Source: a virus (taxonomy: Duplodnaviria > Caudoviricetes). From it: a stretch of DNA of 64,000 nucleotides. Where the stretch lies: IMG/VR virus record IMGVR_UViG_2751185632_000005, positions 25,472-89,471 of that record. The stretch is one strand, 5' to 3'. A model generated the notes under the pieces. That model ran no database searches, was not told where the DNA came from, and worked only from the letters and a program-made list of their open reading frames with translations. Below are positions 1 through 64,000 of this stretch, one piece after another. Every line of letters begins with the position of its first letter. The first letter of the stretch is position 1. The position numbers were made by a program, and so were the translations under genes.

Positions 1-805
1 TCGACTTGACCGCCTCGACGCGAAACAGGTCGCCATTGTTGACGCGCACCTGGCGGTCGTTCTTCAAGCAAATCACCGGCTCGCCTGTCTGAGGCATGGC
101 GCCGGCGGCTATACCGGCCTTTTTTCTGATCCAGTCGTTGAAGCTCCGCCGGGTGGCGTTCCGACCGACCAAGACGATATCGGCATCGGTGGCGACGGAC
201 CGATCGAAGCCGGACTTTCGAACCACCGAAAGGTTAGGGTGGTCGACTTCGGCACGATTCCATTCGCCTTGGCGGATGCTCGTCGCCAGCTTCAGGATGG
301 GGCTGTCGGCTGCCTGCCGGTGGACCTCAGTCAGCATGTAGTCCGGGCCGCGGCTGGTGAAGAAGCCGGCGCCGCTCGGCGGCGGGAGCTGCGCGGGGTC
401 GCCGAGCACCAGGACCGGGATGCCGAAGCTGAGAAGATCCTTCCCCAGATCCTCGTTCACCATGCTGACCTCGTCGACGATGATGAGGCTGTAGTCGCGG
501 AGTTCTTCCGGCGACTTCAGAATGAGCGACACCTCCCCTGTCTCCAAGTCGACTTCCGCGTGGTAGATCAGGCTGTGGATGGTCTTGGCGTCGGCGCAGC
601 TCTTATTGCGCATCACGCGCGCCGCCTTTCCGGTAAAGGCGGCGAACGCCACCTTGCCGCGAGCATGCTGCGCAAGGTGCATGGCGAGCGTGGTCTTGCC
701 CGTTCCTGCGTATCCAGCCAGATAGAACGTCGGCGAATACTTCATCCGCATCCACGCGCCGGCGGTCGACAGCGCCTCGTTCTGCTGTGGGGACCAGGTC
801 GTCAT
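1..805 (-). CDS. RecD/Dda-like SF1 ATP-dependent helicase (3' end runs off the window)
   Basis: Manual translation from ATG at 805: MTTWSPQQNEAL...LAGYAGTGKTT (Walker A), IIVDEVSMV (Walker B), LGDPAQLPP, LTEVHRQA. Not in the ORF track because the stop is outside the window. Confidence 0.9.
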   Translation of the reverse strand, partial: MTTWSPQQNEALSTAGAWMRMKYSPTFYLAGYAGTGKTTLAMHLAQHARGKVAFAAFTGKAARVMRNKSCADAKTIHSLIYHAEVDLETGEVSLILKSPEELRDYSLIIVDEVSMVNEDLGKDLLSFGIPVLVLGDPAQLPPPSGAGFFTSRGPDYMLTEVHRQAADSPILKLATSIRQGEWNRAEVDHPNLSVVRKSGFDRSVATDADIVLVGRNATRRSFNDWIRKKAGIAAGAMPQTGEPVICLKNDRQVRVNNGDLFRVEAVKS

Positions 806-1083
806 GCGCCGCCCTCGGTGTCGATCGCAACGAGGTACGCGGCGTCCTTGGCGACTTGAGCCGAGGATTGGGCGGTGCCGATGTGGGCGGCGATATCGGC
901 CAGCAGGCGCTTGGCGTCGAGTTCCTGCATCCGCGCGCTGGAAACGTCGTTCCAGAGCTTCTCGACGGCGGCCGTCAAATGGTCGGCAAGGTCTCCTACC
1001 TGCCCGGTGACGTTGTCAGCGGCGGCCAGCACCTCGATAATGTCGTGCCGGAGGGACGCCCGGAGCAACGGGTCCAGCATCAT
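802..1083 (-). CDS. Hypothetical phage protein
   Basis: 93 aa ORF with ATGA overlap with the helicase start. Confidence 0.65.
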   Translation of the reverse strand: MMLDPLLRASLRHDIIEVLAAADNVTGQVGDLADHLTAAVEKLWNDVSSARMQELDAKRLLADIAAHIGTAQSSAQVAKDAAYLVAIDTEGGA

Positions 1084-1127
1084 TGATCTCCATGGTTCGC
1101 ATACTTGCGGAGCGGAGGATTTGCGGC

Positions 1128-1361
1128 TTACGCCGGCGGGCTCTTCCGGTAGCCCGAAATCAGTGTCTCGATGGCGATTGCCTCGCCGACGTTTCCTACC
1201 TTCCAGAAACCGGCGACTGTCCTCCCGTTGACCAGAATTGGCGTCCAGAGGTAGCGCGTTCCGTCAGGGGCGCAGATCTCATCCCGACCGAACTCAAGCC
1301 ACTGGCCGTCCAGTGGGCCGCCAACGGCCGGCCCTATCAGTCGGGAGCGACCGGAGATCAT
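1128..1361 (-). CDS. Hypothetical phage protein
   Basis: MISGRSRLIGPAVGGPLDGQW...; ATGA overlap with the upstream gene. Confidence 0.55.
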   Translation of the reverse strand: MISGRSRLIGPAVGGPLDGQWLEFGRDEICAPDGTRYLWTPILVNGRTVAGFWKVGNVGEAIAIETLISGYRKSPPA

Positions 1362-1615
1362 GCGTTTCGGCTCTCCCACTTCGGCAGATCGAGCGCGACC
1401 TCGAAATCGGTCAGAATGCGGTCCCTCTTGAGCCGGCCGGCGCGGATATCCTCCAGGGTCGTGAACGAGTAGCCGGCGCGGAACGCCACGGATTCGCACG
1501 TGACATTGAGTTCGTCGATCCGGCGCATAATCCGGTCGTGCCGTGGTGGGATGTCGCCTCGCCGGCCGACTGAGCGCGCCTTGTTCGAACGCGGGACGAG
1601 GGGAGGATGGGGCAT
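1358..1615 (-). CDS. Hypothetical protein, possible HTH
   Basis: Coupled in the operon; ESVAFRAGYSFTTLEDIRAG resembles an XRE helix-turn-helix. Confidence 0.55.
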   Translation of the reverse strand: MPHPPLVPRSNKARSVGRRGDIPPRHDRIMRRIDELNVTCESVAFRAGYSFTTLEDIRAGRLKRDRILTDFEVALDLPKWESRNA

Positions 1616-2052
1616 CAGGGTCTACGCTCCTTTTTGCTGGTGCCGAACGGTCTGCTCGACCATTTGCTCTTGGGCTTCGGCTCGGTGCCGGGCTCCTTGG
1701 CGAGCAGCCGGCGGCGGAATTCTTCCTGGCTCTCGGCGAGCCTCCTGGTTCTAGCGATCTCGGTGACGTCGCCCTGGGCCTTCGCCTTGGTGGCACCGCC
1801 GGTTGTCTTGCGGCGGTGGTCTTCCCGGCGCCGCGGCACGATGTGTGCCGGGTCATTCGCCGACGGCTCGGTATCGCCCTTCTCGGGCACCCAGACCCGC
1901 ATTTGGATCGGCGGATCGTGATCCCAATCCACCGTTTCCAGCGTCAGACCGAGGGCGCGCAACGCCGCCTCGAGCTTCACCTTCAGTGGCATGTGAGGGC
2001 GGTAGCCCTGGGGCGGAGCCGGCGCCGGCTTGGATGGGGCGATCTTGGTCAT
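1615..2052 (-). CDS. HNH-like endonuclease domain protein
   Basis: DWDHDPP...ANDPAHI...EDHRRKT pattern. Confidence 0.55.
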   Translation of the reverse strand: MTKIAPSKPAPAPPQGYRPHMPLKVKLEAALRALGLTLETVDWDHDPPIQMRVWVPEKGDTEPSANDPAHIVPRRREDHRRKTTGGATKAKAQGDVTEIARTRRLAESQEEFRRRLLAKEPGTEPKPKSKWSSRPFGTSKKERRP

Positions 2053-2402
2053 AGGCGGTCGATCTCGTAGACCTTGACGCCGGCCTCGCGCGCCTTGTGG
2101 ATCAGATCATCGACGTCCCAACCGCCAGGGAAGGCGATGACGAGATTAGGCCGCCCTTCCTCGAGCATCTTGGTGTTCAGTATGGGAACGGCGGTCTTGC
2201 CATACGTGGTCGACTCCGCTCGGAAGAGGACAGCCTCAATGCCGTGAAGTCCCGCCCATCCACCGGCGATGCTTTCGGCGCCCTTGGCGTCGCTGTGGAT
2301 CAGCACGGTCATGCCGAGGTTCTTCACTGCACGGTCGAGCACGAGGAAGACCCGGTCGGCGTTTTGGTATTTCGTGCCGCCACGGACGAGAATTCTGGTC
2401 AT
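2049..2402 (-). CDS. SLOG-family (DUF2493/YspA-like) protein
   Basis: RILVRGG, LIHSDAKGAE, NTKMLEEGRPNLVIAFPGG motifs. Confidence 0.8.
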   Translation of the reverse strand: MTRILVRGGTKYQNADRVFLVLDRAVKNLGMTVLIHSDAKGAESIAGGWAGLHGIEAVLFRAESTTYGKTAVPILNTKMLEEGRPNLVIAFPGGWDVDDLIHKAREAGVKVYEIDRL

Positions 2403-2575
2403 CCTGCTCCCCCGTTCAATTGCCGCCGTGACGGTCGGGCCAAGACCTTGTCTTGGATCAGATGGACCGCGTGACGAACTTCGGTCGCATCGTCTGGGTG
2501 TTCGACGGGCAGAGCACAGAAGGTGTTCCAGAGTACAATCGTAGCGTCGATGACTGCCTTCTCTTGTTCGGTCAT
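2399..2575 (-). CDS. Hypothetical phage protein
   Basis: MTEQEKAVID...; ATGA overlaps on both sides. Confidence 0.6.
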   Translation of the reverse strand: MTEQEKAVIDATIVLWNTFCALPVEHPDDATEVRHAVHLIQDKVLARPSRRQLNGGAG

Positions 2576-2931
2576 CCGATCCCTCCCGCCGCCTCGATGG
2601 CAGCGCGCTTGCAGCGCTCCCATACCCGCATGCACTGTGCTCCTTTCCGGTTCAGTCGATCCGCCGCCTCGCAGAAGCGATCAATGATCGCTCGATCGAT
2701 GCCGCCATGATGCGACCGAGCGCATGCCATCCCTTCTCTCTCGACGGCCTCGCACTTGATCTTCGCGGCGACATAGGCGGCTTCGGTCCGCGACTTGAGC
2801 CGCCGCAGCTTCCTCGTGACGGCGCGCCAGTGCCTGGCACAGATCCATTCATGGGGGAGTTCGGTCTCGTCCTTGTGGAGACCGCGAGTGTGCTTGCAGA
2901 ACGGGACGCAGCAGGAGATGCGATCGGTCAT
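2572..2931 (-). CDS. Hypothetical Cys/His-containing phage protein
   Basis: CCVPFCKHT...WICARHW, possible Zn site; operon coupling. Confidence 0.65.
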   Translation of the reverse strand: MTDRISCCVPFCKHTRGLHKDETELPHEWICARHWRAVTRKLRRLKSRTEAAYVAAKIKCEAVEREGMACARSHHGGIDRAIIDRFCEAADRLNRKGAQCMRVWERCKRAAIEAAGGIG

Positions 2932-2934
2932 CGC

Positions 2935-3246
2935 TCACGCGCTCCCTTCAGGCTTCACGTGCTTCATCTCGTAGGCGCGGATGAAGTCGGCTAACTCGCG
3001 CTCGATCAGATCGAGCTTGCGGAGATCGGCATCGGTAGGCTCTTCGCCATCGTCGAACACGCACATCAATGACGCGAAGAGGTGCTGAGCGCCGGCGAAG
3101 AATGCCGCCCGCATTTCTTCAAGCTGTGCCGCCGGGGTGTTGAGCGGGATTGCAGCGAGACGGAGCCCGTTCCAGCCGGCCTCAACGAGCTTGCCCTGAT
3201 CGACAAGTTCCTTGGTAATCCGTTCGAGGTGGGCGCGGTCAGCCAT
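2935..3246 (-). CDS. Conserved hypothetical phage protein
   Basis: MADRAHLERIT...QLEEMRAAFFAGAQHLF. Confidence 0.7.
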   Translation of the reverse strand: MADRAHLERITKELVDQGKLVEAGWNGLRLAAIPLNTPAAQLEEMRAAFFAGAQHLFASLMCVFDDGEEPTDADLRKLDLIERELADFIRAYEMKHVKPEGSA

Positions 3247-3592
3247 GGGAGACGTCTCCGAATTCGGTCGGCAGTTCCGGCTCGTCATCTGGAAGGCGGC
3301 CCTTGATGGCCTTGCGGCTGATGGTGGTCGACTTGTCGGCGCCGTCCGGCTTAATCCACACCTCGTCGTCCGTGGCGCCGAGAACGGTGGCGTAGGCGCA
3401 CTCAGCGTCAGACAGGCTGATCCGATCGCCCACCGAGAGGTTGAAGGTGTTGACATCTACGGAGTCGACGGGGACAGCCCAAACCGATACCCGACCGGAG
3501 ACTGTCTCTAGATTGATGACATCCCCAGCAGTTGAGAATCCTGTAACTTTTGCCGGCAGGTGGACAATGTCGCCCCTTTTCAGGATCTGCAT
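3239..3592 (-). CDS. Hypothetical phage protein
   Basis: 117 aa ORF with RBS GGAGA, in operon. Confidence 0.65.
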   Translation of the reverse strand: MQILKRGDIVHLPAKVTGFSTAGDVINLETVSGRVSVWAVPVDSVDVNTFNLSVGDRISLSDAECAYATVLGATDDEVWIKPDGADKSTTISRKAIKGRLPDDEPELPTEFGDVSHG

Positions 3593-3601
3593 GGCGGTCT
3601 C

Positions 3602-4330
3602 CTAAGCGAACGGGTAGGGGGTGGCATCCTGGCGCCGCTGGCGGAGATGGTGCCGAGCGGTGTTCATGACCTCGTCGTCGAAGTCCTTCTTCAGAATCCA
3701 TTCGAGGTAGCCGGCGTCCATGTCGGCCCAGAGCTGGCCCTCGTATTTTCCGAAGGGCACGCGCTTCTGAAGGATCGGCAGCCTGGACAGCACGGTGAGG
3801 TCGCGGGTCGAGTTCTCCACCAACATGTGGCGGACGATACCGGCCGTGACGTAGGAGTCCGGGCCGGCCCGGTGCGGCGGCATGGCGAGCACCGGCCACT
3901 CGAACCCCTCGTCGATGCCGAGGATGTAGCGGAGCGTCTGGTTGGAATAGCCCGGCAGGTCGTCGTAGAGGTGCTTGGCCGCCACGTAGGTGCAGATCCA
4001 CTCGTGCGTCCCGCCGGGGAAGAAGGTCTGTTCGAAGGAGGCGCGGTGGGCGGCGAACAGGTCGCCCGGTTCCATGCCCGCCATCAGCAGGGCGCGGGCC
4101 TCCGCCGGCGACATGGCGCCGGCCACATCGGCGTCCGAGATATGGTGGATGGCTCGCGCTTCCGGCGGGATCGGCATGCCGGGGTCGACGTAATGCCAAG
4201 TGGGCATGGAGACATAGCGCGTTTCCGCGTCGACATCGGTGTAGCCGATCTCGCAGATCTCCACCCTCTTGCCCGCCTTCAGGTCCTTGTCGGTTCCGGT
4301 CGTTTCAAGGTCGATGATCCTGATTTTCAT
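3602..4330 (-). CDS. DnaQ-family 3'-5' exonuclease (exonuclease X-like)
   Basis: IIDLETTG (ExoI), AAHRASFE, HRAGPDSYVT (ExoIII), C-terminal PFGKYEG...YLEW domain. Confidence 0.88.
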   Translation of the reverse strand: MKIRIIDLETTGTDKDLKAGKRVEICEIGYTDVDAETRYVSMPTWHYVDPGMPIPPEARAIHHISDADVAGAMSPAEARALLMAGMEPGDLFAAHRASFEQTFFPGGTHEWICTYVAAKHLYDDLPGYSNQTLRYILGIDEGFEWPVLAMPPHRAGPDSYVTAGIVRHMLVENSTRDLTVLSRLPILQKRVPFGKYEGQLWADMDAGYLEWILKKDFDDEVMNTARHHLRQRRQDATPYPFA

Positions 4331-4338
4331 GGCGGACC

Positions 4339-5577
4339 TCACTGGTACTTGCCGACGTTGAGGCGTTCGACGTCGAGCTTGGCGGCCAGCTTCTGCGAGA
4401 AGGTCATGTGGTCGGGAGCCCACGACATGCCACGCGCCTCCCGCTGAAGGCACCAGTCGACCATGGAGATGACGATGCGCAGGGCCTCATGCAGGTGCTC
4501 AGGCATGTTCGCCTTCTTCTCAGGGGCGATGGCTTTCAGGATCCCGCGCCGGTCCTCGACAGAACAGCCGGGTTCATTGGCGATCGCCAGCACCTTCCCG
4601 AAGGACTCGGCAACAGCGACCGTCTCGTCGGCATCGGTCGTCATGACGTCAGGAACGGCGGGAGCGTCTTCCAGGTATTTCTGGCGCTTGACGGGCTCCT
4701 GGCTGGTCTTCTGAACCGGCTGGTCGTCCGTTCGGACGGAGGCCATCACACGGGCATCCTGGCGCTCCGTGGCGGCCATCTCGATCGTCTGGGTCCGCTG
4801 GTGCTCGATGGCTTGCGTCGGCTCCTTGCGGCCTTCCAGTGCCGCGCCGCCGGCAAATGGATCGACGCGCTCGGCTTGGGCCGTCTGGCGGAAGTCGAAC
4901 ATGTCGTCCTGGCGCTCGATCAGCGCGCGGATCTTGTCGTTGTTGATCGGGACATACTTCGAGCCACGGCGGAGCACGGCCTTGCGGCACATTTCATTCC
5001 ACCACTTTTTCCACGCCGGGCTCTCCGGTGCCTTAGAAGCCTGTCGGACCTTTTCGAAGTCCTCGAGCGACATGGTTTCTAGATGCATCACCCGCTTCTG
5101 GTCGTCGCGGAAGATGGCATAGCCGCCGACGACGGCGCCACGCCGATCCGGCTTCGCGAACGGGTCTGATTTGTGCACCAGCGAGTCCGGGTCGGCCTCG
5201 TTGAGGATGAACTCGTCGTTTTCGTGCACCAATTTGCACATGATAGAGAAGACGCCGCCAAGTTCCTTCACCCGCTTGATGATGCCGTGCACCATCGGTT
5301 GGTAGTTCGCGAGCAAAGCCTTCTCCTTGCTGTCCCAATAGGGCAGCAGCACTGCCTCCTTGGAGTCGGGAACGAGCCCGTCCGCGGCACATTTGGAGAT
5401 CTCGCGACGCAGGCTGTCGGGAGTACACTCAAGGAGCTTCGGTTCCTGGAGAACCGCGATCTTGAAGGTGGAGAGCAGCCGGTCGAAAGACTGCCCGTTC
5501 TCGGCGAGAAGGGGGGCGATGTCGCCGCGGATCTCGTCGAAGATGGCGAGGGCGTTAGCGGGCTGCGGGCTGCTCAT
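4339..5577 (-). CDS. recT: RecT-family single-strand annealing recombinase
   Basis: KCAADGLVPDSKEAVLLPY...YQPMVHG...EMCRKAVLRRGSKYVP. Confidence 0.88.
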   Translation of the reverse strand: MSSPQPANALAIFDEIRGDIAPLLAENGQSFDRLLSTFKIAVLQEPKLLECTPDSLRREISKCAADGLVPDSKEAVLLPYWDSKEKALLANYQPMVHGIIKRVKELGGVFSIMCKLVHENDEFILNEADPDSLVHKSDPFAKPDRRGAVVGGYAIFRDDQKRVMHLETMSLEDFEKVRQASKAPESPAWKKWWNEMCRKAVLRRGSKYVPINNDKIRALIERQDDMFDFRQTAQAERVDPFAGGAALEGRKEPTQAIEHQRTQTIEMAATERQDARVMASVRTDDQPVQKTSQEPVKRQKYLEDAPAVPDVMTTDADETVAVAESFGKVLAIANEPGCSVEDRRGILKAIAPEKKANMPEHLHEALRIVISMVDWCLQREARGMSWAPDHMTFSQKLAAKLDVERLNVGKYQ

Positions 5578-6727
5578 AGGAAAGGCCTCGGTTGTAGGTG
5601 GGGAACATGGAAGCGTTGAGCCGGAGGGGAACCTTCGGCGGCGGCGTCCAGAGCTGGTCGAGGCCAAACTGGTCGACATAGGACCGGTAGACGTCGAGGG
5701 TGTCGTCAATGATGCGGTCGGCGTGGACGATGACCGGATCCGGATGCGTTTCGACCGATCCGTCCTCGCCTACGTAGGAGACGTCGCCGCCGATGGATGC
5801 GACGACCGGGGTCATGCCGGCGTCGCGCCGGATCATGACCCAGACCCAATCGACCTCATCGGCGCCGAAGAAGGATTCGACGTAGCCGCTCTGTGGTGCG
5901 TCGCCAAAGACCAGCCCTTCGGCGAGAAGGCGCTTGGCGGCGCGAAACGCACGAAGGTACCAAGCTGACTGCACGTCGTAGGCGAACTCGTAGAGCTTGG
6001 AAACGGCCGCCTCCTCGTCGCTGCCACTCCGGAATGTGGTGAAGCTCTTGAGGTCGACGACTAGGCTCTTGGTGCGTGCGCCGGCGGGGGCGAGGCTATA
6101 GTCGAAGCGCGCCTTCCGCCGGATGCCGTTCTCCGTGTAGAAGACGGACATCTCGGCGGCGCCGTCGATCAGCGCACCAGCCTGCATGACGGCCGCCAGC
6201 GTCGGGTCGCGCAGCATGTTCGAGACGGCGTCCTCGATCTCCTGCACCTGACGCGGGGTGAGCTCGACAAAGTCGGGGTGCTCGACTCTCCAGGCCGCAA
6301 GCAGGTCATCGAAAATCGGCGGGCAGTCTTCGCAGGCCTTGGCGCGGGCGACGAGTTCTGACTTGACGCCGGTAAGCCGCTGCCCGTTCTGGCGGAGGAA
6401 GTCCTTCACGTCGTCGGACGTCACGAGGCAGCCAGGAAAGTCCTCAGGCCTTGGTGGCCGGGCGTAGCGGGAATCGAACGCCGCTTTGCCCTCGAGGACG
6501 CGGCAGTGCCAGGCGCGACCCCAAGTCAGGTACTCGGTTTCGATCTCCTTGCGTGGGCGCAAACGGTTGTATTGCCAAAGGCAGGGCTTGCTGGCGAGAT
6601 CGATGATGGATGTCGAGCCGAGCGCATCATCAGCATGGTAGATCTTCTCCGACAGGCCGAAGTAGATGCCATCCGGTAGGTGATAGACGCCGTTCTCGTC
6701 AGGCTTGAAGTCGATGGGTGCGGGCAT
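5555..6727 (-). CDS. RecE/exonuclease VIII-like PD-(D/E)XK nuclease (DUF3799-like)
   Basis: YHADDALGSTS, WGRAWHCRVLE, KARFDY...VVDLKS...YDVQSAWY; directly upstream of RecT. Confidence 0.82.
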   Translation of the reverse strand: MPAPIDFKPDENGVYHLPDGIYFGLSEKIYHADDALGSTSIIDLASKPCLWQYNRLRPRKEIETEYLTWGRAWHCRVLEGKAAFDSRYARPPRPEDFPGCLVTSDDVKDFLRQNGQRLTGVKSELVARAKACEDCPPIFDDLLAAWRVEHPDFVELTPRQVQEIEDAVSNMLRDPTLAAVMQAGALIDGAAEMSVFYTENGIRRKARFDYSLAPAGARTKSLVVDLKSFTTFRSGSDEEAAVSKLYEFAYDVQSAWYLRAFRAAKRLLAEGLVFGDAPQSGYVESFFGADEVDWVWVMIRRDAGMTPVVASIGGDVSYVGEDGSVETHPDPVIVHADRIIDDTLDVYRSYVDQFGLDQLWTPPPKVPLRLNASMFPTYNRGLSYEQPAAR

Positions 6728-6742
6728 TTCTTCCTCCCTCGC

Positions 6743-6943
6743 TCAAGCCAGAACGGCAAGGGTGATCGAGGCGGCGACCAGCGTGAGGACGGCGATGATG
6801 CTGCCTCCCAGGCTCTCCACTTCGAGCGGGGTCATGTCCGAGAATTGCTTCGTCGGACCCATCTGCCGGCCGATCGAGACCGAGAGCACGACCGAACCGA
6901 AGGCGGCGGCAATGCTGCAGAGGATGAGGGCGATGGTCGTCAT
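6743..6943 (-). CDS. Small two-TM membrane protein
   Basis: MTTIALILCSIAAAFGSVVLSV...GSIIAVLTLVAASITLAVLA. Confidence 0.6.
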   Translation of the reverse strand: MTTIALILCSIAAAFGSVVLSVSIGRQMGPTKQFSDMTPLEVESLGGSIIAVLTLVAASITLAVLA

Positions 6944-7182
6944 CCCATGGCCTCCGTGGTCTTGAATGTGGGCGGCGTCTGCCCCTCCTTGATGAGGGAC
7001 TGCGGGTGACATGGAACGGGGAACCTGGCGCCGTCGAACTGCACCTGGACGTAATGGGCGCAGCCGCTGTTCTCGTCGACCACGGCGCCATGCTTCTGCG
7101 TTTCATCGTGCATGACGCGGTCGCCGAATTTGAAATCGAGCCCGTAGTGCTCGCGAATGTAGCGGTAGGACATGGCGCTCAC
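6940..7182 (-). CDS. Conserved hypothetical phage protein (SH3-like)
   Basis: YRYIREHYGLDFKFGDRV...CHPQSL. Confidence 0.7.
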   Translation of the reverse strand: MSAMSYRYIREHYGLDFKFGDRVMHDETQKHGAVVDENSGCAHYVQVQFDGARFPVPCHPQSLIKEGQTPPTFKTTEAMG

Positions 7183-8486
7183 TCCGCAGCTTCGGCGGCC
7201 GCCGGAGTGGCGACGTGTCCGTCTTCAATGACGATGGCGGCTTGCCGGCCGGACTGGACCGTCTCGACCCACACCTGCAGTCCGTTGGCCTCGGCATAGC
7301 TGGCGAGGGCGGCCATGGAGTCGTCGTCCAGAAGCGATCCATCGCGCACTCGGATAACGCGAAGGCGGGGGTTCATGGCCCCGGCGACGGCGATAGAGAC
7401 ACGCAACTGCTCGGCATCGGAAGCCTGATCGAACGGCACGCCGTTGAGCAGGACGCCGTCCTCGCTGAGTTCCAGCCCCTCTACCGGGAGATCGGCGTCC
7501 CGAACCGCCTTGGCGGCAGCGGCCTTGCGGGCGGCGATGCGCCCGGTCAGACTGGCGCTCTCCTCTGTCTTGGCGCGAAGCTCGGCGTTCAGCGTCTGCC
7601 GCTGCTTCTTCAGTTCGACGCTCCGATTGATCATCTCGGATTCGGCGATCCTCAGGCGCACGTCTGTGGTGTCGATCTGGGCCGGAGCCAAGCCGAGGTC
7701 GTCGATAAGATCGCGGTGTTCCTCGATGCCGAGCTCCCGTGCAGCGATATTTTTCTCGATGTTGGCGATTTCCGCTTGCAAGCGGGCGATATCGAATCGT
7801 CCGCGCTGGATCTCTTCCTCGAGAGTGGCGATGGCCGCCGTGTGTGAATTGACCTTCTCGGCATGGCGGCGGGCTGCCTCGTTGGCATCGAGATCCTTCT
7901 GCAGCTCCTCCATCAGCGCCGCGAGGTCGACGCGCTCGTCGGGGGTGCCGTCCGGAAGGGTGATCGCTTCGACGCGAACCTGAAGGTCTCGGATCGTGCG
8001 GTTCACTTCCGTGCGCGCTTCGAAGTCTTTCTTGTTGAGGCGATCGGCGTCGGCGAAGTCGTAGCCTGGGACCAGAGCCCGCAACGCGACGACTTGGTCG
8101 AGCGGCTTCATCCGTGAGAAGTCGAGGGGGTCGAAGGCGAGATCGCCGACCAACGCGTTGAGCAGCTTCTGAGGGTCGCTGTATTTGGCGCCGTCCTTGT
8201 TGGCGACGGTGAGCGAGGTCGTGTACTCGCCGTCATCCCGAACGCGGAACTTGCGGGTCACGACATACTCGCCGAGATCGATCGTTACCGATCCGCTGTC
8301 GGCGCCGTTGCGCACGGGTTTGTCCTGGATGGGCTTGGTGCCGGCCAGCGCCCAATAGATGGCGTCGAGCACAGAGGTCTTGCCCTGGCCGTTCTTGCCT
8401 GTGATCTCGACGAGATTGCCGTTCGGGGCGATCTCCACGGCGGACAAGCGTTTGATGTTCTCGGCATTGAGCCGGACGATGTGCAT
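7179..8486 (-). CDS. SMC/Rad50-like coiled-coil ATPase
   Basis: AENIKRL, Walker A GKNGQGKTS, long coiled coil, C-terminal ASDAEQ...RDGSLLD. Confidence 0.85.
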   Translation of the reverse strand: MHIVRLNAENIKRLSAVEIAPNGNLVEITGKNGQGKTSVLDAIYWALAGTKPIQDKPVRNGADSGSVTIDLGEYVVTRKFRVRDDGEYTTSLTVANKDGAKYSDPQKLLNALVGDLAFDPLDFSRMKPLDQVVALRALVPGYDFADADRLNKKDFEARTEVNRTIRDLQVRVEAITLPDGTPDERVDLAALMEELQKDLDANEAARRHAEKVNSHTAAIATLEEEIQRGRFDIARLQAEIANIEKNIAARELGIEEHRDLIDDLGLAPAQIDTTDVRLRIAESEMINRSVELKKQRQTLNAELRAKTEESASLTGRIAARKAAAAKAVRDADLPVEGLELSEDGVLLNGVPFDQASDAEQLRVSIAVAGAMNPRLRVIRVRDGSLLDDDSMAALASYAEANGLQVWVETVQSGRQAAIVIEDGHVATPAAAEAAE

Positions 8487-8519
8487 GGCTGCACGGCCAT
8501 AGGCCGCCCTCTGGTTTGG

Positions 8520-8687
8520 TTAGGTCTGATAGCCAAGGGCGCGGGCAAGAGATGAGCACATCGCCCAAATCACGGCGTCCTGCTGTTCGTCAGAGAGGCG
8601 GTCACCTCGCCGCCAAGCGTCGAGCGCTTCGCGGGTTTGGTTCTGCGATGTCGCTTCCTGCCTTGTCGTGCGGGTCGAAGCGGTCAT
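8520..8687 (-). CDS. First gene of the leftward early operon, hypothetical
   Basis: GGAGG RBS 5 nt before ATG at 8687, just downstream of the predicted pL. Confidence 0.55.
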   Translation of the reverse strand: MTASTRTTRQEATSQNQTREALDAWRRGDRLSDEQQDAVIWAMCSSLARALGYQT

Positions 8688-8706
8688 CGGTGCCTCCATG
8701 GCGCGA

Positions 8707-8735
8707 TTAGTACGCTGTGTACAAATCGCCGTCAA
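8707..8735 (-). promoter_or_regulatory. pL-like sigma70 promoter
   Basis: TTGACG-N17-TACTAA on the minus strand, overlapped by an operator. Confidence 0.75.
8710..8722. promoter_or_regulatory. Putative repressor operator OL1
   Basis: GTAC-GCTGT-GTAC. Confidence 0.7.
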
Positions 8736-8743
8736 GGGGATTC

Positions 8744-8756
8744 GTACACGGTGTAT
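8744..8756. promoter_or_regulatory. Putative repressor operator OL2
   Basis: GTAC-ACGGT-GTAT. Confidence 0.6.
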
Positions 8757-8787
8757 TGACGGCTGATCAGGAGAGGGCGTAGAAGCG

Positions 8788-8816
8788 AAAAGCCCCAGGC
8801 GGGAACCTGGGGCTTT
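8788..8816 (-). terminator. Rho-independent terminator downstream of cI
   Basis: AAAGCCCCAGG-loop-CCTGGGGCTTT stem followed by TTTTCGCTTCT on the minus strand. Confidence 0.75.
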
Positions 8817-9137
8817 GGATGGAGAGCGGTCGGTAGAGACGGTGGCGCTCTCGCCTCATTGCTGAGGTCTTTTCTATACCATCGGGCGCAGGAAGATAGA
8901 AGCCCCACTCCGAAAGTCCGAAGGGGTTCCTGCCGTGGCCTTACCAGAGGCGACGAAAAAGTGCGGACAACTGGCGACGCTGGTGTCGAGCGCCGGGGAT
9001 GGGTGACGGGCGGCTCCGCCGAGCATGTCATCCGGCATAGGGGCTAACCCTGGATGCTCGCGAGCACAGGGCTTAGTCCTCCTATGTCCGGGCTCAGGGC
9101 TCACCACCGAGCACGAGAGGAGATTCTTCCCTGAATC

Positions 9138-9773
9138 TCAGATCTCTGTGACGACGACTTTGACTCTTCCGAAGACCTGCACATCGTCCGTCAGCGGGAT
9201 CGACATGTGGTCGGGATTCGTCGAGTAGGGGGTCATTCTTGGCGGATTTTTCCTGAACTTCTTGAACGTCGATTCACTTAAACCATTGACGAAGACATAG
9301 AATTTGTCGTTCAGCAGCGTCTTGTCGCGCCTGTTCACCGCAATGATGGCGCCGGGCGGGGCGATCCGATTCATGGAATCGCCATCGACTATGAGCCCCA
9401 TCCACTCCCCATCCGGGAGGCCGCTCAGAGTTATGGTCCTGATGACGTCCTTCTTCTCGACGCCATCGCGGAACTGCAGCATGCCGGCGGTGACCATCGA
9501 AACGACAGGGATCTGGATGCCGCTGCCGTTCGTTGCGTCAGGCCCGTTGTACAGGTGCTCGGCAGTTACCCCAAAAAGATCCGCATATGCGAGCGCCAGG
9601 TCGTAGTCATAGGCGCGCCGGCCGCTCTCATGATGGGTGTAAGCGCTCTGGGTGACCGGCAATCGGACCTGCCGGTACATCTCGCTGAGATTGTCGCCAA
9701 AGGCTTTGATCCGCGCCTCCTTGAGGCGGCGCGCCCGCTCGAGACGGGTTCTCTCGTCGATAACATTTTTCAT
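9138..9773 (-). CDS. cI: CI-like repressor (XRE HTH plus S24 peptidase)
   Basis: HTH VTQSAYTHHESGRR; S24 motifs VDGDSMN and STFKKF; divergent from cro. Confidence 0.88.
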   Translation of the reverse strand: MKNVIDERTRLERARRLKEARIKAFGDNLSEMYRQVRLPVTQSAYTHHESGRRAYDYDLALAYADLFGVTAEHLYNGPDATNGSGIQIPVVSMVTAGMLQFRDGVEKKDVIRTITLSGLPDGEWMGLIVDGDSMNRIAPPGAIIAVNRRDKTLLNDKFYVFVNGLSESTFKKFRKNPPRMTPYSTNPDHMSIPLTDDVQVFGRVKVVVTEI

Positions 9774-9779
9774 ACGCCG

Positions 9780-9785
9780 ATTATG
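9780..9785 (-). promoter_or_regulatory. PRM-like -10 element (leaderless cI)
   Basis: CATAAT 6 nt upstream of the cI ATG, no SD sequence, poor -35 covered by an operator. Confidence 0.55.
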
Positions 9786-9798
9786 GATCAAATATCTA

Positions 9799-9811
9799 GT
9801 ACGCGGCGTAG
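9799..9811. promoter_or_regulatory. Putative operator OR2
   Basis: GTAC-GCGGC-GTAG. Confidence 0.55.
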
Positions 9812-9820
9812 GAAGAGGGG

Positions 9821-9849
9821 TTGCAGGAGTTTTATACGTGCTGTACAAA
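9821..9849 (+). promoter_or_regulatory. pR-like promoter with operator OR1 (9834-9846)
   Basis: TTGCAG-N17-TACAAA; ATAC-GTGCT-GTAC in the spacer and -10. Confidence 0.65.
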
Positions 9850-9856
9850 CTGCCGC

Positions 9857-10117
9857 ATGAGCGAGAAGCAATCATGTCCTACCTCCATTCCCGAACTCAT
9901 CGACAGGTGGGCTTGGGGGCCGAACGGCGTATGGGGAGCTGTCGCTGAGTTCGCTCGCGCCGTCGACGTCGGTTATCAGACCGCCAGGAAGTGGCGGGAA
10001 CGCGGGCGTATCCCGATGGAGTATTGGCCTGCCGTAGTTGCGGCCGCGCGCAAGAAGCGAGTTCGTGGCGTTTCTTTGGAATGGCTGGCGAAGGCGTGTC
10101 TCGAGACTGCCCCGTAA
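9857..10117 (+). CDS. cro: Cro-like DNA-binding protein
   Basis: AVAEFARAVDVGYQTARKWRERGRIP; divergent from cI. Confidence 0.8.
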   Translation: MSEKQSCPTSIPELIDRWAWGPNGVWGAVAEFARAVDVGYQTARKWRERGRIPMEYWPAVVAAARKKRVRGVSLEWLAKACLETAP

Positions 10118-10207
10118 AGGCTTTTCCTTGGTCATGTTGACAACTCCCTACACGTTACGTTCCGGAGACTGTCGTTTTGCGGCGTCTCTTCTCTGGGGCT
10201 TCACCGA

Positions 10208-10408
10208 ATGACGGCGAAGATTGAGTGGTCTGGGTCACAGCTGCAGAGGCTCCGGTCCATGTTGAACGAGGGGACGAGCCACGCGGACATCGCCCGATCG
10301 TTCGGGGTCAGCCGTCAGGCGGTATCGAACCTCGTTGCACGAATAGCCGGGGCGGCTAGCGAAAAGAGGGATGGCGATGATGAGCAGAGATCACAACGAG
10401 AAGACTGA
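10208..10408 (+). CDS. GcrA-like N-terminal HTH protein
   Basis: W-S-x3-L-x2-L-x2-M-x2-EG-x-S-x3-IA-x3-GVSRQAV matches the GcrA N-terminus pattern. Confidence 0.6.
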   Translation: MTAKIEWSGSQLQRLRSMLNEGTSHADIARSFGVSRQAVSNLVARIAGAASEKRDGDDEQRSQRED

Positions 10409-10856
10409 GCAGGAGCTCTACGAGGACCAGCAGTTCCTGCGCGGATACACTGAGATCAAGGAACTGACGTCGACCATGGCCGGTACCAAGGGAGACATGG
10501 GCGCGGTCTACAAACGGCTCAAGGATCTCGGCTTTTCGAAGAAGGACGTCGAGTTCGCGCTGTCGCTCGAAGACAAGGACTCCGGCAAGGTCATCGCCGA
10601 GTTCGAGCGGAAGATCCGCATTGCCAAGCTGTTCGGTCATGCGCTCGGCCGCCAGCTCGAACTGATGGACGACAGGGCGCCGCAGGACGACAAGGCTTTC
10701 GAGCAGGGCAAGGCCGCCGGCAGCCTGCGGAAGCAGAACGTGAATCCTTACCAGCCTGGCTCCTCGCAGTTCCAGCGCTGGCAGGAGGGCTACAACGAGG
10801 GCACGGCCTTCGTGAACAAGGAATTGTCGAGCGCCATGGAAGACGCCGGCAACTGA
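10371..10856 (+). CDS. GapR (DUF2312)-like protein with Rmf-like C-terminal motif
   Basis: IKEL...KGDMGAVYKRLKDLGFSKK; C-terminal AFEQGKAAG...NPYQPGS...WQEGYNEG. Confidence 0.55.
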   Translation: MAMMSRDHNEKTEQELYEDQQFLRGYTEIKELTSTMAGTKGDMGAVYKRLKDLGFSKKDVEFALSLEDKDSGKVIAEFERKIRIAKLFGHALGRQLELMDDRAPQDDKAFEQGKAAGSLRKQNVNPYQPGSSQFQRWQEGYNEGTAFVNKELSSAMEDAGN

Positions 10857-10905
10857 CCGCCGATTTCGGCGGCGACCCGCAAGCATGCGACCAACGGAGA
10901 CAATC

Positions 10906-11244
10906 ATGAGTGAATTCAAGTTCAAGCTCGGCGCCATCGTGCGTTTGACGCACAGCCCCGAGACCGGCGAGGTCATCGGCCGCTCCGAGTACACCACCGC
11001 GGAGAACGGTTACCTCGTGCGCTATCGTGCCGGTGACGGCCGGCAGACCGAGTGCTGGTGGGGTGAGAGCGCGGTCCGGGCCGTTGGAGAACAACCGTCG
11101 GACGCCGCCGCGGACTATGCCGGCGAGGCGGCGTTTGTGGGTGAGCCGCTGAAGCCGTGTAGCCCCATGCGCATCGTCATTCTCGATACGCTCGGCGACC
11201 TCAACGACATCCTTTCGAAGGCATCGCCGCTTCCGAACGTGTGA
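10906..11244 (+). CDS. Hypothetical SH3/KOW-like phage protein
   Basis: FKFKLGAIVRL...GEVIGRSEY...YLVRY...WWGES. Confidence 0.65.
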   Translation: MSEFKFKLGAIVRLTHSPETGEVIGRSEYTTAENGYLVRYRAGDGRQTECWWGESAVRAVGEQPSDAAADYAGEAAFVGEPLKPCSPMRIVILDTLGDLNDILSKASPLPNV

Positions 11245-11247
11245 CCC

Positions 11248-11649
11248 ATGGGGCGCCGGAGGGGAAACCGCTTCGGCCTGACCCCGCACCAGCAGCGCAA
11301 GCTGGATCAAGCGTTCGACCGTGCGGATAGGGAAGATGCACTTCGCAAGGAGCATGGCCGGTGCCACTACTGCCGGACCAAACTGACCATTCGCACGGTC
11401 ACGCGAGATCACGTCGATCCTCGGGCGTTGGGCGGGTCGAACCAGCGGAAGAACATCGTCGCCGCCTGTGAGCGGTGCAACGTTGCCAAGGGCTCCATGC
11501 CCTACAAGCAGTTCGTGCGGATGATTAGGTTTCCCGAGTTTGGTGACCCGGTGCAGTTCTGGCTCATCAACATGGATCTCAGGATCAACAAGGCGCTCCA
11601 GAAGATGGAACGCGGCCTCGCGAAAGCCCTCGGCATCGACAGGATCTAG
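11248..11649 (+). CDS. HNH endonuclease
   Basis: CHYC...TRDHVDPRALGG...NIVAACERCNVAKG. Confidence 0.9.
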   Translation: MGRRRGNRFGLTPHQQRKLDQAFDRADREDALRKEHGRCHYCRTKLTIRTVTRDHVDPRALGGSNQRKNIVAACERCNVAKGSMPYKQFVRMIRFPEFGDPVQFWLINMDLRINKALQKMERGLAKALGIDRI

Positions 11650-11699
11650 CGCTCGCCACTGGCGGGCGCCTTCCCCACCACATTTCTTCGAGTCGATGA

Positions 11700-12269
11700 A
11701 TGACCGTCGTCGCTTCAGCATTCGAGCGCCGGCCCAACGACCTCTACGAAACCGAGGCTTGGGCAACCGAAGCGTTCATCAGGTTCTTCCCGGTTCGCGG
11801 CTCCAAGCTATGGGAGCCAGCGGCTGGCAACCACAAGATGGCCGATGTGCTCCGCGAGCATGGATCGTCCGTTTTCACCTCCGACATCACGACTTATGAG
11901 CGCCAGCACGACGCTGAGTTCGACTTTCTTTCGGCGCGCGAAGGCCACGATGTCTTCGACGAGATCGTGACCAACCCGCCATACGGGAAGGGAAATCGGG
12001 TAGCCGTAAAGTTTGCCGAGAAGGCGCTTCAGCGCTGCGCCGGCACGGTTGGGCTGCTCCTGACGGCCAAGTTCGACAGTGGGAAAACGCGGCGTCACCT
12101 GTTCGCGGATAACCCACGGTTTGTCGCCAAGATCGTATTGCTCGACCGCATTCAGTGGTTTGAGGGCGACAACAAAGGCACCGAGGATCACGCCTGGTAC
12201 GTGTGGGGTCCTCGCCCGCTTCTTCGCATGCCGCCGCAGTTGCTTTATGCCGCGAGGCCGCAGCTATGA
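11700..12269 (+). CDS. Small phage N6-adenine DNA methyltransferase
   Basis: DLYET, WEPAAG (SAM-binding), IVTNPPY catalytic motif. Confidence 0.8.
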   Translation: MTVVASAFERRPNDLYETEAWATEAFIRFFPVRGSKLWEPAAGNHKMADVLREHGSSVFTSDITTYERQHDAEFDFLSAREGHDVFDEIVTNPPYGKGNRVAVKFAEKALQRCAGTVGLLLTAKFDSGKTRRHLFADNPRFVAKIVLLDRIQWFEGDNKGTEDHAWYVWGPRPLLRMPPQLLYAARPQL

Positions 12270-12847
12270 GCTCCGCCCCCGGCTCTTATTTCGTCTTCGA
12301 CCCGGGCAGGACAATGGGCTTCGCCTACTGCCTCGCCGGCGGCGGTAGCCTCCGCCATGGCACGTGGAAGTTCACCCAGCAGCCGGCCGGCGCCGCCTAT
12401 GCCGAGTTCAGCTCCTACTTTCGGCGGGTGCTCAACAGCCTGCCTGACCCGCTGGTCGGAATCGAGCTTATGACCATCGTCGACCACGGTGAGCCGGGAA
12501 AACCGGCGATCGACGCGCAGCAGGTCATGTTCTCTTCCGGCTGGCCGACGCACGCGCAGACTATCTGCCACGTCATGGGGCTCCGGGAGCCGGAACTGAT
12601 CGCCATCTCCACTTGGAGGTCGAAGACGCACGGCAAGACCCGCGCGCCGAAGGAACTCACCAAGCAGCCAGAAAAGTCCAAGTGGCTGAAGCAGCAGGCC
12701 AAGACCTACTGCGACCGAAACGGCTGGTCCTACAACACTGAGGACGAGGCCGAAGCGCTCTGCATGCTCGACGCGCTCCGGATCATGCACGAGCCTGCCT
12801 ACGCTTTCGACAAGGGGCGCTCCTACCAGCAGGATTCATTTCTGTGA
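12266..12847 (+). CDS. RuvC-like Holliday junction resolvase
   Basis: FDPGRTMGFA, VGIE, ISTWRSK, DEAEAL. Confidence 0.75.
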   Translation: MSSAPGSYFVFDPGRTMGFAYCLAGGGSLRHGTWKFTQQPAGAAYAEFSSYFRRVLNSLPDPLVGIELMTIVDHGEPGKPAIDAQQVMFSSGWPTHAQTICHVMGLREPELIAISTWRSKTHGKTRAPKELTKQPEKSKWLKQQAKTYCDRNGWSYNTEDEAEALCMLDALRIMHEPAYAFDKGRSYQQDSFL

Positions 12848-14751
12848 ACGACATCGTCAAAGAAGTCCGCGTGGGACATCTTTGCTGCGGCTCTGGCTTT
12901 GGCGCCAAGGGCTTCCGCAAGGGCAACGCGCGTGTCGGAAATCTCGTAGCGAAGTTTCGCAATATCGGCGGCGTCGACGTCGACCCGGCTGGCGTCCGGG
13001 ACTTCGAGCGCTTCGCCGGCGTCAAGGGGACGCTGCTCGACCTGATGTCGCTGGAGCAGTATCGGGCGTTCCACGGTCACGAGCCGCCGCCCGGCTGGCG
13101 TGAGGCGACGCCGGACGACATCCGGGCTGCCATGGGCTACGAGCGCCCGCACATCTGGTTCGTGTCGGCACCGTGCAAGGGCTTCTCCGGCCTCCTGTCC
13201 GAAAAAGCGTCGGCCTCTGCGAAGTATCAGGCCTTGAACGGTCTGACGCTGAGGGCAGTCTGGCTGGCGCTCGAGGCCGACAAGGATGATCCCGCCGAGT
13301 TCATCCTGTTCGAGAACGTGCCGCGCATCGCCAACCGTGGCCGACCCCTGCTGCGGGCAATCCAGGCACTCTATGACGACTATGGCTATGCTTACGCGGA
13401 GACGACGCACGACTGCGGCGAACTCGGCGGGCTGGGCCAGAGCCGCAAGCGTTTCCTGATGGTGGCGCGGCATCGCGAGAAGGTGCCGCCGTTCCTGTAC
13501 GAGCCGCCGAAGCGCCGGTTGCGCGGCGTCGGCGAGATCCTCGATCGCCTGCCGATGCCTGGCGACGATCAGGCCGGCCCGATGCACCGCATGCCGGCGC
13601 TGCACTGGAAGACATGGGTTCGCCTCGCCTTCGTCGAGGCCGGCTCGGACTGGCGCTCGCTCAACAAGCTCAAGGTCGAGGGCGGTGTGCTGGCCGATTT
13701 CGGGATCGCTCCGCTCGGCGCCGACGCGGCCGATATCCCGGACTTCGACCTTGGCGGCAAGAATTGGCAGGGCGGCGTGTTGGGCGTGAGCCCCTGGGGG
13801 CGACATTCCGGTGTCGTCACCGGCCGCGGCTCTCCGACCACCGGGACGTTCGCCGTCGCCGACCCCCGCGCACCAGCCGGCGCCGGCGAGTACGGCCAGT
13901 ATGGCGTTCGTGGCTGGGGCGAGACAATGGGCGCCGTCATCAACGTCAAGTCGCCCGGTCAGGGCGGTTTTGCCGTAGCCGATCCAAGGACGGGCTTCGG
14001 CCCCGCCACCCATCACAACATCCTGCATGTGCACGACTGGGGCGACACCGGGAAGACGGTGACGGGCGGCACGCACCCAAGCGGCGGGGGGCTTTGCGTG
14101 GCCGACCCGAGGGCGCCGGCCGGCCGGGAGGGTAGCGGCAAGTACAAGGTGGTGGCCTTCGGCGAGCCTTCCGGCAGCGTCATCGGCGCCAGCACGACCG
14201 GGCAGGGCGCCTTCGCGGTGGCCGATCCACGGCCGAAGGCTCTCAACGGCGAGCACCGTGAGGGGTATTCGACGCAGGGTCACTATGGCGTCGTACCTTG
14301 GGACCGCCACAGCGGCGCCGTGCCGGCCTTCGCCAAGAACAACAACGGGCCGTGGAGCGTCGCAGATCCTCGGGACATGCCCGGCGAGCTTCTGCAGGGC
14401 GGCCCTGTCTCCGGTCTGCCGGCCGAGAATGACAAGCTCGTGGCTGTTATTCGCGCGCTCGACGGGACTTGGCATCGGCCGTTCACGACACTGGAGCTGG
14501 CCGCCTTGCAAAGCCTGTTCGATCCGGACGAATGGTTTGGCTTCGAGATGGATGGGACATCCGACAGCGCATGGCGCGAGCGGATCGGCAACGCCGTGCC
14601 GCCGGATGCCGCCGCGGCGGTGGCTGGCGTCATGGGGCGCACGCTGCTGCTCGCCTGGGCCGGCGAGACCTTCATGCTGTCGAGCGATCCGATCTGGGTG
14701 CAGCCCCTGACCGTCGCGCTGTCGGTCGATGTGCCGAGGGCCGCGGAATGA
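12844..14751 (+). CDS. C5-cytosine DNA methyltransferase with repeated insert
   Basis: HLCCGSG (motif I), SAPCKGFS (IV), FENVPRI (VI), QSRKR (VIII), RIGNAVPP (X); GTG start. Confidence 0.9.
   Translation: MNDIVKEVRVGHLCCGSGFGAKGFRKGNARVGNLVAKFRNIGGVDVDPAGVRDFERFAGVKGTLLDLMSLEQYRAFHGHEPPPGWREATPDDIRAAMGYERPHIWFVSAPCKGFSGLLSEKASASAKYQALNGLTLRAVWLALEADKDDPAEFILFENVPRIANRGRPLLRAIQALYDDYGYAYAETTHDCGELGGLGQSRKRFLMVARHREKVPPFLYEPPKRRLRGVGEILDRLPMPGDDQAGPMHRMPALHWKTWVRLAFVEAGSDWRSLNKLKVEGGVLADFGIAPLGADAADIPDFDLGGKNWQGGVLGVSPWGRHSGVVTGRGSPTTGTFAVADPRAPAGAGEYGQYGVRGWGETMGAVINVKSPGQGGFAVADPRTGFGPATHHNILHVHDWGDTGKTVTGGTHPSGGGLCVADPRAPAGREGSGKYKVVAFGEPSGSVIGASTTGQGAFAVADPRPKALNGEHREGYSTQGHYGVVPWDRHSGAVPAFAKNNNGPWSVADPRDMPGELLQGGPVSGLPAENDKLVAVIRALDGTWHRPFTTLELAALQSLFDPDEWFGFEMDGTSDSAWRERIGNAVPPDAAAAVAGVMGRTLLLAWAGETFMLSSDPIWVQPLTVALSVDVPRAAE
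13780..14380 (+). repeat. Five tandem ~40-aa VADPR repeats within the C5 MTase
   Basis: GTFAVADPR, GGFAVADPR, GGLCVADPR, GAFAVADPR, GPWSVADPR. Confidence 0.85.
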
Positions 14752-15623
14752 ACGCTCCTACTCGTCCCGTCCTGCGGTGGCATGGTGGTAAGTGGCGCCT
14801 CGCCCCTTGGATCATCCAGTATTTTCCGGCGCATACGATCTATGTCGAGCCGTTCGGCGGCGCGGCAAGCGTTCTGCTGAGAAAGACGCCGACCGCTGCC
14901 GAGATCTACAACGACCTCGACGGCCGGCTGGTGAACCTGTTCCGCGTGCTGCGCGACGTGGACAAGGCGGCCGACCTGAAGCGCCGGGTGGAGCTGACGC
15001 TGTTCGCCCGCGCCGAATTCGATTGGGCCTACGGGATCCCGGCCGATGACGTCGACGACGCGCACCGGATGATCGTGCTGAGCTTCATGGGGCACGGGTC
15101 GGATAGCACGACGCGAACCTGCAGAACGGGTTTCCGGTCTCGACTGTCGGACAACCGGGCTCTGCCCTCGCAGGCCTGGTCGACGTGGCACCGATCGATC
15201 CCCGAATTCGCCGATCGTCTGCGGGGCGTGGTCATCGAGCAATGCCCGGCCGCCGTGCTGATCGAACGCTTCGCCCGGCCGGATACCCTGTTCTACGTCG
15301 ACCCGCCCTATCTGCCGGAAACAAGATCAGCCATCGCCAACGGCCGGGCGAAGACGCACGGCTATCGTCACGAACTGACGGCCGCCGACCATGAAGAGCT
15401 GCTGGCGCTGCTCGACCGCACGGAAGGAATGGTCGTGCTGTCGGGCTATCCGTCCGAGCTTTACGACGACATGCTGTCGGGTTGGACGCGGGTGGAAACC
15501 CGCGCCCTGGCGGATGGCGCCCGGCCTCGCACGGAAGTGCTTTGGCTCAACCCGGCGTGCTTGCGCGCCCTTGATGAGGATCGCGCTCAACTGGAAATCT
15601 TTGGCGGGACGGCGACACAATGA
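14748..15623 (+). CDS. Dam-like (D12 class) N6-adenine methyltransferase
   Basis: LRWHGGKW, YVEPFGGAASVL, EIYNDLD, FYVDPPY. Confidence 0.9.
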   Translation: MNAPTRPVLRWHGGKWRLAPWIIQYFPAHTIYVEPFGGAASVLLRKTPTAAEIYNDLDGRLVNLFRVLRDVDKAADLKRRVELTLFARAEFDWAYGIPADDVDDAHRMIVLSFMGHGSDSTTRTCRTGFRSRLSDNRALPSQAWSTWHRSIPEFADRLRGVVIEQCPAAVLIERFARPDTLFYVDPPYLPETRSAIANGRAKTHGYRHELTAADHEELLALLDRTEGMVVLSGYPSELYDDMLSGWTRVETRALADGARPRTEVLWLNPACLRALDEDRAQLEIFGGTATQ

Positions 15624-16732
15624 CCGTCCTCGAGAGGATCACCTACGAAGAGATCGTCCAGCGGCTGAACGATCATGCGGCGCAGATCGCCGAGGAATGC
15701 ATTCGGGATGGGCGCAGGGACCGGAATTACTGGCGCGGCGACTGCCACGGGAAATGTTCGGTCCACATTACCGGGCCGCGTGTCGGGATGGTTGGCTTCT
15801 GGCAGGGACAGGCGGGCAACACGAAGGGCGGTGGCAACCTCATCCATCTCATCGAGCTGGCCTTCGGCTGCAAGTCACACGGCGAGGCTGTCCAACTCGC
15901 CAAGGAACGATACCTCGGGCTCCGCGGACGCGAGTTGACGCCGGAGGAGAAGAAGGCTTGGGCCAAGTCCCAAGAGGAATCGAAACGCCGCGCCGCCGAA
16001 CGCCAGAGACAGGCGGAGTTGGATGCTGTCGCAAGGTCGGAGACGGCACTTGAGGTCTGGCGGGCTTCGGTGCCGATCGCGGGGACGCTCGCCGAGGTTT
16101 ACCTCAACTCACGCGACATCGAGCTTTCCGACTTTCCGTCCGACCGGCCATGGCCTCCCAGTCTGCGGTTCAACCCGCGCGTCGAGCTTCGTCGCGGCGA
16201 GTTCCACCCGGCACTGATCGGCGGGACGCAGGCGGCCGACCGCAGGCTGATCGCCGTCTGGAGGATATTCCTACTTCCAGACGGGCGGCCGATGCTCGAC
16301 AAGGACGGCAAGAAGATCAAGCTCGGGTTGGGGCCGGCCTCGGGTGGCGCTGTCCGGCTCGCTCCCGTCGGCGAACTGCTGAGGCTGGCCGAGGGCATCG
16401 AGACTGCGCTCGGCGTCATGCTGCTGACTAGTTGCCGCGTCCCTGTCTGGGCGACGCTTTCGACCTCCGGAATGATCGGCTTCCAGATCCCCAAGGGCGT
16501 GCGCCGGATCGAGATCTACGCCGATGGCGACCGCCACCGCCTCAACAAGCTCACCGATCACGTAGACCGGCCGCCTGGCATCCATGCCGCCGAGACCCTG
16601 CGGGCACGCGCCCTCAAGGAGGGCGTCGAGTGCGTGATCGTTCCATCCCCTGAGCCGGACGACTGGCTCGATGTGTGGGTTTCCAGAAAGAAGGACATGC
16701 AAAATGGACGCAGCGTCGTCTACCTCGACTGA
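15620..16732 (+). CDS. DNA primase (Toprim)
   Basis: EVYLNSR, LAEGIETALG, IEIYADGD, PEPDDWLD. Confidence 0.82.
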   Translation: MTVLERITYEEIVQRLNDHAAQIAEECIRDGRRDRNYWRGDCHGKCSVHITGPRVGMVGFWQGQAGNTKGGGNLIHLIELAFGCKSHGEAVQLAKERYLGLRGRELTPEEKKAWAKSQEESKRRAAERQRQAELDAVARSETALEVWRASVPIAGTLAEVYLNSRDIELSDFPSDRPWPPSLRFNPRVELRRGEFHPALIGGTQAADRRLIAVWRIFLLPDGRPMLDKDGKKIKLGLGPASGGAVRLAPVGELLRLAEGIETALGVMLLTSCRVPVWATLSTSGMIGFQIPKGVRRIEIYADGDRHRLNKLTDHVDRPPGIHAAETLRARALKEGVECVIVPSPEPDDWLDVWVSRKKDMQNGRSVVYLD

Positions 16733-18116
16733 GGGCATCGGCAACGTCTCGATCGAGCGTCTGGTGCTCGGCGCCATCCTGCTCAACGAGGAGAACTACT
16801 GGGGCATCAGCGACGTTCTGTCGCTGGACTGCTTCGGCTCCGATGACCACCAGAAGATCTTCGCGGTTATCACGGAGCTGGCCTCCGACGGTCGAGCCAT
16901 CCGCGTTCCCCTCGTTGCAGGCCGCCTCGGCACGCTACAGGATGGTCAGGATGCCGACGCCTACCTGTCCGGTCTGCTGCACTTCGCCGGCAAGGAGGAC
17001 TCCATCCCCCTACGAGACTATGCGCACGACCTCAGGGACGCAGCGACGCGGCGGCGCGTGCTCGCCCTCGCCGAGGGCATGATCAAGAGCATCAAGGATC
17101 CGAGGCTGGATGCTCAATCCATCGTCGATCGCGCCGGAGAGAGGATCGCCGACATCTCCAGGTCGGCGGCGATCGAATTCGAGACGACCGTCTCCGACAC
17201 CATCAAGCGCATCCTCAAGACCGCATCGCCAAAGAGCAAGAAGGGGATCGCTCTGAAACCGTGCCTTGCAGGACTCGAAGAGATGTTCGGCTTCTTCGCC
17301 CCTGGGTCCCTTGTTCTATGGGGTGGCGGCCCGGGTGCGGGCAAGACGGCTATCGCCATGCAGCAGCTCCTGTGGACCAGCAGAAACGACCCGTCGAGCT
17401 TCTTCGAACTGGAAATGGACTCCGACAGCCTCGTGGCCCGTTCAATCGCCGGCGAGACAGGGGTCTCGGTGCGCGACATCATGCGAGGCATGAACGAGGA
17501 CCAGTACGCCCGCCTCTCTCAGGCATCTGACGACTATTCTGGGCTACATCTGCGCATGGTTAACCAGGCGAAGATGTCCATCCAGCAGATCCGGAGCCGC
17601 GCTTATGCGCACCGGCGCAAGCATGGCCTTAGCCTGCTCGTCGTCGATCACCTGAAGCTCATCGAGAGGCCGAGTAAAACTCGCATCGATCCGATCGAGC
17701 GCGCCTACGAGAACGCTCGCGACCTCAAGACGCTTGCCAAGGATCTCGGCTGCGTCGTCATCGCCTTGTGCCAGTTCACCAAGATGGCCCGCCAGAAGGA
17801 ACAGCCGGAACCGGAGATGGAGGACTTCTACGGTGGCAGCCTTGAGGAGCACGCCGACTTGATGCTGGCCAACTTCAACAGGAACGACTGGCTAAAGAAG
17901 AATCCGCCCAAGACAAACCAGAGCAAGGCAAAGCTGGATTGGGAATCTCAGTGCAACCAGACAATGGGAAGAATTGAGGTGTACAAACTGAAAGATCGCT
18001 TTGGCTCCCCGCGTGACCGGAAGATATTTCACTGGGACGGGAAGAAGACGATGTTCTCGGACTTGTCTGTGCAACAGGATAGTTTCGACATTGGCGACAG
18101 CCGGGGGGTTCTATGA
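16704..18116 (+). CDS. DnaB-like replicative helicase
   Basis: ERLVLGAILL N-domain; GGGPGAGKT Walker A; LVVDHLKL; IALCQF; EEHADL. Confidence 0.9.
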   Translation: MDAASSTSTEGIGNVSIERLVLGAILLNEENYWGISDVLSLDCFGSDDHQKIFAVITELASDGRAIRVPLVAGRLGTLQDGQDADAYLSGLLHFAGKEDSIPLRDYAHDLRDAATRRRVLALAEGMIKSIKDPRLDAQSIVDRAGERIADISRSAAIEFETTVSDTIKRILKTASPKSKKGIALKPCLAGLEEMFGFFAPGSLVLWGGGPGAGKTAIAMQQLLWTSRNDPSSFFELEMDSDSLVARSIAGETGVSVRDIMRGMNEDQYARLSQASDDYSGLHLRMVNQAKMSIQQIRSRAYAHRRKHGLSLLVVDHLKLIERPSKTRIDPIERAYENARDLKTLAKDLGCVVIALCQFTKMARQKEQPEPEMEDFYGGSLEEHADLMLANFNRNDWLKKNPPKTNQSKAKLDWESQCNQTMGRIEVYKLKDRFGSPRDRKIFHWDGKKTMFSDLSVQQDSFDIGDSRGVL

Positions 18117-18454
18117 TGGCTGAGCTGAATTGCTTCAAGGCATTCGCGGCGCCGGTCTACGGAGGCTACAACGCAATGGTGCGCACCGCCAAGGACGCCA
18201 AGGCGAAGCCGATCACAGGGAAGGGTGGGGCTCCACTCGTCTACCGGACCGAGTTGGAGGCGCTCAGGGCGGCGACGGATGGGCTTACGACCTGGATCAA
18301 CGGGCACATGGAGCGCACCGGCGAAGTGGCGGGAGCGACTGCAGCAGCGGCGAACGCCGCCTTCACGATCAAAACGGTCGAGCCGCGGCGCCGGCAGATC
18401 ACCGTCATCACGAAGCGAAAGGCGGTACGGGTTGGTCAAGATCGACAGGCATAA
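18113..18454 (+). CDS. Hypothetical phage protein
   Basis: 113 aa with ATGA coupling; GKGGAPLVYRTELEALRAA. Confidence 0.65.
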   Translation: MMAELNCFKAFAAPVYGGYNAMVRTAKDAKAKPITGKGGAPLVYRTELEALRAATDGLTTWINGHMERTGEVAGATAAAANAAFTIKTVEPRRRQITVITKRKAVRVGQDRQA

Positions 18455-18737
18455 GGACGCCACCGTCTACGTCGTGTGGGTCCTGTGGCTCATCGGCATG
18501 GGCGAGCGGGCGGTCGCGCTGGTGGCCGGCCTCGGCAAGAAGCAGGTGTCCGGCATCATCGCCAGGTCGCCCTACCGGAATCGATCCGCCATGTCCGACG
18601 CGGAACGGAAAGCCAAACTCGACGAACTGTGGTCGGTTCGTTTCGAGGACGGAAAGCCTCTCGACGGCGGAATTCTGGATCGGGTGCAAGGGCAGTTCCT
18701 GGAACTGCGTCGTGGGCAACGTAAGGGGGCAAGATAA
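18432..18737 (+). CDS. Hypothetical HTH-like protein
   Basis: Probable TTG start; GMGERAVALVAGLGKKQVSGII. Confidence 0.55.
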   Translation: MVKIDRHKDATVYVVWVLWLIGMGERAVALVAGLGKKQVSGIIARSPYRNRSAMSDAERKAKLDELWSVRFEDGKPLDGGILDRVQGQFLELRRGQRKGAR

Positions 18738-19357
18738 TGGCGACCGGCCAGCACATCCTGGACAAACTCAAGAAGGCGAAGGAGGGCACGGTCGATCCGG
18801 CGCCGGAACCGACGGCCGACGGCCGCGGCATATTCGTCATGTCCGGGGTCAAGATCGGCATCGTCAGCAAGGACGCCGGGCTGATCGAGCAACTGGTGGC
18901 GACTGGCCGGATCGTCTCGCCTGTCGACCCCGTCGGAACGTCGGGCGCGAGGTTCCACGTGGCGTTGCGGCTCAGGGACCTGTTCGAAGGCGCACAGGTC
19001 CGGGGCATGAGGTCACCGGCAATCGGGGATGCCGGCGGGGGCGTGCCGTCCAGCGACATCACCGGCTACCAGCTCGATTGCCTGCGCATGGTCGGGCGGA
19101 TGAGAGCCGCTATGCCGAAGCCCTATATGGTCGATGTTCTAGAGCATGCGGTTTGCTGGGACTCATGGCATCCATCCGCGCCGGGTGACCTCGACTACCG
19201 GATCAAGATCCTGCAGTGCGCGATCGACCACGCCGGCGCGGCGCTCCATTACATTCCGGAGGAGTCTGTCATGCAGCGGTGGAGGCACGAGCTATGGCAG
19301 GAGGTGCGCCAAAGCGCTCCGCCAGTTCGGTCTCGTATTCGGGCCGCCAGGGATTGA
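18737..19357 (+). CDS. Putative late-transcription regulator (position of Q)
   Basis: Last gene of the rightward replication operon; function inferred from position only. Confidence 0.45.
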   Translation: MATGQHILDKLKKAKEGTVDPAPEPTADGRGIFVMSGVKIGIVSKDAGLIEQLVATGRIVSPVDPVGTSGARFHVALRLRDLFEGAQVRGMRSPAIGDAGGGVPSSDITGYQLDCLRMVGRMRAAMPKPYMVDVLEHAVCWDSWHPSAPGDLDYRIKILQCAIDHAGAALHYIPEESVMQRWRHELWQEVRQSAPPVRSRIRAARD

Positions 19358-19550
19358 GGCCGGCCCGCACCGCCGACATGGCGAGGCGCTCGGTATGCGT
19401 GAGTTCGCGCTTGCCGGTGGCGGTCTCGCTGGCGCGGGTGCGGCCGGTGATCCCGATCAGGCTTGCGCCGACTGTCGTGGCGCCGCGCGACAAGCCCATG
19501 GACTGGAGCCAGGCGCGGAAGTCGGTGGTGGTCAGGTCTCGCTTAGGCAT
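19269..19550 (-). CDS. Small XRE-type HTH protein
   Basis: MTTTDFRAWLQSMGLSR...GASLIG...LAMSAVRAGLNPW. Confidence 0.65.
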   Translation of the reverse strand: MPKRDLTTTDFRAWLQSMGLSRGATTVGASLIGITGRTRASETATGKRELTHTERLAMSAVRAGLNPWRPEYETELAERFGAPPAIARASTAA

Positions 19551-19981
19551 TCTTCGGTAATCCTCTCGGCGGCATCGGCATTCGCCTCCGACATCGCCAT
19601 CAGCCGGAACAGCACATGGACCGAGTGCGGCACGTCCTGCTCACCGTCCAGCCATTTGATAAAGCGATGCTGGGGGACGCCGGCTATCTCGGCAGCATAG
19701 GTGACCGTGATGTCGATCTCGTTGAGCAGGGCCGAAAGCTCACTGCCGGTGATGCGGCGGTAGCCGCCCGCCTTTCTGGTGTCGATTGTGCGGGAGTCGA
19801 AGAGGGCGGCGAACGCCTCGAGCGCCGCCGCCTCTGCTTCGTGTGGGGTATCGAAGCGCACGACCTTTCCGCCGCGTCGAACGAGATCGGGGACAAGACC
19901 AGGCAGCGCGAACTGCGCGACAAACTTGTCGCCATCCTGAAGCGCCTTGCAAATGCGGCGCGACGCGGGCTTGAGGGTCAT
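19532..19981 (-). CDS. Two-domain protein with C-terminal XRE/Aca-like HTH
   Basis: ITGSELSALLNEIDITVTYAAEIAGVPQHRFIKWLDGEQDVP. Confidence 0.65.
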   Translation of the reverse strand: MTLKPASRRICKALQDGDKFVAQFALPGLVPDLVRRGGKVVRFDTPHEAEAAALEAFAALFDSRTIDTRKAGGYRRITGSELSALLNEIDITVTYAAEIAGVPQHRFIKWLDGEQDVPHSVHVLFRLMAMSEANADAAERITEECLSET

Positions 19982-19992
19982 GCTCGATCCTT

Positions 19993-21534
19993 TCAGTAGA
20001 AGGTCCTCCCGTCTTTATAGACGCGGACGATGCAGGTGTTGACATAGGTCCCGACCTCGGCGAACGAACCGGCCGGCAGGTCGGACCACTTTGCGTGCAT
20101 CTTCTCCATCATCTCGCGGAAGGCAATGGCCTTCCTGGTCTCGCGAAACTCGGTGCCCGCCGACATGATGGCGGCCAGATAACCGTCGGGCTTCAAGAAC
20201 TTCAGCGCGTGGACGACATGGTCGATGTCGCGCTCTCGATCGAACGGCGGGTTCATGGCCACCACGTCGTAGAGGGCGTCCGGATCCGGCCGCATCTGCA
20301 TGAAGTCGCCGCAGGTGACGCGGTTGTAGATGCCCTCGGACTCGAGCTGCATGGCGAGGTGCGGCTGGATCTCGATGCAGTCGACCTTGTTGTCGAAGCG
20401 ATACTCCTTGCCGTAGCGCTCACGCTGCCATTCGGGGAAGTCCTCCCACCGCGTGAAGCAGCGTCGGGCCAGGTTGCCAGTACCCGCCGATGGCTCAAGG
20501 ATGCGAAGTGGAGGCTTGTCGGCCGGGCGAAGGAGTGGGGTGCCCGACAGCAGTTCGTCGGCGGCGGCCTCCGGCGTCGGGAAGAAGCCGAAGTAGCGGG
20601 CCGGCGTCGTCTTTACTTCCGAGAGTGGGTCGGCTTCCTCCGTCTGGCCGTCGCCGATCACTTCGCCGTACCAGTCGGCCAGAACCTTGTTCACCTTTTC
20701 GACGAGATCGTCTCGGGTGAACCAGAGATGAGCGTTGCCGTTCTTGAATATCCGGATTTTAAAGTAATCTCCGTGATGCTCGGATTGCTTCGGGTTCCAT
20801 GTTCCTTGCCGCTCGCGATCGACGGTGCCGACGATGCCGGCGTAGCTGGCCTTCGGGCTCTTGCCGTCGAGGATCTGGAATGCCCGCTCGATATCGAGGA
20901 GGGTGTCCTGCTGGCTCCGATACCCCCAGCACCATCGGCCGCTATCGTCGAAAGCGTGGTTCAGGATAAGCCGCGAGCCGATCTTAAAGCCGTCATGCGA
21001 ACGGAAGCGACGATCAAGCCTGGTGAAGGCGTTGGCGACGCCGCGTCGGAAAATGAGATCCGCATCGGCCTGGAAATGCTCCAGCGTGGCAAAGATGTTT
21101 TCGACCGTCACCGGCGGTAGGCCGCGTTCGATCTCGTCCATGTTGATCACCGCTCCCTTCTCGTTGGTGCGCTCCGGCACATAGCGCATCTGGTCGCGGA
21201 GCTTGTCCTTGGCTTCCTTGTCCATGAGGGATTCGATTTCGGTGGTCTGGATGATGTGCGACCAGACGTCGAGGTCGATCAGCCGCCGCGCGGTGCGGAG
21301 ATACTGGTCGCGGTCCGGCATCCGGACTGCCTTGGCAAAGGCCTTGGTCTCCCGGCTGTCGTCGTAATAGTGCGGCGAGGCGCCGGGGGCCGCAGCGCGC
21401 CACAAGCCTGCTGCCTCCTTGAGAATGGCGTCGGCGGCGGCGATAGCACCGAACGCCTCCTCGTATTTCCGGATGGCTGCATCACGGAACCGGACGATCG
21501 TCTCGACCGAGTTGCGGGGTATAAGCGCGTTCAT
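19993..21534 (-). CDS. DUF4942-domain class I SAM-dependent (N6-adenine) methyltransferase
   Basis: YFKIRIFKNGNAHLWF, FFPTP, ILEPSAGTG, VAMNPPF. Confidence 0.85.
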   Translation of the reverse strand: MNALIPRNSVETIVRFRDAAIRKYEEAFGAIAAADAILKEAAGLWRAAAPGASPHYYDDSRETKAFAKAVRMPDRDQYLRTARRLIDLDVWSHIIQTTEIESLMDKEAKDKLRDQMRYVPERTNEKGAVINMDEIERGLPPVTVENIFATLEHFQADADLIFRRGVANAFTRLDRRFRSHDGFKIGSRLILNHAFDDSGRWCWGYRSQQDTLLDIERAFQILDGKSPKASYAGIVGTVDRERQGTWNPKQSEHHGDYFKIRIFKNGNAHLWFTRDDLVEKVNKVLADWYGEVIGDGQTEEADPLSEVKTTPARYFGFFPTPEAAADELLSGTPLLRPADKPPLRILEPSAGTGNLARRCFTRWEDFPEWQRERYGKEYRFDNKVDCIEIQPHLAMQLESEGIYNRVTCGDFMQMRPDPDALYDVVAMNPPFDRERDIDHVVHALKFLKPDGYLAAIMSAGTEFRETRKAIAFREMMEKMHAKWSDLPAGSFAEVGTYVNTCIVRVYKDGRTFY

Positions 21535-21535
21535 G

Positions 21536-22033
21536 TCAGTCTCCGTTGGTGCCATGCGTGGCGGGGGTATCGAGAGGCGGAAGCCCTTGGCGGGCGCGCG
21601 CTCGGTTGACGATGTCGGTGAAGTCGACGGCCTTCAGGCCGGGGCCTCGGTAGATCCAGGGCGGATTGTCTGGGTCGAGTTTGCCGTGGTCGAACTGGTA
21701 GAGCATGTCGAGCAGGTATTCCGGCGTTGCCGGGTATGGCGCTGTGTTCCACAAGCGGGTTAGCGCTCGCCTGGTGTTGTCTCCATAGGCGAACAACTGG
21801 GTGCGGGCGCGCCGCCAGCCCGCCGCCCTTCTGTTCCGGACATTCTGCTCCCAAATGGTCCGCCTCACCGCCCGCTCAGCCATCACGGTGTCCGCGGCAG
21901 GCTGCTGCTCGGCGATCATCTCGGCCAGCAGCGGCAGCCTTTCGCGCTCGAGCCTTTGCTTCCTGGCGAGAGCCGCCCGCTTGCGCGACGTGTCCTCGTA
22001 GGGGCCGTAGCGCTGCTTCCTCGTGAATCTCAT
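21536..22033 (-). CDS. Conserved hypothetical protein (Rhizobiales mobile-element type)
   Basis: YEDTSRKRAALARKQRLERERLPLLAEMIAEQQP...W...YP...YLLDML. Confidence 0.75.
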   Translation of the reverse strand: MRFTRKQRYGPYEDTSRKRAALARKQRLERERLPLLAEMIAEQQPAADTVMAERAVRRTIWEQNVRNRRAAGWRRARTQLFAYGDNTRRALTRLWNTAPYPATPEYLLDMLYQFDHGKLDPDNPPWIYRGPGLKAVDFTDIVNRARARQGLPPLDTPATHGTNGD

Positions 22034-22227
22034 GCCTGCCCCCTGTCGTTTGTCCGCGTGCTGGTGTCGCCCATAGGCTCCCATGCGAGGATCTGCACGT
22101 CGCCATCGCGGCGGACGGTTGCGCTGGAGCGGACTTTGATGTGGCTGGAAGCCTGATCGACGGCCTGACCGATAGAGTCGGCGTCGACGGCAAGGCGCAG
22201 CCTTACCTCGACGATGTGCTTGTGCAT
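22030..22227 (-). CDS. Hypothetical protein
   Basis: GGAGACC RBS, ATGA coupling. Confidence 0.6.
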   Translation of the reverse strand: MHKHIVEVRLRLAVDADSIGQAVDQASSHIKVRSSATVRRDGDVQILAWEPMGDTSTRTNDRGQA

Positions 22228-22256
22228 CGCGGTCTCCTTGGTCCCATGATCGGGGA

Positions 22257-22290
22257 AAAGAAAAGGCCGGGCTGTGTTGCCCGGCCTTTG
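22257..22290 (-). terminator. Rho-independent terminator inside the leftward block
   Basis: AAGGCCGGGC-AACACA-GCCCGGCCTTTTCTTTT on the minus strand. Confidence 0.75.
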
Positions 22291-22313
22291 GAAAGCATCA
22301 GGTTCGCTTGCTC

Positions 22314-22673
22314 CTATCCGTCGATGACGCCAACCTTCCGCAGGTGAGCCGGGTCGTAGGAGTTGTAGAGCAGCCAAACCGATGAGCAGAAGGACGGAAG
22401 GTCCTCCTCAGCCTCATGTCGGGCCTCCGTCGCGCCCTTGAGGACTTGTTGCCTGGTGGTCTCGGCATCCCATCCCAGGGCCGTACCGAGGTCAATGATT
22501 TGCTCCAGCGTTTTCTCGTAATTGATCCGGAAACCGCTGCACTTTACATCAGCCTGCAAGAAGCGCACGAAGGCGGCGAAGTCTCCATCATAGGTCGGCT
22601 GGATGAAACCAGCGTCCGCGGCCCCGGCAACTACGGACAGAAGAAGCGTAAGCGCAACGCGGCCAACAATCAT
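22314..22673 (-). CDS. Secreted hypothetical protein
   Basis: Signal peptide VALTLLLSVVAGAADA; two Cys. Confidence 0.65.
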   Translation of the reverse strand: MIVGRVALTLLLSVVAGAADAGFIQPTYDGDFAAFVRFLQADVKCSGFRINYEKTLEQIIDLGTALGWDAETTRQQVLKGATEARHEAEEDLPSFCSSVWLLYNSYDPAHLRKVGVIDG

Positions 22674-22742
22674 ATCGGCTCTCCCGAAAAGGTGAGCCGA
22701 TGCTATTGGTCTGGCGGTGCGGTGGTCAATCCTCTCCTCGGC

Positions 22743-23126
22743 TTAGGAGCAGAAGGGCGAGGCGAAGATCAGGTAGTGGCGCCCCTCGATGATGGCCGTC
22801 TCGGCGTAGCCCTCCATGCCATGGGCGGACCACATCTCGTCGACGTCGTAGCCTTCCACGCCGGGGGCAAAGTCCATGAGGCCGCCCATCGCGTCCCAAG
22901 GGAGCGTCACCGCTTCGCCAGTGTCGTTGTAGCGGACGAGCCGGCATTCGAGTGCGACCACGTGCAGACTGAGATCGCCGATGGTCCATATCCCTTTGAG
23001 CTTGGCGCGCGGGTCGTGGTCTGGTCCGGCCTCGCGCCATAGCGGCTCTACAATCTCGGTTGAAGGGGCGTGCCGGTTCTCTCCGAGAAAGGCGTCGAAT
23101 TCCGACTTGGTCAGGATCATGGACAT
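22743..23126 (-). CDS. Hypothetical protein
   Basis: GGAGACC RBS; 127 aa. Confidence 0.7.
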   Translation of the reverse strand: MSMILTKSEFDAFLGENRHAPSTEIVEPLWREAGPDHDPRAKLKGIWTIGDLSLHVVALECRLVRYNDTGEAVTLPWDAMGGLMDFAPGVEGYDVDEMWSAHGMEGYAETAIIEGRHYLIFASPFCS

Positions 23127-23168
23127 GTGCGGTCTCCTTGGCGCCATAAGCGGCGATTGGTGGTTAGG

Positions 23169-24356
23169 TCACGCTGCGATGCTGATCGGCTCTCCGAATG
23201 GCACCTTGGCGGCAAGCTGGTCGAAGGATCGGGCATCGCCGTAGACGCCCCACAGAACAGGCATCGGCGGCTCGCGCCCGAAGTCGTAGACCTCCAGGTC
23301 GGTGAGGTAGATGCAGGCGCGGGCGTCGGGATAGTCCCGTTCGATTCTACGGAATGTGTCGGAAAACGCGGTGCCGCCGCCGCCGGCCGGATGGAGCACC
23401 AGTTCGTCGCCGGTCTCGAACTCCTCGACGCGCTGAACCGCCGCATCGGCGTAGATGACGGTGATCCTGTCCACCGCTCCCTCGCAGAAGGCGCCGTTGA
23501 TCTCGGCGGCGAAGGCGCGGAGGATCTCGTCGTTGATGGACCCGGAGGTGTCCACCGCGATCACGATGTGCGAGACGCCATCGGAGATAGTGCCGGGAGT
23601 GATGAGCCCGTGCGGGATCAGGCGCCGGTTCGGCCTGGACCATGCGAAGTCGCGCGTGGTGGACTCGTCGACGAAACGGCGGAGCACCGACCGCCAGTCC
23701 ACCTTCGGCTTCAGAAGCTCGTCCACGAGGCGCTGGATGCCCGCCGGCAGGCTTCCGGCATTGGCGGCCTTGGCGATGTTCGCCGCCTGCCTAACGGCCG
23801 TCTGCATCTCAGCACGGGCCTCGGCGAGGGCGGCTTCGTCATGCGCCGGCGCCGCATCGAGAACGGCGCCACACCCACCTGGGTCCTGTCCGCCTTGTGC
23901 GCCGTTCACGCCGCCATCGGCATCTTCCTGAAGAAGGCGATAGATTTCTTCCGCCGAGAGCCCGGTGTAGGCCGGATCGATCAGGGCGCCCTTTGGCATA
24001 GCAATGGCGACCTTCGTGGTCTTGGAGTTTGCCCGAATATACGCATCGAGCTCGCCGTTGATGGCATAATCGCAGGCCATGTTCCAGCGCCGCTGATCGC
24101 GTGTCTGCCTGCGGATGTGGTGCTCGAGGGCGTTGTGCATGACCTCGTGGGCCAGCACGAACACCAGTTCCGGCTTCTTCAACCCGTCGACGAACTTTCG
24201 GTCGAAGAACAGATTGCGACCATCGGTCGCCATAGTGTCGATGCGCGAGTCATTTGTGGCCTCTGAGAGCCTCAGGCGGGTGGTTAGTGCCCCGAAGAAC
24301 GGGTGGTTCCACATAAGCTCGGTCATGGACCAGAGAATCTTGTCCTCGGCGATCAT
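23169..24356 (-). CDS. Zn-metallopeptidase-like plus vWA domain protein (DUF2201-like)
   Basis: TMATDG, LAHEVMH (HExxH), WNMACDYAIN, WSRPNRR, VDTSGS (MIDAS), GGGGTAF, YLTDL. Confidence 0.88.
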   Translation of the reverse strand: MIAEDKILWSMTELMWNHPFFGALTTRLRLSEATNDSRIDTMATDGRNLFFDRKFVDGLKKPELVFVLAHEVMHNALEHHIRRQTRDQRRWNMACDYAINGELDAYIRANSKTTKVAIAMPKGALIDPAYTGLSAEEIYRLLQEDADGGVNGAQGGQDPGGCGAVLDAAPAHDEAALAEARAEMQTAVRQAANIAKAANAGSLPAGIQRLVDELLKPKVDWRSVLRRFVDESTTRDFAWSRPNRRLIPHGLITPGTISDGVSHIVIAVDTSGSINDEILRAFAAEINGAFCEGAVDRITVIYADAAVQRVEEFETGDELVLHPAGGGGTAFSDTFRRIERDYPDARACIYLTDLEVYDFGREPPMPVLWGVYGDARSFDQLAAKVPFGEPISIAA

Positions 24357-24721
24357 GATGTAGCTCCCTTCATGGAGATTCGAGCGCAGAGCGCGATGTC
24401 TTCGGGCGGTAGACGGGAGCGGAGCACGTTGGTAACCGTGCCGCTGAAGACCTTGGCGTTCGCGCCCCTGATGAACATGTCCTTGTCGACGAGAGGGCCG
24501 GCACTCTTCCAATGGGTGGTCCCGCTTTTATCGACAACGCGCATTGACTGCGGTTGCGACCGGAATACGGAGAATGACCGGTCTTCCGCTCGGTAGATCA
24601 GCGTCCAGTGGGCAGTTTCATAGTTGGCGAGAATGCCAATGAATCCCCAGCGGATGCCGATATCTCCCGCCGTCACGATCTCTCGGCCGAATGGCCCCAT
24701 CACTTTTCGGAAGTCAGCCAT
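24353..24721 (-). CDS. Tandem paralog 5 of an uncharacterised ~110-aa family
   Basis: WTLIYRAEDRSF...VTNVLRSRLPPEDIALCARISM. Confidence 0.75.
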   Translation of the reverse strand: MADFRKVMGPFGREIVTAGDIGIRWGFIGILANYETAHWTLIYRAEDRSFSVFRSQPQSMRVVDKSGTTHWKSAGPLVDKDMFIRGANAKVFSGTVTNVLRSRLPPEDIALCARISMKGATS

Positions 24722-25058
24722 GAGCCTTCCTCCTGCCATTCATCGAAAGCCGGGTGCATCGTGCCAGATCCTCCGGCTTGAGGCGGGCCTTCAGGATGTC
24801 GGTGACGAAGCCCTCTTCGATCTCGCCCTTAGCGACAGAGGGGATTGAGAACAGATCTCTCCCCATTAACTTCCGTGCCCGTTCGGCTGCGACGGCGGAC
24901 ATGATGCGGCGGCATTTGAACCGGCGCGTATCGGCGAAATAGATGAGCTTCCACTCGCAGAGTTCGCCGTCTTCCTTCATGCCGGAAAACCACCAGGTGA
25001 CCCGGCCGAATGCTTCCTCGGTCTTTCTTGGACCCCAGACGCTCTTGATCCTCGGCAT
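24714..25058 (-). CDS. Tandem paralog 4
   Basis: WKLIYFADTRRF...VTDILKARLKPEDLARCTRLSM. Confidence 0.75.
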   Translation of the reverse strand: MPRIKSVWGPRKTEEAFGRVTWWFSGMKEDGELCEWKLIYFADTRRFKCRRIMSAVAAERARKLMGRDLFSIPSVAKGEIEEGFVTDILKARLKPEDLARCTRLSMNGRRKAHG

Positions 25059-25061
25059 GGT

Positions 25062-25367
25062 TCACTCCGAAAGCGCGGCTGCCAAGCAGGCCGCGAGGTC
25101 GGCCGGCGGCAGAAGGCTGCGGAGATGATCACGGAGGCTTCCGTCCGGTATGTCGATTGGGCGGTGACCGAGAGCCAGCATCATCTTCGGGTTCACCGCG
25201 AAGAAATCCCCGGCCTTTCGCAGGCTGAACTTGCGATTGGAGTGGGTGAATTCGAGAGTCCATCGCAGGACAGAGCCGCTCTCGTAGGTGACCATGAATT
25301 CGAAGGTGGTCACGTTCCAGTCAGTGTGCCGGCTGAGCGGCCCCTCGATGCAGAGTGGTTTGGTCAT
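25062..25367 (-). CDS. Tandem paralog 3
   Basis: WTLEFTHSNRKF...LRDHLRSLLPPADLAACLAAAL. Confidence 0.75.
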   Translation of the reverse strand: MTKPLCIEGPLSRHTDWNVTTFEFMVTYESGSVLRWTLEFTHSNRKFSLRKAGDFFAVNPKMMLALGHRPIDIPDGSLRDHLRSLLPPADLAACLAAALSE

Positions 25368-25681
25368 AATCGCCGATCTCCGTACAGCGACATGGCGGCG
25401 CACTCAGCCATTTCCTTGGGGGTGAGCAAGGATTTCAGGTGGTCCACGAGTGGCACCGTGATGGTGAACTGCGTTCGTCCCAACCTCTTCAGATGGGCCA
25501 GACGCTTAAGGTCTTTCGGCCAATGTCGCTCTTTTCGGGTGCTGAACTCGCGTAACTCAGGGTTATACTGGAGTAAGTACGTAGCGAAGTCGCCATTGAT
25601 GAACGTCACGACAAAGGTGAAGTTTGCGATATACCATCCCGAAACGCAGCCGCGTCGCTCGATATCGATGACTTGTCTCAT
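25364..25681 (-). CDS. Tandem paralog 2
   Basis: YLLQYNPELREF...LVDHLKSLLTPKEMAECAAMSL. Confidence 0.75.
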   Translation of the reverse strand: MRQVIDIERRGCVSGWYIANFTFVVTFINGDFATYLLQYNPELREFSTRKERHWPKDLKRLAHLKRLGRTQFTITVPLVDHLKSLLTPKEMAECAAMSLYGDRRL

Positions 25682-25683
25682 GC

Positions 25684-26031
25684 TTAGATCTTTCTTGCAG
25701 TGAGTGAGGCGCCAGCAACCGTCGCAAGATCGCGATCTGTAAGCATCCCGCGTAGGGCATTCACGATCTTCCCTTTCGGCAAGGCGGAACGGAGGACGGC
25801 GATTGGCCGAAACAGGGAGGCAAGCCGGTCGGCATGCGCCTGCTCCCACCCGTTGCGCGCCGGCGCGATGACGCGGAAGGCTCTGGTCGGCGTCTCGAAG
25901 ACGAGCGTGTAGCGCCGGATGCGGCCGAGATCGTCTCCGGCAATAAACGTCCATTGGAAGGCTACGCCGCCCTCGATGAGCGTCTTCCGGTAGCCGGTTG
26001 GGCCGGCAACCCAGACGATGGCGCCGCTCAT
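25684..26031 (-). CDS. Tandem paralog 1
   Basis: YTLVFETPTRAF...IVNALRGMLTDRDLATVAGASL. Confidence 0.75.
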   Translation of the reverse strand: MSGAIVWVAGPTGYRKTLIEGGVAFQWTFIAGDDLGRIRRYTLVFETPTRAFRVIAPARNGWEQAHADRLASLFRPIAVLRSALPKGKIVNALRGMLTDRDLATVAGASLTARKI

Positions 26032-27014
26032 CCGAACACGACGTCCTGGTTCCGGACGGTCCAGTCTATAAAGGCCTGCGTGTGCGAGAGCTTGCCGTCA
26101 CGCCGGACAGCGTCCGTCATGAACAGGATCTCGAACTCGCGCGGCAGGCGCTGCATGTAGATCATGGCGTTGCCGATGGTCTTGTCGGTCACCTTGCGGG
26201 CGAGGCCCGAGCTGATGGCGAAGCGCGCCGACGAGTCCTCGGGCACCTTGGCGCCGGTGGGATTGCTAAGCACCAGGTCGAGCGAAGGCAGCCCCTGGTA
26301 GACGCGGATGAAGCCCTCGAGTTCGGCGGCCGCGCCTTCGCCCACGATGCCGGCAATAAGCGCCAGCCGGAGCGGAGACGGCTGTTGGACCACCTTGCCG
26401 ACCTGCTCCCACGCCCTCGGCGTAGGGAAGGCGCGGAGATGATCACCGTTCATGTCGTGCAGGAGGGCAGGGCGCCAGCGCAGGAAGGCGACGATGATCG
26501 GATCGACGCCGATCCTGTTGAAGTGGTGGACGGTGGTGTCGACGTCCGGGTCGACGTCGATGTGCGCGAACCGATTGGCAAGCGCCGACGGCATGCGTTG
26601 CGCGGCGGCGCGGTCGGACTGGCGGTTGCCGGCGGCCACGACGCGCCAGCCCGGCGGAAGCTGGTAGTCGCCGACGCGGCGATCGAGCACCAGGCCGAAC
26701 ATGGCGGCCTGCATCGAGGGCGCGGCGGCGTTGATCTCGTCGAGGAACAGGATGCCTTCGGCGCCGTCGCGGCCGGGCTGTGGAAACTCGTCGGGAACCT
26801 TCCACTTGGTGGTGTCTGCGGTGAGATCGGGCAGGCCCATGAGGGCCACCGGATCACGGGTGGATGCGCGGAAGTCGACGAGGCCCCAGCTCCGCTCGTT
26901 GACGATGTCACGAACGATGGAAGACTTGCCGACGCCGGGCTGGCCCCACATCATGACGGGAATATCGGCGTCGAGGAAGGCGTAGAGGGCCTGCGCTGCG
27001 GTCTGCAGATTCAT
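26028..27014 (-). CDS. MoxR-like AAA+ ATPase
   Basis: WGQPGVGKS Walker A, ILFLDEIN Walker B, VAAGNR, ALANRF, TPRAWE. Confidence 0.9.
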   Translation of the reverse strand: MNLQTAAQALYAFLDADIPVMMWGQPGVGKSSIVRDIVNERSWGLVDFRASTRDPVALMGLPDLTADTTKWKVPDEFPQPGRDGAEGILFLDEINAAAPSMQAAMFGLVLDRRVGDYQLPPGWRVVAAGNRQSDRAAAQRMPSALANRFAHIDVDPDVDTTVHHFNRIGVDPIIVAFLRWRPALLHDMNGDHLRAFPTPRAWEQVGKVVQQPSPLRLALIAGIVGEGAAAELEGFIRVYQGLPSLDLVLSNPTGAKVPEDSSARFAISSGLARKVTDKTIGNAMIYMQRLPREFEILFMTDAVRRDGKLSHTQAFIDWTVRNQDVVFG

Positions 27015-27184
27015 GGTTGGTCTCCTGGTGTCGCATGATCGCGGGTTGAGGAAGAGGGGTGGAGTGGGGTAATCTGAAACTGGGCGCGACTATTGCATGC
27101 GCTCATGTCCCCGGCCGCCAAAATTAGGCGAAGAAGTCGGAGAATATAGGACAGCGTACATTGATGACATACTGGCTTGATCTG

Positions 27185-27382
27185 ATGAGAATATCGTCCA
27201 AAGAAAACACAGGCGCCTTCGTCGTTTATTCCTACCCTATAGAGGCAGAGAGCGACGGCGAGGCCAAGGTTTTGGCTTCTGAGAAAAGCCTGATCCCGTT
27301 TTTCGATGACTACGATTACGCGGTGCTCATCTTGGGAAGCGGAGAGGTCGTAGCGACCTTCGGGGAGATGGCCGGCCTCTGA
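27185..27382 (+). CDS. Small lower-GC hypothetical protein, opposite to operon orientation
   Basis: MRISSKENTGAFVVYSYPIEAESDGEAK... Confidence 0.45.
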   Translation: MRISSKENTGAFVVYSYPIEAESDGEAKVLASEKSLIPFFDDYDYAVLILGSGEVVATFGEMAGL

Positions 27383-27428
27383 CCACTCCAAAAGAGATGA
27401 AAGGTGGCGCCCGCAGATGGGCGCCATC

Positions 27429-27839
27429 TCATTTCCACACGATGGTATCGGGAAACAGCACGGCGGGGCCGCAGATAGCCGGTGCCGATTCAAGGATTTC
27501 CCGCCTGGTGCATCTGAAGTCCGGCATCAGAATTTCGCCGGGCATCCAAGAGACATGATGGTATTGGGAATGCACAAAGTTGGCCTGGTAGATGTCTGTC
27601 GCCCTGACGTTCCGGATGTGCCGCCCGTTGATGGCTGAGGTCTCGCCGACGAACATGTCTCGGCGGTGACCATCGTACAGAACAGACACATGCTCGAACG
27701 GCTCATCGAAGAACTGAGTGATCGCCTGCGAGATGGAGTTGAACGCCACGCCGAGCAACGGGGCGTAGAAGGGCTGTATCTCCCCGATGACGGGGATGAG
27801 GAGGAACGTTGCCACGGTGGTTCGGGCCGGCGTTGCCAC
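27429..27839 (-). CDS. Hypothetical protein
   Basis: GTG start after a GGAGG RBS, just downstream of the DUF3150-like gene. Confidence 0.6.
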   Translation of the reverse strand: MATPARTTVATFLLIPVIGEIQPFYAPLLGVAFNSISQAITQFFDEPFEHVSVLYDGHRRDMFVGETSAINGRHIRNVRATDIYQANFVHSQYHHVSWMPGEILMPDFRCTRREILESAPAICGPAVLFPDTIVWK

Positions 27840-27852
27840 CGGCCCGCCTCCT

Positions 27853-28758
27853 TCACGCAAGGAAATCGCCGATTTGGTCGAGGATGGCCTGCGCCTCGTT
27901 GGCAACGTCGCGGCGCTTGCCCTCGTCCTCGCGAAGGACGCTGGCGTCGTGCTCGCAAAGCACCTTCATCCGCTCCGCCAGTTCGGCGATGCGCGGGTCT
28001 CCGGTAATGTCGAGCGCCGGAAGAACGGCGAGCATGTCGCGCACGTTCTCGACCAGCGAGTCGCGGAAGATGCCTTCCGACCGCTCGCCCTTCTTGCTCG
28101 CCGGCTTGTAGGCGCCGAGCCGGTCGACCATCCGCTCTGCCAGTTCGGCGATGCGCTCGAAGATGTTGCGCACGGCAGCACGCGTCGCCTCGCCGACCTG
28201 CTGCTCAATGTCGGCGCGGATGCGCTCGGCCTGAGCGTCAGAGATGGCGACACGGAAGTCGTCGGAGGTCGGGACCGGGAGAACCTTGCAATCCATCGCG
28301 AACTTGGCGCGCAGCTCTTCCGCCTCGGGATAGTCAGCCGCCTTGAACATGCCGTTGAGGCGGGAGGCGGCAGCGGCCACATAGCCGGGGTACCTGGTGA
28401 TGAAGGAGTCGACGGCCGCGTCGAACTTGGCCGACTGGGATCGGAGCCAAGCCATGTGTGAGAGATAGGCGTCGGCAGCCATGATGCGACTACCGTCCTG
28501 CATCCACGGCAGCGTCCGCTTAAGGAATTCATTGCGGGTTTCGCTGACGATGCGCTCGATCTCCTCGAGCGCTTCCTTCGGCAGAAGCAGCTTGTTGTAG
28601 CGGCCGGCGTCCGAGGCGGCGCCGTGTTGGTCGTTCACCTCCTTGGTGACTTCGCGGTCGAGCCGCCGGCCGGACCACTGCGAGATGCGCAGCGAGACGA
28701 TCATCGCGCGGGTGGCGAGGGTAGAGGAGGCAGACTGGATCTGAGAAAAGGCGTTCAT
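27853..28758 (-). CDS. DUF3150-like protein
   Basis: IVSLRISQWSGRRLD...KLLLPK...TLPW...YP...LRAKF...FRDSLVEN. Confidence 0.7.
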   Translation of the reverse strand: MNAFSQIQSASSTLATRAMIVSLRISQWSGRRLDREVTKEVNDQHGAASDAGRYNKLLLPKEALEEIERIVSETRNEFLKRTLPWMQDGSRIMAADAYLSHMAWLRSQSAKFDAAVDSFITRYPGYVAAAASRLNGMFKAADYPEAEELRAKFAMDCKVLPVPTSDDFRVAISDAQAERIRADIEQQVGEATRAAVRNIFERIAELAERMVDRLGAYKPASKKGERSEGIFRDSLVENVRDMLAVLPALDITGDPRIAELAERMKVLCEHDASVLREDEGKRRDVANEAQAILDQIGDFLA

Positions 28759-28829
28759 TTTGGGTCTCCATCGTTTCCATGAGCGGAGGGGGAAGGGCAG
28801 GCGGCTCGTGACGTCTCGCCCGGTCGTGG

Positions 28830-29216
28830 TCAAGCGGCGGCCGTCTCGGCCAATTGCGCGGCCAACCCGAGAACTTTGGAGCGTACGGCGGGATCGAGGC
28901 ACCGAAACGCCGACAGCAGCTCGACCTCCTGCCGGTTCTGCGCGGTGACGACCGATGCGTTGCTGGCGCCCGCCGGAGAACTACCGAGTTCAGCGCCGTC
29001 GTAAAGCTCGACCACCGATACGCCCAAGGCCTGGGCGATCTGAACCATGCGCGAGCCGCCGACGCGATTGGTGCCCTTCTCGTATTTCTGAATCTGCTGG
29101 AAGGTGATGCCGACGGCCTCGCCAAGTGCCTCCTGGGACATTCCCTGGAGCTGGCGGGTGCGACGGATGTTCTGCCCGATGGTGATGTCGGCCTGAGCCG
29201 GGGACTTCATGTTCAT
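28830..29216 (-). CDS. XRE HTH regulator, PraR/PhrR-like
   Basis: GMSQEALGEAVGITFQQIQKYEKGTNRVGGSR matches the rhizobial PraR/PhrR signature. Confidence 0.8.
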   Translation of the reverse strand: MNMKSPAQADITIGQNIRRTRQLQGMSQEALGEAVGITFQQIQKYEKGTNRVGGSRMVQIAQALGVSVVELYDGAELGSSPAGASNASVVTAQNRQEVELLSAFRCLDPAVRSKVLGLAAQLAETAAA

Positions 29217-29465
29217 TCTGGTGTCCTTGGTAGAGGTGTGGTTGCCGCCGCCGTTTGCATGGGCGGGCGGTGACGGCTGAATCCCACCGGTAGTATTGGC
29301 GCCGGCTTTCAGGCCCGGCCCATGGCTTCCTCCTGTGTTGCAGAGACACGCACAGCCGCCGCGCCCCCAAAGGGCTCGCCTCAGTCTCTGTAGGGAATGG
29401 TTGGGTGCGGCTCCGCCTTTCCTGAAGCGGCTACTGCCCGTCCAGCGGGCGGGCAGGGTGTCGCG

Positions 29466-30212
29466 TCAGGACCAGCACGACCAGCCGTGGAAGCCACTCT
29501 TCTTGGAGATGCTGGAGCACCATCTCGTCGAAACCGCTGGGCCGGCGTCGCCGTCGGGGACGATGACATAGTGGTCGCCCATATCGCGGGCGACGACGCG
29601 CACCGTGCCACGATGGATGGGGAAAAGCCGCCCGAGCGCATGGTGAATCTCCCGCAACTCGCGCGGTTCGGTCTCCGCGGTGACCCATGCCTTGACGCGA
29701 CGAGGCGGAAATCCCTCGTCTCTGCTGGCAGTGAAGTGCCATGCGCCACGGAACAGATCTTCGACCTCGCTCGGCAGGAATGTCGAGAAGATGCTCTCGT
29801 ACCATGTCCAGAACACAGTCCACTCGATACCGGGGATGCTCGGCAGGATGCCGGGATACTCGTTCTTGTCCAGGCGGCCTGTGAAATCCATGGGGCAACC
29901 ATAGCGGATCAGTTCGATATCCCTGTCGTCGAACCGCTCGAGGTCGGGCCGGCGGCAGGCGACGAGATGACCATTGAAGTCACCGGGGCGGAGATTGCCC
30001 TCGTAGGTGCGGGCACGATTCCAGGAGCCGTTGCGAACGCATCCGCGCTCGTCGACCTGAATGCACATCGGGGATGGGGACCATCCCTCGGGAACGGCAG
30101 TGATGAGGACGCAAACCGGGTTGCCGCGATAGGTCTTCCGCTTGAGCTGGAAGACGCGGCCCGGCGCTAGCTGAGTGCGCCAGCCGCGCGATACGCGATG
30201 CGGTTCAGACAT
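29466..30212 (-). CDS. Hypothetical protein
   Basis: 248 aa with GGAGA RBS. Confidence 0.65.
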   Translation of the reverse strand: MSEPHRVSRGWRTQLAPGRVFQLKRKTYRGNPVCVLITAVPEGWSPSPMCIQVDERGCVRNGSWNRARTYEGNLRPGDFNGHLVACRRPDLERFDDRDIELIRYGCPMDFTGRLDKNEYPGILPSIPGIEWTVFWTWYESIFSTFLPSEVEDLFRGAWHFTASRDEGFPPRRVKAWVTAETEPRELREIHHALGRLFPIHRGTVRVVARDMGDHYVIVPDGDAGPAVSTRWCSSISKKSGFHGWSCWS

Positions 30213-30266
30213 GAAAGTCTCCTGTATCGATAGGGGGTAGCTTGAAGGGACGGGTCGCACGGCATA

Positions 30267-30488
30267 GTGTGGCACATGCCCAAGAGACCCCAGCCGCCCC
30301 GCGAGAGGGCCGCCCGCGCCCTGTGCAGTCTGAAGAGCTTGCCCGAGAACACGAAGTTCGAAGGCCGGCCGATGTGGGAGTCATTTCTTCCGGAGGTAGA
30401 CGCGGTGTTGAGGGCCGCGCTCACACCGGAGGAATTTGCCCGCATGAAGGGCGAAGATTGGTCGGCCGCTGACAGGACCAGGATGTAA
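30267..30488 (+). CDS. Small hypothetical protein
   Basis: PRERAARALC...EGRPMWESFLPEVDAVL. Confidence 0.55.
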   Translation: MWHMPKRPQPPRERAARALCSLKSLPENTKFEGRPMWESFLPEVDAVLRAALTPEEFARMKGEDWSAADRTRM

Positions 30489-30491
30489 ATC

Positions 30492-30692
30492 ATGCTTCCG
30501 GCGGAACGCGAAAGATTGGCTGAGCAAGTTGGGATGGCTGTGCTTCGGATGCGCTCTGATGCGCAACGATTCTTGGGTGAGGCTCAGAGCGCAGGCGATG
30601 CGAAGATGGCCCGAAAATGGACAAGCGAACTTCGCAAGCTCGATGCCAGAATCGCCAAGTACGGTCTGTCTAGGTACGCGGACCGGAACTGA
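30492..30692 (+). CDS. Small hypothetical protein
   Basis: 66 aa, adjacent to the previous plus-strand gene. Confidence 0.45.
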   Translation: MLPAERERLAEQVGMAVLRMRSDAQRFLGEAQSAGDAKMARKWTSELRKLDARIAKYGLSRYADRN

Positions 30693-31170
30693 TCTCCTCG
30701 AGGCGGTCCGCTTCCTCGTAGGAGAAATCTGCGCGCACTAGCAGGGCGTTGCCTCTGGTAACCTCGGCGTCTTCAGCGCATGGGATCAGGTCGGCCTCTT
30801 CTTCGAGGCAGGTGGCGATGCGCTCGCGTTCGGCCGAGACCAACTCAGAAGTGTCAAGTTCGCTTTGGAGGATGGCTACAGATCCGCACCAGTCCTTGAT
30901 GTCGTTGGTGGCGTCGATCACCAGTTCGTAGTCTTCAATGCTGGCGACGCTGGTTTCGATGCGGCTGCCAGCCTCGTGAAACCAGGCTTCGACCGAGCGG
31001 AGGTCACTGTCCTCGTCGTTGAGTTCTTCCTGCAGGTCCGGCAGAAGCCACTCGGCAAATTCAGCACGAATCCATGCCTCGGCTGCCTCGTGGGTGATGA
31101 ACGAGCGAACGTGTGCGCCCGGCACGGTCCAGCTCTCTACGATAGCGGTGAAGATTTGCATGTCATGCAT
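30670..31170 (-). CDS. Acidic hypothetical protein
   Basis: CCGGAGG RBS; D/E-rich. Confidence 0.65.
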   Translation of the reverse strand: MHDMQIFTAIVESWTVPGAHVRSFITHEAAEAWIRAEFAEWLLPDLQEELNDEDSDLRSVEAWFHEAGSRIETSVASIEDYELVIDATNDIKDWCGSVAILQSELDTSELVSAERERIATCLEEEADLIPCAEDAEVTRGNALLVRADFSYEEADRLEEISSGPRT

Positions 31171-31378
31171 CCTCCGGATTGGTGATGATGCCGGCTTCCG
31201 CCTTGCTCTCGCCGGTCTCCCGGTTCTCGATGCGAATATCTTCAGTCGACAGGGTCTCGGAGTCCTTGAAGGTCGAGCAGCCGTCCATGTGGAGCCGAAG
31301 CGCTTCTTCAAAGCTCTCGGCATTGACGGTGTAGCGCTCGCGGATCTCGGCGGTTTGGAAGATGTCGAAGGTGGTCAT
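31163..31378 (-). CDS. Hypothetical protein (start may extend to GTG at 31531)
   Basis: GGAGG RBS before MTTFDIFQ. Confidence 0.6.
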   Translation of the reverse strand: MTTFDIFQTAEIRERYTVNAESFEEALRLHMDGCSTFKDSETLSTEDIRIENRETGESKAEAGIITNPEDA

Positions 31379-31527
31379 GTTGACGGTCCTCCGGGTGTCG
31401 TTGATCTCAGTGCCCGGTGCAGCCGCACCGTCACGGCGGGGGTGGGTGTTGGGGTGGTTGTCGGACCTCAGCGCCTTGGCGCCGGCCCGTTTCACCTTGC
31501 GCTTGGAGCGGGTTTTCTTGGTTGCGC

Positions 31528-31935
31528 TCACGGCCGCTTCCCCTTGAAGCGATAGACAGCCCGCATCGGACGGACCTTGCCGCGCCACCTGCTTTTGCCG
31601 TTCTTCAAGCGCTCGAATGTGCCGTCGAACTGCCAGATGCCGCCGCGAAGGTTGCCCTTCGCCTCGATCCAGTCGTCCACCTGGTCGTTCATGTCGCAAT
31701 GGAGCCACGGGCTGCCGTCCAACTCGGTGCCGTCCTTCAGCTTGAACGTCCAGTCGATGATCGTGATGTCGCCATGCACTCCCAGCGTGAACAGCACAAA
31801 GCCCGAATACACCTCGCGCACCTTCGGCTGGAGATGTCCCCATGTGTCCTGCCAGACGGCTTCCACATACTGAGGGATCGGTGTGGGTGACTGCGGAGAG
31901 GCCGCGTAGCGGGCGGCTGCGGTCGTGTAGTTCAT
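31528..31935 (-). CDS. Hypothetical protein
   Basis: GGAG RBS; 135 aa. Confidence 0.65.
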   Translation of the reverse strand: MNYTTAAARYAASPQSPTPIPQYVEAVWQDTWGHLQPKVREVYSGFVLFTLGVHGDITIIDWTFKLKDGTELDGSPWLHCDMNDQVDDWIEAKGNLRGGIWQFDGTFERLKNGKSRWRGKVRPMRAVYRFKGKRP

Positions 31936-31937
31936 GG

Positions 31938-32234
31938 TTACCGCTCCGCCTTGGCGATCGCCGCGCGAATGCCGGCGACGGTATTGCTCCATGGATGATG
32001 ATCGTGGTCGATCGGCAAGCCGTAGGCTGCGCCGCCGGTCATGTTCTCGATGTCGACCAGCACCGACTTCAGTGCGGCCAGCATCTCGTCATGGCAGTTC
32101 GCCGCATGAACGAGCGGGGCGACGTGATCCATGGAGACGCACGTGGCGAGATCAACGCCGAAGCTGTTGACGATGACATCCTGCCTGCGAATGCTGCGGC
32201 CAAGCGGCAAGTGGAGGTGATCGGCGATACGCAT
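31938..32234 (-). CDS. Hypothetical phage protein (…IRAAIAKAE family)
   Basis: HAANCHDEMLAALK...IRAAIAKAER. Confidence 0.65.
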   Translation of the reverse strand: MRIADHLHLPLGRSIRRQDVIVNSFGVDLATCVSMDHVAPLVHAANCHDEMLAALKSVLVDIENMTGGAAYGLPIDHDHHPWSNTVAGIRAAIAKAER

Positions 32235-32236
32235 GA

Positions 32237-32572
32237 TTACCGGCCCTCCGCTTTGGCGATGATGGCGCGAATGCTGACGATCGCCGCCGCTGCGAGACCG
32301 TGTTCCAGCGGGTTGTTGTTTGGCTCGCCAAATGCGGTGACGAGCACGCCTATCGCCAATTCGAGGACAGCCAGCATCTCCGGCGAAGCGGCGATCAGAT
32401 GAGTGTTGGCTTCGCATTCCCGCTCCGTGCGGCCGCAGACGATCGCGACCACGGTCCCGTCATCACCCCCAACGATGTTGCAGCGGTAGCCCCCGCCAAC
32501 AGGCACGATGTTGAGATGCTTCGTGGTGATCCGAGCCGGAAACCAGAGCGCGGGCGTATGTTGAGTGGTCAT
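32237..32572 (-). CDS. Conserved phage protein (MTQHTP…ANARLIAAAP family)
   Basis: MTTQHTPALW...EANTHLIAASPEML...RAIIAKAEGR. Confidence 0.75.
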   Translation of the reverse strand: MTTQHTPALWFPARITTKHLNIVPVGGGYRCNIVGGDDGTVVAIVCGRTERECEANTHLIAASPEMLAVLELAIGVLVTAFGEPNNNPLEHGLAAAAIVSIRAIIAKAEGR

Positions 32573-32575
32573 GGT

Positions 32576-32944
32576 TCATTCCTCCGGGCTGGCGGTGATG
32601 GAGAAGTCCCCGTAGAACTTGCCCTGCCACGGGAAACAGCCATCGACGGGCTCGATGCTGTGCTCCACCCACGTCAGGCCGGTGCTGACGTCGTAGTCGC
32701 CGGTGGCGTTGCAATAGCCAGCGCTGACCCAGCTCTGGTAGACGTCGGGAAAGGCAGCCTTGAACGCCTCCCTCTCCATGGCAAACTTGATGTCGCCCAT
32801 GTAGGTGATCTGCACGTAGCGGAATGGGCCGATCACGGGGCCGCGATAGCCCCAGCCGTCCATGTCCTCGGTGGCGGTATCTCGGCCGTGGAACAGGCTG
32901 ATGTAGACGGCGCCCGTCTCGGGGCGGCTCATGGGAAGCGACAT
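32576..32944 (-). CDS. Hypothetical protein
   Basis: Start-associated motif and RBS; LFHGR...GWGYRGPVIGP. Confidence 0.7.
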   Translation of the reverse strand: MSLPMSRPETGAVYISLFHGRDTATEDMDGWGYRGPVIGPFRYVQITYMGDIKFAMEREAFKAAFPDVYQSWVSAGYCNATGDYDVSTGLTWVEHSIEPVDGCFPWQGKFYGDFSITASPEE

Positions 32945-33053
32945 AGGCGGTCTCCTTGAGTGCATGATTGCGGGGGAGCCCGGCCACCGGGAGGGTGGCG
33001 GCCGGGCTGGTGGCGATGGCACGGGTACGCAAAGAACAGTCGCCATCGCCGAG

Positions 33054-33314
33054 TTAGCGTCTCGGGGAACCGTAGGTCTCTCGGAGGTACCTGGCGGGGT
33101 TGATCCAGCGATCGACGGGGGGAATGTCCTCGTGTTCAGCGAGGGCCTCTACCCAATCCTTGGCGCGCTGGACGGAGATTTCCGCGCCGGCGATGTTTCC
33201 GAAAGACCATATGAACAGGCCGCGAGGGTCGGGCGTGTCGCGCACCGCGGCGTCCTTGCGCCCGGAAAGGCCAATCCATTTGCGGTTGATGCGCGACCAC
33301 ATGTGCGGTGTCAT
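33054..33314 (-). CDS. Hypothetical protein
   Basis: TGATG coupling to the upstream gene. Confidence 0.55.
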   Translation of the reverse strand: MTPHMWSRINRKWIGLSGRKDAAVRDTPDPRGLFIWSFGNIAGAEISVQRAKDWVEALAEHEDIPPVDRWINPARYLRETYGSPRR

Positions 33315-33667
33315 CACCGCGCGAATTCATCACGCATGCCGGCGAGCAGCGCCGGGCCGTAGCAGGACTCGAGGTTGCCGTCGGTGGGGGCGTTCTGGGC
33401 ACGCCAGCATTCCGCCGTGATGCCTTTCGGGACAGGGATGCAGGCCGTGAAGCCGCCGTAGGTGTTGGCGAGGCGAGATGCCTGGATGCAAGCGCGTTCG
33501 GGCATGCCGGTCGCAATGATCGCGGCGGCGTTGTCCATCGATAGCTTGGCAACCTCGAAGTACTCGTCCTCGTAGATGGTGGCGAGGGTGAATGTCTCGG
33601 CGCGGACCGGCGCCGTGGCGGCGAGCGCGAGAAGGGCGGCAGAAGCCGCAAGCGCAGAAAGGCGCAT
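33314..33667 (-). CDS. Secreted Cys-containing hypothetical protein
   Basis: Signal peptide MRLSALAASAALLALAATAPVRA; 4 Cys. Confidence 0.7.
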   Translation of the reverse strand: MRLSALAASAALLALAATAPVRAETFTLATIYEDEYFEVAKLSMDNAAAIIATGMPERACIQASRLANTYGGFTACIPVPKGITAECWRAQNAPTDGNLESCYGPALLAGMRDEFAR

Positions 33668-33717
33668 GGATGGTCTCCGTGAGTGCATGATTGCAGGTGG
33701 ATTCGCCGTGAGGCTTC

Positions 33718-33746
33718 TTGACTCCAAGCCTATTCGGCGTGACGAT
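33718..33746 (+). promoter_or_regulatory. Putative sigma70 promoter for the mini-array
   Basis: TTGACT-N17-GACGAT, ending 13 nt before repeat 1. Confidence 0.5.
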
Positions 33747-33759
33747 TGCCTTGGCGTCG

Positions 33760-33849
33760 GCCTCCCCCGCCAACGCGGGGATGGCCCTTGCTAGCGTCCT
33801 TATCGAACGCGAGCATATTGGGTTTCCCCGCCAACGCGGGGTTCCAAGG
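33760..33849 (+). CRISPR. Type I-E-like CRISPR mini-array (2 repeats, 1 spacer), no cas genes
   Basis: GCCTC-CCCCGC-CAAC-GCGGGG-ATGGCCCT, then a 32-nt spacer, then GGTTT-CCCCGC-CAAC-GCGGGG-TTCCAAGG; exact 61-bp period. Confidence 0.6.
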
Positions 33850-33879
33850 GACTGTCGGAGCAGTAACTCCGGGCCGGCG

Positions 33880-34059
33880 TCATCTCCCCACTTTATGGTC
33901 CGGGTCGTTGACCATCTCGATCCGATAATGGTCGCCGTTGTAGCCGACCCAGCACATTTCGACAGGGCGCTGGAACTGCACGGGGAAAAGGCGCCGGAAA
34001 ACGCCCCACAGGGATGACGGGGCTTCTTGTCCGGTTGTCTCGTTGACAATGCGGGCCAT
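33880..34059 (-). CDS. Hypothetical protein
   Basis: AAAGGA RBS. Confidence 0.55.
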   Translation of the reverse strand: MARIVNETTGQEAPSSLWGVFRRLFPVQFQRPVEMCWVGYNGDHYRIEMVNDPDHKVGR

Positions 34060-34134
34060 GGTTTTTCCTTTCTTGTTGCTGTCGAGCATTGGCGCTCGGG
34101 GTCGCCGGCCTGTTACGGTCGGCGGGCCGGGGCG

Positions 34135-34329
34135 TCAGAACGTTCCGGCTTCGTAGGCGCCCGGAGTCTTGCTGATCAATTCGCGCCAGCCGTAGCCATC
34201 GCGCACGTACCAGCCACCGAGACGCCACCGAGGCTTTCTCCAGCGCAGGCGCTTATCCGGCATCTCGACCAGCACTTTCATGTCGCGATCCAAGGCGGGG
34301 CTAAACGGGTGTTCGTGCCTCTCCATCAT
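34135..34329 (-). CDS. Hypothetical protein
   Basis: AAGGAG RBS before MMERHEH. Confidence 0.5.
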   Translation of the reverse strand: MMERHEHPFSPALDRDMKVLVEMPDKRLRWRKPRWRLGGWYVRDGYGWRELISKTPGAYEAGTF

Positions 34330-34366
34330 CTTCTCCTTAGCGGCGCGTCGGACGGCTTGACGCGGG

Positions 34367-34636
34367 TTACAGGCTAGCTGCCTCGTAGATTGGCGGACAA
34401 CCGAACGGATCGGCGTGGAAAGCGTCGCGGTCGTAGGCGCGAACGGAAACGACTTCACTGTGACCGGGCGCGATTTCTTCGGCGGCGATGCGCGCGGCTC
34501 GGGCCTCGGCGATGACCTCGTCGAGGGTATTGCCGTGCAGGATCGAGGACGTGATCAGGCGTCCGTCTGGCATCCGGGGTTCATTCCGCTTCGGGCGGAC
34601 ATTGATAGCGGTGCGGATCTCAAGGCGGATGGTCAT
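34367..34636 (-). CDS. Hypothetical protein
   Basis: Coupled to the upstream gene. Confidence 0.55.
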   Translation of the reverse strand: MTIRLEIRTAINVRPKRNEPRMPDGRLITSSILHGNTLDEVIAEARAARIAAEEIAPGHSEVVSVRAYDRDAFHADPFGCPPIYEAASL

Positions 34637-34641
34637 GACCG

Positions 34642-34878
34642 TCAGGCCTCGAGATAGAGGACGCGATACCGACCGTCGTTGCCGGGGTAGCACTCGACGG
34701 CGCGCGGATCGGATAGCGCGGGCGGCCCGATCTCGATCGAGCGAGAGGCAAGAGCGCTGTCGACGGCCGACCACGGGTCGGGATAGCCTTGGGCTGCGAA
34801 GTGACGCAGCGCCGCGCGCTGGCTGACGTAATGGTGCGTTCTGACGACATGGGAGCGAGCCCGTGCAATGGCGGACAT
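34642..34878 (-). CDS. Hypothetical protein
   Basis: Start-associated motif and RBS. Confidence 0.6.
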   Translation of the reverse strand: MSAIARARSHVVRTHHYVSQRAALRHFAAQGYPDPWSAVDSALASRSIEIGPPALSDPRAVECYPGNDGRYRVLYLEA

Positions 34879-34965
34879 GGTGGTTTCCTCTTGGTGCATG
34901 GATGCGGGGTCGGGTTGATTGCCCGTATAGCCGCCACCGGCGGGCGGAGGCGGCTAGGCTGGAAA

Positions 34966-35271
34966 TCACACTCTTTGGTGCCGTCCGTTGCGCGACACGA
35001 AGCCGTAGGCACGGACTTCGGCACCAAGAACATCCTGTGCAGTGGGGGAGTTGAGCGTGTCGAGAATGGCGCACTCGCCGGTGGCGTGGGGGTTGACGGG
35101 CCATTTTATGGCGACACCATCCGTCCGGCCGAGGTCGCGTCTGAGCACACCGTCATCATCCGGCATGTGCAGGCGATAGTGCGACACGGTGCCATCCGCG
35201 CCGCGGGAGACTTCCCAAAGGAAAATGTTGGCGCCGATCTCGTCGACCGACTGGGCGAGGGTGATCGACAT
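34966..35271 (-). CDS. Hypothetical protein
   Basis: GGAG RBS. Confidence 0.6.
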   Translation of the reverse strand: MSITLAQSVDEIGANIFLWEVSRGADGTVSHYRLHMPDDDGVLRRDLGRTDGVAIKWPVNPHATGECAILDTLNSPTAQDVLGAEVRAYGFVSRNGRHQRV

Positions 35272-35273
35272 AG

Positions 35274-35531
35274 TCACTCCTCTCCCATGGTGCGGAGGAC
35301 GACGCGCGATAAGGCGATCTCGGCGAACTCGTCGAGTGCAACGCAGGTCGCAAAGCCCGGCCCCTGACGGACTATCGCGGCCTGATAGCAAGCGGTCGGG
35401 TCCTCGAAATCATCGACGACGGCGATGGTCGGCGCCGCGCCGGGGATGGTGTCGACCAGCCAAAAGGCCGGGCCGTCGGCAAGCGCCGGCGACGCGCTGG
35501 CGATGAGAAGGGCGGCGATGAGCGCGCGCAT
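35274..35531 (-). CDS. Secreted hypothetical protein
   Basis: Signal peptide MRALIAALLIASASPALA; 2 Cys. Confidence 0.65.
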   Translation of the reverse strand: MRALIAALLIASASPALADGPAFWLVDTIPGAAPTIAVVDDFEDPTACYQAAIVRQGPGFATCVALDEFAEIALSRVVLRTMGEE

Positions 35532-35661
35532 GGGGTTACCTCTTTCGCATGATTGCGGGTTCGGCCGTGCGGCCGTGGAAAGGCGACGCTGGCTCGCCCT
35601 TGCATGGATGCACGGAAGCCGCCCCGGCGGACCGGAGCGGCTGGATTGCATGGGGCGGTGA

Positions 35662-36225
35662 TCAGGCGGCGAACAGGTCGGAAGCCGAGGCCTGATCGGC
35701 GACCTTCGGCGCCTTGGCGGCAGCCGGCTTGGTGGGCTTCTCCGCCTTCTTGGCCGGCGCCGGCATCTTGGCGAGGTTCAGGGCGCCCTTGACGGCCTGC
35801 AGGATGCGCGGCTCGGCGTCCTTGTTCGTGAGGGTGTCGACCACCTTCGCGAGGTAGGCGGCGACGTCGAATTCCTTTTCGGCGCGGGCGCTGGCCTTGG
35901 CCTGCTTCTCGAAGTTGGCCGGCGCGACGGCGAGCAGGCCATCAACGTCCGTCTTCTTGCCCTTGGCGAAGGCGAACGCGCCGGTGTCCTTGTCGAAGGT
36001 AACCCGACCGAACGCGACCGACCACGACACCAGGCCGGCGCGGTAGTTGGTCGGCGTGGCCTGATAGAGCGAGTTGAGATGCGACGGGCAAGAGTGCTGC
36101 TCGACGTGCATGAGGCACGATGCGGCGAGCTGGTGTTCACGCTCGGTGAAGCTGGCGGCAGCCTTGGCACGGCCGGCGATGGCGGACTTGAGAGCGGAAC
36201 CGGTGAGGATGGCGAAAGTGGTCAT
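35662..36225 (-). CDS. Conserved phage early protein
   Basis: SCLMHVEQH...LNSLY...LVSWSVAFGRV; Ala/Lys/Pro-rich tail; phage-like codon usage. Confidence 0.75.
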   Translation of the reverse strand: MTTFAILTGSALKSAIAGRAKAAASFTEREHQLAASCLMHVEQHSCPSHLNSLYQATPTNYRAGLVSWSVAFGRVTFDKDTGAFAFAKGKKTDVDGLLAVAPANFEKQAKASARAEKEFDVAAYLAKVVDTLTNKDAEPRILQAVKGALNLAKMPAPAKKAEKPTKPAAAKAPKVADQASASDLFAA

Positions 36226-36289
36226 GATGAAGGTCTCCATTGGTGGCATAGTTGCCGGGGGGTAGGCCTTGAACGTCGGCCCGAAGACG

Positions 36290-36390
36290 CCTAGCTTGAG
36301 GGAAGCCCCGAGCCTTTCGGCCCGGAGCCCCCTTGCGCTAGAGGGGTATCGAAAGGGTCACGGTGAGGCGCACCGTGGCCCTTCTCCACT
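36290..36390 (-). other. Two strong RNA hairpins upstream of the first large gene of the leftward block
   Basis: AAGGGCCACGGTG-CGCCT-CACCGTGACCCTT and AGGGGGCTCCGGGCC-GAAA-GGCTCGGGGCTTCCCT. Confidence 0.6.
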
Positions 36391-36553
36391 TCCAGCGAAG
36401 GGTAATCGACCATGAACGCATGGCGATTTTCCCTCTTGCTAGAGCCGCCGTGACGTGGCGGCGGATCGGGTGCTGGTGGACCGTTTAGCGGTCCGTAAGC
36501 GCACCGTGCGAGGCACCCAGCGGATGCCCCGAGGCGCTGCGCTTATCGCGCTA

Positions 36554-36685
36554 TCATCCCTTGAAGGTGTCCATCTGCCCCCAAGCGATGCAACGCGCGC
36601 CGTATTTGCTGATTATGTCCATTTCCTCGAAAGCGAGGTTCGCGAAGATCTTCCCGTCTTCAAACTTGACCCAGTAGCGCGGCAT
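36554..36685 (-). CDS. 43-aa small protein (below ORF-track cutoff)
   Basis: GAGGA RBS; MPRYWVKFEDGKIFANLAFEEMDIISKYGARCIAWGQMDTFKG. Confidence 0.55.
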   Translation of the reverse strand: MPRYWVKFEDGKIFANLAFEEMDIISKYGARCIAWGQMDTFKG

Positions 36686-36695
36686 GATTTCATCC

Positions 36696-36818
36696 TCACA
36701 TCATGTAGATGGCGATTGCTGCCCGGATGATTTCCGAGACGGGGTTGTCGGTCGCGATGACCGCGACGAGGCCGAGACCGGCCATGTTGAAGGCGAGATA
36801 ACCAAGCGGTTCGTACAT
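36696..36818 (-). CDS. 40-aa small membrane protein (below ORF-track cutoff)
   Basis: GGAG RBS; MYEPLGYLAFNMAGLGLVAVIATDNPVSEIIRAAIAIYMM. Confidence 0.5.
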   Translation of the reverse strand: MYEPLGYLAFNMAGLGLVAVIATDNPVSEIIRAAIAIYMM

Positions 36819-37339
36819 GCTTGCAGCTCCATTCCAAGGCGAGCCGGCAGGGATGCCGCAGGCTGGCGCTGGAATGCGAAAGGCGCCAAGCGTTGCCGCC
36901 CGGCGCCCTTCTGTCTGGCCTGAACCGGCCGCGTGCCGTCGGCGCTACGGTCAATCCAAGCCATCGAATTCCAACGTTGGTTTTCGATTGTCGCTTGCCC
37001 TTGCCTGTCTCGGTTGAGGGTCTAAGCGCTTGCATCTGGTGTGCCGCCACCTCCGTTCCCGCGCCTTGCGGCCTAGACCCTTGGTGATGCCGGTCCTTTA
37101 TGGACTCGCCGGCATGAGACCCTTCCCTTTGCCTGCCCCTGCCGGCTTTGTCGTGCCGGCCGCTTGGCCTTGGTTGCCCTATGATCGGTTGCGAACCCCG
37201 CCCGAATCACTTCCTGCAATCCACCGACTTGACCTTTCGATCGTCGCGGCAACCACGGGCATGACTCAGCCGAAATCCACCGATTTCAAAGATCCCGGCG
37301 TTTCCGCCGCCCCGGTCCGCATCGCGTTCCGTTGGTTCT

Positions 37340-37368
37340 AATATTTGTACACAACGTACAAATCGCAA
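37340..37368 (-). promoter_or_regulatory. Leftward promoter with a perfect repressor operator in its spacer
   Basis: TTGCGA-N17-AATATT; ATTTGTAC-ACAAC-GTACAAAT perfect inverted repeat at 37343-37363. Confidence 0.65.
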
Positions 37369-37513
37369 GCGGATTTTTCGTATTCCGGCCAGAAAAATGA
37401 TAACAGTCTGAAATATAATGATTTTCAAATATCCAAATCTCATCCGTCTGGCGAACTTCGCCCTGCCTTTCATGCCTGTCTGGCAAAGCGGAATGGCAAG
37501 AAAAATCACGTAA

Positions 37514-37526
37514 TATCAGCAATTTA
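37514..37526 (+). promoter_or_regulatory. Possible IHF site in an AT-rich patch
   Basis: TATCAGCAATTTA fits WATCARNNNNTTR. Confidence 0.3.
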
Positions 37527-38020
37527 TGAATAGGTCACTGGCTGATTCTCTACCTTTTTTGGGGCACGGAATTTCGTCCGATTTTGAAGCGGCACGACCG
37601 GCGGGCTTCTACATGCCGTATGAATTCTCCGCAGATAGAGCCTGTGGGCAAGGGGAGAGGTAGGCGCTTGACACGTGGCCGGCCGCGAGTCACCTCTCCC
37701 TTCAGAGGCGACACGTGCGCCAATCCTTCCCCGCTCATCACCACGCACCAGACGTCGATCGGCGACGGTTCACCCCCGCGTCTTGCCCTCGCATGACCGG
37801 TGGCAAGGCAGCTCGCACCCAACACACCCCGAAGGGGGGAGGGGGGCAAGCGCCAAGCGCAAGCGGACGCCAGGCGATGCTATCCGCCCCCATCGGCACG
37901 CGTGACGCCACCGCCCGACCAGCCCGCCCGGCACGCTGCAACGCCACATACGGCGCGATGCACTGCAACGCGGCTGAAAACTCTAATGAAACCAATAGAA
38001 TGCACCCCTCCCCCTGGGGT

Positions 38021-38081
38021 GGGTCCTTCGCAGGTGCAGCATCGGCCGCGGGTCGGCGGCAGCGCAGGATTTTCGCGATTT
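38021..38081 (+). other. Lambda-like cos site (cosQ plus cosN)
   Basis: GGGTCCT, 23 nt, GGTCGGCGGCAG, then CGCAGGATTTTCGCGATTT; same spacing and flanks as lambda cos as recalled. Confidence 0.75.
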
Positions 38082-38365
38082 CGAGCATTTCGATTCCAGG
38101 GTTCGGATTCGCGTTGAAAACCCGACACCGGTTCCTTGTAGGGAAGCCTCCAAACCACCGCCTTTCGGTTGTGCCGATGCGGCCTTGGTGGGCTCGAGAT
38201 ACGGAAAAACAGCATCCATAGATTGAATTCTGGGGAAGTGCCCGAGCCCTGGAAAGTGAGCAGCCGCAGCGCGCCGAGGTGCAGCGCGGCCCGGGCACCG
38301 AGCCGGTGGAAGGCCGGCATCAACAGCGGAGACGAACCTTGCGCGTCATCACGGTCTCCAAGGAC

Positions 38366-39037
38366 GTGAAAGTGGTTTCGATCGCGCGGAGCAGCCTTGA
38401 GCGGCTGTTCGCCTCGTCCGGCCGGACGGAACTCTTCAATGGTGTCGTCGACGCTGGCCGCAAGACCAAGACGATCGTCCAGAAGGCCGTCACCAACCAG
38501 ATGGCGCTGAAACCCGGCAACTATCAGGGCTACGTGGTCGCCGGGACGCGCGGCATTCCACGGCGTGCGCTGCTCGCCTACGACATCTTCGGCGTCAAGG
38601 GCGGCACCGACGCGGACAAGTACAAAGGCCTGCGCTCGGTTGGCGCCGGCACCCGCACGGCGAGGAAGCTCAACAAGGGCCGGATTGATGCTGACAAGGG
38701 CACAGTCCAGTCCGGCGTCTGGAACAGGCCGCGCATCTTCAAGCGGTCGTTCGAGGCCGACGGCGATTTCTACGCATTCCGGCCGCCAACCGAGGGCACC
38801 TCGACGCATGCGCCGAAGATCTTCTGGACCTTCGGCCGCAAGCCCGACCAGCCGCGCGGCGCCGACGGCAAATTCGCGTCTTCCGGCGTCAAGTACGGCA
38901 AGCTCCGCCGGCTCTACGGCCCGTCGCTGATGAAGGAAATCCCGGAGGACGAATCCGCCGAGGCGTTCTTCCTCAACGGGCCGGTGCTGCTCGAAAAGGC
39001 GGTGCTGAAGCGGATCGACAAGCTGACGAGGTGGTGA
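38366..39037 (+). CDS. gpZ-like (minor tail/neck) protein
   Basis: Basic protein before terS, ending KLRRLYGPSLMKEI; GTG start after AAGGA. Confidence 0.55.
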   Translation: MKVVSIARSSLERLFASSGRTELFNGVVDAGRKTKTIVQKAVTNQMALKPGNYQGYVVAGTRGIPRRALLAYDIFGVKGGTDADKYKGLRSVGAGTRTARKLNKGRIDADKGTVQSGVWNRPRIFKRSFEADGDFYAFRPPTEGTSTHAPKIFWTFGRKPDQPRGADGKFASSGVKYGKLRRLYGPSLMKEIPEDESAEAFFLNGPVLLEKAVLKRIDKLTRW

Positions 39038-39561
39038 TGGCGAAGAAGGTGGTCCCGGTGCTGACCGACGTCAGCGATCTCTTGGTCTCGACCACGGCAA
39101 TGGCGCGTCACCTCGGCATCACCGAGCGCTGGCTCCAGCTTCTCGCCAAGGACGGGACGTTGGTGCCAATCGCCCGCGGCAAGTGGCCGCTGACTTCGAC
39201 AGTTCAGGGCTACATCGCCTTCCTGAAAGAGGGGGCCGAGAAGAAGACCGGCACCACCAGTATGGACAAGCTCCGCGAGGAGAAGATCGCCGACATCCGC
39301 GAGTCCCGCGCGCTGCGGGACCGGCGGGCGATCGACCTCGATGAGGCGCTGGGCATCTTCGACGAGCAGACCGGCCTCTACGTGTCCAGCCTTAACGGCC
39401 TGCCGGCACGCATCACCAGCATTCCGAGGGAGAGGCGGCGTCTCGATGACATCTTCGATGAAGAGCGTCTCCGGCTCTGCGATCTTCTCGCCAAAGCGCG
39501 AAGCCGTCTTGAGACGGGTCGAGAAGATCCTGAAGCCGCGGCCGAGGACGACGCCGCCTGA
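39037..39561 (+). CDS. Terminase small subunit (Nu1-like)
   Basis: wHTH VSTTAMARHLGITERWLQLLAKDG...WPL...VQGYIAFL. Confidence 0.85.
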   Translation: MAKKVVPVLTDVSDLLVSTTAMARHLGITERWLQLLAKDGTLVPIARGKWPLTSTVQGYIAFLKEGAEKKTGTTSMDKLREEKIADIRESRALRDRRAIDLDEALGIFDEQTGLYVSSLNGLPARITSIPRERRRLDDIFDEERLRLCDLLAKARSRLETGREDPEAAAEDDAA

Positions 39562-41509
39562 TTGGGCGCAGAAGTTCCGCCGATATCCAGACACAGCCGG
39601 CCACCCCGGGCCGAGAAACCCCTACAAGACCCCCTACATGATTGCGCCGGTGATGGCGGCTCACGCCCGCACCCACAAGCGCATCGTCGTGGTGGTGTCT
39701 GCACAGTCTGGCAAGACCGAGTCCATTCTCGACCTGATCGCCGAGCGTCTCTACTCGTCGGCCTGCCCGGTCATCTATGTCGGCCCGTCGCGCCAGTTCC
39801 TGACAGAGCAGCTCGAGCCGCGCGTCCAGGACCTTATGGACAACACCCCGTTGCGCGGGCTGTGCGCGCCGGCGAGCCAGCAGAAGAAGACGCGCAAGAC
39901 GATCAACGGCGTGCCGCTCCGCTTGGCGCACGGCGGCAGTTCCGGGGCGCTGAAGTCCGACCCATTCGGTCTCGCATGCACGGATGAGGCCGACGAGCTG
40001 ATGGCGAACGTCCGCAACCAGGGCAGCCCGATCCAACTGGTCGATGCCCGTGGCGACAGCTATCCGGATTTCGTTCACATGATCACGTCGACCCCATCTG
40101 TCGGGCCGGCCGAGGTGGAGCTCGATTCGGAAAGCGGATTCGAGTTTTGGGCCGACTCCGACCCGGAAGAGGTCAAGTCGACGATCTGGCGCCTCTGGCT
40201 GTCGGGCACACGTTACCATTGGGCGTGGCCTTGCCCGCACTGCGAGGAATACTTCATTCCGAGGTTTACATGCCTCGCCTGGGACAAGCCGAAGGACGAG
40301 AGCGGGCGGGAGCTTCCGTCCACCTCGTCAATGGCTAAGAACACGGCGCATTTGGCCTGCCCGCGGTGCGAGACCGCCATCTACGAAGATGAGGTCCGGC
40401 CAGGCACCAACATGTCCAACAAGGAGTGGATGAACTTCAAGGGAGACTTTGTCGCGCCCGGGCAGAAGATCGACCCCGACGGAACGAAGCACGGCACTCC
40501 GCCTGATAGTTGGACGTTGAGCTACTGGATTTCCGGCCTCGCATCGCCCTTCGTCACATGGGGCGAGCGTGCCGCCCGCTATGTGGAGGCGGTTCGGTCG
40601 GGAGACCAGAACGAGGTCCAGACGGTCAAGAACGCCGGCTTCGGCGAACTCTACGCGCCGGGCTCCGGCAACGTACCGGCGTGGGCCGAGGTCAAGAAGT
40701 GCGTCGACGCGTACCGGTTCGGCGAAACGCCAGACGGAGTCCGCGTGCAGACTATGACCGTCGACGTCCAGCAGGACAGGCTGGTGGTTGGCCGGCGCGG
40801 GTGGGGTGCCGGCGGCACCTCCTGGCTCCTTGAGGCCGAAGATGTCTTCGACGCGACCGAGGGCAAAAAGGTCTGGCGGCTTCTCGGCGAGATGGTATCG
40901 GACACCTACGACGGCATGCCGATCAGGATGTGCTTCGTCGACTCCGGCTTCCGTCCCGGCAAGAAGTTTCTTGTGCCGGAGCACCGCGTCTACGAGTTCG
41001 CGCGGCAGCACTTCCACAACGTGCGAGCCACCAAGGGATCGTCGATTCCGCTCCGCAAGCCAATCACTCCGAGCCAGATCGACGTGATCATCGGCGGGCA
41101 GGAGATCAAGAACGGCCTCGAGCTGATCCGCCTCGACACCGACCACTGGAAGTCATGGGTGCAGCAGCGCATCAGATGGGAAGCGGCCGAGGGCGCTTGG
41201 TATCTGCCGGAGGATATCTCCGACGACTACTGCAAACAGATCGTCAGCGAGGCACGCATCGTCGCTCCCGGCGGAAAGGTGAAGTGGGTTCCACGCTCAA
41301 AGGAGAACCACTTCCTGGACGTCGAAGCGATGCAGGCTGCCGTCGCTTCTTTCCTCGGCCTGTCCCGCCTTCGCGAAGGGCCGCCGCAGCGCCAGCGAGC
41401 CGCCGCCCCACCACCGCCAGTGCCACAAAACCCGCGTAGCGGGAGTGGCTCTGCGATGGGAGGAAACCAAGGCTCCATCTGGGGCAACAACCGCGGGAGC
41501 ATTTGGTGA
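39458..41509 (+). CDS. Terminase large subunit (lambda GpA family); start uncertain
   Basis: VSAQSGKT Walker A, DEADE, STP, WPCPHC, TVDVQ, DSG, NHFLDV. Confidence 0.93.
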   Translation: MKSVSGSAIFSPKREAVLRRVEKILKPRPRTTPPDWAQKFRRYPDTAGHPGPRNPYKTPYMIAPVMAAHARTHKRIVVVVSAQSGKTESILDLIAERLYSSACPVIYVGPSRQFLTEQLEPRVQDLMDNTPLRGLCAPASQQKKTRKTINGVPLRLAHGGSSGALKSDPFGLACTDEADELMANVRNQGSPIQLVDARGDSYPDFVHMITSTPSVGPAEVELDSESGFEFWADSDPEEVKSTIWRLWLSGTRYHWAWPCPHCEEYFIPRFTCLAWDKPKDESGRELPSTSSMAKNTAHLACPRCETAIYEDEVRPGTNMSNKEWMNFKGDFVAPGQKIDPDGTKHGTPPDSWTLSYWISGLASPFVTWGERAARYVEAVRSGDQNEVQTVKNAGFGELYAPGSGNVPAWAEVKKCVDAYRFGETPDGVRVQTMTVDVQQDRLVVGRRGWGAGGTSWLLEAEDVFDATEGKKVWRLLGEMVSDTYDGMPIRMCFVDSGFRPGKKFLVPEHRVYEFARQHFHNVRATKGSSIPLRKPITPSQIDVIIGGQEIKNGLELIRLDTDHWKSWVQQRIRWEAAEGAWYLPEDISDDYCKQIVSEARIVAPGGKVKWVPRSKENHFLDVEAMQAAVASFLGLSRLREGPPQRQRAAAPPPPVPQNPRSGSGSAMGGNQGSIWGNNRGSIW

Positions 41510-41736
41510 TGAGCGACCTCGTTGGCCTGACCGCCGCCGAGAAGCAGGATCTGCTGCGCGACTTGCAGGAGGCACTGTTCAGCGGCGTCTACAGGGTCCG
41601 GTTCCGCGACCGCGACGTGACCTATCAGTCCGCCGCCGAAATGCGACAGACCATCGCCGACCTTGAGGCCAGCCTCGGCGTGGGCCGGACCACGAAGCAG
41701 GGCGTGATCTTCACGACCTTCGGGAAAGGACTCTGA
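41509..41736 (+). CDS. gpW-like head-tail joining protein
   Basis: LQEALFSGVYRVRF...VTYQS..EM...IA.LE; between terL and portal. Confidence 0.8.
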   Translation: MSDLVGLTAAEKQDLLRDLQEALFSGVYRVRFRDRDVTYQSAAEMRQTIADLEASLGVGRTTKQGVIFTTFGKGL

Positions 41737-43292
41737 TGGCTGGAAACATCCTCGACAAAGCCATCGGGTTCTTCAGCCCGAAGGCTGGTGCGGAGCGCCT
41801 CGCCTACCGGCGCATGATGGGCGTCCAGGAGAGGGCCGCCTACGAAGGGGCCGGCGCCGGTCGCGTCGGCAGCGGGTGGGATTCTCATGAGCTCGACCCG
41901 AATGCGGCGATCTCCCTGGATGGCCGCCGCCTTCGTGCCCGATCCGCCGACTTGCGGCGGAACAATCCGCTGGCGAAGAACATCGTCTCCAAGCACGCCG
42001 ACTACATCGTCGGCACTGGCATCGTGCCGCGCGCCAAGACAGGCAACACGAGCACGGACAAGCTCATCAATGACCTGTTCGACGAGTGGGCGAAGTCTGC
42101 CTTTGTTGACGGCCTCGACTTCTACGGCGGCTGCCACAAGATGGCGAAGATGATGACTGGCGATGGCGAGGCCTATGCTCGCCGACGCGATCGTCGGCTG
42201 TCAGATGGTCTGCCGGTTCCGCTTCAGATCGAGATCCTGGATGCCAGGCAATGCGACTGGGGCAAGAATGGCGAGGACACTGGCGGCAAGACCATCCAGG
42301 GTGTCGCTTTCAACCCGCTCGGCCAGCGCAAGGGATACTGGATGTTCCCCGAGGCGCCGGGGGCTAGCGTCGGCACATGGACCGCGCGCTCCTCCGTGAG
42401 CGCGTTCATTCCGGCCGAGCAGATGGTTCACCTTTTCGAGGCGGACAGCAATCAGGTCCATGGCGTGACTTGGCTCGCGCCGGTGATCACCGATCTCTAC
42501 AACCTTGCCGACTACGAGTTTGCAGAGAATGTGCGCAAGAAGGCCGAGTCCTGTCTTGTCGGCGTCGTGATCCCCGGCACGCCGGATTACGACCCGAACA
42601 ATCAGGCCGTCGGTGGATCTGACCTCGCCCTCCGTGATCCGAATGGCAATCCCGTCCAGCGGATGGAGCCGGGCATGTTCGTTGTCGCTCATGGCGGCAA
42701 GGATATCCGGTTCAACACGCCGGCGGCGACGGCCGGCATCGAAACCTACATCCGCGTCCGGCATCGGGTGATCGCCGCCGGCGCGCGCATACCCTACGAG
42801 CTTCTGACGGGCGACTTCAGCCAATCCAATTTTGCATCCGGCAAGTTGGGACTGCTCGCATACAAGATCTTCGTCGAGCATGTGCAGTGGCACTACATGA
42901 TCCCCCAGGCGCTCCAGCACATTTGGGACTGGTTCATCGACTCCGCCAAGTTGGCCGGCAAGATTCCGAGGGACCTGAAGGTCGGCGCCGAGTGGACGCC
43001 GCCGGAAATGGAGTCGCTCAGCCGCTACGAAGACGCCCAAGCCGATGAACTCGAGATGCGCATCGGCAAGCGCTCGCCTCAGGAAGTGATCTCCAAGACG
43101 GGCCGCGCGCCGCAGACGGTCTTCAACGAGTTCGTCGAGTGGTTCGACATGATCGCCAAGTCGAAGGTCAAGCTGCTCTTCGACTACCAGGTCCCACACG
43201 TCTCCAAGAACGGCCAACTGCAAAGTCAATCCACATCGCAAGGCGGGACAAGCAATGACAAATCGAAAGATGCGGGTGGATCTCGGTCGTAG
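41736..43292 (+). CDS. Portal protein, lambda family
   Basis: LRARSADLRRNN, VGTGIVP, HGVTWLAP, YELLTGDFS..NFAS. Confidence 0.93.
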   Translation: MAGNILDKAIGFFSPKAGAERLAYRRMMGVQERAAYEGAGAGRVGSGWDSHELDPNAAISLDGRRLRARSADLRRNNPLAKNIVSKHADYIVGTGIVPRAKTGNTSTDKLINDLFDEWAKSAFVDGLDFYGGCHKMAKMMTGDGEAYARRRDRRLSDGLPVPLQIEILDARQCDWGKNGEDTGGKTIQGVAFNPLGQRKGYWMFPEAPGASVGTWTARSSVSAFIPAEQMVHLFEADSNQVHGVTWLAPVITDLYNLADYEFAENVRKKAESCLVGVVIPGTPDYDPNNQAVGGSDLALRDPNGNPVQRMEPGMFVVAHGGKDIRFNTPAATAGIETYIRVRHRVIAAGARIPYELLTGDFSQSNFASGKLGLLAYKIFVEHVQWHYMIPQALQHIWDWFIDSAKLAGKIPRDLKVGAEWTPPEMESLSRYEDAQADELEMRIGKRSPQEVISKTGRAPQTVFNEFVEWFDMIAKSKVKLLFDYQVPHVSKNGQLQSQSTSQGGTSNDKSKDAGGSRS

Positions 43293-45411
43293 TGCCGTCA
43301 TGGTCCGCGCCGGCACCTTCAACGAGGCTGAACGCACCGTCGAGGTGATCTGGTCCACCGGCGCGAAGGTGAAACGGTACGATTGGGGCAAGGACGGCTG
43401 GTACATGGAGGAGCTCTCCATGGACCCGAAGGCCATCCGCCTCGGTCGGTTTCAGAGCGGTATGTCCCTGCTGGACACCCACGACGGATATTCGATGGCC
43501 TCCCGCCTCGGTGCGGTGGTCCGGGGGTCCGTCAGGATCGAACACGGCGAGGCTTCCGCCACCGTCAAGCTCTCGCGGAACGCGCTCGGCGAGCAGATCT
43601 TTCAGGATCTCAAAGACGAGATTCCCGTCCCGATCTCTGTCGGGTACCGGGTCCACAAGTATGAAAAGTCGACCGGCGAGGAAGGGCAGATGCCCACCTA
43701 CCGGGCGATCGACTGGGAGCCGATGGAGCTGTCCGCGGTTCCCATCCCGGCCGACGCCGGCGCGCACTCGCGGTCTGAGCCGCAAGAAGCCTACGAAGTT
43801 GAAATCGAGACCCGCGGCGCCGTCGAGAACGAGCCCAAGGGCGAGGAGATTTTTCCCATGAAGAAGCGTGACGCCGCCAAGACCTTCAACGGTACCCAGC
43901 TCGATGCTCTTGCCCTCGGCGCAGGCCTGACCCGCCAGGACAACGAGAGCGACGACCAGCTCCGCGAGCGCCTGACCAAGGTCTACGACGCCGAGGACGA
44001 GGCTGCCGGTCGCGTCGCCGCCGATGCGGAACGCGAGACGCGGGCCGCCGAGGAAGCGCGCCGGAACGAGGAACAGCGCCGCGCCGCCGCCGGTAATCCC
44101 GCTCCACTGACCACCGCCGACGTGCAGAAGATCGTTGATGAGGCCCGCAAGGTCGAAGCCGGCCGCGTGACGGAAATCCGCTCTCTCGGCAAGCGGGCCG
44201 GCCTGGAGCAGTCGGTGATCGACACGGCCGTCGACGGCGGCACCACGGTCGACGCCTTCCGCGCCGCCATGTTCGACAAGCTGGTCGAGCGGCAGAGCCG
44301 TACGCCGACCTTCCCCCACGTGGAGACCGGCGGCATGGACGCGCAGGAAACCTTCCGCCGGCTGATGACCAACGCGGTCATGCATCGCTCCGGCTTGGTC
44401 AACGACCTGAAGCTGGAAGATGGTGCCCGCCAGTATCGCGAGATGCCGCTGCTCGATGTGGCGCGCGAGGTTCTGGCTCAGAACGGCATGCCCGTTCGCG
44501 GTGGCAGTATCGACATCGTTCGGCGGGCGCTTCACTCCACCACCGACTTCCCGCTGATCCTCGGCGAAATTTCTCGCCAGCTTCTTCTGGCTGGCTATCG
44601 CGGGCACGCCAACACCTTCTCGCTGATCGCCACCCGCAACGTGGTCCCGGATACCCGCGAAGTGAAGGTTCTCGAGATGGGCGACGCGCCGGATCTTGAG
44701 AAGCTGACCGAGTCGGGCGAGTACAAGCGCGGCACGGCGAAGGAAAGCACGGAAGGCTTCGCCATTGCTCACTACGGCAAGGTGATCGGCCTGACCGAAG
44801 CGATGATCATCAACGATCAGCTGAATGCCTTCGGCCGCCTGATCTCCGGCTGGGGCGGTAAGGTTGCCAAGCTCGAAGGCGACGTCGTCTGGGGCATCCT
44901 CCTCAACAACGACAAGCTGAAGGACGGCAAGGGCCTGTTCCACCCCGACCACAAGAACCTGATTGCCGCTGGCACGGCGCTCGATGTTGTCAACCTCAAG
45001 GCCGCCCGCCTGTTGTTCCGCAAGCAGACCGACCTTGATGGTGGTCGCATCGACATGGAGCCGCGCTACCTGTTCACCGGTACCGAGTATGAAGTGGCCG
45101 CCCAGCAGATCGTCTATGGCACCACGACGCCCCAGACCGTGGATCAGATCGTCCCGCAGGCCATCAAGTCGCTGCAGCCCGTCTACGAGCATCGCATCGA
45201 CAAGATGTCGGACAAGGCCTGGTTCCTGTTCGCCGACCAGAGTGCAACCATGGGCCGCGGCCTGCAGTATGCCTATCTTGCCGGCTACGAAACCCCGCGT
45301 TCCATGGAGCGCGTCGGCTTCGATTACGACGGCATCGAATACCGGCTGGATCACTACTTCGGCGGCGGCCTGACCGACTATCGCTTCGGCGTGAAGAACC
45401 CCGGCGCCTGA
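43255..45411 (+). CDS. Prohead protease-major capsid protein fusion
   Basis: N-terminal LLDTH...ISVGY...DWEPMELSAVPIPAD; C-terminal HSTTDFP, GEYK, YGKVIGLTE...INDQLNAF capsid domain. Confidence 0.9.
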   Translation: MTNRKMRVDLGRSAVMVRAGTFNEAERTVEVIWSTGAKVKRYDWGKDGWYMEELSMDPKAIRLGRFQSGMSLLDTHDGYSMASRLGAVVRGSVRIEHGEASATVKLSRNALGEQIFQDLKDEIPVPISVGYRVHKYEKSTGEEGQMPTYRAIDWEPMELSAVPIPADAGAHSRSEPQEAYEVEIETRGAVENEPKGEEIFPMKKRDAAKTFNGTQLDALALGAGLTRQDNESDDQLRERLTKVYDAEDEAAGRVAADAERETRAAEEARRNEEQRRAAAGNPAPLTTADVQKIVDEARKVEAGRVTEIRSLGKRAGLEQSVIDTAVDGGTTVDAFRAAMFDKLVERQSRTPTFPHVETGGMDAQETFRRLMTNAVMHRSGLVNDLKLEDGARQYREMPLLDVAREVLAQNGMPVRGGSIDIVRRALHSTTDFPLILGEISRQLLLAGYRGHANTFSLIATRNVVPDTREVKVLEMGDAPDLEKLTESGEYKRGTAKESTEGFAIAHYGKVIGLTEAMIINDQLNAFGRLISGWGGKVAKLEGDVVWGILLNNDKLKDGKGLFHPDHKNLIAAGTALDVVNLKAARLLFRKQTDLDGGRIDMEPRYLFTGTEYEVAAQQIVYGTTTPQTVDQIVPQAIKSLQPVYEHRIDKMSDKAWFLFADQSATMGRGLQYAYLAGYETPRSMERVGFDYDGIEYRLDHYFGGGLTDYRFGVKNPGA

Positions 45412-45438
45412 TCGATAGAGCGGGCCAAGGACATCAGC

Positions 45439-45469
45439 GGCGCCGGGTGACACCGGCGCCTTTCTTTTT
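45439..45469 (+). terminator. Rho-independent terminator after the capsid gene
   Basis: GGCGCCGG-GTGACA-CCGGCGCC-TTTCTTTTT. Confidence 0.75.
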
Positions 45470-45480
45470 CGGAGATCCCA

Positions 45481-45813
45481 ATGAAGAACTTCATTCAGCC
45501 GGGCAAGACCCTCACGTTCACGGCGCCCACCGGCGGGGTTATCGGCGGCAACTTCTATTTCATCGGCTCGGCCTTCGGCGTTGCTTGCGGGAGTGCGGCC
45601 GAGGGCGAGAAGTTCGATCTCGACGTATCCGGCGGCGTGTTCGACCTGACGAAAAACTCGGCCGAGGCCTGGACGGAGGGGGCGCCGGTCTACGCCACCG
45701 CGGCCGGTCTCATGACCACGAGCGCGGCTAGCAATACCAAGGTTGGCATTGCCGCCGCGGTGGCCGCCAATCCGAGCGGCGTCGGTCGCGTTCGCCTGAA
45801 CGCCTCGTTCTGA
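45481..45813 (+). CDS. DUF2190-family capsid-associated protein
   Basis: MKNFIQPGKTLT...GVF.L.K...GA.VY...G.A......VRLN. Confidence 0.88.
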   Translation: MKNFIQPGKTLTFTAPTGGVIGGNFYFIGSAFGVACGSAAEGEKFDLDVSGGVFDLTKNSAEAWTEGAPVYATAAGLMTTSAASNTKVGIAAAVAANPSGVGRVRLNASF

Positions 45814-45830
45814 TCAGCGGGAGTTAGGCT

Positions 45831-46019
45831 ATGAAGTCCTACAACATCGCGATCGACACCTTCATCGAGGGGGACTACCGCAAGGCTGGTCAGGTCATCA
45901 ACCTCGGTCTTGACCGGGCGAAGGAACTGCTGGCGGCCGGCCAGATCATCGACCCCGACGCGATGGCGTCGCTTAAGGCGTCGGTCAGGGAACCGGCCGG
46001 CAAGAAGACCGGGGGATGA
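45831..46019 (+). CDS. Small virion-associated hypothetical protein
   Basis: FIEGDYRKAGQVINL...AKELLAAGQI. Confidence 0.6.
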   Translation: MKSYNIAIDTFIEGDYRKAGQVINLGLDRAKELLAAGQIIDPDAMASLKASVREPAGKKTGG

Positions 46020-46020
46020 C

Positions 46021-46440
46021 ATGTCCATGTTCGACCGTCTGGACCGCCTGGCGAGCCGGGCGGTCGACCGTGTGAACAAGATCCGCTTCATATTGACGCC
46101 GATGAAGCGGACACCGAATGGCCGACCATCCGAAGACCCGGAGAGGGCGCCAGTCGACGGCGACGGAATCTTCGATTCCCTGTCGGTGGAGTTCGGCCTG
46201 CAACTCGGCGTCCGAAAGAGCTACCGCGAGGGCAATGACCTCCGGACCAACCAGATTGGTCGTGATCCGCAGATATCCGTCGACCGTAGGTATTTCTCGG
46301 CTGGATGGATTCCGAAGCAGGGGGACGTCGTTTCCTTTCCGGACAGCGACGACCTTCCTGATTTCGACGTCGTCACTTCGGAGCCCGACGGCCTGTCACG
46401 CATCGTCCTCAAGTTGCTCCAGCAGGGGATCCAGTCATGA
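46021..46440 (+). CDS. Head-tail joining/closure protein (FII-like)
   Basis: Position and beta-barrel-like sequence. Confidence 0.6.
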   Translation: MSMFDRLDRLASRAVDRVNKIRFILTPMKRTPNGRPSEDPERAPVDGDGIFDSLSVEFGLQLGVRKSYREGNDLRTNQIGRDPQISVDRRYFSAGWIPKQGDVVSFPDSDDLPDFDVVTSEPDGLSRIVLKLLQQGIQS

Positions 46441-47222
46441 GCATGACCCGACTGCTGGCCCGCATCGCGGGTGTTTGTGCACTCAGCAATTTCGGAGAGG
46501 CCCCGTATCCTACAATGGCTGGGGAGCACATCTACGACTCCAAGATCGAACCGATCGAGGATTCGAAGGAAGACATCGTCTACCCGATGTGCGCGATCTA
46601 CACCGACTACGACAAGGACCACTGGAACTACTCCGGCGGCACCACGAAGCCGCGGTTGATGACGGTCACCATCGAACTGACCGTCGTTCAGTTCCAGCGC
46701 CAGAAGCCGCCGAGGGGAACGCCGGCGAGCGCCCCGCCGATCTACGAAGCGAGGTATCCACTCACCGACTCCGAACTCGAGTCGTCTCTGGACATCTTCG
46801 AGGCGCAAGTGTTCCGGGCGCTTGCCGCGGGCAACGTAGCCTCCGATCTCTTCTCCTTCCTGTGTCCGGCATATGAAAGCGTGGTGAGCCGCCGTGGCGC
46901 CTCCTGGGAGGGCGCGCAGAGGCTTGCTGCCCGGCAGATCACCATTGAGACCAAGGCGGTTCGAGACCTCGCCTCCGGGAAGATTCCGCCGCCGATCAGT
47001 GCCTTTCTGACTAGGCTCGAAACGAGCAAGGACTACGCCAACCGTGTCGACGACATCCGGGCAATGATGACTGCCCCGGCCAACCTCAGCGACAACGCCC
47101 GCCTGATGCAGTCCATCGGCTGGTCGTCGCAGGTCGCCACCATCGTCGGCCGATCCATCGCGCCATCTGGGAACCTGCCGGGCGACGTCGAGATACTCGA
47201 CGATGCGGGAGTTGAGCAATGA
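46437..47222 (+). CDS. Neck/tail terminator-like protein
   Basis: Position between neck and baseplate; YDSKIEPI...CAIYTD. Confidence 0.55.
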   Translation: MSMTRLLARIAGVCALSNFGEAPYPTMAGEHIYDSKIEPIEDSKEDIVYPMCAIYTDYDKDHWNYSGGTTKPRLMTVTIELTVVQFQRQKPPRGTPASAPPIYEARYPLTDSELESSLDIFEAQVFRALAAGNVASDLFSFLCPAYESVVSRRGASWEGAQRLAARQITIETKAVRDLASGKIPPPISAFLTRLETSKDYANRVDDIRAMMTAPANLSDNARLMQSIGWSSQVATIVGRSIAPSGNLPGDVEILDDAGVEQ

Positions 47223-47761
47223 ACGCCGCCTCCTTGGTGTTCGCTGGCCTGCTCGAGCGTATTGAGCTTCTTGAGCGCGCCATCGAGATCCTGAGCGTCG
47301 GGCAGAACAACTTGGTCCGCGAGGCTCGCGTGCTCACGGTGGACACGGAGAAGAAGGTCGCCGTCGTCGAGGCCCAAGGGCTCGAATCCGTGGAAGTGCC
47401 GTGGGTTACCCAAGCCGGAACCGTCGTGGATTGGGAGCCCCCGAAGGCCGGTCAGCGCATGCTGCTGGTCTCACCCGGTGGAAACGTCGGCAGGGCAGTG
47501 CTCTTACCGGGCGGATATACCGATGACGCAACCCACCCGTCGAGCGACGGGAACGGGTTCGGTCGGATCATCGGCGGCACCAAGATCTTCGGAACCGCCA
47601 CGACCTACGACATCGAGACCGGGACGCTGACCGTCAAGGCGAGGATCGTCTTCGAGGGCGACGTGGACCTGAAGGGAGACTTCAATTCCGAAGGCTCCAT
47701 GACCAACAACGGCAAGAACGTCGGCAGCTCCCACACGAATGGTGGGATGCATGTCGATTGA
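47219..47761 (+). CDS. Baseplate spike protein (P2 gpV-like)
   Basis: VPWVTQAG...WEPPKAGQRMLLVSPGG...SHTN. Confidence 0.85.
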   Translation: MNAASLVFAGLLERIELLERAIEILSVGQNNLVREARVLTVDTEKKVAVVEAQGLESVEVPWVTQAGTVVDWEPPKAGQRMLLVSPGGNVGRAVLLPGGYTDDATHPSSDGNGFGRIIGGTKIFGTATTYDIETGTLTVKARIVFEGDVDLKGDFNSEGSMTNNGKNVGSSHTNGGMHVD

Positions 47762-47774
47762 CCTGGAGATTACG

Positions 47775-47960
47775 ATGGACACGACGATCTACTACGCAGC
47801 TGCTGAAGGCTTCATCGAGGGACGGTATCGTCTGCTCGGTGAAAAGATCGGTGCGCTGTCGGAGGCCCGTGCCAAGTATCCGCTCCTCACCGGACAGATC
47901 ACCAGCACGCCGCCGACAAAAGACAAAGCGTCGCCGGCGCCGAAGAAAGAAGACACCTGA
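47775..47960 (+). CDS. Small hypothetical protein
   Basis: GFIEGRYRLLGEKI...EARAKYPLLTGQI. Confidence 0.6.
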   Translation: MDTTIYYAAAEGFIEGRYRLLGEKIGALSEARAKYPLLTGQITSTPPTKDKASPAPKKEDT

Positions 47961-48364
47961 TGGCCCGCGTCGGAATTGACGCGCGGACGGGGCGAGTGTT
48001 GATGGGATGGGCGCATTGCGTGCAGAGCATCAAGACCATTCTGGACACGGAACTGCGGGAACGAGTGCAGCGGCGTGGTTTCGGCTGCATCCTTCCCCGG
48101 CTTGTCGACCGTCCGCAAAACCAAGAGACGATCCTCGACATCTATGTTGGCACCGCCGAAGCACTGGAACCGCGCGAAGTCGAGGGTCATCAGTATGGCG
48201 AGCCGGGATTTGTCCTGCTCCGAGCTAAACTCGACGCGAGCGAGCCGGGCGGGGTGACCGTCCTTCTCTCAGGCGTGTTCTTTGAGAACGGCCACCTCGG
48301 CGACTACAGCAATCCAGTCGCCGCACAAATCGCCTACACGATCGCAGAGGCCGCGTCGAGCTAA
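47960..48364 (+). CDS. Baseplate wedge protein (gpW/gp25-like)
   Basis: GIDARTG...HCVQSIKTILDT..RERVQRRGFGC.LP.LVDRP. Confidence 0.85.
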   Translation: MARVGIDARTGRVLMGWAHCVQSIKTILDTELRERVQRRGFGCILPRLVDRPQNQETILDIYVGTAEALEPREVEGHQYGEPGFVLLRAKLDASEPGGVTVLLSGVFFENGHLGDYSNPVAAQIAYTIAEAASS

Positions 48365-48416
48365 GCCATCCCGGCTCTCTGGTCACCTTCCCAACCGGAT
48401 AGAGGCCTGAGCCATA

Positions 48417-49325
48417 ATGGCAATCGATATTTCTCGCCTGCCGTCGCCGACCATCCTCGAGACGCTCAATTTCGAGGTGTTCCAGGCAGCGTTCCTCGAT
48501 CGCTTTGCTGAGGCTTGGGCCGCCGCTCGCTCCAGCGATTCCACGTTGCCGGAATGGAATGTGGCCGCCCTTGAGACCGACCCAACCGTTATCGTCTCGG
48601 AGGCCTGGTCCTATCTGCGCCTGCTCGACCGGCAGCACGTCAACGACGTGATCCGGGCACTGCTGGCCCCGCTCGCCGCCGGCGCAGATCTCGACAATAT
48701 CGTCGCTCGGATAGGCATCGAACGCCTGACCATCGTCGCCGCCACGGAAGCTACCGAGGCCGTGATGGAGAGCGACAGCAGGCTGCTGCAGCGCTACCTG
48801 CTGGCGTTTTCGCGGCCGGCCGCCGGCTCGCCCGACCGGTACCTCTACGAGGCAATGACCGCTTGGCCGGCGATGCTGACCGGCCGGGTCGTCGGCCGAT
48901 CCATACATGGTCGCAAGGGCGACTCGGACATCGTCATCGCCGGACCAGACGGCCGCGACGCCACCACCGAGGAGCTGGCGGCGGTGCGCGCCGCCTGTAC
49001 GTCGACGTCGGTCAAGCCCGAGGCGACGTCCGTCTCCATCCTCAGGGCGACGCGCATGGTCTACGCCGTCGTCGGCCGGGTGATCGTACCGGCCGGTCCC
49101 GACGCCGAGGCGGTGCGAACCGAGGCCGTAGCGCGAATCCGCGCCGCCGGCGTGGCACGCATGCTGATCGGCGCCGAGGTGCCGGTGTCGGCGCTCGCCG
49201 GCGCGGCCTACGGCACGTCGGTGACCCGCGTCGACCTGACGGCGCCGGCGGCCGACATCGCCGCCGATCCCTACACCATTCCCATTCCGGGCCAGATCAC
49301 CCTTACCGTCGAGGTGTCGGCATGA
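48417..49325 (+). CDS. Baseplate J-like protein
   Basis: IDISRLPSP, LETDP, GADLDNI, ESDSRL...AAGSPDRY. Confidence 0.9.
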   Translation: MAIDISRLPSPTILETLNFEVFQAAFLDRFAEAWAAARSSDSTLPEWNVAALETDPTVIVSEAWSYLRLLDRQHVNDVIRALLAPLAAGADLDNIVARIGIERLTIVAATEATEAVMESDSRLLQRYLLAFSRPAAGSPDRYLYEAMTAWPAMLTGRVVGRSIHGRKGDSDIVIAGPDGRDATTEELAAVRAACTSTSVKPEATSVSILRATRMVYAVVGRVIVPAGPDAEAVRTEAVARIRAAGVARMLIGAEVPVSALAGAAYGTSVTRVDLTAPAADIAADPYTIPIPGQITLTVEVSA

Positions 49326-49957
49326 CCACCGCCGCCGACCTGCTGCCGGCCTCGGCCGCGCCGTATGTCATTGCCCTCGCCAAGGCGATGACGGATGAGC
49401 TGCCCGTGCCGCTCCGCGAGGCGCTGGACCCGGCGACGGCGCCGGCCAATCTCCTGCCGTTCCTGGCCGTCCATGACGGCGTCCGGTTGTGGTTCTCGGA
49501 TTGGTCGGTGCCGCGCAAGCGTCAGGTCATTTCCGCGTCGCTCACCGACTGCTGGCTGGTCGGCGTCCGCGACGGCGCCGTGCGCTACCTCTCCTACGTC
49601 GACGCCGAACTGGTCGACGCCATCGCCTATCCGGCCCGCTTCGCCTTCGGCCGCGCACGGATCGGCCGGACGCCGGTTGGCCACGCGCCATTCCTGGCTC
49701 GCTACCTGGTGCGCATCGTCACCCATCGCCCGCCCCGCTCGCTGGTGCTGTCGCGTGCTGTCCTCGGCAGCGCCCGGCTGCGGACGCCGAGCCGGGAGCC
49801 GTTCGTCCGCTGCCTCGCCGCCCTGCGCGCCTCCAAGGCGGCGGAGACCGAGGTGCGGGTGGATTTCGGACACCGGCGTCCGCTGTCGATCGACGACGCG
49901 CCGCCGCTCGACGGCACCTACAAGCTCGGCGCCTACGTCAACCGCTCCAAACTCTGA
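49322..49957 (+). CDS. Tail protein I (P2 gpI-like)
   Basis: LDPATAPANLLPFLA...WFSDW...KRQVI. Confidence 0.85.
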   Translation: MTTAADLLPASAAPYVIALAKAMTDELPVPLREALDPATAPANLLPFLAVHDGVRLWFSDWSVPRKRQVISASLTDCWLVGVRDGAVRYLSYVDAELVDAIAYPARFAFGRARIGRTPVGHAPFLARYLVRIVTHRPPRSLVLSRAVLGSARLRTPSREPFVRCLAALRASKAAETEVRVDFGHRRPLSIDDAPPLDGTYKLGAYVNRSKL

Positions 49958-49965
49958 GGCTCAGC

Positions 49966-52221
49966 ATGCTCAAGACGGTCGAATTTTCGGAAGCCGAAGT
50001 GGCGGAGCCCGGCGATTTCGGGGCGATCAGCCAGTATGCCCGCGAGGGCGGCGAGGCGATCGTCGGCGGCGCCATCGACTATGCCCACCACTGGGCCGGC
50101 ATCGCTATTGCCCAGACCTCGGCCGTCGGCCTTTCGCTTAGCCCCGGCTACCTGTTCGTGGCCGAGAAGGTCTATGGCAACGACAGCGCGATCACGGTCA
50201 ATCTGCAGACCCACCTGCCTTTGGTCACCGGCGACCGCCGCTATGTCGCGCTGCTGCTGCGCGGCGTCGAGGACACCGAGACGGCTCAGCGCCTCGTCGA
50301 GACCGACGCCGACACCGGCGAGACCGTCCAGCAGGCCGTGCCCAAGACCAGCAAGCGCTCGATCGAGGTGGTGATCCAGCAGGGCCTCAGTTCGCCGACG
50401 CCGATCAAGCCGACGGTGGCGGCCACCGAGTGCTGCCTCGCCTTTGTCGAGTTGGCGACCACCGGCATCGTCGCCGTCGAGATGGACCACGGCTCGCGCG
50501 TCAAGACGCTGTCCGAGATCGAGGGCCGGTTGACCGTCGTCGAGGGCGACGTGACCGCCGCTGTCAAGCGGGTCTCGTCGATCGAGACCGACATCGCCAA
50601 CATCGCCGTGCGGCTCAACGACATTCCGAACCCGATCGTGGTCCGGCAGATGCAGCGCGACCTTGCGCAGATCCGGCGCGAGATCGCCATGCCGGACGAG
50701 GCGCGGGCCTACTGGTACGACAATGGCCTGCTCCAGGACGAGTGGGACAAGGCGCACGCCTCCTGGCTTGCCCGCGTCCGCGAAGGCGTTCGCTTCCCGT
50801 GGGCCGCCGAGCGCGATATGCAACTGTCACTACTCGACGCCTCGTCGAGCGCCATCCGCGCCTCCGGCAGCCTGATCCTGCCCGCGTGGGAGGAGGTTGT
50901 CCGCCTCGAGGTGGCCGGTGATGGCGGCAGCAAGAACATCTCGCAGCTCGTCCACACGGTGACGACGGCCACGCGACGGACTTTGTCGCGCACCGTGACC
51001 GAATACGGCGCGACCTCCACCGTCTGTTCCAACGCGGCCGGCTGGGGCTTCCTCGCGGGATACGACGTCGGTGAGCTGTTCACGCGGGACGGCGAGACGT
51101 TCCAGGTGACGCGCACATGGATCGGCTCGGCCGGCCACAAGTATTACGCGTTCCAGAATGTAACGGTGCGCACGGTCGAGGAGACCTATTGGGACTACGT
51201 GACCGAGACGATGGGCCTCAATGGCTCGGTCTACGGCCAGACCTGGCTGTGCGCGCAGCCGATGGTGCTGACCGCCATCGGCTTCAGCGCGATCCGCGTC
51301 GGTTCGGCTGGCGACGTGCATCTGATGGTCTGCCAGTGCAATAGCTCCGGCCAGCCGCAGTTCGACGCCGTGATCGCTTCGACCACGGTTGCGGCCGGCG
51401 ATCTCCTCACCGGCTGGAATAAGGTCGATATCGCACCGACCCTGCTGGAGAGCGGCCAGCGTTACGCCTGGTTCGTGGTGACCACCGGCAATCATGCCCT
51501 GGAGACGGTGTCCGGCAACAAGTACGCCCAGGGATCGCTATTCTACGTCACCGATGGCGCATGGGCGCAAGGCGACGCTGAGGTGGATTTCGCGATGCGG
51601 CTTTACGGTGCCAAGTTCGGGGGCACCCGTACCGTCGTCGAGATGTCGCCCGCCACGCTCGAAAACGGCATGACGGACATCCGCCTCCTCCACGCAGGAT
51701 GGGCGCCGGGCGGCACGTCGCTGACCTGGGAGATCAAGCCGAGCGACAGCGACGACTGGCTGCCGCTCACCGTCGAGAACGCCGTCGACACGACCTGGCT
51801 GACCGGCCTGCCGGCGCTGACGCGGCTGCGGGCCGTGTTCGCGGGTACGACCGACCTGCAGCCGGCGATCGTCATGGACGCCTCTGCCCGCATCCTGACT
51901 TTCCGGCCGCGCGGCGACATGATGGCGATCAGCGTCGACCATGCCTTCGGCGTCTCGACCACGTCGATCCGGCTGGACGCGGTCATCGACCAGTTCGATC
52001 CGGCCAAGCACACGGCGGCGCCGAAGCTGGTGATCGGCGCCACCGTCTACACGCCGGTTGCAACCATCGTGACGCCGGACCTCGTCAGCTCCAAGAAGAG
52101 GATGATCTCGGCCACCTTCACCGTCCCTTCGACCACATCGGCGCGGGCGCGGTTCGACATGACCTCGTCCGAGCTGACCGATCTGCCGTTTATCGACAAC
52201 ATCGCCATGTTCGCGATGTGA
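49966..52221 (+). CDS. Baseplate-attached tail fibre/receptor-binding protein
   Basis: 751 aa ORF after gpI; coiled coil, then beta-rich C-terminus. Confidence 0.7.
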   Translation: MLKTVEFSEAEVAEPGDFGAISQYAREGGEAIVGGAIDYAHHWAGIAIAQTSAVGLSLSPGYLFVAEKVYGNDSAITVNLQTHLPLVTGDRRYVALLLRGVEDTETAQRLVETDADTGETVQQAVPKTSKRSIEVVIQQGLSSPTPIKPTVAATECCLAFVELATTGIVAVEMDHGSRVKTLSEIEGRLTVVEGDVTAAVKRVSSIETDIANIAVRLNDIPNPIVVRQMQRDLAQIRREIAMPDEARAYWYDNGLLQDEWDKAHASWLARVREGVRFPWAAERDMQLSLLDASSSAIRASGSLILPAWEEVVRLEVAGDGGSKNISQLVHTVTTATRRTLSRTVTEYGATSTVCSNAAGWGFLAGYDVGELFTRDGETFQVTRTWIGSAGHKYYAFQNVTVRTVEETYWDYVTETMGLNGSVYGQTWLCAQPMVLTAIGFSAIRVGSAGDVHLMVCQCNSSGQPQFDAVIASTTVAAGDLLTGWNKVDIAPTLLESGQRYAWFVVTTGNHALETVSGNKYAQGSLFYVTDGAWAQGDAEVDFAMRLYGAKFGGTRTVVEMSPATLENGMTDIRLLHAGWAPGGTSLTWEIKPSDSDDWLPLTVENAVDTTWLTGLPALTRLRAVFAGTTDLQPAIVMDASARILTFRPRGDMMAISVDHAFGVSTTSIRLDAVIDQFDPAKHTAAPKLVIGATVYTPVATIVTPDLVSSKKRMISATFTVPSTTSARARFDMTSSELTDLPFIDNIAMFAM

Positions 52222-52237
52222 TCTTTCCGAGGGTGAC

Positions 52238-52435
52238 ATGACCGACCAGACCAGCACCATCGACATCGCCACCATCGACCCGGAGACAAGCTACCGGATC
52301 GAGATCGCCCGGCCGGCGACGGTGGCCGGCATCAAGCTCCGGCCGCGCGGCGACATCACGCTGCGCGGCGACCTTCTCAAGGCCCTGATCACGGAGACGC
52401 CCGATGTCGTCCTCAGCGCTACCGCCGTCGCCTGA
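52238..52435 (+). CDS. Small tail-associated protein
   Basis: GAGGG RBS; phage-like codon usage. Confidence 0.6.
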   Translation: MTDQTSTIDIATIDPETSYRIEIARPATVAGIKLRPRGDITLRGDLLKALITETPDVVLSATAVA

Positions 52436-53636
52436 CGACGACTACGCCTCGCGGCCCAACATGCTGCTTAACCGTGATGTCTGGGATGCGACGCTGACCT
52501 CCGTCGGCGCCCGCATCCGGGCGCTCGAGGCAATCAAGGGCGACTGGGAAGCACTGATCGCCGAAGGCACCGGCCAAGCGTTGGCGGTGATCCAAGCCAA
52601 CGTGGGGCCTCAGATCACCAGTCTGACGGCCGTCATCGCCCAGCTCAAGGCCGACGTTGCCCTGGCGGAGGACGCCATCGCGACCATTGTGTCAGGCGGT
52701 ATCGGCATGTCGCAGGTCAGCGGCCTGTCGGCAGCGCTCGCGCTCAAGGCCAGCACCATCTATGTGGACTCTGCGATCGCCGCGCTAAAGGGCGACGTCC
52801 CGGAAGCCTACGACACGCTGGTCGAAATCGCCGCGAAGCTCGCCGGCGACAACAATGCCATCGCCGGACTGCTCACCACCATCGCCACCAAGGCCAACAA
52901 GGCGACCAAGCTCAAAGTCGGCCCTGCACTGTCGATCGACGGCGTTGCAGGCACGGAGGTGACGCCAGCCGAGGCCGATCTCTCTGCCGATCGTCTGATA
53001 CGGCTGGTCATGGCGAGCACTGCTGATACCATCGCCGGCGCCGACGACACCAAGCCGGCACACTCGGCTGGCGTGCATGCCGCGATTGCAGCGGCCCTCG
53101 CCGGCAGTACCGCAGCTATCCGCGTGTTTACTGCATCTGGCACCTACACGCCAACGCCGGGAACGAAGCGAGCGCTTGTGTTTGTTACAGGTGGCGGAGG
53201 TGGCGGATACTATACAGGAAGTGGCGGCACTATGACTGGCGGTAGCGGTGCTGCTACTGCGATAGCCTTAATTGAAGATCCTGTTACTACCGTAGTCACT
53301 GTGGGCGCTGCCGGAGCGAATGCTGCCGATGGCGGTACTTCTAGTTTCGGCTCGCTCGTTACAGCAGCTGGTGGCCTTAAGGGCAATCAACTCACTAATC
53401 CACCGCTCAATGGGCCTGCCGGAGGTAGCGTAACAACCGGCGCTAACATCGCTATTAGGGGCGGAAGTGCTCCGGATGCTGTCACGGCAGGCATGAGGTT
53501 TCCAGGCGGGTCGTCCTTCTGGGGCGGTGGCGGAAGTCTTAGTGCGGTCGGCGCCCCCGGATCGGGTGGACAAGGATATGCTAATCCGGGGAATAGCGCG
53601 GCAGGTATAGTCATCGTGATGGAGTATGGCGCATGA
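52404..53636 (+). CDS. Tail fibre protein with Gly-rich C-terminal domain
   Basis: VPEAYDTLVEIAAKL motif; VFTASGTYTPTPG...GGGGGG. Confidence 0.8.
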   Translation: MSSSALPPSPDDDYASRPNMLLNRDVWDATLTSVGARIRALEAIKGDWEALIAEGTGQALAVIQANVGPQITSLTAVIAQLKADVALAEDAIATIVSGGIGMSQVSGLSAALALKASTIYVDSAIAALKGDVPEAYDTLVEIAAKLAGDNNAIAGLLTTIATKANKATKLKVGPALSIDGVAGTEVTPAEADLSADRLIRLVMASTADTIAGADDTKPAHSAGVHAAIAAALAGSTAAIRVFTASGTYTPTPGTKRALVFVTGGGGGGYYTGSGGTMTGGSGAATAIALIEDPVTTVVTVGAAGANAADGGTSSFGSLVTAAGGLKGNQLTNPPLNGPAGGSVTTGANIAIRGGSAPDAVTAGMRFPGGSSFWGGGGSLSAVGAPGSGGQGYANPGNSAAGIVIVMEYGA

Positions 53637-54163
53637 AAACAGCACACGTTGTGGAAAATGGCCTCGTCGTGAACTGTATCGTTCTGAACGACGATGCCGA
53701 CCCTGCTGTCTTCGGCGCAGTCTCAGGGCCTGCGGACGCCGGTATCGGGTGGACGGTTGATGGCGACACATGGGCACCACCGGCCGGACTGTCAGTGCCG
53801 ATCAATGACCTCCGCGCCGCCGCCAAGGCCGCCGTCGACGCGGCGGCCGAGGCTTACCGGCTTACCTACATCACGCCGGGCGCCGGGCAGGCGATGGCCT
53901 ACACCCAGAAGCGCGCGGAGGCTCAAGCCTACCTCGCCGACACCGACCTTACCGCCGCCGAGTGCCCGCACATCTACGCGGAGATCGGCATCACCGGCCC
54001 GACGGCCGAGGCTGTCGCCCAGACGGTGGTCGCCATGCATGCCGCATGGCAGGTCAAGAGCGCCGAAATCGAGCGCAAGCGCCTCGCTGCCAAGGCGGCG
54101 ATCGACGCAGCCGAGACCGCCGAGGCGATCAGCAACGCGACCGACATCGACTGGGACGCTTGA
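53633..54163 (+). CDS. Tail fibre assembly chaperone (DUF4376-like)
   Basis: YITPGAGQAMAYTQKRAEA...IE..RL.AK.AI..A. Confidence 0.75.
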   Translation: MKTAHVVENGLVVNCIVLNDDADPAVFGAVSGPADAGIGWTVDGDTWAPPAGLSVPINDLRAAAKAAVDAAAEAYRLTYITPGAGQAMAYTQKRAEAQAYLADTDLTAAECPHIYAEIGITGPTAEAVAQTVVAMHAAWQVKSAEIERKRLAAKAAIDAAETAEAISNATDIDWDA

Positions 54164-54197
54164 CCGGCACAGCGGCTCGACACCCCGAACAACCGAC

Positions 54198-54219
54198 ACC
54201 CGCCTCGCGCGGGTTTTTT
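54198..54219 (+). terminator. Rho-independent terminator
   Basis: ACCCGC-CTCGC-GCGGGT-TTTTT. Confidence 0.7.
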
Positions 54220-54243
54220 CATGCCCGCTCAGGAGACATAGGC

Positions 54244-55710
54244 ATGGCGACCGACATCTACCTCCATGGTATCGAGACCACCGAGGAGGACAGTAGCCCC
54301 CGCGCCTCGACCACTATCGACACCGGCGTGATTGCCCTGATCGGGACCGCTCCGGACGCCAACGAAACCGATTGGCCGCTCGACACCGCCATCGCCGTTC
54401 TCGGTTCGAGTGCGGATCGTACGACTCTCGGCGAAACCGGGACGCTCTACGATGCGCTGGACGGCATTTTCGACCAGTCGTCGAGGGTGTCTCAAACGGT
54501 CGTGCTGGTCCGCGTCGAGGAGGGCAGCAACGTCTGGGAGACGATGGGCAACATCATCGGCGACCAGGCGACGCGCACGGGCATGTACGCGCTGCTCGAC
54601 GCCCCGACCACGCTGAACTTGAAGCCGAAGCTGCTCATTGCGCCGGGCTTCACCTCGCAGCGTCCGTCTACCGGCATTGCGTCCATCGCGGTCGGCGGTG
54701 CGGGGGGCGCCGGCTACACTTCCGCTCCTGATGTGGTCATCACTGGCGACGGTCACGGCGCCAAGGCAACCGCGATCATCAACAGCAGCACCGGCAAGGT
54801 CACTGCGATCAAGCTGGATAACCCGGGCGTCGGCTACACGGCCGCGTCGGTTACACTCACTGGCGGCGGCGCGACTACGCAGGCGACCGCCACGGCTACG
54901 ATCGGCACGGCGGCGAACCCCGTCGCCGTCGAGCTCCTGGTCCTTGCCAGGAAGTTCCGAGCCGGCGTGATCAAGGCGGCGCCGGCCACTACTTACGCTG
55001 CCGCAGTTGCCGACCGCAACGACTACGATACCGACCGGATGCTCATCGTCGAGCCGATGGTGAAGATCTTCAAGGACAACGAGGTGGTCAACCAACCGCC
55101 GGAGGCGCGTGTCGCGGGCCTTCAGGCCAACGTCGACTACACAGAAGGGTTCTGGGTCTCTCCCTCGAACCATGTCGTGCAGGGTGTCGTCGGCACCAGT
55201 CGGGCGATCGACCATTCGATCAACGATTCCTCCGTGGAATCGCAGAAACTCAACAAGAGCCAGATCGCATGCATCATTCGGGCAGCCTCGGGTGGTTTCA
55301 AGCTCTGGGGCTCGCGTGTGCCATCGTCGGACTCGATCAAGCAGTTCTGGTCGGTTCGCCGCGCCCACGACACGATCATCGACTCGATCGAGTTGGCGTG
55401 TGAGCCCTACATCGACAAGCCGTTTGGCCTCCAGATCCTCGTCGACATCGCCGAGACCGTGAACCGGGCGCTTCGGCGGTGGAGTGGTCTCGGTGCTACC
55501 CTCGGCGGCCGCGTCTGGCTCGATCCCAAGTTGAACACCGCCGAGACCTGGGTCAGCGGCCACCTCTACATCAACTACGATGCCGAGGCGCCCGCGCCGA
55601 TCGAACGCATCACGTTCATCTTCAGCCGCAACACTGGCTACTACGAGACCCTCGCGGCCAATGCCGTGAAGGAGATCGAGCGCCTGACCTCCGCGGCTGT
55701 CAGCAGCTAA
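54244..55710 (+). CDS. Contractile tail sheath protein
   Basis: YLHGIE, KPKLLIAPGF, GFWVSPSN, GFKLWGSR, SVRR, APIERITF. Confidence 0.93.
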   Translation: MATDIYLHGIETTEEDSSPRASTTIDTGVIALIGTAPDANETDWPLDTAIAVLGSSADRTTLGETGTLYDALDGIFDQSSRVSQTVVLVRVEEGSNVWETMGNIIGDQATRTGMYALLDAPTTLNLKPKLLIAPGFTSQRPSTGIASIAVGGAGGAGYTSAPDVVITGDGHGAKATAIINSSTGKVTAIKLDNPGVGYTAASVTLTGGGATTQATATATIGTAANPVAVELLVLARKFRAGVIKAAPATTYAAAVADRNDYDTDRMLIVEPMVKIFKDNEVVNQPPEARVAGLQANVDYTEGFWVSPSNHVVQGVVGTSRAIDHSINDSSVESQKLNKSQIACIIRAASGGFKLWGSRVPSSDSIKQFWSVRRAHDTIIDSIELACEPYIDKPFGLQILVDIAETVNRALRRWSGLGATLGGRVWLDPKLNTAETWVSGHLYINYDAEAPAPIERITFIFSRNTGYYETLAANAVKEIERLTSAAVSS

Positions 55711-55767
55711 TCGACCAGCCCCGGCTTGCCGGCTGGGGCCTGATCCATTTCAACGGAGAGGACGCCG

Positions 55768-56277
55768 ATGCGCGATATCCTTCAGGGTTTCACCATGTAT
55801 ATCAATAGCGAGGACTTCGGCGAGGACACCGAGGAACTCACCCTACCGATCCCTGTTCCCACCACGCAGACCTATCGCGGGGGCGGCATGGACCTCGCCG
55901 TCGATATGCCGATGTTGGCGCTTGAGGCGATGGAGATCAGCGTCAAGCAGGCCGGCCAGAGCACAAAGATCCAGCGCCTGTGCGCGCAGGGACCGGGCAA
56001 CCGCGAGAGCTTCCAGTTCCGTGGGGCTGTTCAATCCGACGACGATGGGACGATCGCGGCGCATGTGGTTGTGGTCGAAGGCTCGGCCAACGGCGACAGC
56101 CGCGACGCGTGGAACCGTGGTGAGAAGGTCGGCTTCAACTGGAAGATCAACAACATCCGCTACTTCCGCTACGAGGCGGATGGCGAGGTAATCCACGAAA
56201 TTCAGGCGTGGCCTCCCAAGCGCATCGTCTACGGGGTTGATCAACTCGCCAACGTCAACGCAGCTCTTGGCTACTGA
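55768..56277 (+). CDS. Tail tube protein (P2 FII-like)
   Basis: YRGGGMD...LEAME; EIQAW..KRIVYGVDQLA....ALG. Confidence 0.9.
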   Translation: MRDILQGFTMYINSEDFGEDTEELTLPIPVPTTQTYRGGGMDLAVDMPMLALEAMEISVKQAGQSTKIQRLCAQGPGNRESFQFRGAVQSDDDGTIAAHVVVVEGSANGDSRDAWNRGEKVGFNWKINNIRYFRYEADGEVIHEIQAWPPKRIVYGVDQLANVNAALGY

Positions 56278-56285
56278 GGTGATCG

Positions 56286-56702
56286 ATGAACGACAGAGTG
56301 ATTAAGGCGCTAAGCCGCGAGGAAATCGAAGCTATCGAGGCGCGGAAGGCGGCTGAAGCCGCCAAGCCGGCACCGCCGGAGTTCGTCGACACTGGCAAGC
56401 AGCGGGCGATTACTGTCCCGCTCGACTGGCCGATGACCTATGCCGGCGTGGTCTACAGCGAGGTCGTCATCCGGCGCCCGCAGTTGGCGCAGTGGCGCCA
56501 GTATCTACGGGACTGCGCGGACGCTGTCGCCGAGCGAGGTCTCGGCGCCGACGATGATGTGGACCTGCCGTGGTTGTCCATTCCGGCTGTGGTCTACAAT
56601 GCTCTCGATACCAAGGACGGCCTGAAGGTCGACGCGGCTCAAGAGGGTTTTTTCGGCGAGTCCATGCCCGACTCCGCGGATGGAACCAATCCGTCCCCCT
56701 GA
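56286..56702 (+). CDS. Tail assembly chaperone (gpE-like)
   Basis: VPLDWP...EVVIRRP; between tube and tape measure. Confidence 0.8.
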   Translation: MNDRVIKALSREEIEAIEARKAAEAAKPAPPEFVDTGKQRAITVPLDWPMTYAGVVYSEVVIRRPQLAQWRQYLRDCADAVAERGLGADDDVDLPWLSIPAVVYNALDTKDGLKVDAAQEGFFGESMPDSADGTNPSP

Positions 56703-56833
56703 CGATCGACCGATGGCTGGAACTCGCCTTCAAGGTGATGGGAGCATCGGCCGGCGGCGTTAGCTTCGAAACCATCCTCGGCATGACGTTCCCGGAGCTT
56801 GTTAGTCTCTGGGAGGAAGCTCAACACTGGTAG
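56645..56833 (+). CDS. -1 frameshift extension (gpE+E'-like) of the tail chaperone
   Basis: Slippery G GGT TTT TTC at 56645-56654; the -1 frame is open to 56833 (…FETILGMTFPELVSLWEEAQHW). Confidence 0.75.
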   Translation, partial: GFFRRVHARLRGWNQSVPLTIDRWLELAFKVMGASAGGVSFETILGMTFPELVSLWEEAQHW

Positions 56834-56840
56834 GTGACCC

Positions 56841-59648
56841 ATGGTCTCGCGCACCGCGACGCTGCGCCTGCAGCTCATTGACGCTTTCAGCAAGCCGGGG
56901 CAGGGCGTCGTCAAGACCATGTCGGCTATCGACAAGGCCATCAACGCCTTCGGCAAAGGGAAGGCGCCAGAGATTCAGAAGCTGGTCCGCCAGCTTGAGT
57001 CCCTGAAGGCGAAGTCCGGTGCGATCAAGGCCTTCACAGAAAGCCGCCGCGGCCTGAAGGAGCTTTCGCAGGAATTCAAGTTGGCGAGCTCGAACGTCGC
57101 CCGGCTCGAGGCGGCGTTCAAGCTGGCGACCAAGCCAACAGCGCAGATGAAGCGCGACTTGGACAATGCGCACTCGGCCCTGCAGCAGACGCGCAAGTCG
57201 TTCATGGAGCAGGGACAGGCCGTCCGCACCGCCGAGAGGGCGCTGCGCACCTACGGCATCAACGGCCGTGAGGCGATCAGCGCTTCCCAGAAAGCGATCA
57301 GGAATCAGATCGCCCAGACCATCCGCGAGATGCGGCGGCTGGACCGCGAGGCGCGCAAGCCAGTTCCGAAGCCGGTACGGCCGTCGGTCGTTCCTGCCGG
57401 GGATACGACCGGATACAGGTCTCCAGCCCGAGATGCTGCGAGCATGATCATCGGCGGAGCTGCCGCGAATAGCGGCCGCACTATTGCCCAGAGGGCCTTC
57501 AGCGAGGCGGTAAACTTCGACGAAGCGACCGCCTTCCAGCGCGCTCTTGGTCAGCCAGACATCAATGAGGCCGATATCGGGCGCCTGAATGCCCAGGCGA
57601 AGAAGATCGGCGGCGATACCCGGTTCTCGAACGTGGATGTCGTGAGGGCACAAACCCTCGTGCTGCAGTCTGGCATCCGCAATGCCGACCAGATCCTCAA
57701 CCTTATGGGACCGATCACCGACTACGCGCTCGCCATGGGCACGTCGCTTGACGAGGCGGCGGAAACCATCCGTGGCTCGGCACTGTCGAAGCGGGTGAAC
57801 CTCACCGACGCCCAGGCGGTGACCACCTTCGTCGACTTCCTTGTGAAGATGGCAAAAAACTCTGGCATGACGAACGACGACGTCGCCCAGTACATGAAAT
57901 ATAGCGGCGCCGCGACGACGACAGCCGGTCTTCCCGACACCTACGCAGCAGCGATTGGTATGGTGCTTCGTCAGGCTGGTCTCCGCGGCGACGAGGCCGG
58001 CGTGTTTGCACGCACTGCCGCTGCCAAGCTGGTCGCGCCGACGAGCAAGGGTCGGACAGCGCTTGCTTCAATGGGCATCGACTACAACAAGTACGTCACC
58101 ATGCCCGACGCGATGAGCGTCAAGGGACTCGAGACCACGATCTCGACCAAGTTCGGCAGGCGGCTCACCGCCGACATGCGCGAGGCCATCGCCGACCTGT
58201 TCGAAAATGGCGTCTTCTCCGACGAGAATGGCAACGAGATGCCGATCGCTTCGGACCCCGGCCAGTTCAACGCAGCGGTGTCCGATATCCTCTCCCCGCT
58301 GTTTGCCGGCCCAAAGGGAAAGGTGGCGGCCGCAGACGCCAAAGCGCTTTCCAAAGCGGTGGACGACTTCTGGAAATACTCGGCGCAGAGCGTAGATGTA
58401 GTCGGCCTGCTCAATGCCATCATGTCGAGCAGCCCGAACCCCGGTGCGCTCAACGCCTTTTTCACTGAGCGACAGGGTGCGCGTGCACAGATCCTTGCCC
58501 AGAAATGGGACCAGTTCCAGCAACTGCTCGAGCTGATGTCGCATATTGAGCCGGGAACAGCGAACAAGATCGGTACGATCGCCAACGCAGGACTGTACGG
58601 CGACTACACCAAGCTGACGGGCACTGTGGAGACGGCGCTCACCACGATCGGTCAGGACTGGGAATTTGCTACCAGGCCAGCGATCAATGCGACCAATGCC
58701 TTGGTCGACGAGTTCAACGCGCTTTCGACCAGTACACGTCGTTTGATCGAAGCCGTGGGCGCCGGCGTCGCCCTCTTCGGCGGCTTTATGGCCATGAAGT
58801 CGATGTATGGTCTATTTGAGCGTGTAACCGGAGGAAAGCCAGGTTCTGGTGGTGCAAACACCAAGTCCTCCATGTTCGCTCCGTTGGGGCGCCTCTTCTC
58901 CCTAGCGGCGCCGATGGTTGGTCTGCAGGCAATCGCCGGTTCCTCTACGCCAGAGGAAGACGCGACGCTGTCATCGACAGACGCAGCGACCAAGGCGCTT
59001 CGCGCGAAATTTGGAGACGCGACGCTTCAGGCCGCCAGAGACAAGTTCCAGCCGTGGTGGAGGAAGACATTCAGCCTGGATGCGGCCGACGCGCGCGACC
59101 AGGAGTATATCAATCAGTACCTCGCCGAGAAGGCGATGGGCGCTATCGATCCAGCCCCACCGGTTATACCGAAGGGCGACTCCAAGGCACCCACACTGCC
59201 GTCGTCGTCTCCTATGCTCCGTGTCAACGGGGCTTTCTCGCTGTTCGAGAAGTTGGACGACACCTATTCGCCTCGCGTGGATACGTCGTCGATCGATGCC
59301 GCGATCCAGAAGGCTGAGCAACTTCGGAAAGCCCTGTCCGGGGTCGGTGGTTCGGTGGAAACTCCTGCCAACACCAACTCGTTCGGCGGGGCGCGAGCCG
59401 CTGGTGGTCCGGTTCAGGCCGGGAAGACGTATCTGGTGGGCGAGAAGGGACCGGAGCCGTTCATCCCCGGCCGGAGCGGGACGATCCTGCCGAACCGAGC
59501 GCTTGGCGGGGTCACCGTCAACGCCACATTCCACCTCCACGGTAAGGCAACCGAGGAGGACGCCATGACGATCCTTCAGAAGCTCAATCACATCGTTGCA
59601 CGGTCGCAAGCCACGATGTGGGGCGGGTTGGCGCCTTACGGAGAATAG
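56841..59648 (+). CDS. Tape measure protein
   Basis: 935 aa; TRFS..DV, GLRGDEAG core; GGPV..GKTYLVGEKGPE. Confidence 0.92.
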   Translation: MVSRTATLRLQLIDAFSKPGQGVVKTMSAIDKAINAFGKGKAPEIQKLVRQLESLKAKSGAIKAFTESRRGLKELSQEFKLASSNVARLEAAFKLATKPTAQMKRDLDNAHSALQQTRKSFMEQGQAVRTAERALRTYGINGREAISASQKAIRNQIAQTIREMRRLDREARKPVPKPVRPSVVPAGDTTGYRSPARDAASMIIGGAAANSGRTIAQRAFSEAVNFDEATAFQRALGQPDINEADIGRLNAQAKKIGGDTRFSNVDVVRAQTLVLQSGIRNADQILNLMGPITDYALAMGTSLDEAAETIRGSALSKRVNLTDAQAVTTFVDFLVKMAKNSGMTNDDVAQYMKYSGAATTTAGLPDTYAAAIGMVLRQAGLRGDEAGVFARTAAAKLVAPTSKGRTALASMGIDYNKYVTMPDAMSVKGLETTISTKFGRRLTADMREAIADLFENGVFSDENGNEMPIASDPGQFNAAVSDILSPLFAGPKGKVAAADAKALSKAVDDFWKYSAQSVDVVGLLNAIMSSSPNPGALNAFFTERQGARAQILAQKWDQFQQLLELMSHIEPGTANKIGTIANAGLYGDYTKLTGTVETALTTIGQDWEFATRPAINATNALVDEFNALSTSTRRLIEAVGAGVALFGGFMAMKSMYGLFERVTGGKPGSGGANTKSSMFAPLGRLFSLAAPMVGLQAIAGSSTPEEDATLSSTDAATKALRAKFGDATLQAARDKFQPWWRKTFSLDAADARDQEYINQYLAEKAMGAIDPAPPVIPKGDSKAPTLPSSSPMLRVNGAFSLFEKLDDTYSPRVDTSSIDAAIQKAEQLRKALSGVGGSVETPANTNSFGGARAAGGPVQAGKTYLVGEKGPEPFIPGRSGTILPNRALGGVTVNATFHLHGKATEEDAMTILQKLNHIVARSQATMWGGLAPYGE

Positions 59649-59650
59649 CC

Positions 59651-60151
59651 ATGCTTATGGGTTGGGGGCCTTATCGGTTCACCGTTCCGAATTACTCGGT
59701 CGAGACCATACGGCGCTCGATCCAGGCACGAGTCAGCTCGCAGCCGGTTATTGGAGCCCGTCCCAAACTGCACAGGCTCGGGCCGGGCGACGAGACCATC
59801 ACGTTGTCGTCGACGTTTTTCCCGCAGCATCTCAATGGCAACGGCCTCACGCAGTTGGCCGGTATCCGACAGGCGGTAAACGCCCAAGAGTCGCTGCAGC
59901 TCGTGCACATCAACGGCGCCGGGATGAACATCTTCGGGAAGTGGATCGCCACCAGCGTTGAAGATGAGCAGACGATGCTGGATGCCTTCGGCTCGCCGCA
60001 ATGCGTGACATCCACCCTGACCATGATGCTCGACGAAGATCTGACGCCCCGTGGAATAGCCGTGGCGGCCGTGCTCGGGGCGGTCAACTTTAGCGCATCT
60101 CTCTCCATCAGCTCGAGCGGGCTTTCCGCCTCTATAGGGATTGGCTTTTGA
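59651..60151 (+). CDS. Tail protein gpU-like
   Basis: MGWGPYRF...LGPGDETITL.S.F.P. Confidence 0.85.
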   Translation: MLMGWGPYRFTVPNYSVETIRRSIQARVSSQPVIGARPKLHRLGPGDETITLSSTFFPQHLNGNGLTQLAGIRQAVNAQESLQLVHINGAGMNIFGKWIATSVEDEQTMLDAFGSPQCVTSTLTMMLDEDLTPRGIAVAAVLGAVNFSASLSISSSGLSASIGIGF

Positions 60152-61155
60152 TGCGCACCCCCGTCTTCTACATCAAGGCTAACGGTGAGGACATCACCGA
60201 CAAGCTCTCCGGCCTCGGCATCAGCATGACGGTGACGGACAACGAGGGCGTGAAGGCCGATACGCTGGAGATCGACATCGACGATCTGGACGGCCGGGTG
60301 GCGACACCGAAGGCCGGCGCTGTGTTGCAGGCAATCGGTGGATATGAGGGACAGCTTCGCGATTTCGGTCAGTTCTCCGTGGACTCCGTTACCCTTGCAG
60401 GCTGGCCCCGGCATATTCAGATTTCGGCCAAGTCGGTAGCGGCGAAATCTCTCGCTAAGCAGCGGCACACGATTGCTTTCAAGTCGGCCGATTTCCCCAC
60501 CTATGGGGCAATCCTCAAGCATGTCGCATCCATAGCCGGGGTGGCTCCCACGATTCACTCGGCTATCTCCCAGATCGAGAACCTCTATGAGGCGATAGCC
60601 GACGAGGATCTGGTTCAATTCCTGACAAGAGTGAGCAGGAAAATCGGGGCTACGATCTCGGTAAAGGGACAGCGTCTTGTCGCCGTCCCGAAGGGTGGGG
60701 GGCAAAGCGTTAGCGGGGCAAGTCTCGGGACAATCAGCATTGAGCAGCCTGGGAACCTGATCAACTATTCGGTCACGTGGAGCGATGGCCCGAAGTATTC
60801 CAGCGTCGTCGCCTCCCATTACGATCGTCGCAAGAACGAGAAAAAGACGGTCTCCGAAGCGACTGGTATGAATGGGCCGGTCTGGAACATCCGCGAGCCT
60901 TATGAGAACGAGACGGTCGCCAAGCGCGCCGCCAAGGCTAAAGCCGCTGACCTCAAACGAGCTCAGGCCAGCGCTACCTTCGAGATCGACGGAGATCCGT
61001 TCGCGCTCGCGGAGGCGACTGCAGTCGTTTCGGGCGCCCGGGCTGACGTCGATGGGAAGTGGCGCATCAAGTCGGCCACCCACTCCTTCTCGGCGACCGG
61101 CCCATACACCACGTCGCTCTCCTGCGACGTGCCCGACTCCGGAGCCTCCGAATGA
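60151..61155 (+). CDS. Baseplate hub, late control D (gpD-like)
   Basis: DITDKL...VTDNEGVKADTLEIDIDD; GY...L...G.F.VD. Confidence 0.9.
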   Translation: MRTPVFYIKANGEDITDKLSGLGISMTVTDNEGVKADTLEIDIDDLDGRVATPKAGAVLQAIGGYEGQLRDFGQFSVDSVTLAGWPRHIQISAKSVAAKSLAKQRHTIAFKSADFPTYGAILKHVASIAGVAPTIHSAISQIENLYEAIADEDLVQFLTRVSRKIGATISVKGQRLVAVPKGGGQSVSGASLGTISIEQPGNLINYSVTWSDGPKYSSVVASHYDRRKNEKKTVSEATGMNGPVWNIREPYENETVAKRAAKAKAADLKRAQASATFEIDGDPFALAEATAVVSGARADVDGKWRIKSATHSFSATGPYTTSLSCDVPDSGASE

Positions 61156-61394
61156 ACTGCCGCTATGTGACCGGCCCGGACGGGATTGTCCGCTATGCCA
61201 CCATCGACGGGGATACCGTCGACGATATCGCCTACGGCTACTACGGCGAGAACACCAACCACACCGAGGCGATCCTCGCGGCGAACCCGCGGCTGGCGGA
61301 GGCGGGCCCTGTCCTCCCGGCCGGCATGGTCGTGAAGATTCCAGTCGTCAGGCCGACCACTGTGCCGGCTCCAACGATCTCCCTTTGGTCCTGA
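61152..61394 (+). CDS. Tail protein X (gpX, LysM-like)
   Basis: GDTVDDIAY.YYG...EAILAANPRLA..GPVLPAG. Confidence 0.9.
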   Translation: MNCRYVTGPDGIVRYATIDGDTVDDIAYGYYGENTNHTEAILAANPRLAEAGPVLPAGMVVKIPVVRPTTVPAPTISLWS

Positions 61395-61428
61395 GCGTCC
61401 ACGGCGCGCCCACTTCCGGAGAACTCCG

Positions 61429-61767
61429 ATGGCTTACGATGACGCTGCGAGCCAGGCGGCCCTCGCTGTCGCGAAAAGCGTGCTTCAGGACGCGGTCAAA
61501 GCGGCTGGGGTCGTCAAGGTCGCGTCTCAGGCGATGGCCGCTGCTGTCGTTGGGGCCGAACAAGCCAAGTCCCAGACGGAGCAGATGCTCTCGTCCATGG
61601 CGGACAAGAGCCTCTCCAACGTTGAGGCTGACGCAGTTGCCGCCTTGGTTGGTAGGTTCCTCTTTGCCTCCACCCATAGCGACCCGGGCACCCCAGCAAC
61701 GATCACCCTGAGGCCAATGGCCGAAGGGTCGACCATCTACGGCATGGTTCTGACAGTGTCCGCCTGA
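61429..61767 (+). CDS. Hypothetical protein
   Basis: GGAG RBS; Ala-rich. Confidence 0.6.
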   Translation: MAYDDAASQAALAVAKSVLQDAVKAAGVVKVASQAMAAAVVGAEQAKSQTEQMLSSMADKSLSNVEADAVAALVGRFLFASTHSDPGTPATITLRPMAEGSTIYGMVLTVSA

Positions 61768-61795
61768 CCTTCATCCTGATCTATCGGAGCACCGA

Positions 61796-62380
61796 ATGTC
61801 CAGTTCTTCCCCTGTCGCCCTTTCGATCGGTGTGGCGCTCCTCGACCCGGAGACCTCGGCCGCCTACGGCGCGAACAAGCCTCTCCCGGTCAAGGGTGAC
61901 GTGTTCCGCGCCGCGGCGTCTTTCGTCCGGCCAGCCGACACCACCGCCTACGCCGTGTCGGACCTCATCGCCAACTCGACGGCTTCTGGTGCTGTGACCC
62001 CGATGCAATTCGACCTCGGAGTGTCGCAGGGTCTCATCCGAGCCGCGATGTTCAAGACGTCGACGCCGGCGCTGGTTGCGGGCTCTTCGTTCCGTCTGCA
62101 TCTCTGGTCTCAGGCCCCGATCACCACCGGTGGCGACAATGCGCAGGTGTTCGCGGCTGCCGCTGGCCTCGTCACCACGACCGGCTATCTCGGCTACATC
62201 GACATGACGGTGGACGTGTGGGGCTCTGACGGCGCCATGGGGAGAGGAGCGCCGTTGCCGGATATCCATTTCGATCTCGGCGAGGCAACGAAGGTCTATG
62301 GCCTGATCGAGGCACGCAGCGCGATCACACCCGCGAACGCCGCCAACATCGCCTGCACGGTCGCCGGCGTAGCTGCCTAA
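61796..62380 (+). CDS. Putative virion structural protein
   Basis: RPADTTAYAVSDLI...FRLHLW; jelly-roll-like pattern. Confidence 0.55.
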   Translation: MSSSSPVALSIGVALLDPETSAAYGANKPLPVKGDVFRAAASFVRPADTTAYAVSDLIANSTASGAVTPMQFDLGVSQGLIRAAMFKTSTPALVAGSSFRLHLWSQAPITTGGDNAQVFAAAAGLVTTTGYLGYIDMTVDVWGSDGAMGRGAPLPDIHFDLGEATKVYGLIEARSAITPANAANIACTVAGVAA

Positions 62381-62390
62381 GGAGGCGGTC

Positions 62391-63680
62391 ATGCACCCTC
62401 TTTTGCGCACATGCGCACTTGGCTCAAGCCCGTGGTGGCTCGCCGCCCGTCACGGCCTCGACGGTGTGGCGCCGCTAGCCATCCTGTCGCCGGCCTCCGG
62501 CCGCTCGATGCTCGACGGCAAGCCGGCGAGCGACGGCGCGCTGATCTCGCGCCAGGGCGGCGTCAAATACGTCATCGGCAAGGATGGCACGCTCCAGCAA
62601 GTCGCCGCCAATGTGCTCGCCTACGACCATGCGTCCGGACGCCGACGCCTCAGGCTCGAGGGGCAGGCAACCAATTTCATCCGCAACAGCACCATGCTGG
62701 GCGCTGTTACCGGAGAGCCAGGGACGCCACCGAACACTTGGGTCGTCTCTGCTAGTGGGACTTCGGGCTTGGTGCGGACCATTGTCGGAGTCGGTATCGT
62801 CGCCGGCATGGCCTACATGGATATCCGCTGGGTCGGGACGGCCACTTCATCGACCTCGATACAAATGGCTACAGAGGGCGCTGTACAGATTCCAGCGCTA
62901 TCTGGGCAAACATGGACGCATTCGGTCTACATTGCCTTGATCGGAGGGACATGGCCGGCTGGGGGAGCGCCGGTCGTCAGCGTTATAGAGAGGTCTTCCG
63001 CGGGCGCATTGTTAGTATCCAGCGGTGCGGACTTTGGATCGATCGGGAGCACTCTGACCAGGGTTACTTATAGTCGGACCCTCAATAACGGTTCGACGGC
63101 CTTTGTTCAGCCGTCAATCCGGTATGAGCCCATAGCCGGGGCGGTTGTCGACTTCACAATCCGCATTGCCGCACCGCAAATGGAGATGTCTCCGGCCGCA
63201 AGCTCCCAAATCCCCACCTCGGGCGCCGCCGTCACCCGACCGGCCGATAGGGCGCCGCTGTGGTCCGGCGCTGGAGCGGCAACCGCCTGGGCTTGGCGGG
63301 GCAATGTGCCGGCGGCAATAGCCGGACAGCAATTTCTTGGATCTTCCGGGGGCAGTTATATCCGAGACGGCAGTACCACAGACCAAATCATACTTGCGGG
63401 CATAAGCACCGCGCTGATCGTCGCCAATGGCATATTACCAGGTTACCTTGCTTTTTGCGGAGGTTGGGGCGCATCTGGCCGTCGCGCATCGATCGCGGCC
63501 TCAGCAGTGGTCAGTGATACCATTGTACCCGACAGGTCTCGCACCGGCATGTTCCTAGGTGCCTTCGCCAGCCTCGCCGACGGCCAGATCCTCGACATCG
63601 ACGAACTCGTTGCCTGGCGCCTCCCCGACCGCCCGTCGGCGGCCGGCTGCCAGGGCCAAGCCAGAGCATGGAGCGCCTGA
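62391..63680 (+). CDS. Spike/fibre-like protein
   Basis: KYV...DG.LQ...N...D...G..RL.LEGQATN.IRNS; QME...ASS.IPT.GAAVTR.AD. Confidence 0.7.
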   Translation: MHPLLRTCALGSSPWWLAARHGLDGVAPLAILSPASGRSMLDGKPASDGALISRQGGVKYVIGKDGTLQQVAANVLAYDHASGRRRLRLEGQATNFIRNSTMLGAVTGEPGTPPNTWVVSASGTSGLVRTIVGVGIVAGMAYMDIRWVGTATSSTSIQMATEGAVQIPALSGQTWTHSVYIALIGGTWPAGGAPVVSVIERSSAGALLVSSGADFGSIGSTLTRVTYSRTLNNGSTAFVQPSIRYEPIAGAVVDFTIRIAAPQMEMSPAASSQIPTSGAAVTRPADRAPLWSGAGAATAWAWRGNVPAAIAGQQFLGSSGGSYIRDGSTTDQIILAGISTALIVANGILPGYLAFCGGWGASGRRASIAASAVVSDTIVPDRSRTGMFLGAFASLADGQILDIDELVAWRLPDRPSAAGCQGQARAWSA

Positions 63681-64000
63681 TCATGCAGACCATCCGATTG
63701 CGCTTTGCCGATCAAGACGCCGCCCTCGACGCCCTCAAGACCGCCGGCTGGCTTGCGACCGATCCGGAGACCGGCGCCGAGACGGTGCCGCCGCTCGTCC
63801 ACGAGGGCGGCGTCCGCTGCGACATCGACATGATCGGTCTGCTCTACGAAAACACCCGTGTGGACGGCGGGGTGGAACCACTCATGGCGCCGCTCCCCGG
63901 CTGGCATCTCAACCTGCTGTGGTGGGGAGATGGTATCGCGCCGGCGATCGGCGGCGAGACGGTGGAGCCCGAGGCGGCGCTCCGGGAGTGGCTGGTGTAA
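63677..64000 (+). CDS. Fibre-associated small protein (stop TAA at window end)
   Basis: LRFAD.DAA...IDMIG...GWHLNL. Confidence 0.65.
   Translation: MIMQTIRLRFADQDAALDALKTAGWLATDPETGAETVPPLVHEGGVRCDIDMIGLLYENTRVDGGVEPLMAPLPGWHLNLLWWGDGIAPAIGGETVEPEAALREWLV

Follow-up and report, generated by a model that had tools for sequence, protein, structure and literature searches.

The window analysed here, 64,000 nucleotides of the virus record IMGVR_UViG_2751185632_000005 (positions 25,472 to 89,471), carries on its minus strand an operon in the order DUF3150-like, ATPase, P1, P2, P3, P4, P5 and zincin-vWA. The DUF3150-like gene (27853..28758) encodes the module's third large protein, which is conserved and 301 aa long. 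It is followed by the gene for a MoxR/midasin-class AAA+ ATPase of 328 aa (26028..27014; N4 gp24 type), and the operon ends with that for a zincin metallopeptidase-vWA fusion of 395 aa (23169..24356; N4 gp25 type). Between the two enzyme genes, which lie 1.7 kb apart on one strand, an array of small ORFs spans 24353-26031 and encodes five proteins of 101-122 aa each: P1 (25684..26031, 115 aa, 'IAGP' subfamily), P2 (25364..25681, 105 aa), P3 (25062..25367, 101 aa), P4 (24714..25058, 114 aa) and P5 (24353..24721, 122 aa). Gene boundaries and Pfam matches confirm the architecture read from this DNA in an earlier note: an ATPase gene, five small ORFs and an HExxH-peptidase-vWA gene, with a DUF3150-like gene upstream. 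The same note had every junction from the ATPase to the vWA gene coupled by ATGA overlaps or gaps of 2-3 nt, which holds for five of the six: ATPase/P1, P2/P3 and P5/vWA are ATGA overlaps, and the gaps at P1/P2 and P3/P4 are 2 nt and 3 nt, respectively. The P4/P5 junction is an 8-nt ATGGCTGA overlap, a type missing from that list. Both enzyme genes are coupled to the array here through ATGA overlaps, and close packing is seen again in relatives.

The module is located in the leftward accessory block of a temperate myovirus-like Rhizobiales prophage. The provirus record also has a gpA-type terminase, a lambda-type portal, a tail sheath and a tape-measure gene; these structural genes lie at a distance, and the block around the module, with an orphan DUF4942 methyltransferase, stands apart from the virion genes.

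The ATPase matches Pfam AAA_5 with 30.8 bits (cut-off 22) and phrog_1297 with an E-value of 1.6e-86. It is not a MoxR protein proper (AAA_3, MRP subfamily), as it scores 18.5 bits against the AAA_3 cut-off of 27; on these scores it is MoxR-class solely in the broad AAA_5 sense. Against the PDB, its profile finds the AAA domains of midasin best (E 1e-17), followed by CbbQ/NorQ (1e-6 to 3e-4). The zincin-vWA protein matches Pfam DUF2201_N (E 5e-45, 154.6 bits) and DUF2201 (E 5.5e-22, 78.6 bits), as well as phrog_1314 (E 1e-94). Across 15 relatives, the Walker A (G27, G29, K30) and Walker B (D92, E93) residues of the ATPase are invariant, and so are the HExxH residues of the zincin (H70, E71, H74) and the MIDAS residues of the vWA domain (D269, S271, S273, T329, D353). 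By this measure the catalytic motifs of the ATPase and zincin-vWA machine are intact. The DUF3150-like protein of the window has no Pfam match of its own, even at E 10. Against PF11348, six of its homologs (~52-59% identity) reach 24.8-33.5 bits over ~190 of 257 model positions, five of them above the gathering threshold of 24.9 and one at it; the label is therefore fair by transitive homology. Its AF2 model is mainly helical (pLDDT 87.5), and a fold search with it gave no informative match. The gene lies upstream of the ATPase in every Rhizobiales locus. In PADLOC-DB v2 there is no match for the paralogs, the DUF3150-like protein or the vWA protein, and the ATPase has just marginal P-loop matches to RtcR/PspF models (E 9e-4 and 1e-2); the operon thus corresponds to no known anti-phage defence system of that database.

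Phages are already known to carry the core ATPase/zincin-vWA pair, as the coliphage N4 gp24/gp25 type (PHROG 1297 and 1314; AAA_5 and DUF2201_N/DUF2201). The enzyme families, co-orientation and phage residence are the same here: an AAA_5-class ATPase and a zincin-vWA partner, co-oriented on a mobile element. In N4-type phages, too, small ORFs often lie between the two genes, yet they are unrelated to the small family of the prophages, and neither a paralog array nor a DUF3150 partner has been described for these pairs. Iyer et al. 2021 (PMC7824862) drew attention to a MoxR-like ATPase and metallopeptidase-vWA pair in jumbo phages and propose a role in virion assembly; the module described here is part of an accessory block distant from structural genes. 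The same three large proteins form a triad on Burkholderiales plasmids (Ralstonia pickettii pRp12D0 and Burkholderia gladioli p1), where the prophage profiles find the DUF3150-like protein at E ~1e-58, the ATPase at 1e-67 to 1e-74 and the vWA protein at 1e-92 to 1e-105. A DnaN-like gene is associated with the triad, as in several prophage loci, whereas the DUF3150 gene separates the ATPase gene from the vWA gene and no member of the small family is present.

The five small ORFs are, to judge from their sequences, genuine coding paralogs of one family, beyond chance. Their pairwise blastp scores are 20-53 bits (46 bits for P2 against P3). A family profile of 99 representatives recovers all of them with E-values from 2.5e-15 (P2) to 3.4e-31 (P4), with 1.9e-27 for P1, 2.7e-20 for P3 and 1.5e-30 for P5, and hhalign of orthologous-clade alignments joins 10 of 10 pairs at 92-99.6% probability over 84-110 columns. 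True paralogy thus passes the reciprocal profile comparison at both levels, family HMM and clade. The shared motifs reported earlier are all present: the GP in four of the five proteins, [WF]-x-F, the C-terminal helix and, in all five, [WY]-x-L-x-[YF]-x4-R-x-F.

The family, with ~100 cluster representatives, consists of small basic (median pI 10.0) alpha+beta proteins described in no database. Neither the five paralogs nor 99 relatives have a Pfam match, the family has none in PHROG, NCBIfam or PADLOC, and the paralogs match no defence or anti-defence family in databases including PADLOC-DB v2. The AF2 model of P5 (pLDDT 90.5) shows a beta-meander of about seven strands and then two C-terminal helices. 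No clear neighbour of a family member's model was found in PDB or BFVD; weak resemblances are to SpoVG (Z 4.6, rmsd 4.8 over 76 residues) and Pur-alpha (Z 4.3, rmsd 1.7 over 45 residues). Conservation is strongest over the last 30 residues at the C-terminus, near-invariant residues (G9, P10, W25, F27, W39, L41, R48, F50) lie on the first four strands, and variation is concentrated in a middle segment (residues ~56-93) with insertions and deletions. This distribution departs from the conserved helix and variable beta-sheet pictured in the earlier note.

Selection was estimated by comparing the window with the related locus L011. The paralogs have omega values of 0.19-0.32 and dN of 0.20-0.37 (omega was not computable for P2, in which dS is saturated), against 0.08-0.14 and 0.03-0.07 in the core genes. 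DNA identity is 56-80% in the array and 82-98% in all 150-bp blocks but one of the flanking core genes. These comparisons indicate that divergence is far quicker in the array than in the core genes, yet under purifying selection, and bear out the strong divergence proposed for the small genes. In the tree, the P1-type clade (12 members, 98/98 support) holds array position 1 throughout, and tree and array order together place the P1 type nearly always first behind the ATPase across phages. The P2 clade is sister to P3 and is present only in the window, L011 and L009; the P4-type clade is common to the window, L012, L014, L015 and L020. The P1-, P4- and P5-type subfamilies are thus old positional orthologs, well-supported clades in the same relative order across phages, and array differences arise by gain and loss of types and not by shuffling.

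These patterns bear on the specificity-adaptor model of the earlier note, by which a common surface of the small proteins docks on the machine and a divergent part recruits different host or rival-phage proteins to be remodelled or cleaved. Several subtypes are retained per phage, the array is a divergence hot spot flanked by conserved enzymes, a conserved C-terminal helical pair is combined with the highly variable middle segment, and the module shares its accessory block with an orphan methyltransferase instead of standing among virion genes. The array is not interchangeable as had been supposed, however, since its old subfamilies keep their positions; omega is well below 1, the N-terminal strands are conserved as well as the helices, and a match to known defence or anti-defence families is lacking. 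We consider the adaptor idea plausible but the model unlikely in this form.

Every family-bearing locus is a Rhizobiales prophage. By tblastn the family has no match among 50,697 phage records or 72,556 plasmid records, and its profile found it in 4 of 400 other Rhizobiaceae genomes and in 0 of 400 other genomes of an order-wide sample. In all four Rhizobiaceae genomes members lie between the ATPase and vWA genes, and a search of four host genomes revealed no copy outside the prophage locus. All eight representatives with enough flanking DNA, the two weakest matches included, lie in ATPase-to-vWA arrays, and each of 13 non-redundant ATPase-anchored loci (52-95% ATPase identity) has 2-7 family members. 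Neighbourhood and copy-number mapping with the family profile thus places an array of 2-7 copies at the ATPase/vWA module in every readable context, and the proposed tie of the homologs to MoxR/vWA loci holds in the eight representatives, four genomes and 13 loci, none being away from such a locus. Some members sit outside the ATPase-vWA gap, upstream of the DUF3150 gene or downstream of the vWA gene. Sliding-clamp (DnaN), ParB_N and DNA methyltransferase genes recur near family loci.

All of these loci come from related prophages of one host order, and conserved synteny by descent could therefore explain the linkage without a functional tie. The small genes would then be an independent accessory family, for example small basic nucleic-acid-binding or host-takeover proteins, tandem-duplicated in a permissive, recombination-prone gap. 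Unrelated cargo does occupy this gap in other phages (MazG in phage CRP-7, RNase H in phiFa) and even within the Rhizobiales lineage (an Imm5_like gene in L009, a 196-aa non-family gene in L043). The array has elevated dS as well as dN, suggesting that the segment was exchanged by recombination, and the rarity of the family, its confinement to one host order, the empty tblastn searches, the basic composition and the recurring DnaN, ParB_N and methyltransferase neighbours also fit. Nevertheless, no member is found away from the module down to 52% ATPase identity, though other neighbours vary; the coupling to both enzyme genes is conserved, and the resemblance to the nucleic-acid binders SpoVG and Pur-alpha is weak. 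We regard this explanation as rather unlikely.

The earlier note had also drawn a parallel with MoxR-vWA conflict systems that have hypervariable third components. VMAP ternary systems likewise combine a MoxR-class ATPase, a vWA protein, sometimes with a peptidase, and a fast-diversifying third component (PMC7159879). VMAP proteins have a large tripartite build, with a C-terminal domain of 7 strands and 6-7 helices plus effector domains, and occur in multicellular bacteria (Kaur et al. 2020, PMC7159879). The third component here is an array of 101-122 aa single-domain phage proteins with ~7 strands and 2 helices; the VMAP-C feature is absent and no protein of VMAP size or architecture is encoded in the operon, so the operon does not fit the VMAP type, and membership of the conflict systems is not supported.

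Beside vWA-MoxR systems, Kaur et al. 2020 (PMC7159879) also report cleavage by a zincin of small proteins that diverge rapidly but keep a conserved C-terminal part. The present proteins could similarly be clients or pro-proteins, unfolded or loaded by the ATPase and cut by the zincin, with release of an active fragment or timed removal. Consistent with this, the peptidase has an invariant HExxH and is fused to a client-binding vWA domain, the small genes are translationally coupled with it, and their C-terminal 30 residues are the best conserved, like those precursors. The C-terminal helices, on the other hand, lie inside one compact domain of the P5 model (pLDDT 93-98 for residues 91-120) and do not resemble a detachable peptide. 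Moreover, the five C-termini share no FxSxx-type or other terminal motif, and the proteins of this phage have no C-terminal tag in common; by its motifs the array does not fit a zincin and FxSxx-COOH-type precursor pair. Processing of this kind seems doubtful to us.

Our preferred reading, to which we give a probability of about one half, is that the paralogs are a lineage-specific part of the DUF3150-like/ATPase/zincin-vWA module and most likely the dedicated partners of the machine, whether clients or adaptors. Since related prophages have the same layout, the small proteins probably work with the machine. Midasin (Rea1), CbbQ/CbbO and NorQ/NorD, whose ATPases are the best solved relatives of the ATPase profile, offer a model for how: their MIDAS site grips a client and the ring then remodels it. 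The MIDAS is intact here as well. By analogy, small proteins co-produced with the ATPase and zincin-vWA through translational coupling would be loaded or processed by the machine as clients, or would bring other targets to it as adaptors; a client would be held by the MIDAS site, remodelled by the ATPase ring and perhaps cut by the fused zincin. Each phage retains several old, non-redundant subtypes (P1, P4, P5). The physical interaction, the direction of action (adaptor or client) and the biological target we only infer. The likeness to these systems is one of analogy and not of membership: they have no fused peptidase, unlike the prophage vWA protein, and the clients differ. Midasin acts on small Ubl domains; neither the AF2 model nor the structure search reveals a Ubl fold in the paralogs.

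Several observations run counter to the partner reading: synteny by descent, the unrelated gap cargo, the members outside the gap, and distant ATPase/vWA pairs without the small family (L019, L026 and N4-like phages). The family also has no invariant acidic residue of the kind a MIDAS ligand might need, position 108 being acidic in 75% of the members. In its favour, the ATPase-vWA gap of L019 and the Burkholderiales plasmids is occupied by a DUF3150 homolog, another component of the module.

What emerges is a well-defined gene family with a strong genomic context, from which its function is predicted. N4-like, jumbo and many other phages have the ATPase and zincin-vWA genes as a core or frequent pair (the vWA protein matched 546 phage records), and the pair occurs on plasmids too. 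A small family found only with this pair, and retained as several subtypes, may offer a handle on the substrates of the machine. Cultured lysogens carry the module (Peteryoungia aggregata DSM 1111, Rhizobium sp. CF080 and Ancylobacter sp. 3268, all from culture collections), and its function is therefore open to experiment. A bolder and improbable extension is that the paralogs are specificity factors or pro-effectors that let a single phage-encoded MoxR-vWA-zincin machine remodel or cleave several host targets, a different one for each old subtype; these might be defence proteins or components of the replisome, the sliding clamp for instance. If this were true, the widespread N4 gp24/gp25-type pair would amount to a programmable protease/unfoldase of phages, served by small adaptor families specific to each lineage.

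The window comes from a provirus in IMG/VR whose record is 89.5 kb long. Beyond ~39 kb, its plus strand carries genes for a large terminase of the gpA type, a portal of the lambda type, a capsid protein, a tail sheath and a tape measure. Between ~36 kb and 19.5 kb the genes, mostly unknown, form a long leftward block. This block contains the ATPase/vWA module, all of it on the minus strand: a DUF3150-like gene of 301 aa (27853-28758), an ATPase with the Pfam domain AAA_5 (26028-27014), five small genes P1-P5 (115, 105, 101, 114 and 122 aa; 26031 down to 24353) and a zincin-vWA protein with the Pfam domains DUF2201_N and DUF2201 (23169-24356). Of the six junctions between the ATPase gene and the vWA gene, the first, third and sixth are ATGA overlaps; 2 nt and 3 nt separate the genes at the second and fourth, and at the fifth they overlap by 8 nt. 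Downstream in the same block, a 520-aa protein (19993-21555) combines an N-terminal DUF4942 domain with a C-terminal methyltransferase-like region, and looks like an orphan DNA methyltransferase.

Two further features of the locus emerge from comparison with L011, the closest relative of the window. A ~390-bp insertion at 27045-27435, between the ATPase gene and the small gene following the DUF3150-like gene, carries an opposite-strand 73-aa ORF without a Pfam match (27161-27382), AT-rich DNA containing promoter-like hexamers and, between the convergent genes, a GC-rich hairpin (27405-27426). It looks like a moron within the operon. The best-conserved 150-bp stretch of the region (27724-27873, 98% identity) extends across the stop codon of the DUF3150-like gene, with a GC-rich stem-loop immediately 3' of it, and may serve as a regulatory element or an RNA element.

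The earlier note had described P1-P5 as divergent paralogs. Pairwise blastp, the family profile and clade-level hhalign all agree that they are, and every motif quoted in the note was found in the sequences. Compared with each other by blastp, the five proteins score 20-53 bits. With a profile of the five, a search of 1.84 billion cluster representatives recovered 107 matches (E <= 1e-3), ~100 of them proteins of 93-145 aa carrying the same motifs. Six long matches (P0041, P0063, P0081, P0090, P0103 and P0107) were dropped as repeat proteins that summed weak matches over short stretches. To avoid circularity, the hhalign inputs were separate ortholog alignments for each paralog, with sequences taken from other loci; all ten P1-P5 pairs aligned at 92-99.6% probability over 84-110 columns. 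Relative to L011, whose ATPase is 95% identical, omega is 0.19-0.32 for four paralogs (dS is saturated for P2, and omega is not computable), indicating that these are coding genes under purifying selection. The paralogs are real, related, under selection and tightly coupled to both enzyme genes.

The family is basic, with a median pI of 10.0 and values above 9 in 93% of members. Near-invariant positions are G9, P10, W25, F27, G29, W39, L41, [YF]43, R48 and F50, joined towards the C-terminus by G94, L100, [RK]101, L104 and A110, and variability is greatest at residues ~56-93, where insertions and deletions also occur. An AF2 model of P5, computed with 99 relatives as input, is confident (pLDDT 90.5) and predicts about seven strands arranged as a beta-meander and, after them, two helices at the C-terminus. 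Searches with this model gave no convincing match in the PDB with Foldseek (best E 0.58, monellin), in BFVD (best E 0.1) or among 48,161 chains with VIA-align (best Z 4.6, SpoVG, rmsd 4.8 over 76 residues), and an ESM Atlas feature search gave no usable match. Searched against PDB sequences, the family profile and the DUF3150-like profile recovered nothing or designed helical proteins only. By hhalign, the family showed no relation to the DUF3150-like or vWA alignments. The 48 proteins predicted in the window have no C-terminal tag in common, whether of the PExxL type or another. The 99 representatives gave single chance-level matches at most in Pfam and PHROG, and P1-P5 gave none in NCBIfam and PADLOC.

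Homologs away from MoxR/vWA loci, which the earlier note had named as refuting its adaptor-array reading, were sought in three ways, and none was found. Ten diverse representatives, including the weakest matches, were located by exact look-up; all eight with sufficient flanking DNA lie within a run of 2-7 small genes, with an AAA ATPase gene of 328-339 aa on one side (cut off by the contig end in the case of P0058) and a DUF2201 gene on the other. In family-profile searches, a sample of 400 other genomes from the whole host order gave no match, and 400 other sampled Rhizobiaceae genomes gave four. All four matches are directly upstream of a vWA gene, with an ATPase gene in each of the three loci that extend far enough. 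In four host genomes, family copies are present at the prophage locus only. Finally, all 13 non-redundant loci fetched by their ATPase (52-95% identity) carry 2-7 members; they are prophages of Ensifer, Ancylobacter, Peteryoungia, Rhizobium and Hoeflea together with metagenomic contigs. The largest set of paralogs seen around one triad was eight (L014). By these checks the linkage between family and module is complete. The family is absent from more distant ATPase/vWA pairs, namely those of L019 (31% ATPase identity), L026 (39%), N4-like JWAlpha, roseophage CRP-7, Thermus phage phiFa and Burkholderiales plasmids, and tblastn found no match for P1 and P5 in 50,697 phage records or for P5 in 72,556 plasmid records.

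Such linkage could be explained by shared descent alone, as every carrier falls within one related set of Rhizobiales prophages. The paralogs might then be mere neighbours of the enzyme genes. The confinement of the whole family to one phage lineage fits this explanation, as does the presence of unrelated genes in the gap, both in other phages and in L009 and L043. L009 is a near relative of the window (85% ATPase identity); between its fifth paralog and its vWA gene lies a 168-aa gene matching Imm5_like in Pfam (L009:3174-3680), so the ATPase-vWA gap takes unrelated cargo. However, wherever the context is readable, the paralogs were never found apart from the two enzymes, and we regard simple neighbourhood as a somewhat unlikely explanation. 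At one locus, that of Ensifer sp. MPMI2T, a P4-type gene is in two pieces, 48-aa and 104-aa ORFs in different frames (L020:6100-6434), reflecting either a frameshift or an assembly error.

The maximum-likelihood tree of 62 family members separates subtypes that keep their positions. In the P1-type clade (support 98/98) all 12 members come first after the ATPase. P4-type and P5-type genes form separate clades common to most phages, and P2 and P3 are a sister pair seen in the window, L011 and L009 only. A distinct clade (support 100/99) has its genes outside the gap, either before the DUF3150 gene or between it and the ATPase gene (L012:3612-3986, L014:4501-4905, L015:6621-7025, L018:3067-3486 and L020:4726-5136), and has no member in the window. 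Very divergent members form a loose group, most of which sits in the half of the array nearer the vWA gene. The tree thus describes an old, ordered array that varies through gain and loss of subtypes, without the shuffling implied by the term 'interchangeable' in the earlier note.

The array is also a hot spot of divergence. Between the window and L011, protein identity is 93% for the DUF3150-like protein, 95% for the ATPase and 88% for the vWA protein, versus 61-73% for P1-P5; dN is 0.20-0.37 in P1-P5 versus 0.03-0.07 in the core genes, and dS in the array is 2-4 times higher. At the DNA level, the ATPase gene is 87-96% identical, the array (26073-24436) 56-80%, and the vWA gene 82-95% except for one gapped 150-bp block at 69%. 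Besides faster protein change, the higher dS suggests exchange of the segment between phages by recombination.

The best solved relatives of the ATPase profile are the midasin AAA domains (E 1e-17), followed by CbbQ and NorQ. The protein passes the Pfam threshold for AAA_5 and not for AAA_3, and is therefore MoxR-class in the broad sense only. All 15 relatives compared keep Walker A/B, HExxH and the MIDAS residues DxSxS, T and D unchanged. Homologs of the vWA protein, which matches phrog_1314, occur in 546 phage records, with N4-like phages and the jumbo phages G and PA5oct among those listed. The enzyme pair is already known: a MoxR and metallopeptidase-vWA pair was noted in jumbo phages by Iyer et al. 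2021, who proposed a role in virion assembly by analogy with the MoxR-vWA pair of Acidianus two-tailed virus (PMC7824862), and the core set of 14 genes in N4-like phages includes a vWFA gene (PMC10783043). Our literature search found no functional study of DUF2201, DUF3150 or the N4-like vWFA.

The upstream 301-aa gene belongs to the module, accompanying the pair in every Rhizobiales locus that reaches far enough upstream. Its assignment to DUF3150 is a probable one, made by transitive homology only; a PF11348 search of 301 Alphaproteobacteria genomes is uninformative, as it gave no match even in one known to hold a homolog (G001). The protein is modelled as a helical bundle with a small sheet, and a fold search returned generic helical bundles only, matching its C-terminal 110 residues with Z of at most 9.6. 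A DUF3150 homolog lies between the ATPase and vWA genes in L019 and in plasmids of Ralstonia and Burkholderia. Unlike the window, the Burkholderiales plasmids carry the same triad without the small family, in the order ATPase, DUF3150 homolog, vWA-like protein (L041:3921-7212; L042:3077-7179).

Sliding clamp (DNA polymerase III beta) genes are repeatedly found close to the module (L027:10432-11285, L029:9865-11025 and L042:4102-4905): at prophage loci they are a few kb away at most, and on a conjugative plasmid of Burkholderia gladioli the gene is directly between the ATPase gene and the DUF3150 homolog. Genes for DUF4942 methyltransferases and ParB_N proteins are likewise recurrent. These DnaN-like, ParB_N and DUF4942 neighbours are a contextual hint that the role of the module is in DNA-related processes or establishment and not in virion assembly.

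In CbbQ/CbbO, NorQ/NorD and midasin, a client is gripped by the MIDAS site and remodelled by the ATPase ring. By analogy with these systems, the MIDAS site of the phage vWA protein would hold a client, the ATPase ring would remodel it, and the fused zincin might cut it. We favour, at a probability of roughly 0.5, the reading that the small proteins are dedicated partners of this machine, either adaptors or clients. The interpretation in the earlier note is partly supported by our results; its adaptor version, with a conserved helix docking on the machine and a variable beta-sheet, we consider unlikely when taken by itself. About as likely is that the small proteins are clients or pro-proteins, an idea prompted by the zincins paired with small fast-evolving precursors in Kaur et al. 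2020 (PMC7159879). The operon described in the earlier note is confirmed and extended by the present analysis: what is new is the small family, along with its arrangement as an ordered tandem array and its link to the triad of DUF3150, ATPase and vWA genes.

Follow-up and report, generated by a model that had tools for sequence, protein, structure and literature searches.

An 89,471-bp lambda-like prophage carries, on a 383-bp accessory cassette, a genuine cas-less type I-E repeat-spacer-repeat mini-array together with a small ORF. Positions given here are those of the window, the 64-kb stretch of this provirus that was analysed. The element is almost certainly CRISPR in origin, and its most likely role, with a probability of about 0.6, is that of a single-guide unit for the Cascade of the host. 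The unit would be transcribed from the + strand, perhaps from the CTTGAC/GACGAT sequence just upstream, and host Cas6e would then cleave at the 3' base of both hairpins. This would free one 61-nt crRNA, composed of AUGGCCCU, a 32-nt guide and GGUUUCCCCGCCAACGCGGGG, which could be loaded into host Cascade. The canonical 32-nt length of the guide favours a real guide against a competing mobile element, as in superinfection exclusion or inter-virus conflict. Occupation of Cascade at the expense of the host crRNAs may be a side benefit.

The 16-mer CCCCGCCAACGCGGGG occurs twice on the + strand, at 33765-33780 and 33826-33841, with a start-to-start distance of 61 bp, and an exact search finds these two copies and no others in both the 64-kb window and the entire provirus record. 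Both lie in a gap (33668-33879) that is bounded by the minus-strand ORFs 33317-33667 (117 aa) and 33883-34059 (59 aa), so that the array, which reads on the + strand, is antisense to its neighbours. Each repeat has a 6-bp G+C stem and a 4-nt loop (CCCCGC-N4-GCGGGG), and the 16-nt cores of the two are identical despite diverged flanks. In 100 first-order Markov simulations, the expected number of exact 16-mer repeats within 200 nt was 0.02 per window, and two matches with two mismatches allowed were obtained in only 4 of 100 shuffles. A chance origin of the pair is excluded. The first-pass annotation of this DNA had reported the two 16-mers 61 bp apart, the 29-32-29 parse and the antisense orientation, all of which are borne out by reading of the sequence and by exact search (Table 1). 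A possible extra degenerate repeat upstream, at 33699-33727, was dismissed, with about 9 of 29 positions matching by eye. The window contains one other exact repeat of at least 16 nt within 200 nt, an 18-nt pair at 27977-27994 and 28139-28156; its members are 162 nt apart, a multiple of three, and may represent an internal protein repeat or a paralogous segment.

Table 1. Features of the mini-array, its cassette and the adjoining border (window coordinates)
Feature	Position	Strand	Description
Left border	33668-33697	-	Conserved leader of the downstream 117-aa gene, including its ribosome-binding stretch; homology to L003 and L028 resumes
Accessory cassette	33698-34080		383 bp; putative promoter, mini-array and ORF59
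Putative promoter	33718-33746	+	TTGACT (33718-33723), 17 nt, GACGAT (33741-33746); ends 13 nt before repeat 1
Repeat 1	33760-33788	+	GCCTC + CCCCGCCAACGCGGGG + ATGGCCCT; full 29-nt type I-E repeat
Predicted mature crRNA	33781-33841	+	61 nt: 8-nt 5' handle, 32-nt guide, 21-nt 3' hairpin handle; ends placed by the established Cas6e cleavage position
Spacer	33789-33820	+	32 nt, 50% GC; length follows from the 61-nt period
Repeat 2	33821-33849	+	GGTTT + CCCCGCCAACGCGGGG + TTCCAAGG; head and hairpin kept, 3' tail degenerate
ORF59	33880-34059 (stop codon included)	-	59 aa; small protein on the cassette

Type I-E repeats are 28-29 nt long and consist of a CCCCGC-N4-GCGGGG stem-loop with an 8-nt 3' tail, which becomes the 5' handle of the crRNA; the corresponding cas set, cse1-cse2-cas7-cas5-cas6e with cas3 and cas1-cas2, adjoins the array. 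A scan of one genome per species, covering 185,579 species and requiring two exact cores 40-50 nt apart, returned 13 genome stretches with the exact core pair, from Planctomycetota, Micrococcales, Streptacidiphilus, Streptomyces, SAR202, Gallionella, Thermomicrobiales, Myceligenerans and Nostocoides. Nine of these stretches are arrays with 4 to 63 core copies. The modal period is 61 in all 13, and all 13 show one core orientation, the same as in the window, with a 5-nt head, the core and then (A/G)T(G/C/A)NNCC. This uniform layout identifies the orientation of the window unit as + and its core as the standard type I-E hairpin. Repeat 1 fits the reference family across all 29 nt (compare the Thermomicrobiales repeat, GCCTC-core-ATCGACCG); its tail is of the 8-nt AT(G/A)NNCC(G) type and also fits the 53 viral stretches with an ATGGCCC tail that are described below. 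In repeat 2 the head and hairpin fit the family, but the tail does not. The 61-nt start-to-start distance equals the modal period of all the reference arrays. No alphaproteobacterial array with exactly the window core was present among the 185,579 species genomes, and an Rfam scan of 32500-35000, at E up to 10, returned no CRISPR-DR and no other relevant family. In exact core, orientation, period and tail type the unit matches genuine I-E arrays, in agreement with the type I-E-like, CRISPR-derived nature first proposed for it; its description as cas-less is also correct, there being no match to Cas6e (PF08798) or Cas7e (PF09344) in the 89.5-kb provirus.

The provirus is located on NCBI contig LUYP01000036.1 of GCA_001602765.1. 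It encodes a gpA-type large terminase, a lambda-family portal, a capsid gene and DnaB, and is of lambda-like type, while the host flank encodes ClpA and ClpS. The host ClpA shares 76-79% identity with those of Shinella, Methylobacterium and Sinorhizobium (Rhizobiales), 73% with that of Paracoccus, 71% with that of Sphingomonas and about 59% with those of Gammaproteobacteria. By this protein the host appears to be an alphaproteobacterium whose nearest named relatives are Rhizobiales. The closest compared genomes by ClpA are G576 (84%) and G376 (83%); none of the conclusions draws on the unpublished genome G385. Cse1 (PF09481) was found above the cut-off in 18 of 401 sampled genomes (4.5%) in the order of G376, indicating that a minority of genomes in the host's order have type I-E. 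An array of period 61 is present near 14 of the 18 fetched Cse1 loci, and most arrays of the order take the form GTGTT-CCCCGC-N4-GCGGGG-ATGAACCG.

Of the I-E-bearing genomes, G576 stands nearest to the host by ClpA, and its array served as the reference for the window repeats. The G576 array has the form GGTTC-CCCCGC-ACGC-GCGGGG-ATGGCCC(G/C/T), and includes repeats ending exactly ATGGCCCT and one starting GGTTT. In a mature type I-E crRNA, the 5' handle is formed by the last 8 nt of the upstream repeat and the 3' hairpin handle by the first 21 nt of the downstream repeat, Cas6e cutting at the 3' base of the repeat stem. The parts of the window repeats that would enter such a crRNA are identical to existing G576 variants: the tail of repeat 1, ATGGCCCT, which would become the 5' handle, at 8 of 8 positions, and the head of repeat 2, GGTTT, which would belong to the 3' handle, at 5 of 5. 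Of the parts that would be left out, the head of repeat 1, GCCTC, shares 3 of 5 positions with the G576 consensus, whereas the tail of repeat 2, TTCCAAGG, shares 2 of 8 with the consensus ATGGCCCG; this tail does not fit the type, but it would not enter the single crRNA. Conserved handle parts combined with drifted outer ends would be the expected trace of selection for one guide. The first-pass annotation had placed the conservation on the crRNA-forming parts and the drift in the outer ends, and this is upheld against G576 as an independent reference.

The window unit is also like the chromosomal I-E array of G576 (locus L060) in its stem, its 4-nt loop, its ATGGCCC(G/C/T) tail, its GGTT(C/T) head and its 61-nt period. 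It differs in that the loop is CAAC, where G576 has ACGC, and in having two repeats only, no leader and no adjoining cas genes, and in lying inside a prophage. L060 itself (G576:C22:51001-71000) is Cascade-only within 20 kb, with cse1-cse2-cas7-cas5-cas6e and no cas3, cas1 or cas2 beside them. Its array, at about 14877-15450, comes directly after cas6e and comprises nine repeats, which degenerate; an IS (rve) transposase lies upstream. The sole Cas3 and Cas1 matches in G576 are found together on a different contig, C3.

The mini-array had also been described as promoter-driven, which the promoter scan does not support. The TTGACT-N17-GACGAT sequence is present, and its -35-like CTTGAC, at 33717-33722, is good; the -10, GACGAT, is poor. 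It matches TATAAT at only 3 of 6 positions, for which reason a promoter scan of 33300-34300 returned no sigma-70-like site. A terminator scan found none in the gap and none after the array on the + strand, the only terminator-like site lying outside the gap. In both hairpins the pairing extends into head and tail (GGCC/GGCC in repeat 1 and UUGGG/UCCAA in repeat 2), and extended pairing of the same type is seen in genuine repeats, for example GGUU/GGCC in G576.

Viral mini-arrays that exploit host Cas proteins in inter-virus conflict have been described previously (Medvedeva et al. 2019, PMC6858448; reviewed in PMC11656645). The repeats of the published examples are identical to those of the host, and their spacers mostly hit related viruses (PMC6858448, PMC11656645). 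The window unit resembles them in having one spacer and two repeats, in its location in a viral genome without cas genes and in having a repeat of the type found in the host lineage, and an expected reliance on host Cas proteins is common to both (PMC6858448). It differs in that no target was found, in that the outer repeat halves are diverged, and in the host, which is alphaproteobacterial rather than a Sulfolobales archaeon.

The first-pass annotation had called for the spacer to be searched for targets, and these searches gave nothing better than chance, whether in phages, plasmids, IMG/VR, JGI metagenomes or cas loci. By blastn, the spacer matched phages and plasmids at chance level (best E 0.9-9), and the IMG/VR and JGI metagenomes were covered by pattern scans in which every sixth base was variable. 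No protospacer is present in the provirus itself, the related provirus G002, L028-L030 or the host flank. Against the 18 type I-E cas loci of the host's order the best match was 18 of 27 scored positions, shuffled spacers giving a median of 18 and a maximum of 21. When 597 real spacers from arrays of the host's order were compared with the phage family of the window, none matched better than 25 of 32 positions. A match between the spacer end and the empty-site junction (CGAGCAT) was set aside as too short to count. Since the databases are incomplete, a missing target is weak evidence.

The lack of a full target for the spacer is one of the points in favour of an RNA anti-CRISPR, a rather unlikely alternative that takes two forms: a crRNA that, as decoy or competitor, ties up Cas6e and Cascade, or a guide of the Cracr/crlRNA kind that silences host immunity, a partial match to a cas or toxin promoter directing Cascade. 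Both have precedents. Solitary repeat units, termed Racr, are RNA anti-CRISPRs, RacrIE1 and RacrIE2 being those of type I-E (Camara-Wilpert et al. 2023, PMC10651486), and Racr and non-targeting crRNAs lower interference by competing for Cas proteins (PMC10651486). Prophage-borne type I-E arrays that silence casA, termed Cracr, have been tested in Salmonella (Liu et al., bioRxiv 10.1101/2024.10.29.618823). The position of the unit in an accessory block next to an orphan small ORF, and the many solitary I-E units with an ATGGCCC tail in IMG/VR, are likewise consistent with such a role. Like Racr, the window unit is a repeat mimic that has no cas genes, lies between genes of a prophage and is closely preceded by a candidate promoter, and it could compete for Cas6e and Cas7. 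However, Racr is a single repeat, whereas the window unit has two, at the canonical 61-nt period and with a 32-nt spacer; from this arrangement a normal-looking crRNA is predicted.

The likeness to Cracr lies in a prophage-borne, I-E repeat-like array with degenerate repeats and predicted maturation by host Cas (10.1101/2024.10.29.618823). The pseudo-spacers of Cracr and of the host CreR/crlRNA mini-arrays (10.1101/2023.03.03.530964) partly match cas or toxin promoters and can be shorter than the window spacer, that of processed Salmonella CracrIE1 being 24 nt (10.1101/2024.10.29.618823). A partial match of the Cracr type is absent for the window spacer in the 18 I-E loci of the host's order, the scores being no better than those of shuffles, and this weighs somewhat against such a role.

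The array had been assigned to the accessory region of the phage, and it does lie in a variable accessory part of the prophage. The window aligns with L028, a Logan metagenome contig, over 32969-33697 and again over 34081-34138 (58 nt, 100% identity), and the L028 coordinates of the two blocks adjoin (1775/1776). As the alignment resumes at the adjacent base, the cassette represents a clean 383-bp insertion in the window. Provirus G002 (IMG/VR 2788500332_000006) is collinear with the window provirus, at 80-93% identity over most of its length; unrelated DNA replaces window 33698-34364, and no I-E-like hairpin occurs anywhere in G002. Metagenome contigs join 33667 to 34082, and contigs at the empty site carry a variant of the 33668-33697 leader. 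Four biofilm metagenome runs show both forms, the empty site at a depth of 34-43 and the filled form as short contigs that are identical to the window over 33804-34000 and have a depth of about 2. The same element, defined by the core pair and a TTCC tail, was not found in the JGI metagenomes. The mini-array element is known from one genome, and the two related phages, G002 and L028, are without it.

The site of the cassette is an accessory hot spot (window 33698-34364, G002 33145-34077, L028 1775/1776), with three relatives in three states: ORF59 with the mini-array, empty, and about 0.9 kb of unrelated small ORFs. The G002-type insert of about 0.9 kb includes a CxxC zinc-ribbon-like protein of 109 aa. 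Exchange at this hot spot is bordered by the conserved leader that immediately precedes the 117-aa gene, whose product (33317-33667, minus) has a signal-peptide-like N-terminus.

Comparable units are found in other viruses. The exact core pair occurs in three further IMG/VR contigs, L004, L005 and L006. L004 has at least five repeats at period 61 with a differing tail (AAAAG), the exact core being present in the first two, while the units of L005 and L006 comprise two to three repeats, and none of the ORFs around them belongs to a recognised cas family; the neighbours in L006 include a D5-type primase, an HTH gene, ArdA and a YqaJ recombinase. The pattern CCCCGC-N4-GCGGGG-ATGGCCC is present in 53 viral stretches in IMG/VR, where a few are expected by our own estimate from base composition. 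These stretches form three groups, namely solitary units, period-61 repeat-spacer-repeat units and arrays with a period of about 49 nt. Architecture like that of the window, without nearby cas genes, is seen in the unrelated viral contigs L005, L006, L064, L076, L078, L088, L098, L105 and L111, and this recurrence makes the window unit a member of a recurrent class. A degenerate second-repeat tail is also a feature of the period-61 units L064, L076, L105 and L111. In L105 and L111 at least one repeat has the exact core of the window; the first repeat ends ATGGCCCA and is followed by a 33-nt spacer, a second repeat with the tail ACGCAAAG and then a terminator.

The terminator after the degenerate second repeat of L105 and L111 is of the intrinsic type. 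The units in L105 (about 8159, minus) and L111 (about 3560, minus) are homologous to one another, the loop of the first repeat being inverted (CAAC vs GTTG) with the stem kept. As relatives of the window phage the two contigs were dismissed, tblastx giving noise only. The high-GC viral contigs L066, L067, L068, L070, L079, L082, L090 and L104 contain runs of I-E-like hairpins at a period of about 49-50 nt; the loop differs from unit to unit, and these runs may be multiplexed Racr or Cracr-type arrays.

It is improbable that the element is a decaying relic, that is, the trailer end of a bacterial I-E array (its last repeat, last spacer and degenerate terminal repeat) gained by illegitimate recombination and functionless in the phage. 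Such an origin could account for the divergence of the repeat 2 tail and the repeat 1 head, and the terminal repeats of real arrays degenerate likewise, as at the end of the G576 array. The presence of the element in one genome only, its absence from close relatives and the failure to find either a target or a clear promoter are also compatible with decay. However, both 16-nt cores are still identical, what has been retained is exactly the crRNA-forming parts, and the extended head-tail pairing is kept in both repeats, as in genuine repeats of the type. Unrelated viral contigs repeatedly show this layout, again with a second tail that is dispensable, and reading of the sequence reveals no further spacer-repeat unit upstream of repeat 1.

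A single guide for host Cascade remains the preferred reading, and a more elaborate form of it, to which only a small probability is given, is that the unit is purpose-built. The outer repeat halves would have been rewritten with the head-tail pairing kept, and the unit might serve a Cascade-only I-E variant like that of G576, in binding-only silencing of a host or rival gene and not in the destruction of DNA. Rewritten outer halves, if real, would leave the two repeats unlike one another, and unlike a full host repeat, everywhere but in the core. Cas6e could still process such repeats, but recombination between them and their recognition by the adaptation machinery would be avoided.

A caveat raised in the first-pass annotation, that the spacer itself can fold, is justified, although its stability (-9.0 kcal/mol) only reaches about the 5% tail among real spacers of matched GC content. 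On the minus strand the 215-nt gap has a better fold than 200 of 200 shuffles (z = -4.1), as against z = -2.0 on the + strand; any I-E array, however, folds on both strands, its stems being palindromic. A non-CRISPR function is very improbable; three hairpins would here act in the operon transcript of the minus strand, for example by stabilising it or by marking a processing site between cistrons. The stronger minus-strand fold and the folding of the spacer would suit such a function, but neither hairpin is followed by a U-run on the minus strand, the terminator scan found nothing in the gap, and a generic hairpin role would explain neither the 61-nt period and identical core nor the matches to I-E tails and heads.

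Viral mini-arrays, Racr and Cracr RNAs have already been published, so the window unit represents a new example and not a new mechanism; each of the roles proposed earlier for it (a guide against a competitor, promoter repression, a decoy) corresponds to a published mechanism. With it, the viruses known to draw on the CRISPR machinery of their hosts gain a clear example from an alphaproteobacterial (Rhizobiales-like) prophage. For experimental use it offers a 383-bp presence/absence cassette with base-exact borders and natural relatives, repeats that diverge as expected if a single crRNA matters, and, as a candidate partner (for example an anti-CRISPR), the linked orphan 59-aa gene.

Neither ORF59 nor the 117-aa protein has a Pfam or PHROG match, and in IMG/VR homologues of the 59-aa and 117-aa proteins are found only in L003, which is without the repeat element. 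Among 1.84 billion representatives ORF59 has one homologue, also of 59 aa, with 56% identity over 36 residues; it is set in a run of small genes with no repeat unit beside it. By sequence comparison, ORF59 is a real but nearly orphan gene, and the absence of a neighbouring repeat unit from the homologue shows that ORF59 and the array need not occur together. P0007, a protein of 1254 aa, contains five occurrences of a motif to which residues 27-51 of ORF59 can be matched (E = 1.5e-10), and the recurrence of this motif suggests that ORF59 may be a free-standing copy of a repeat module.
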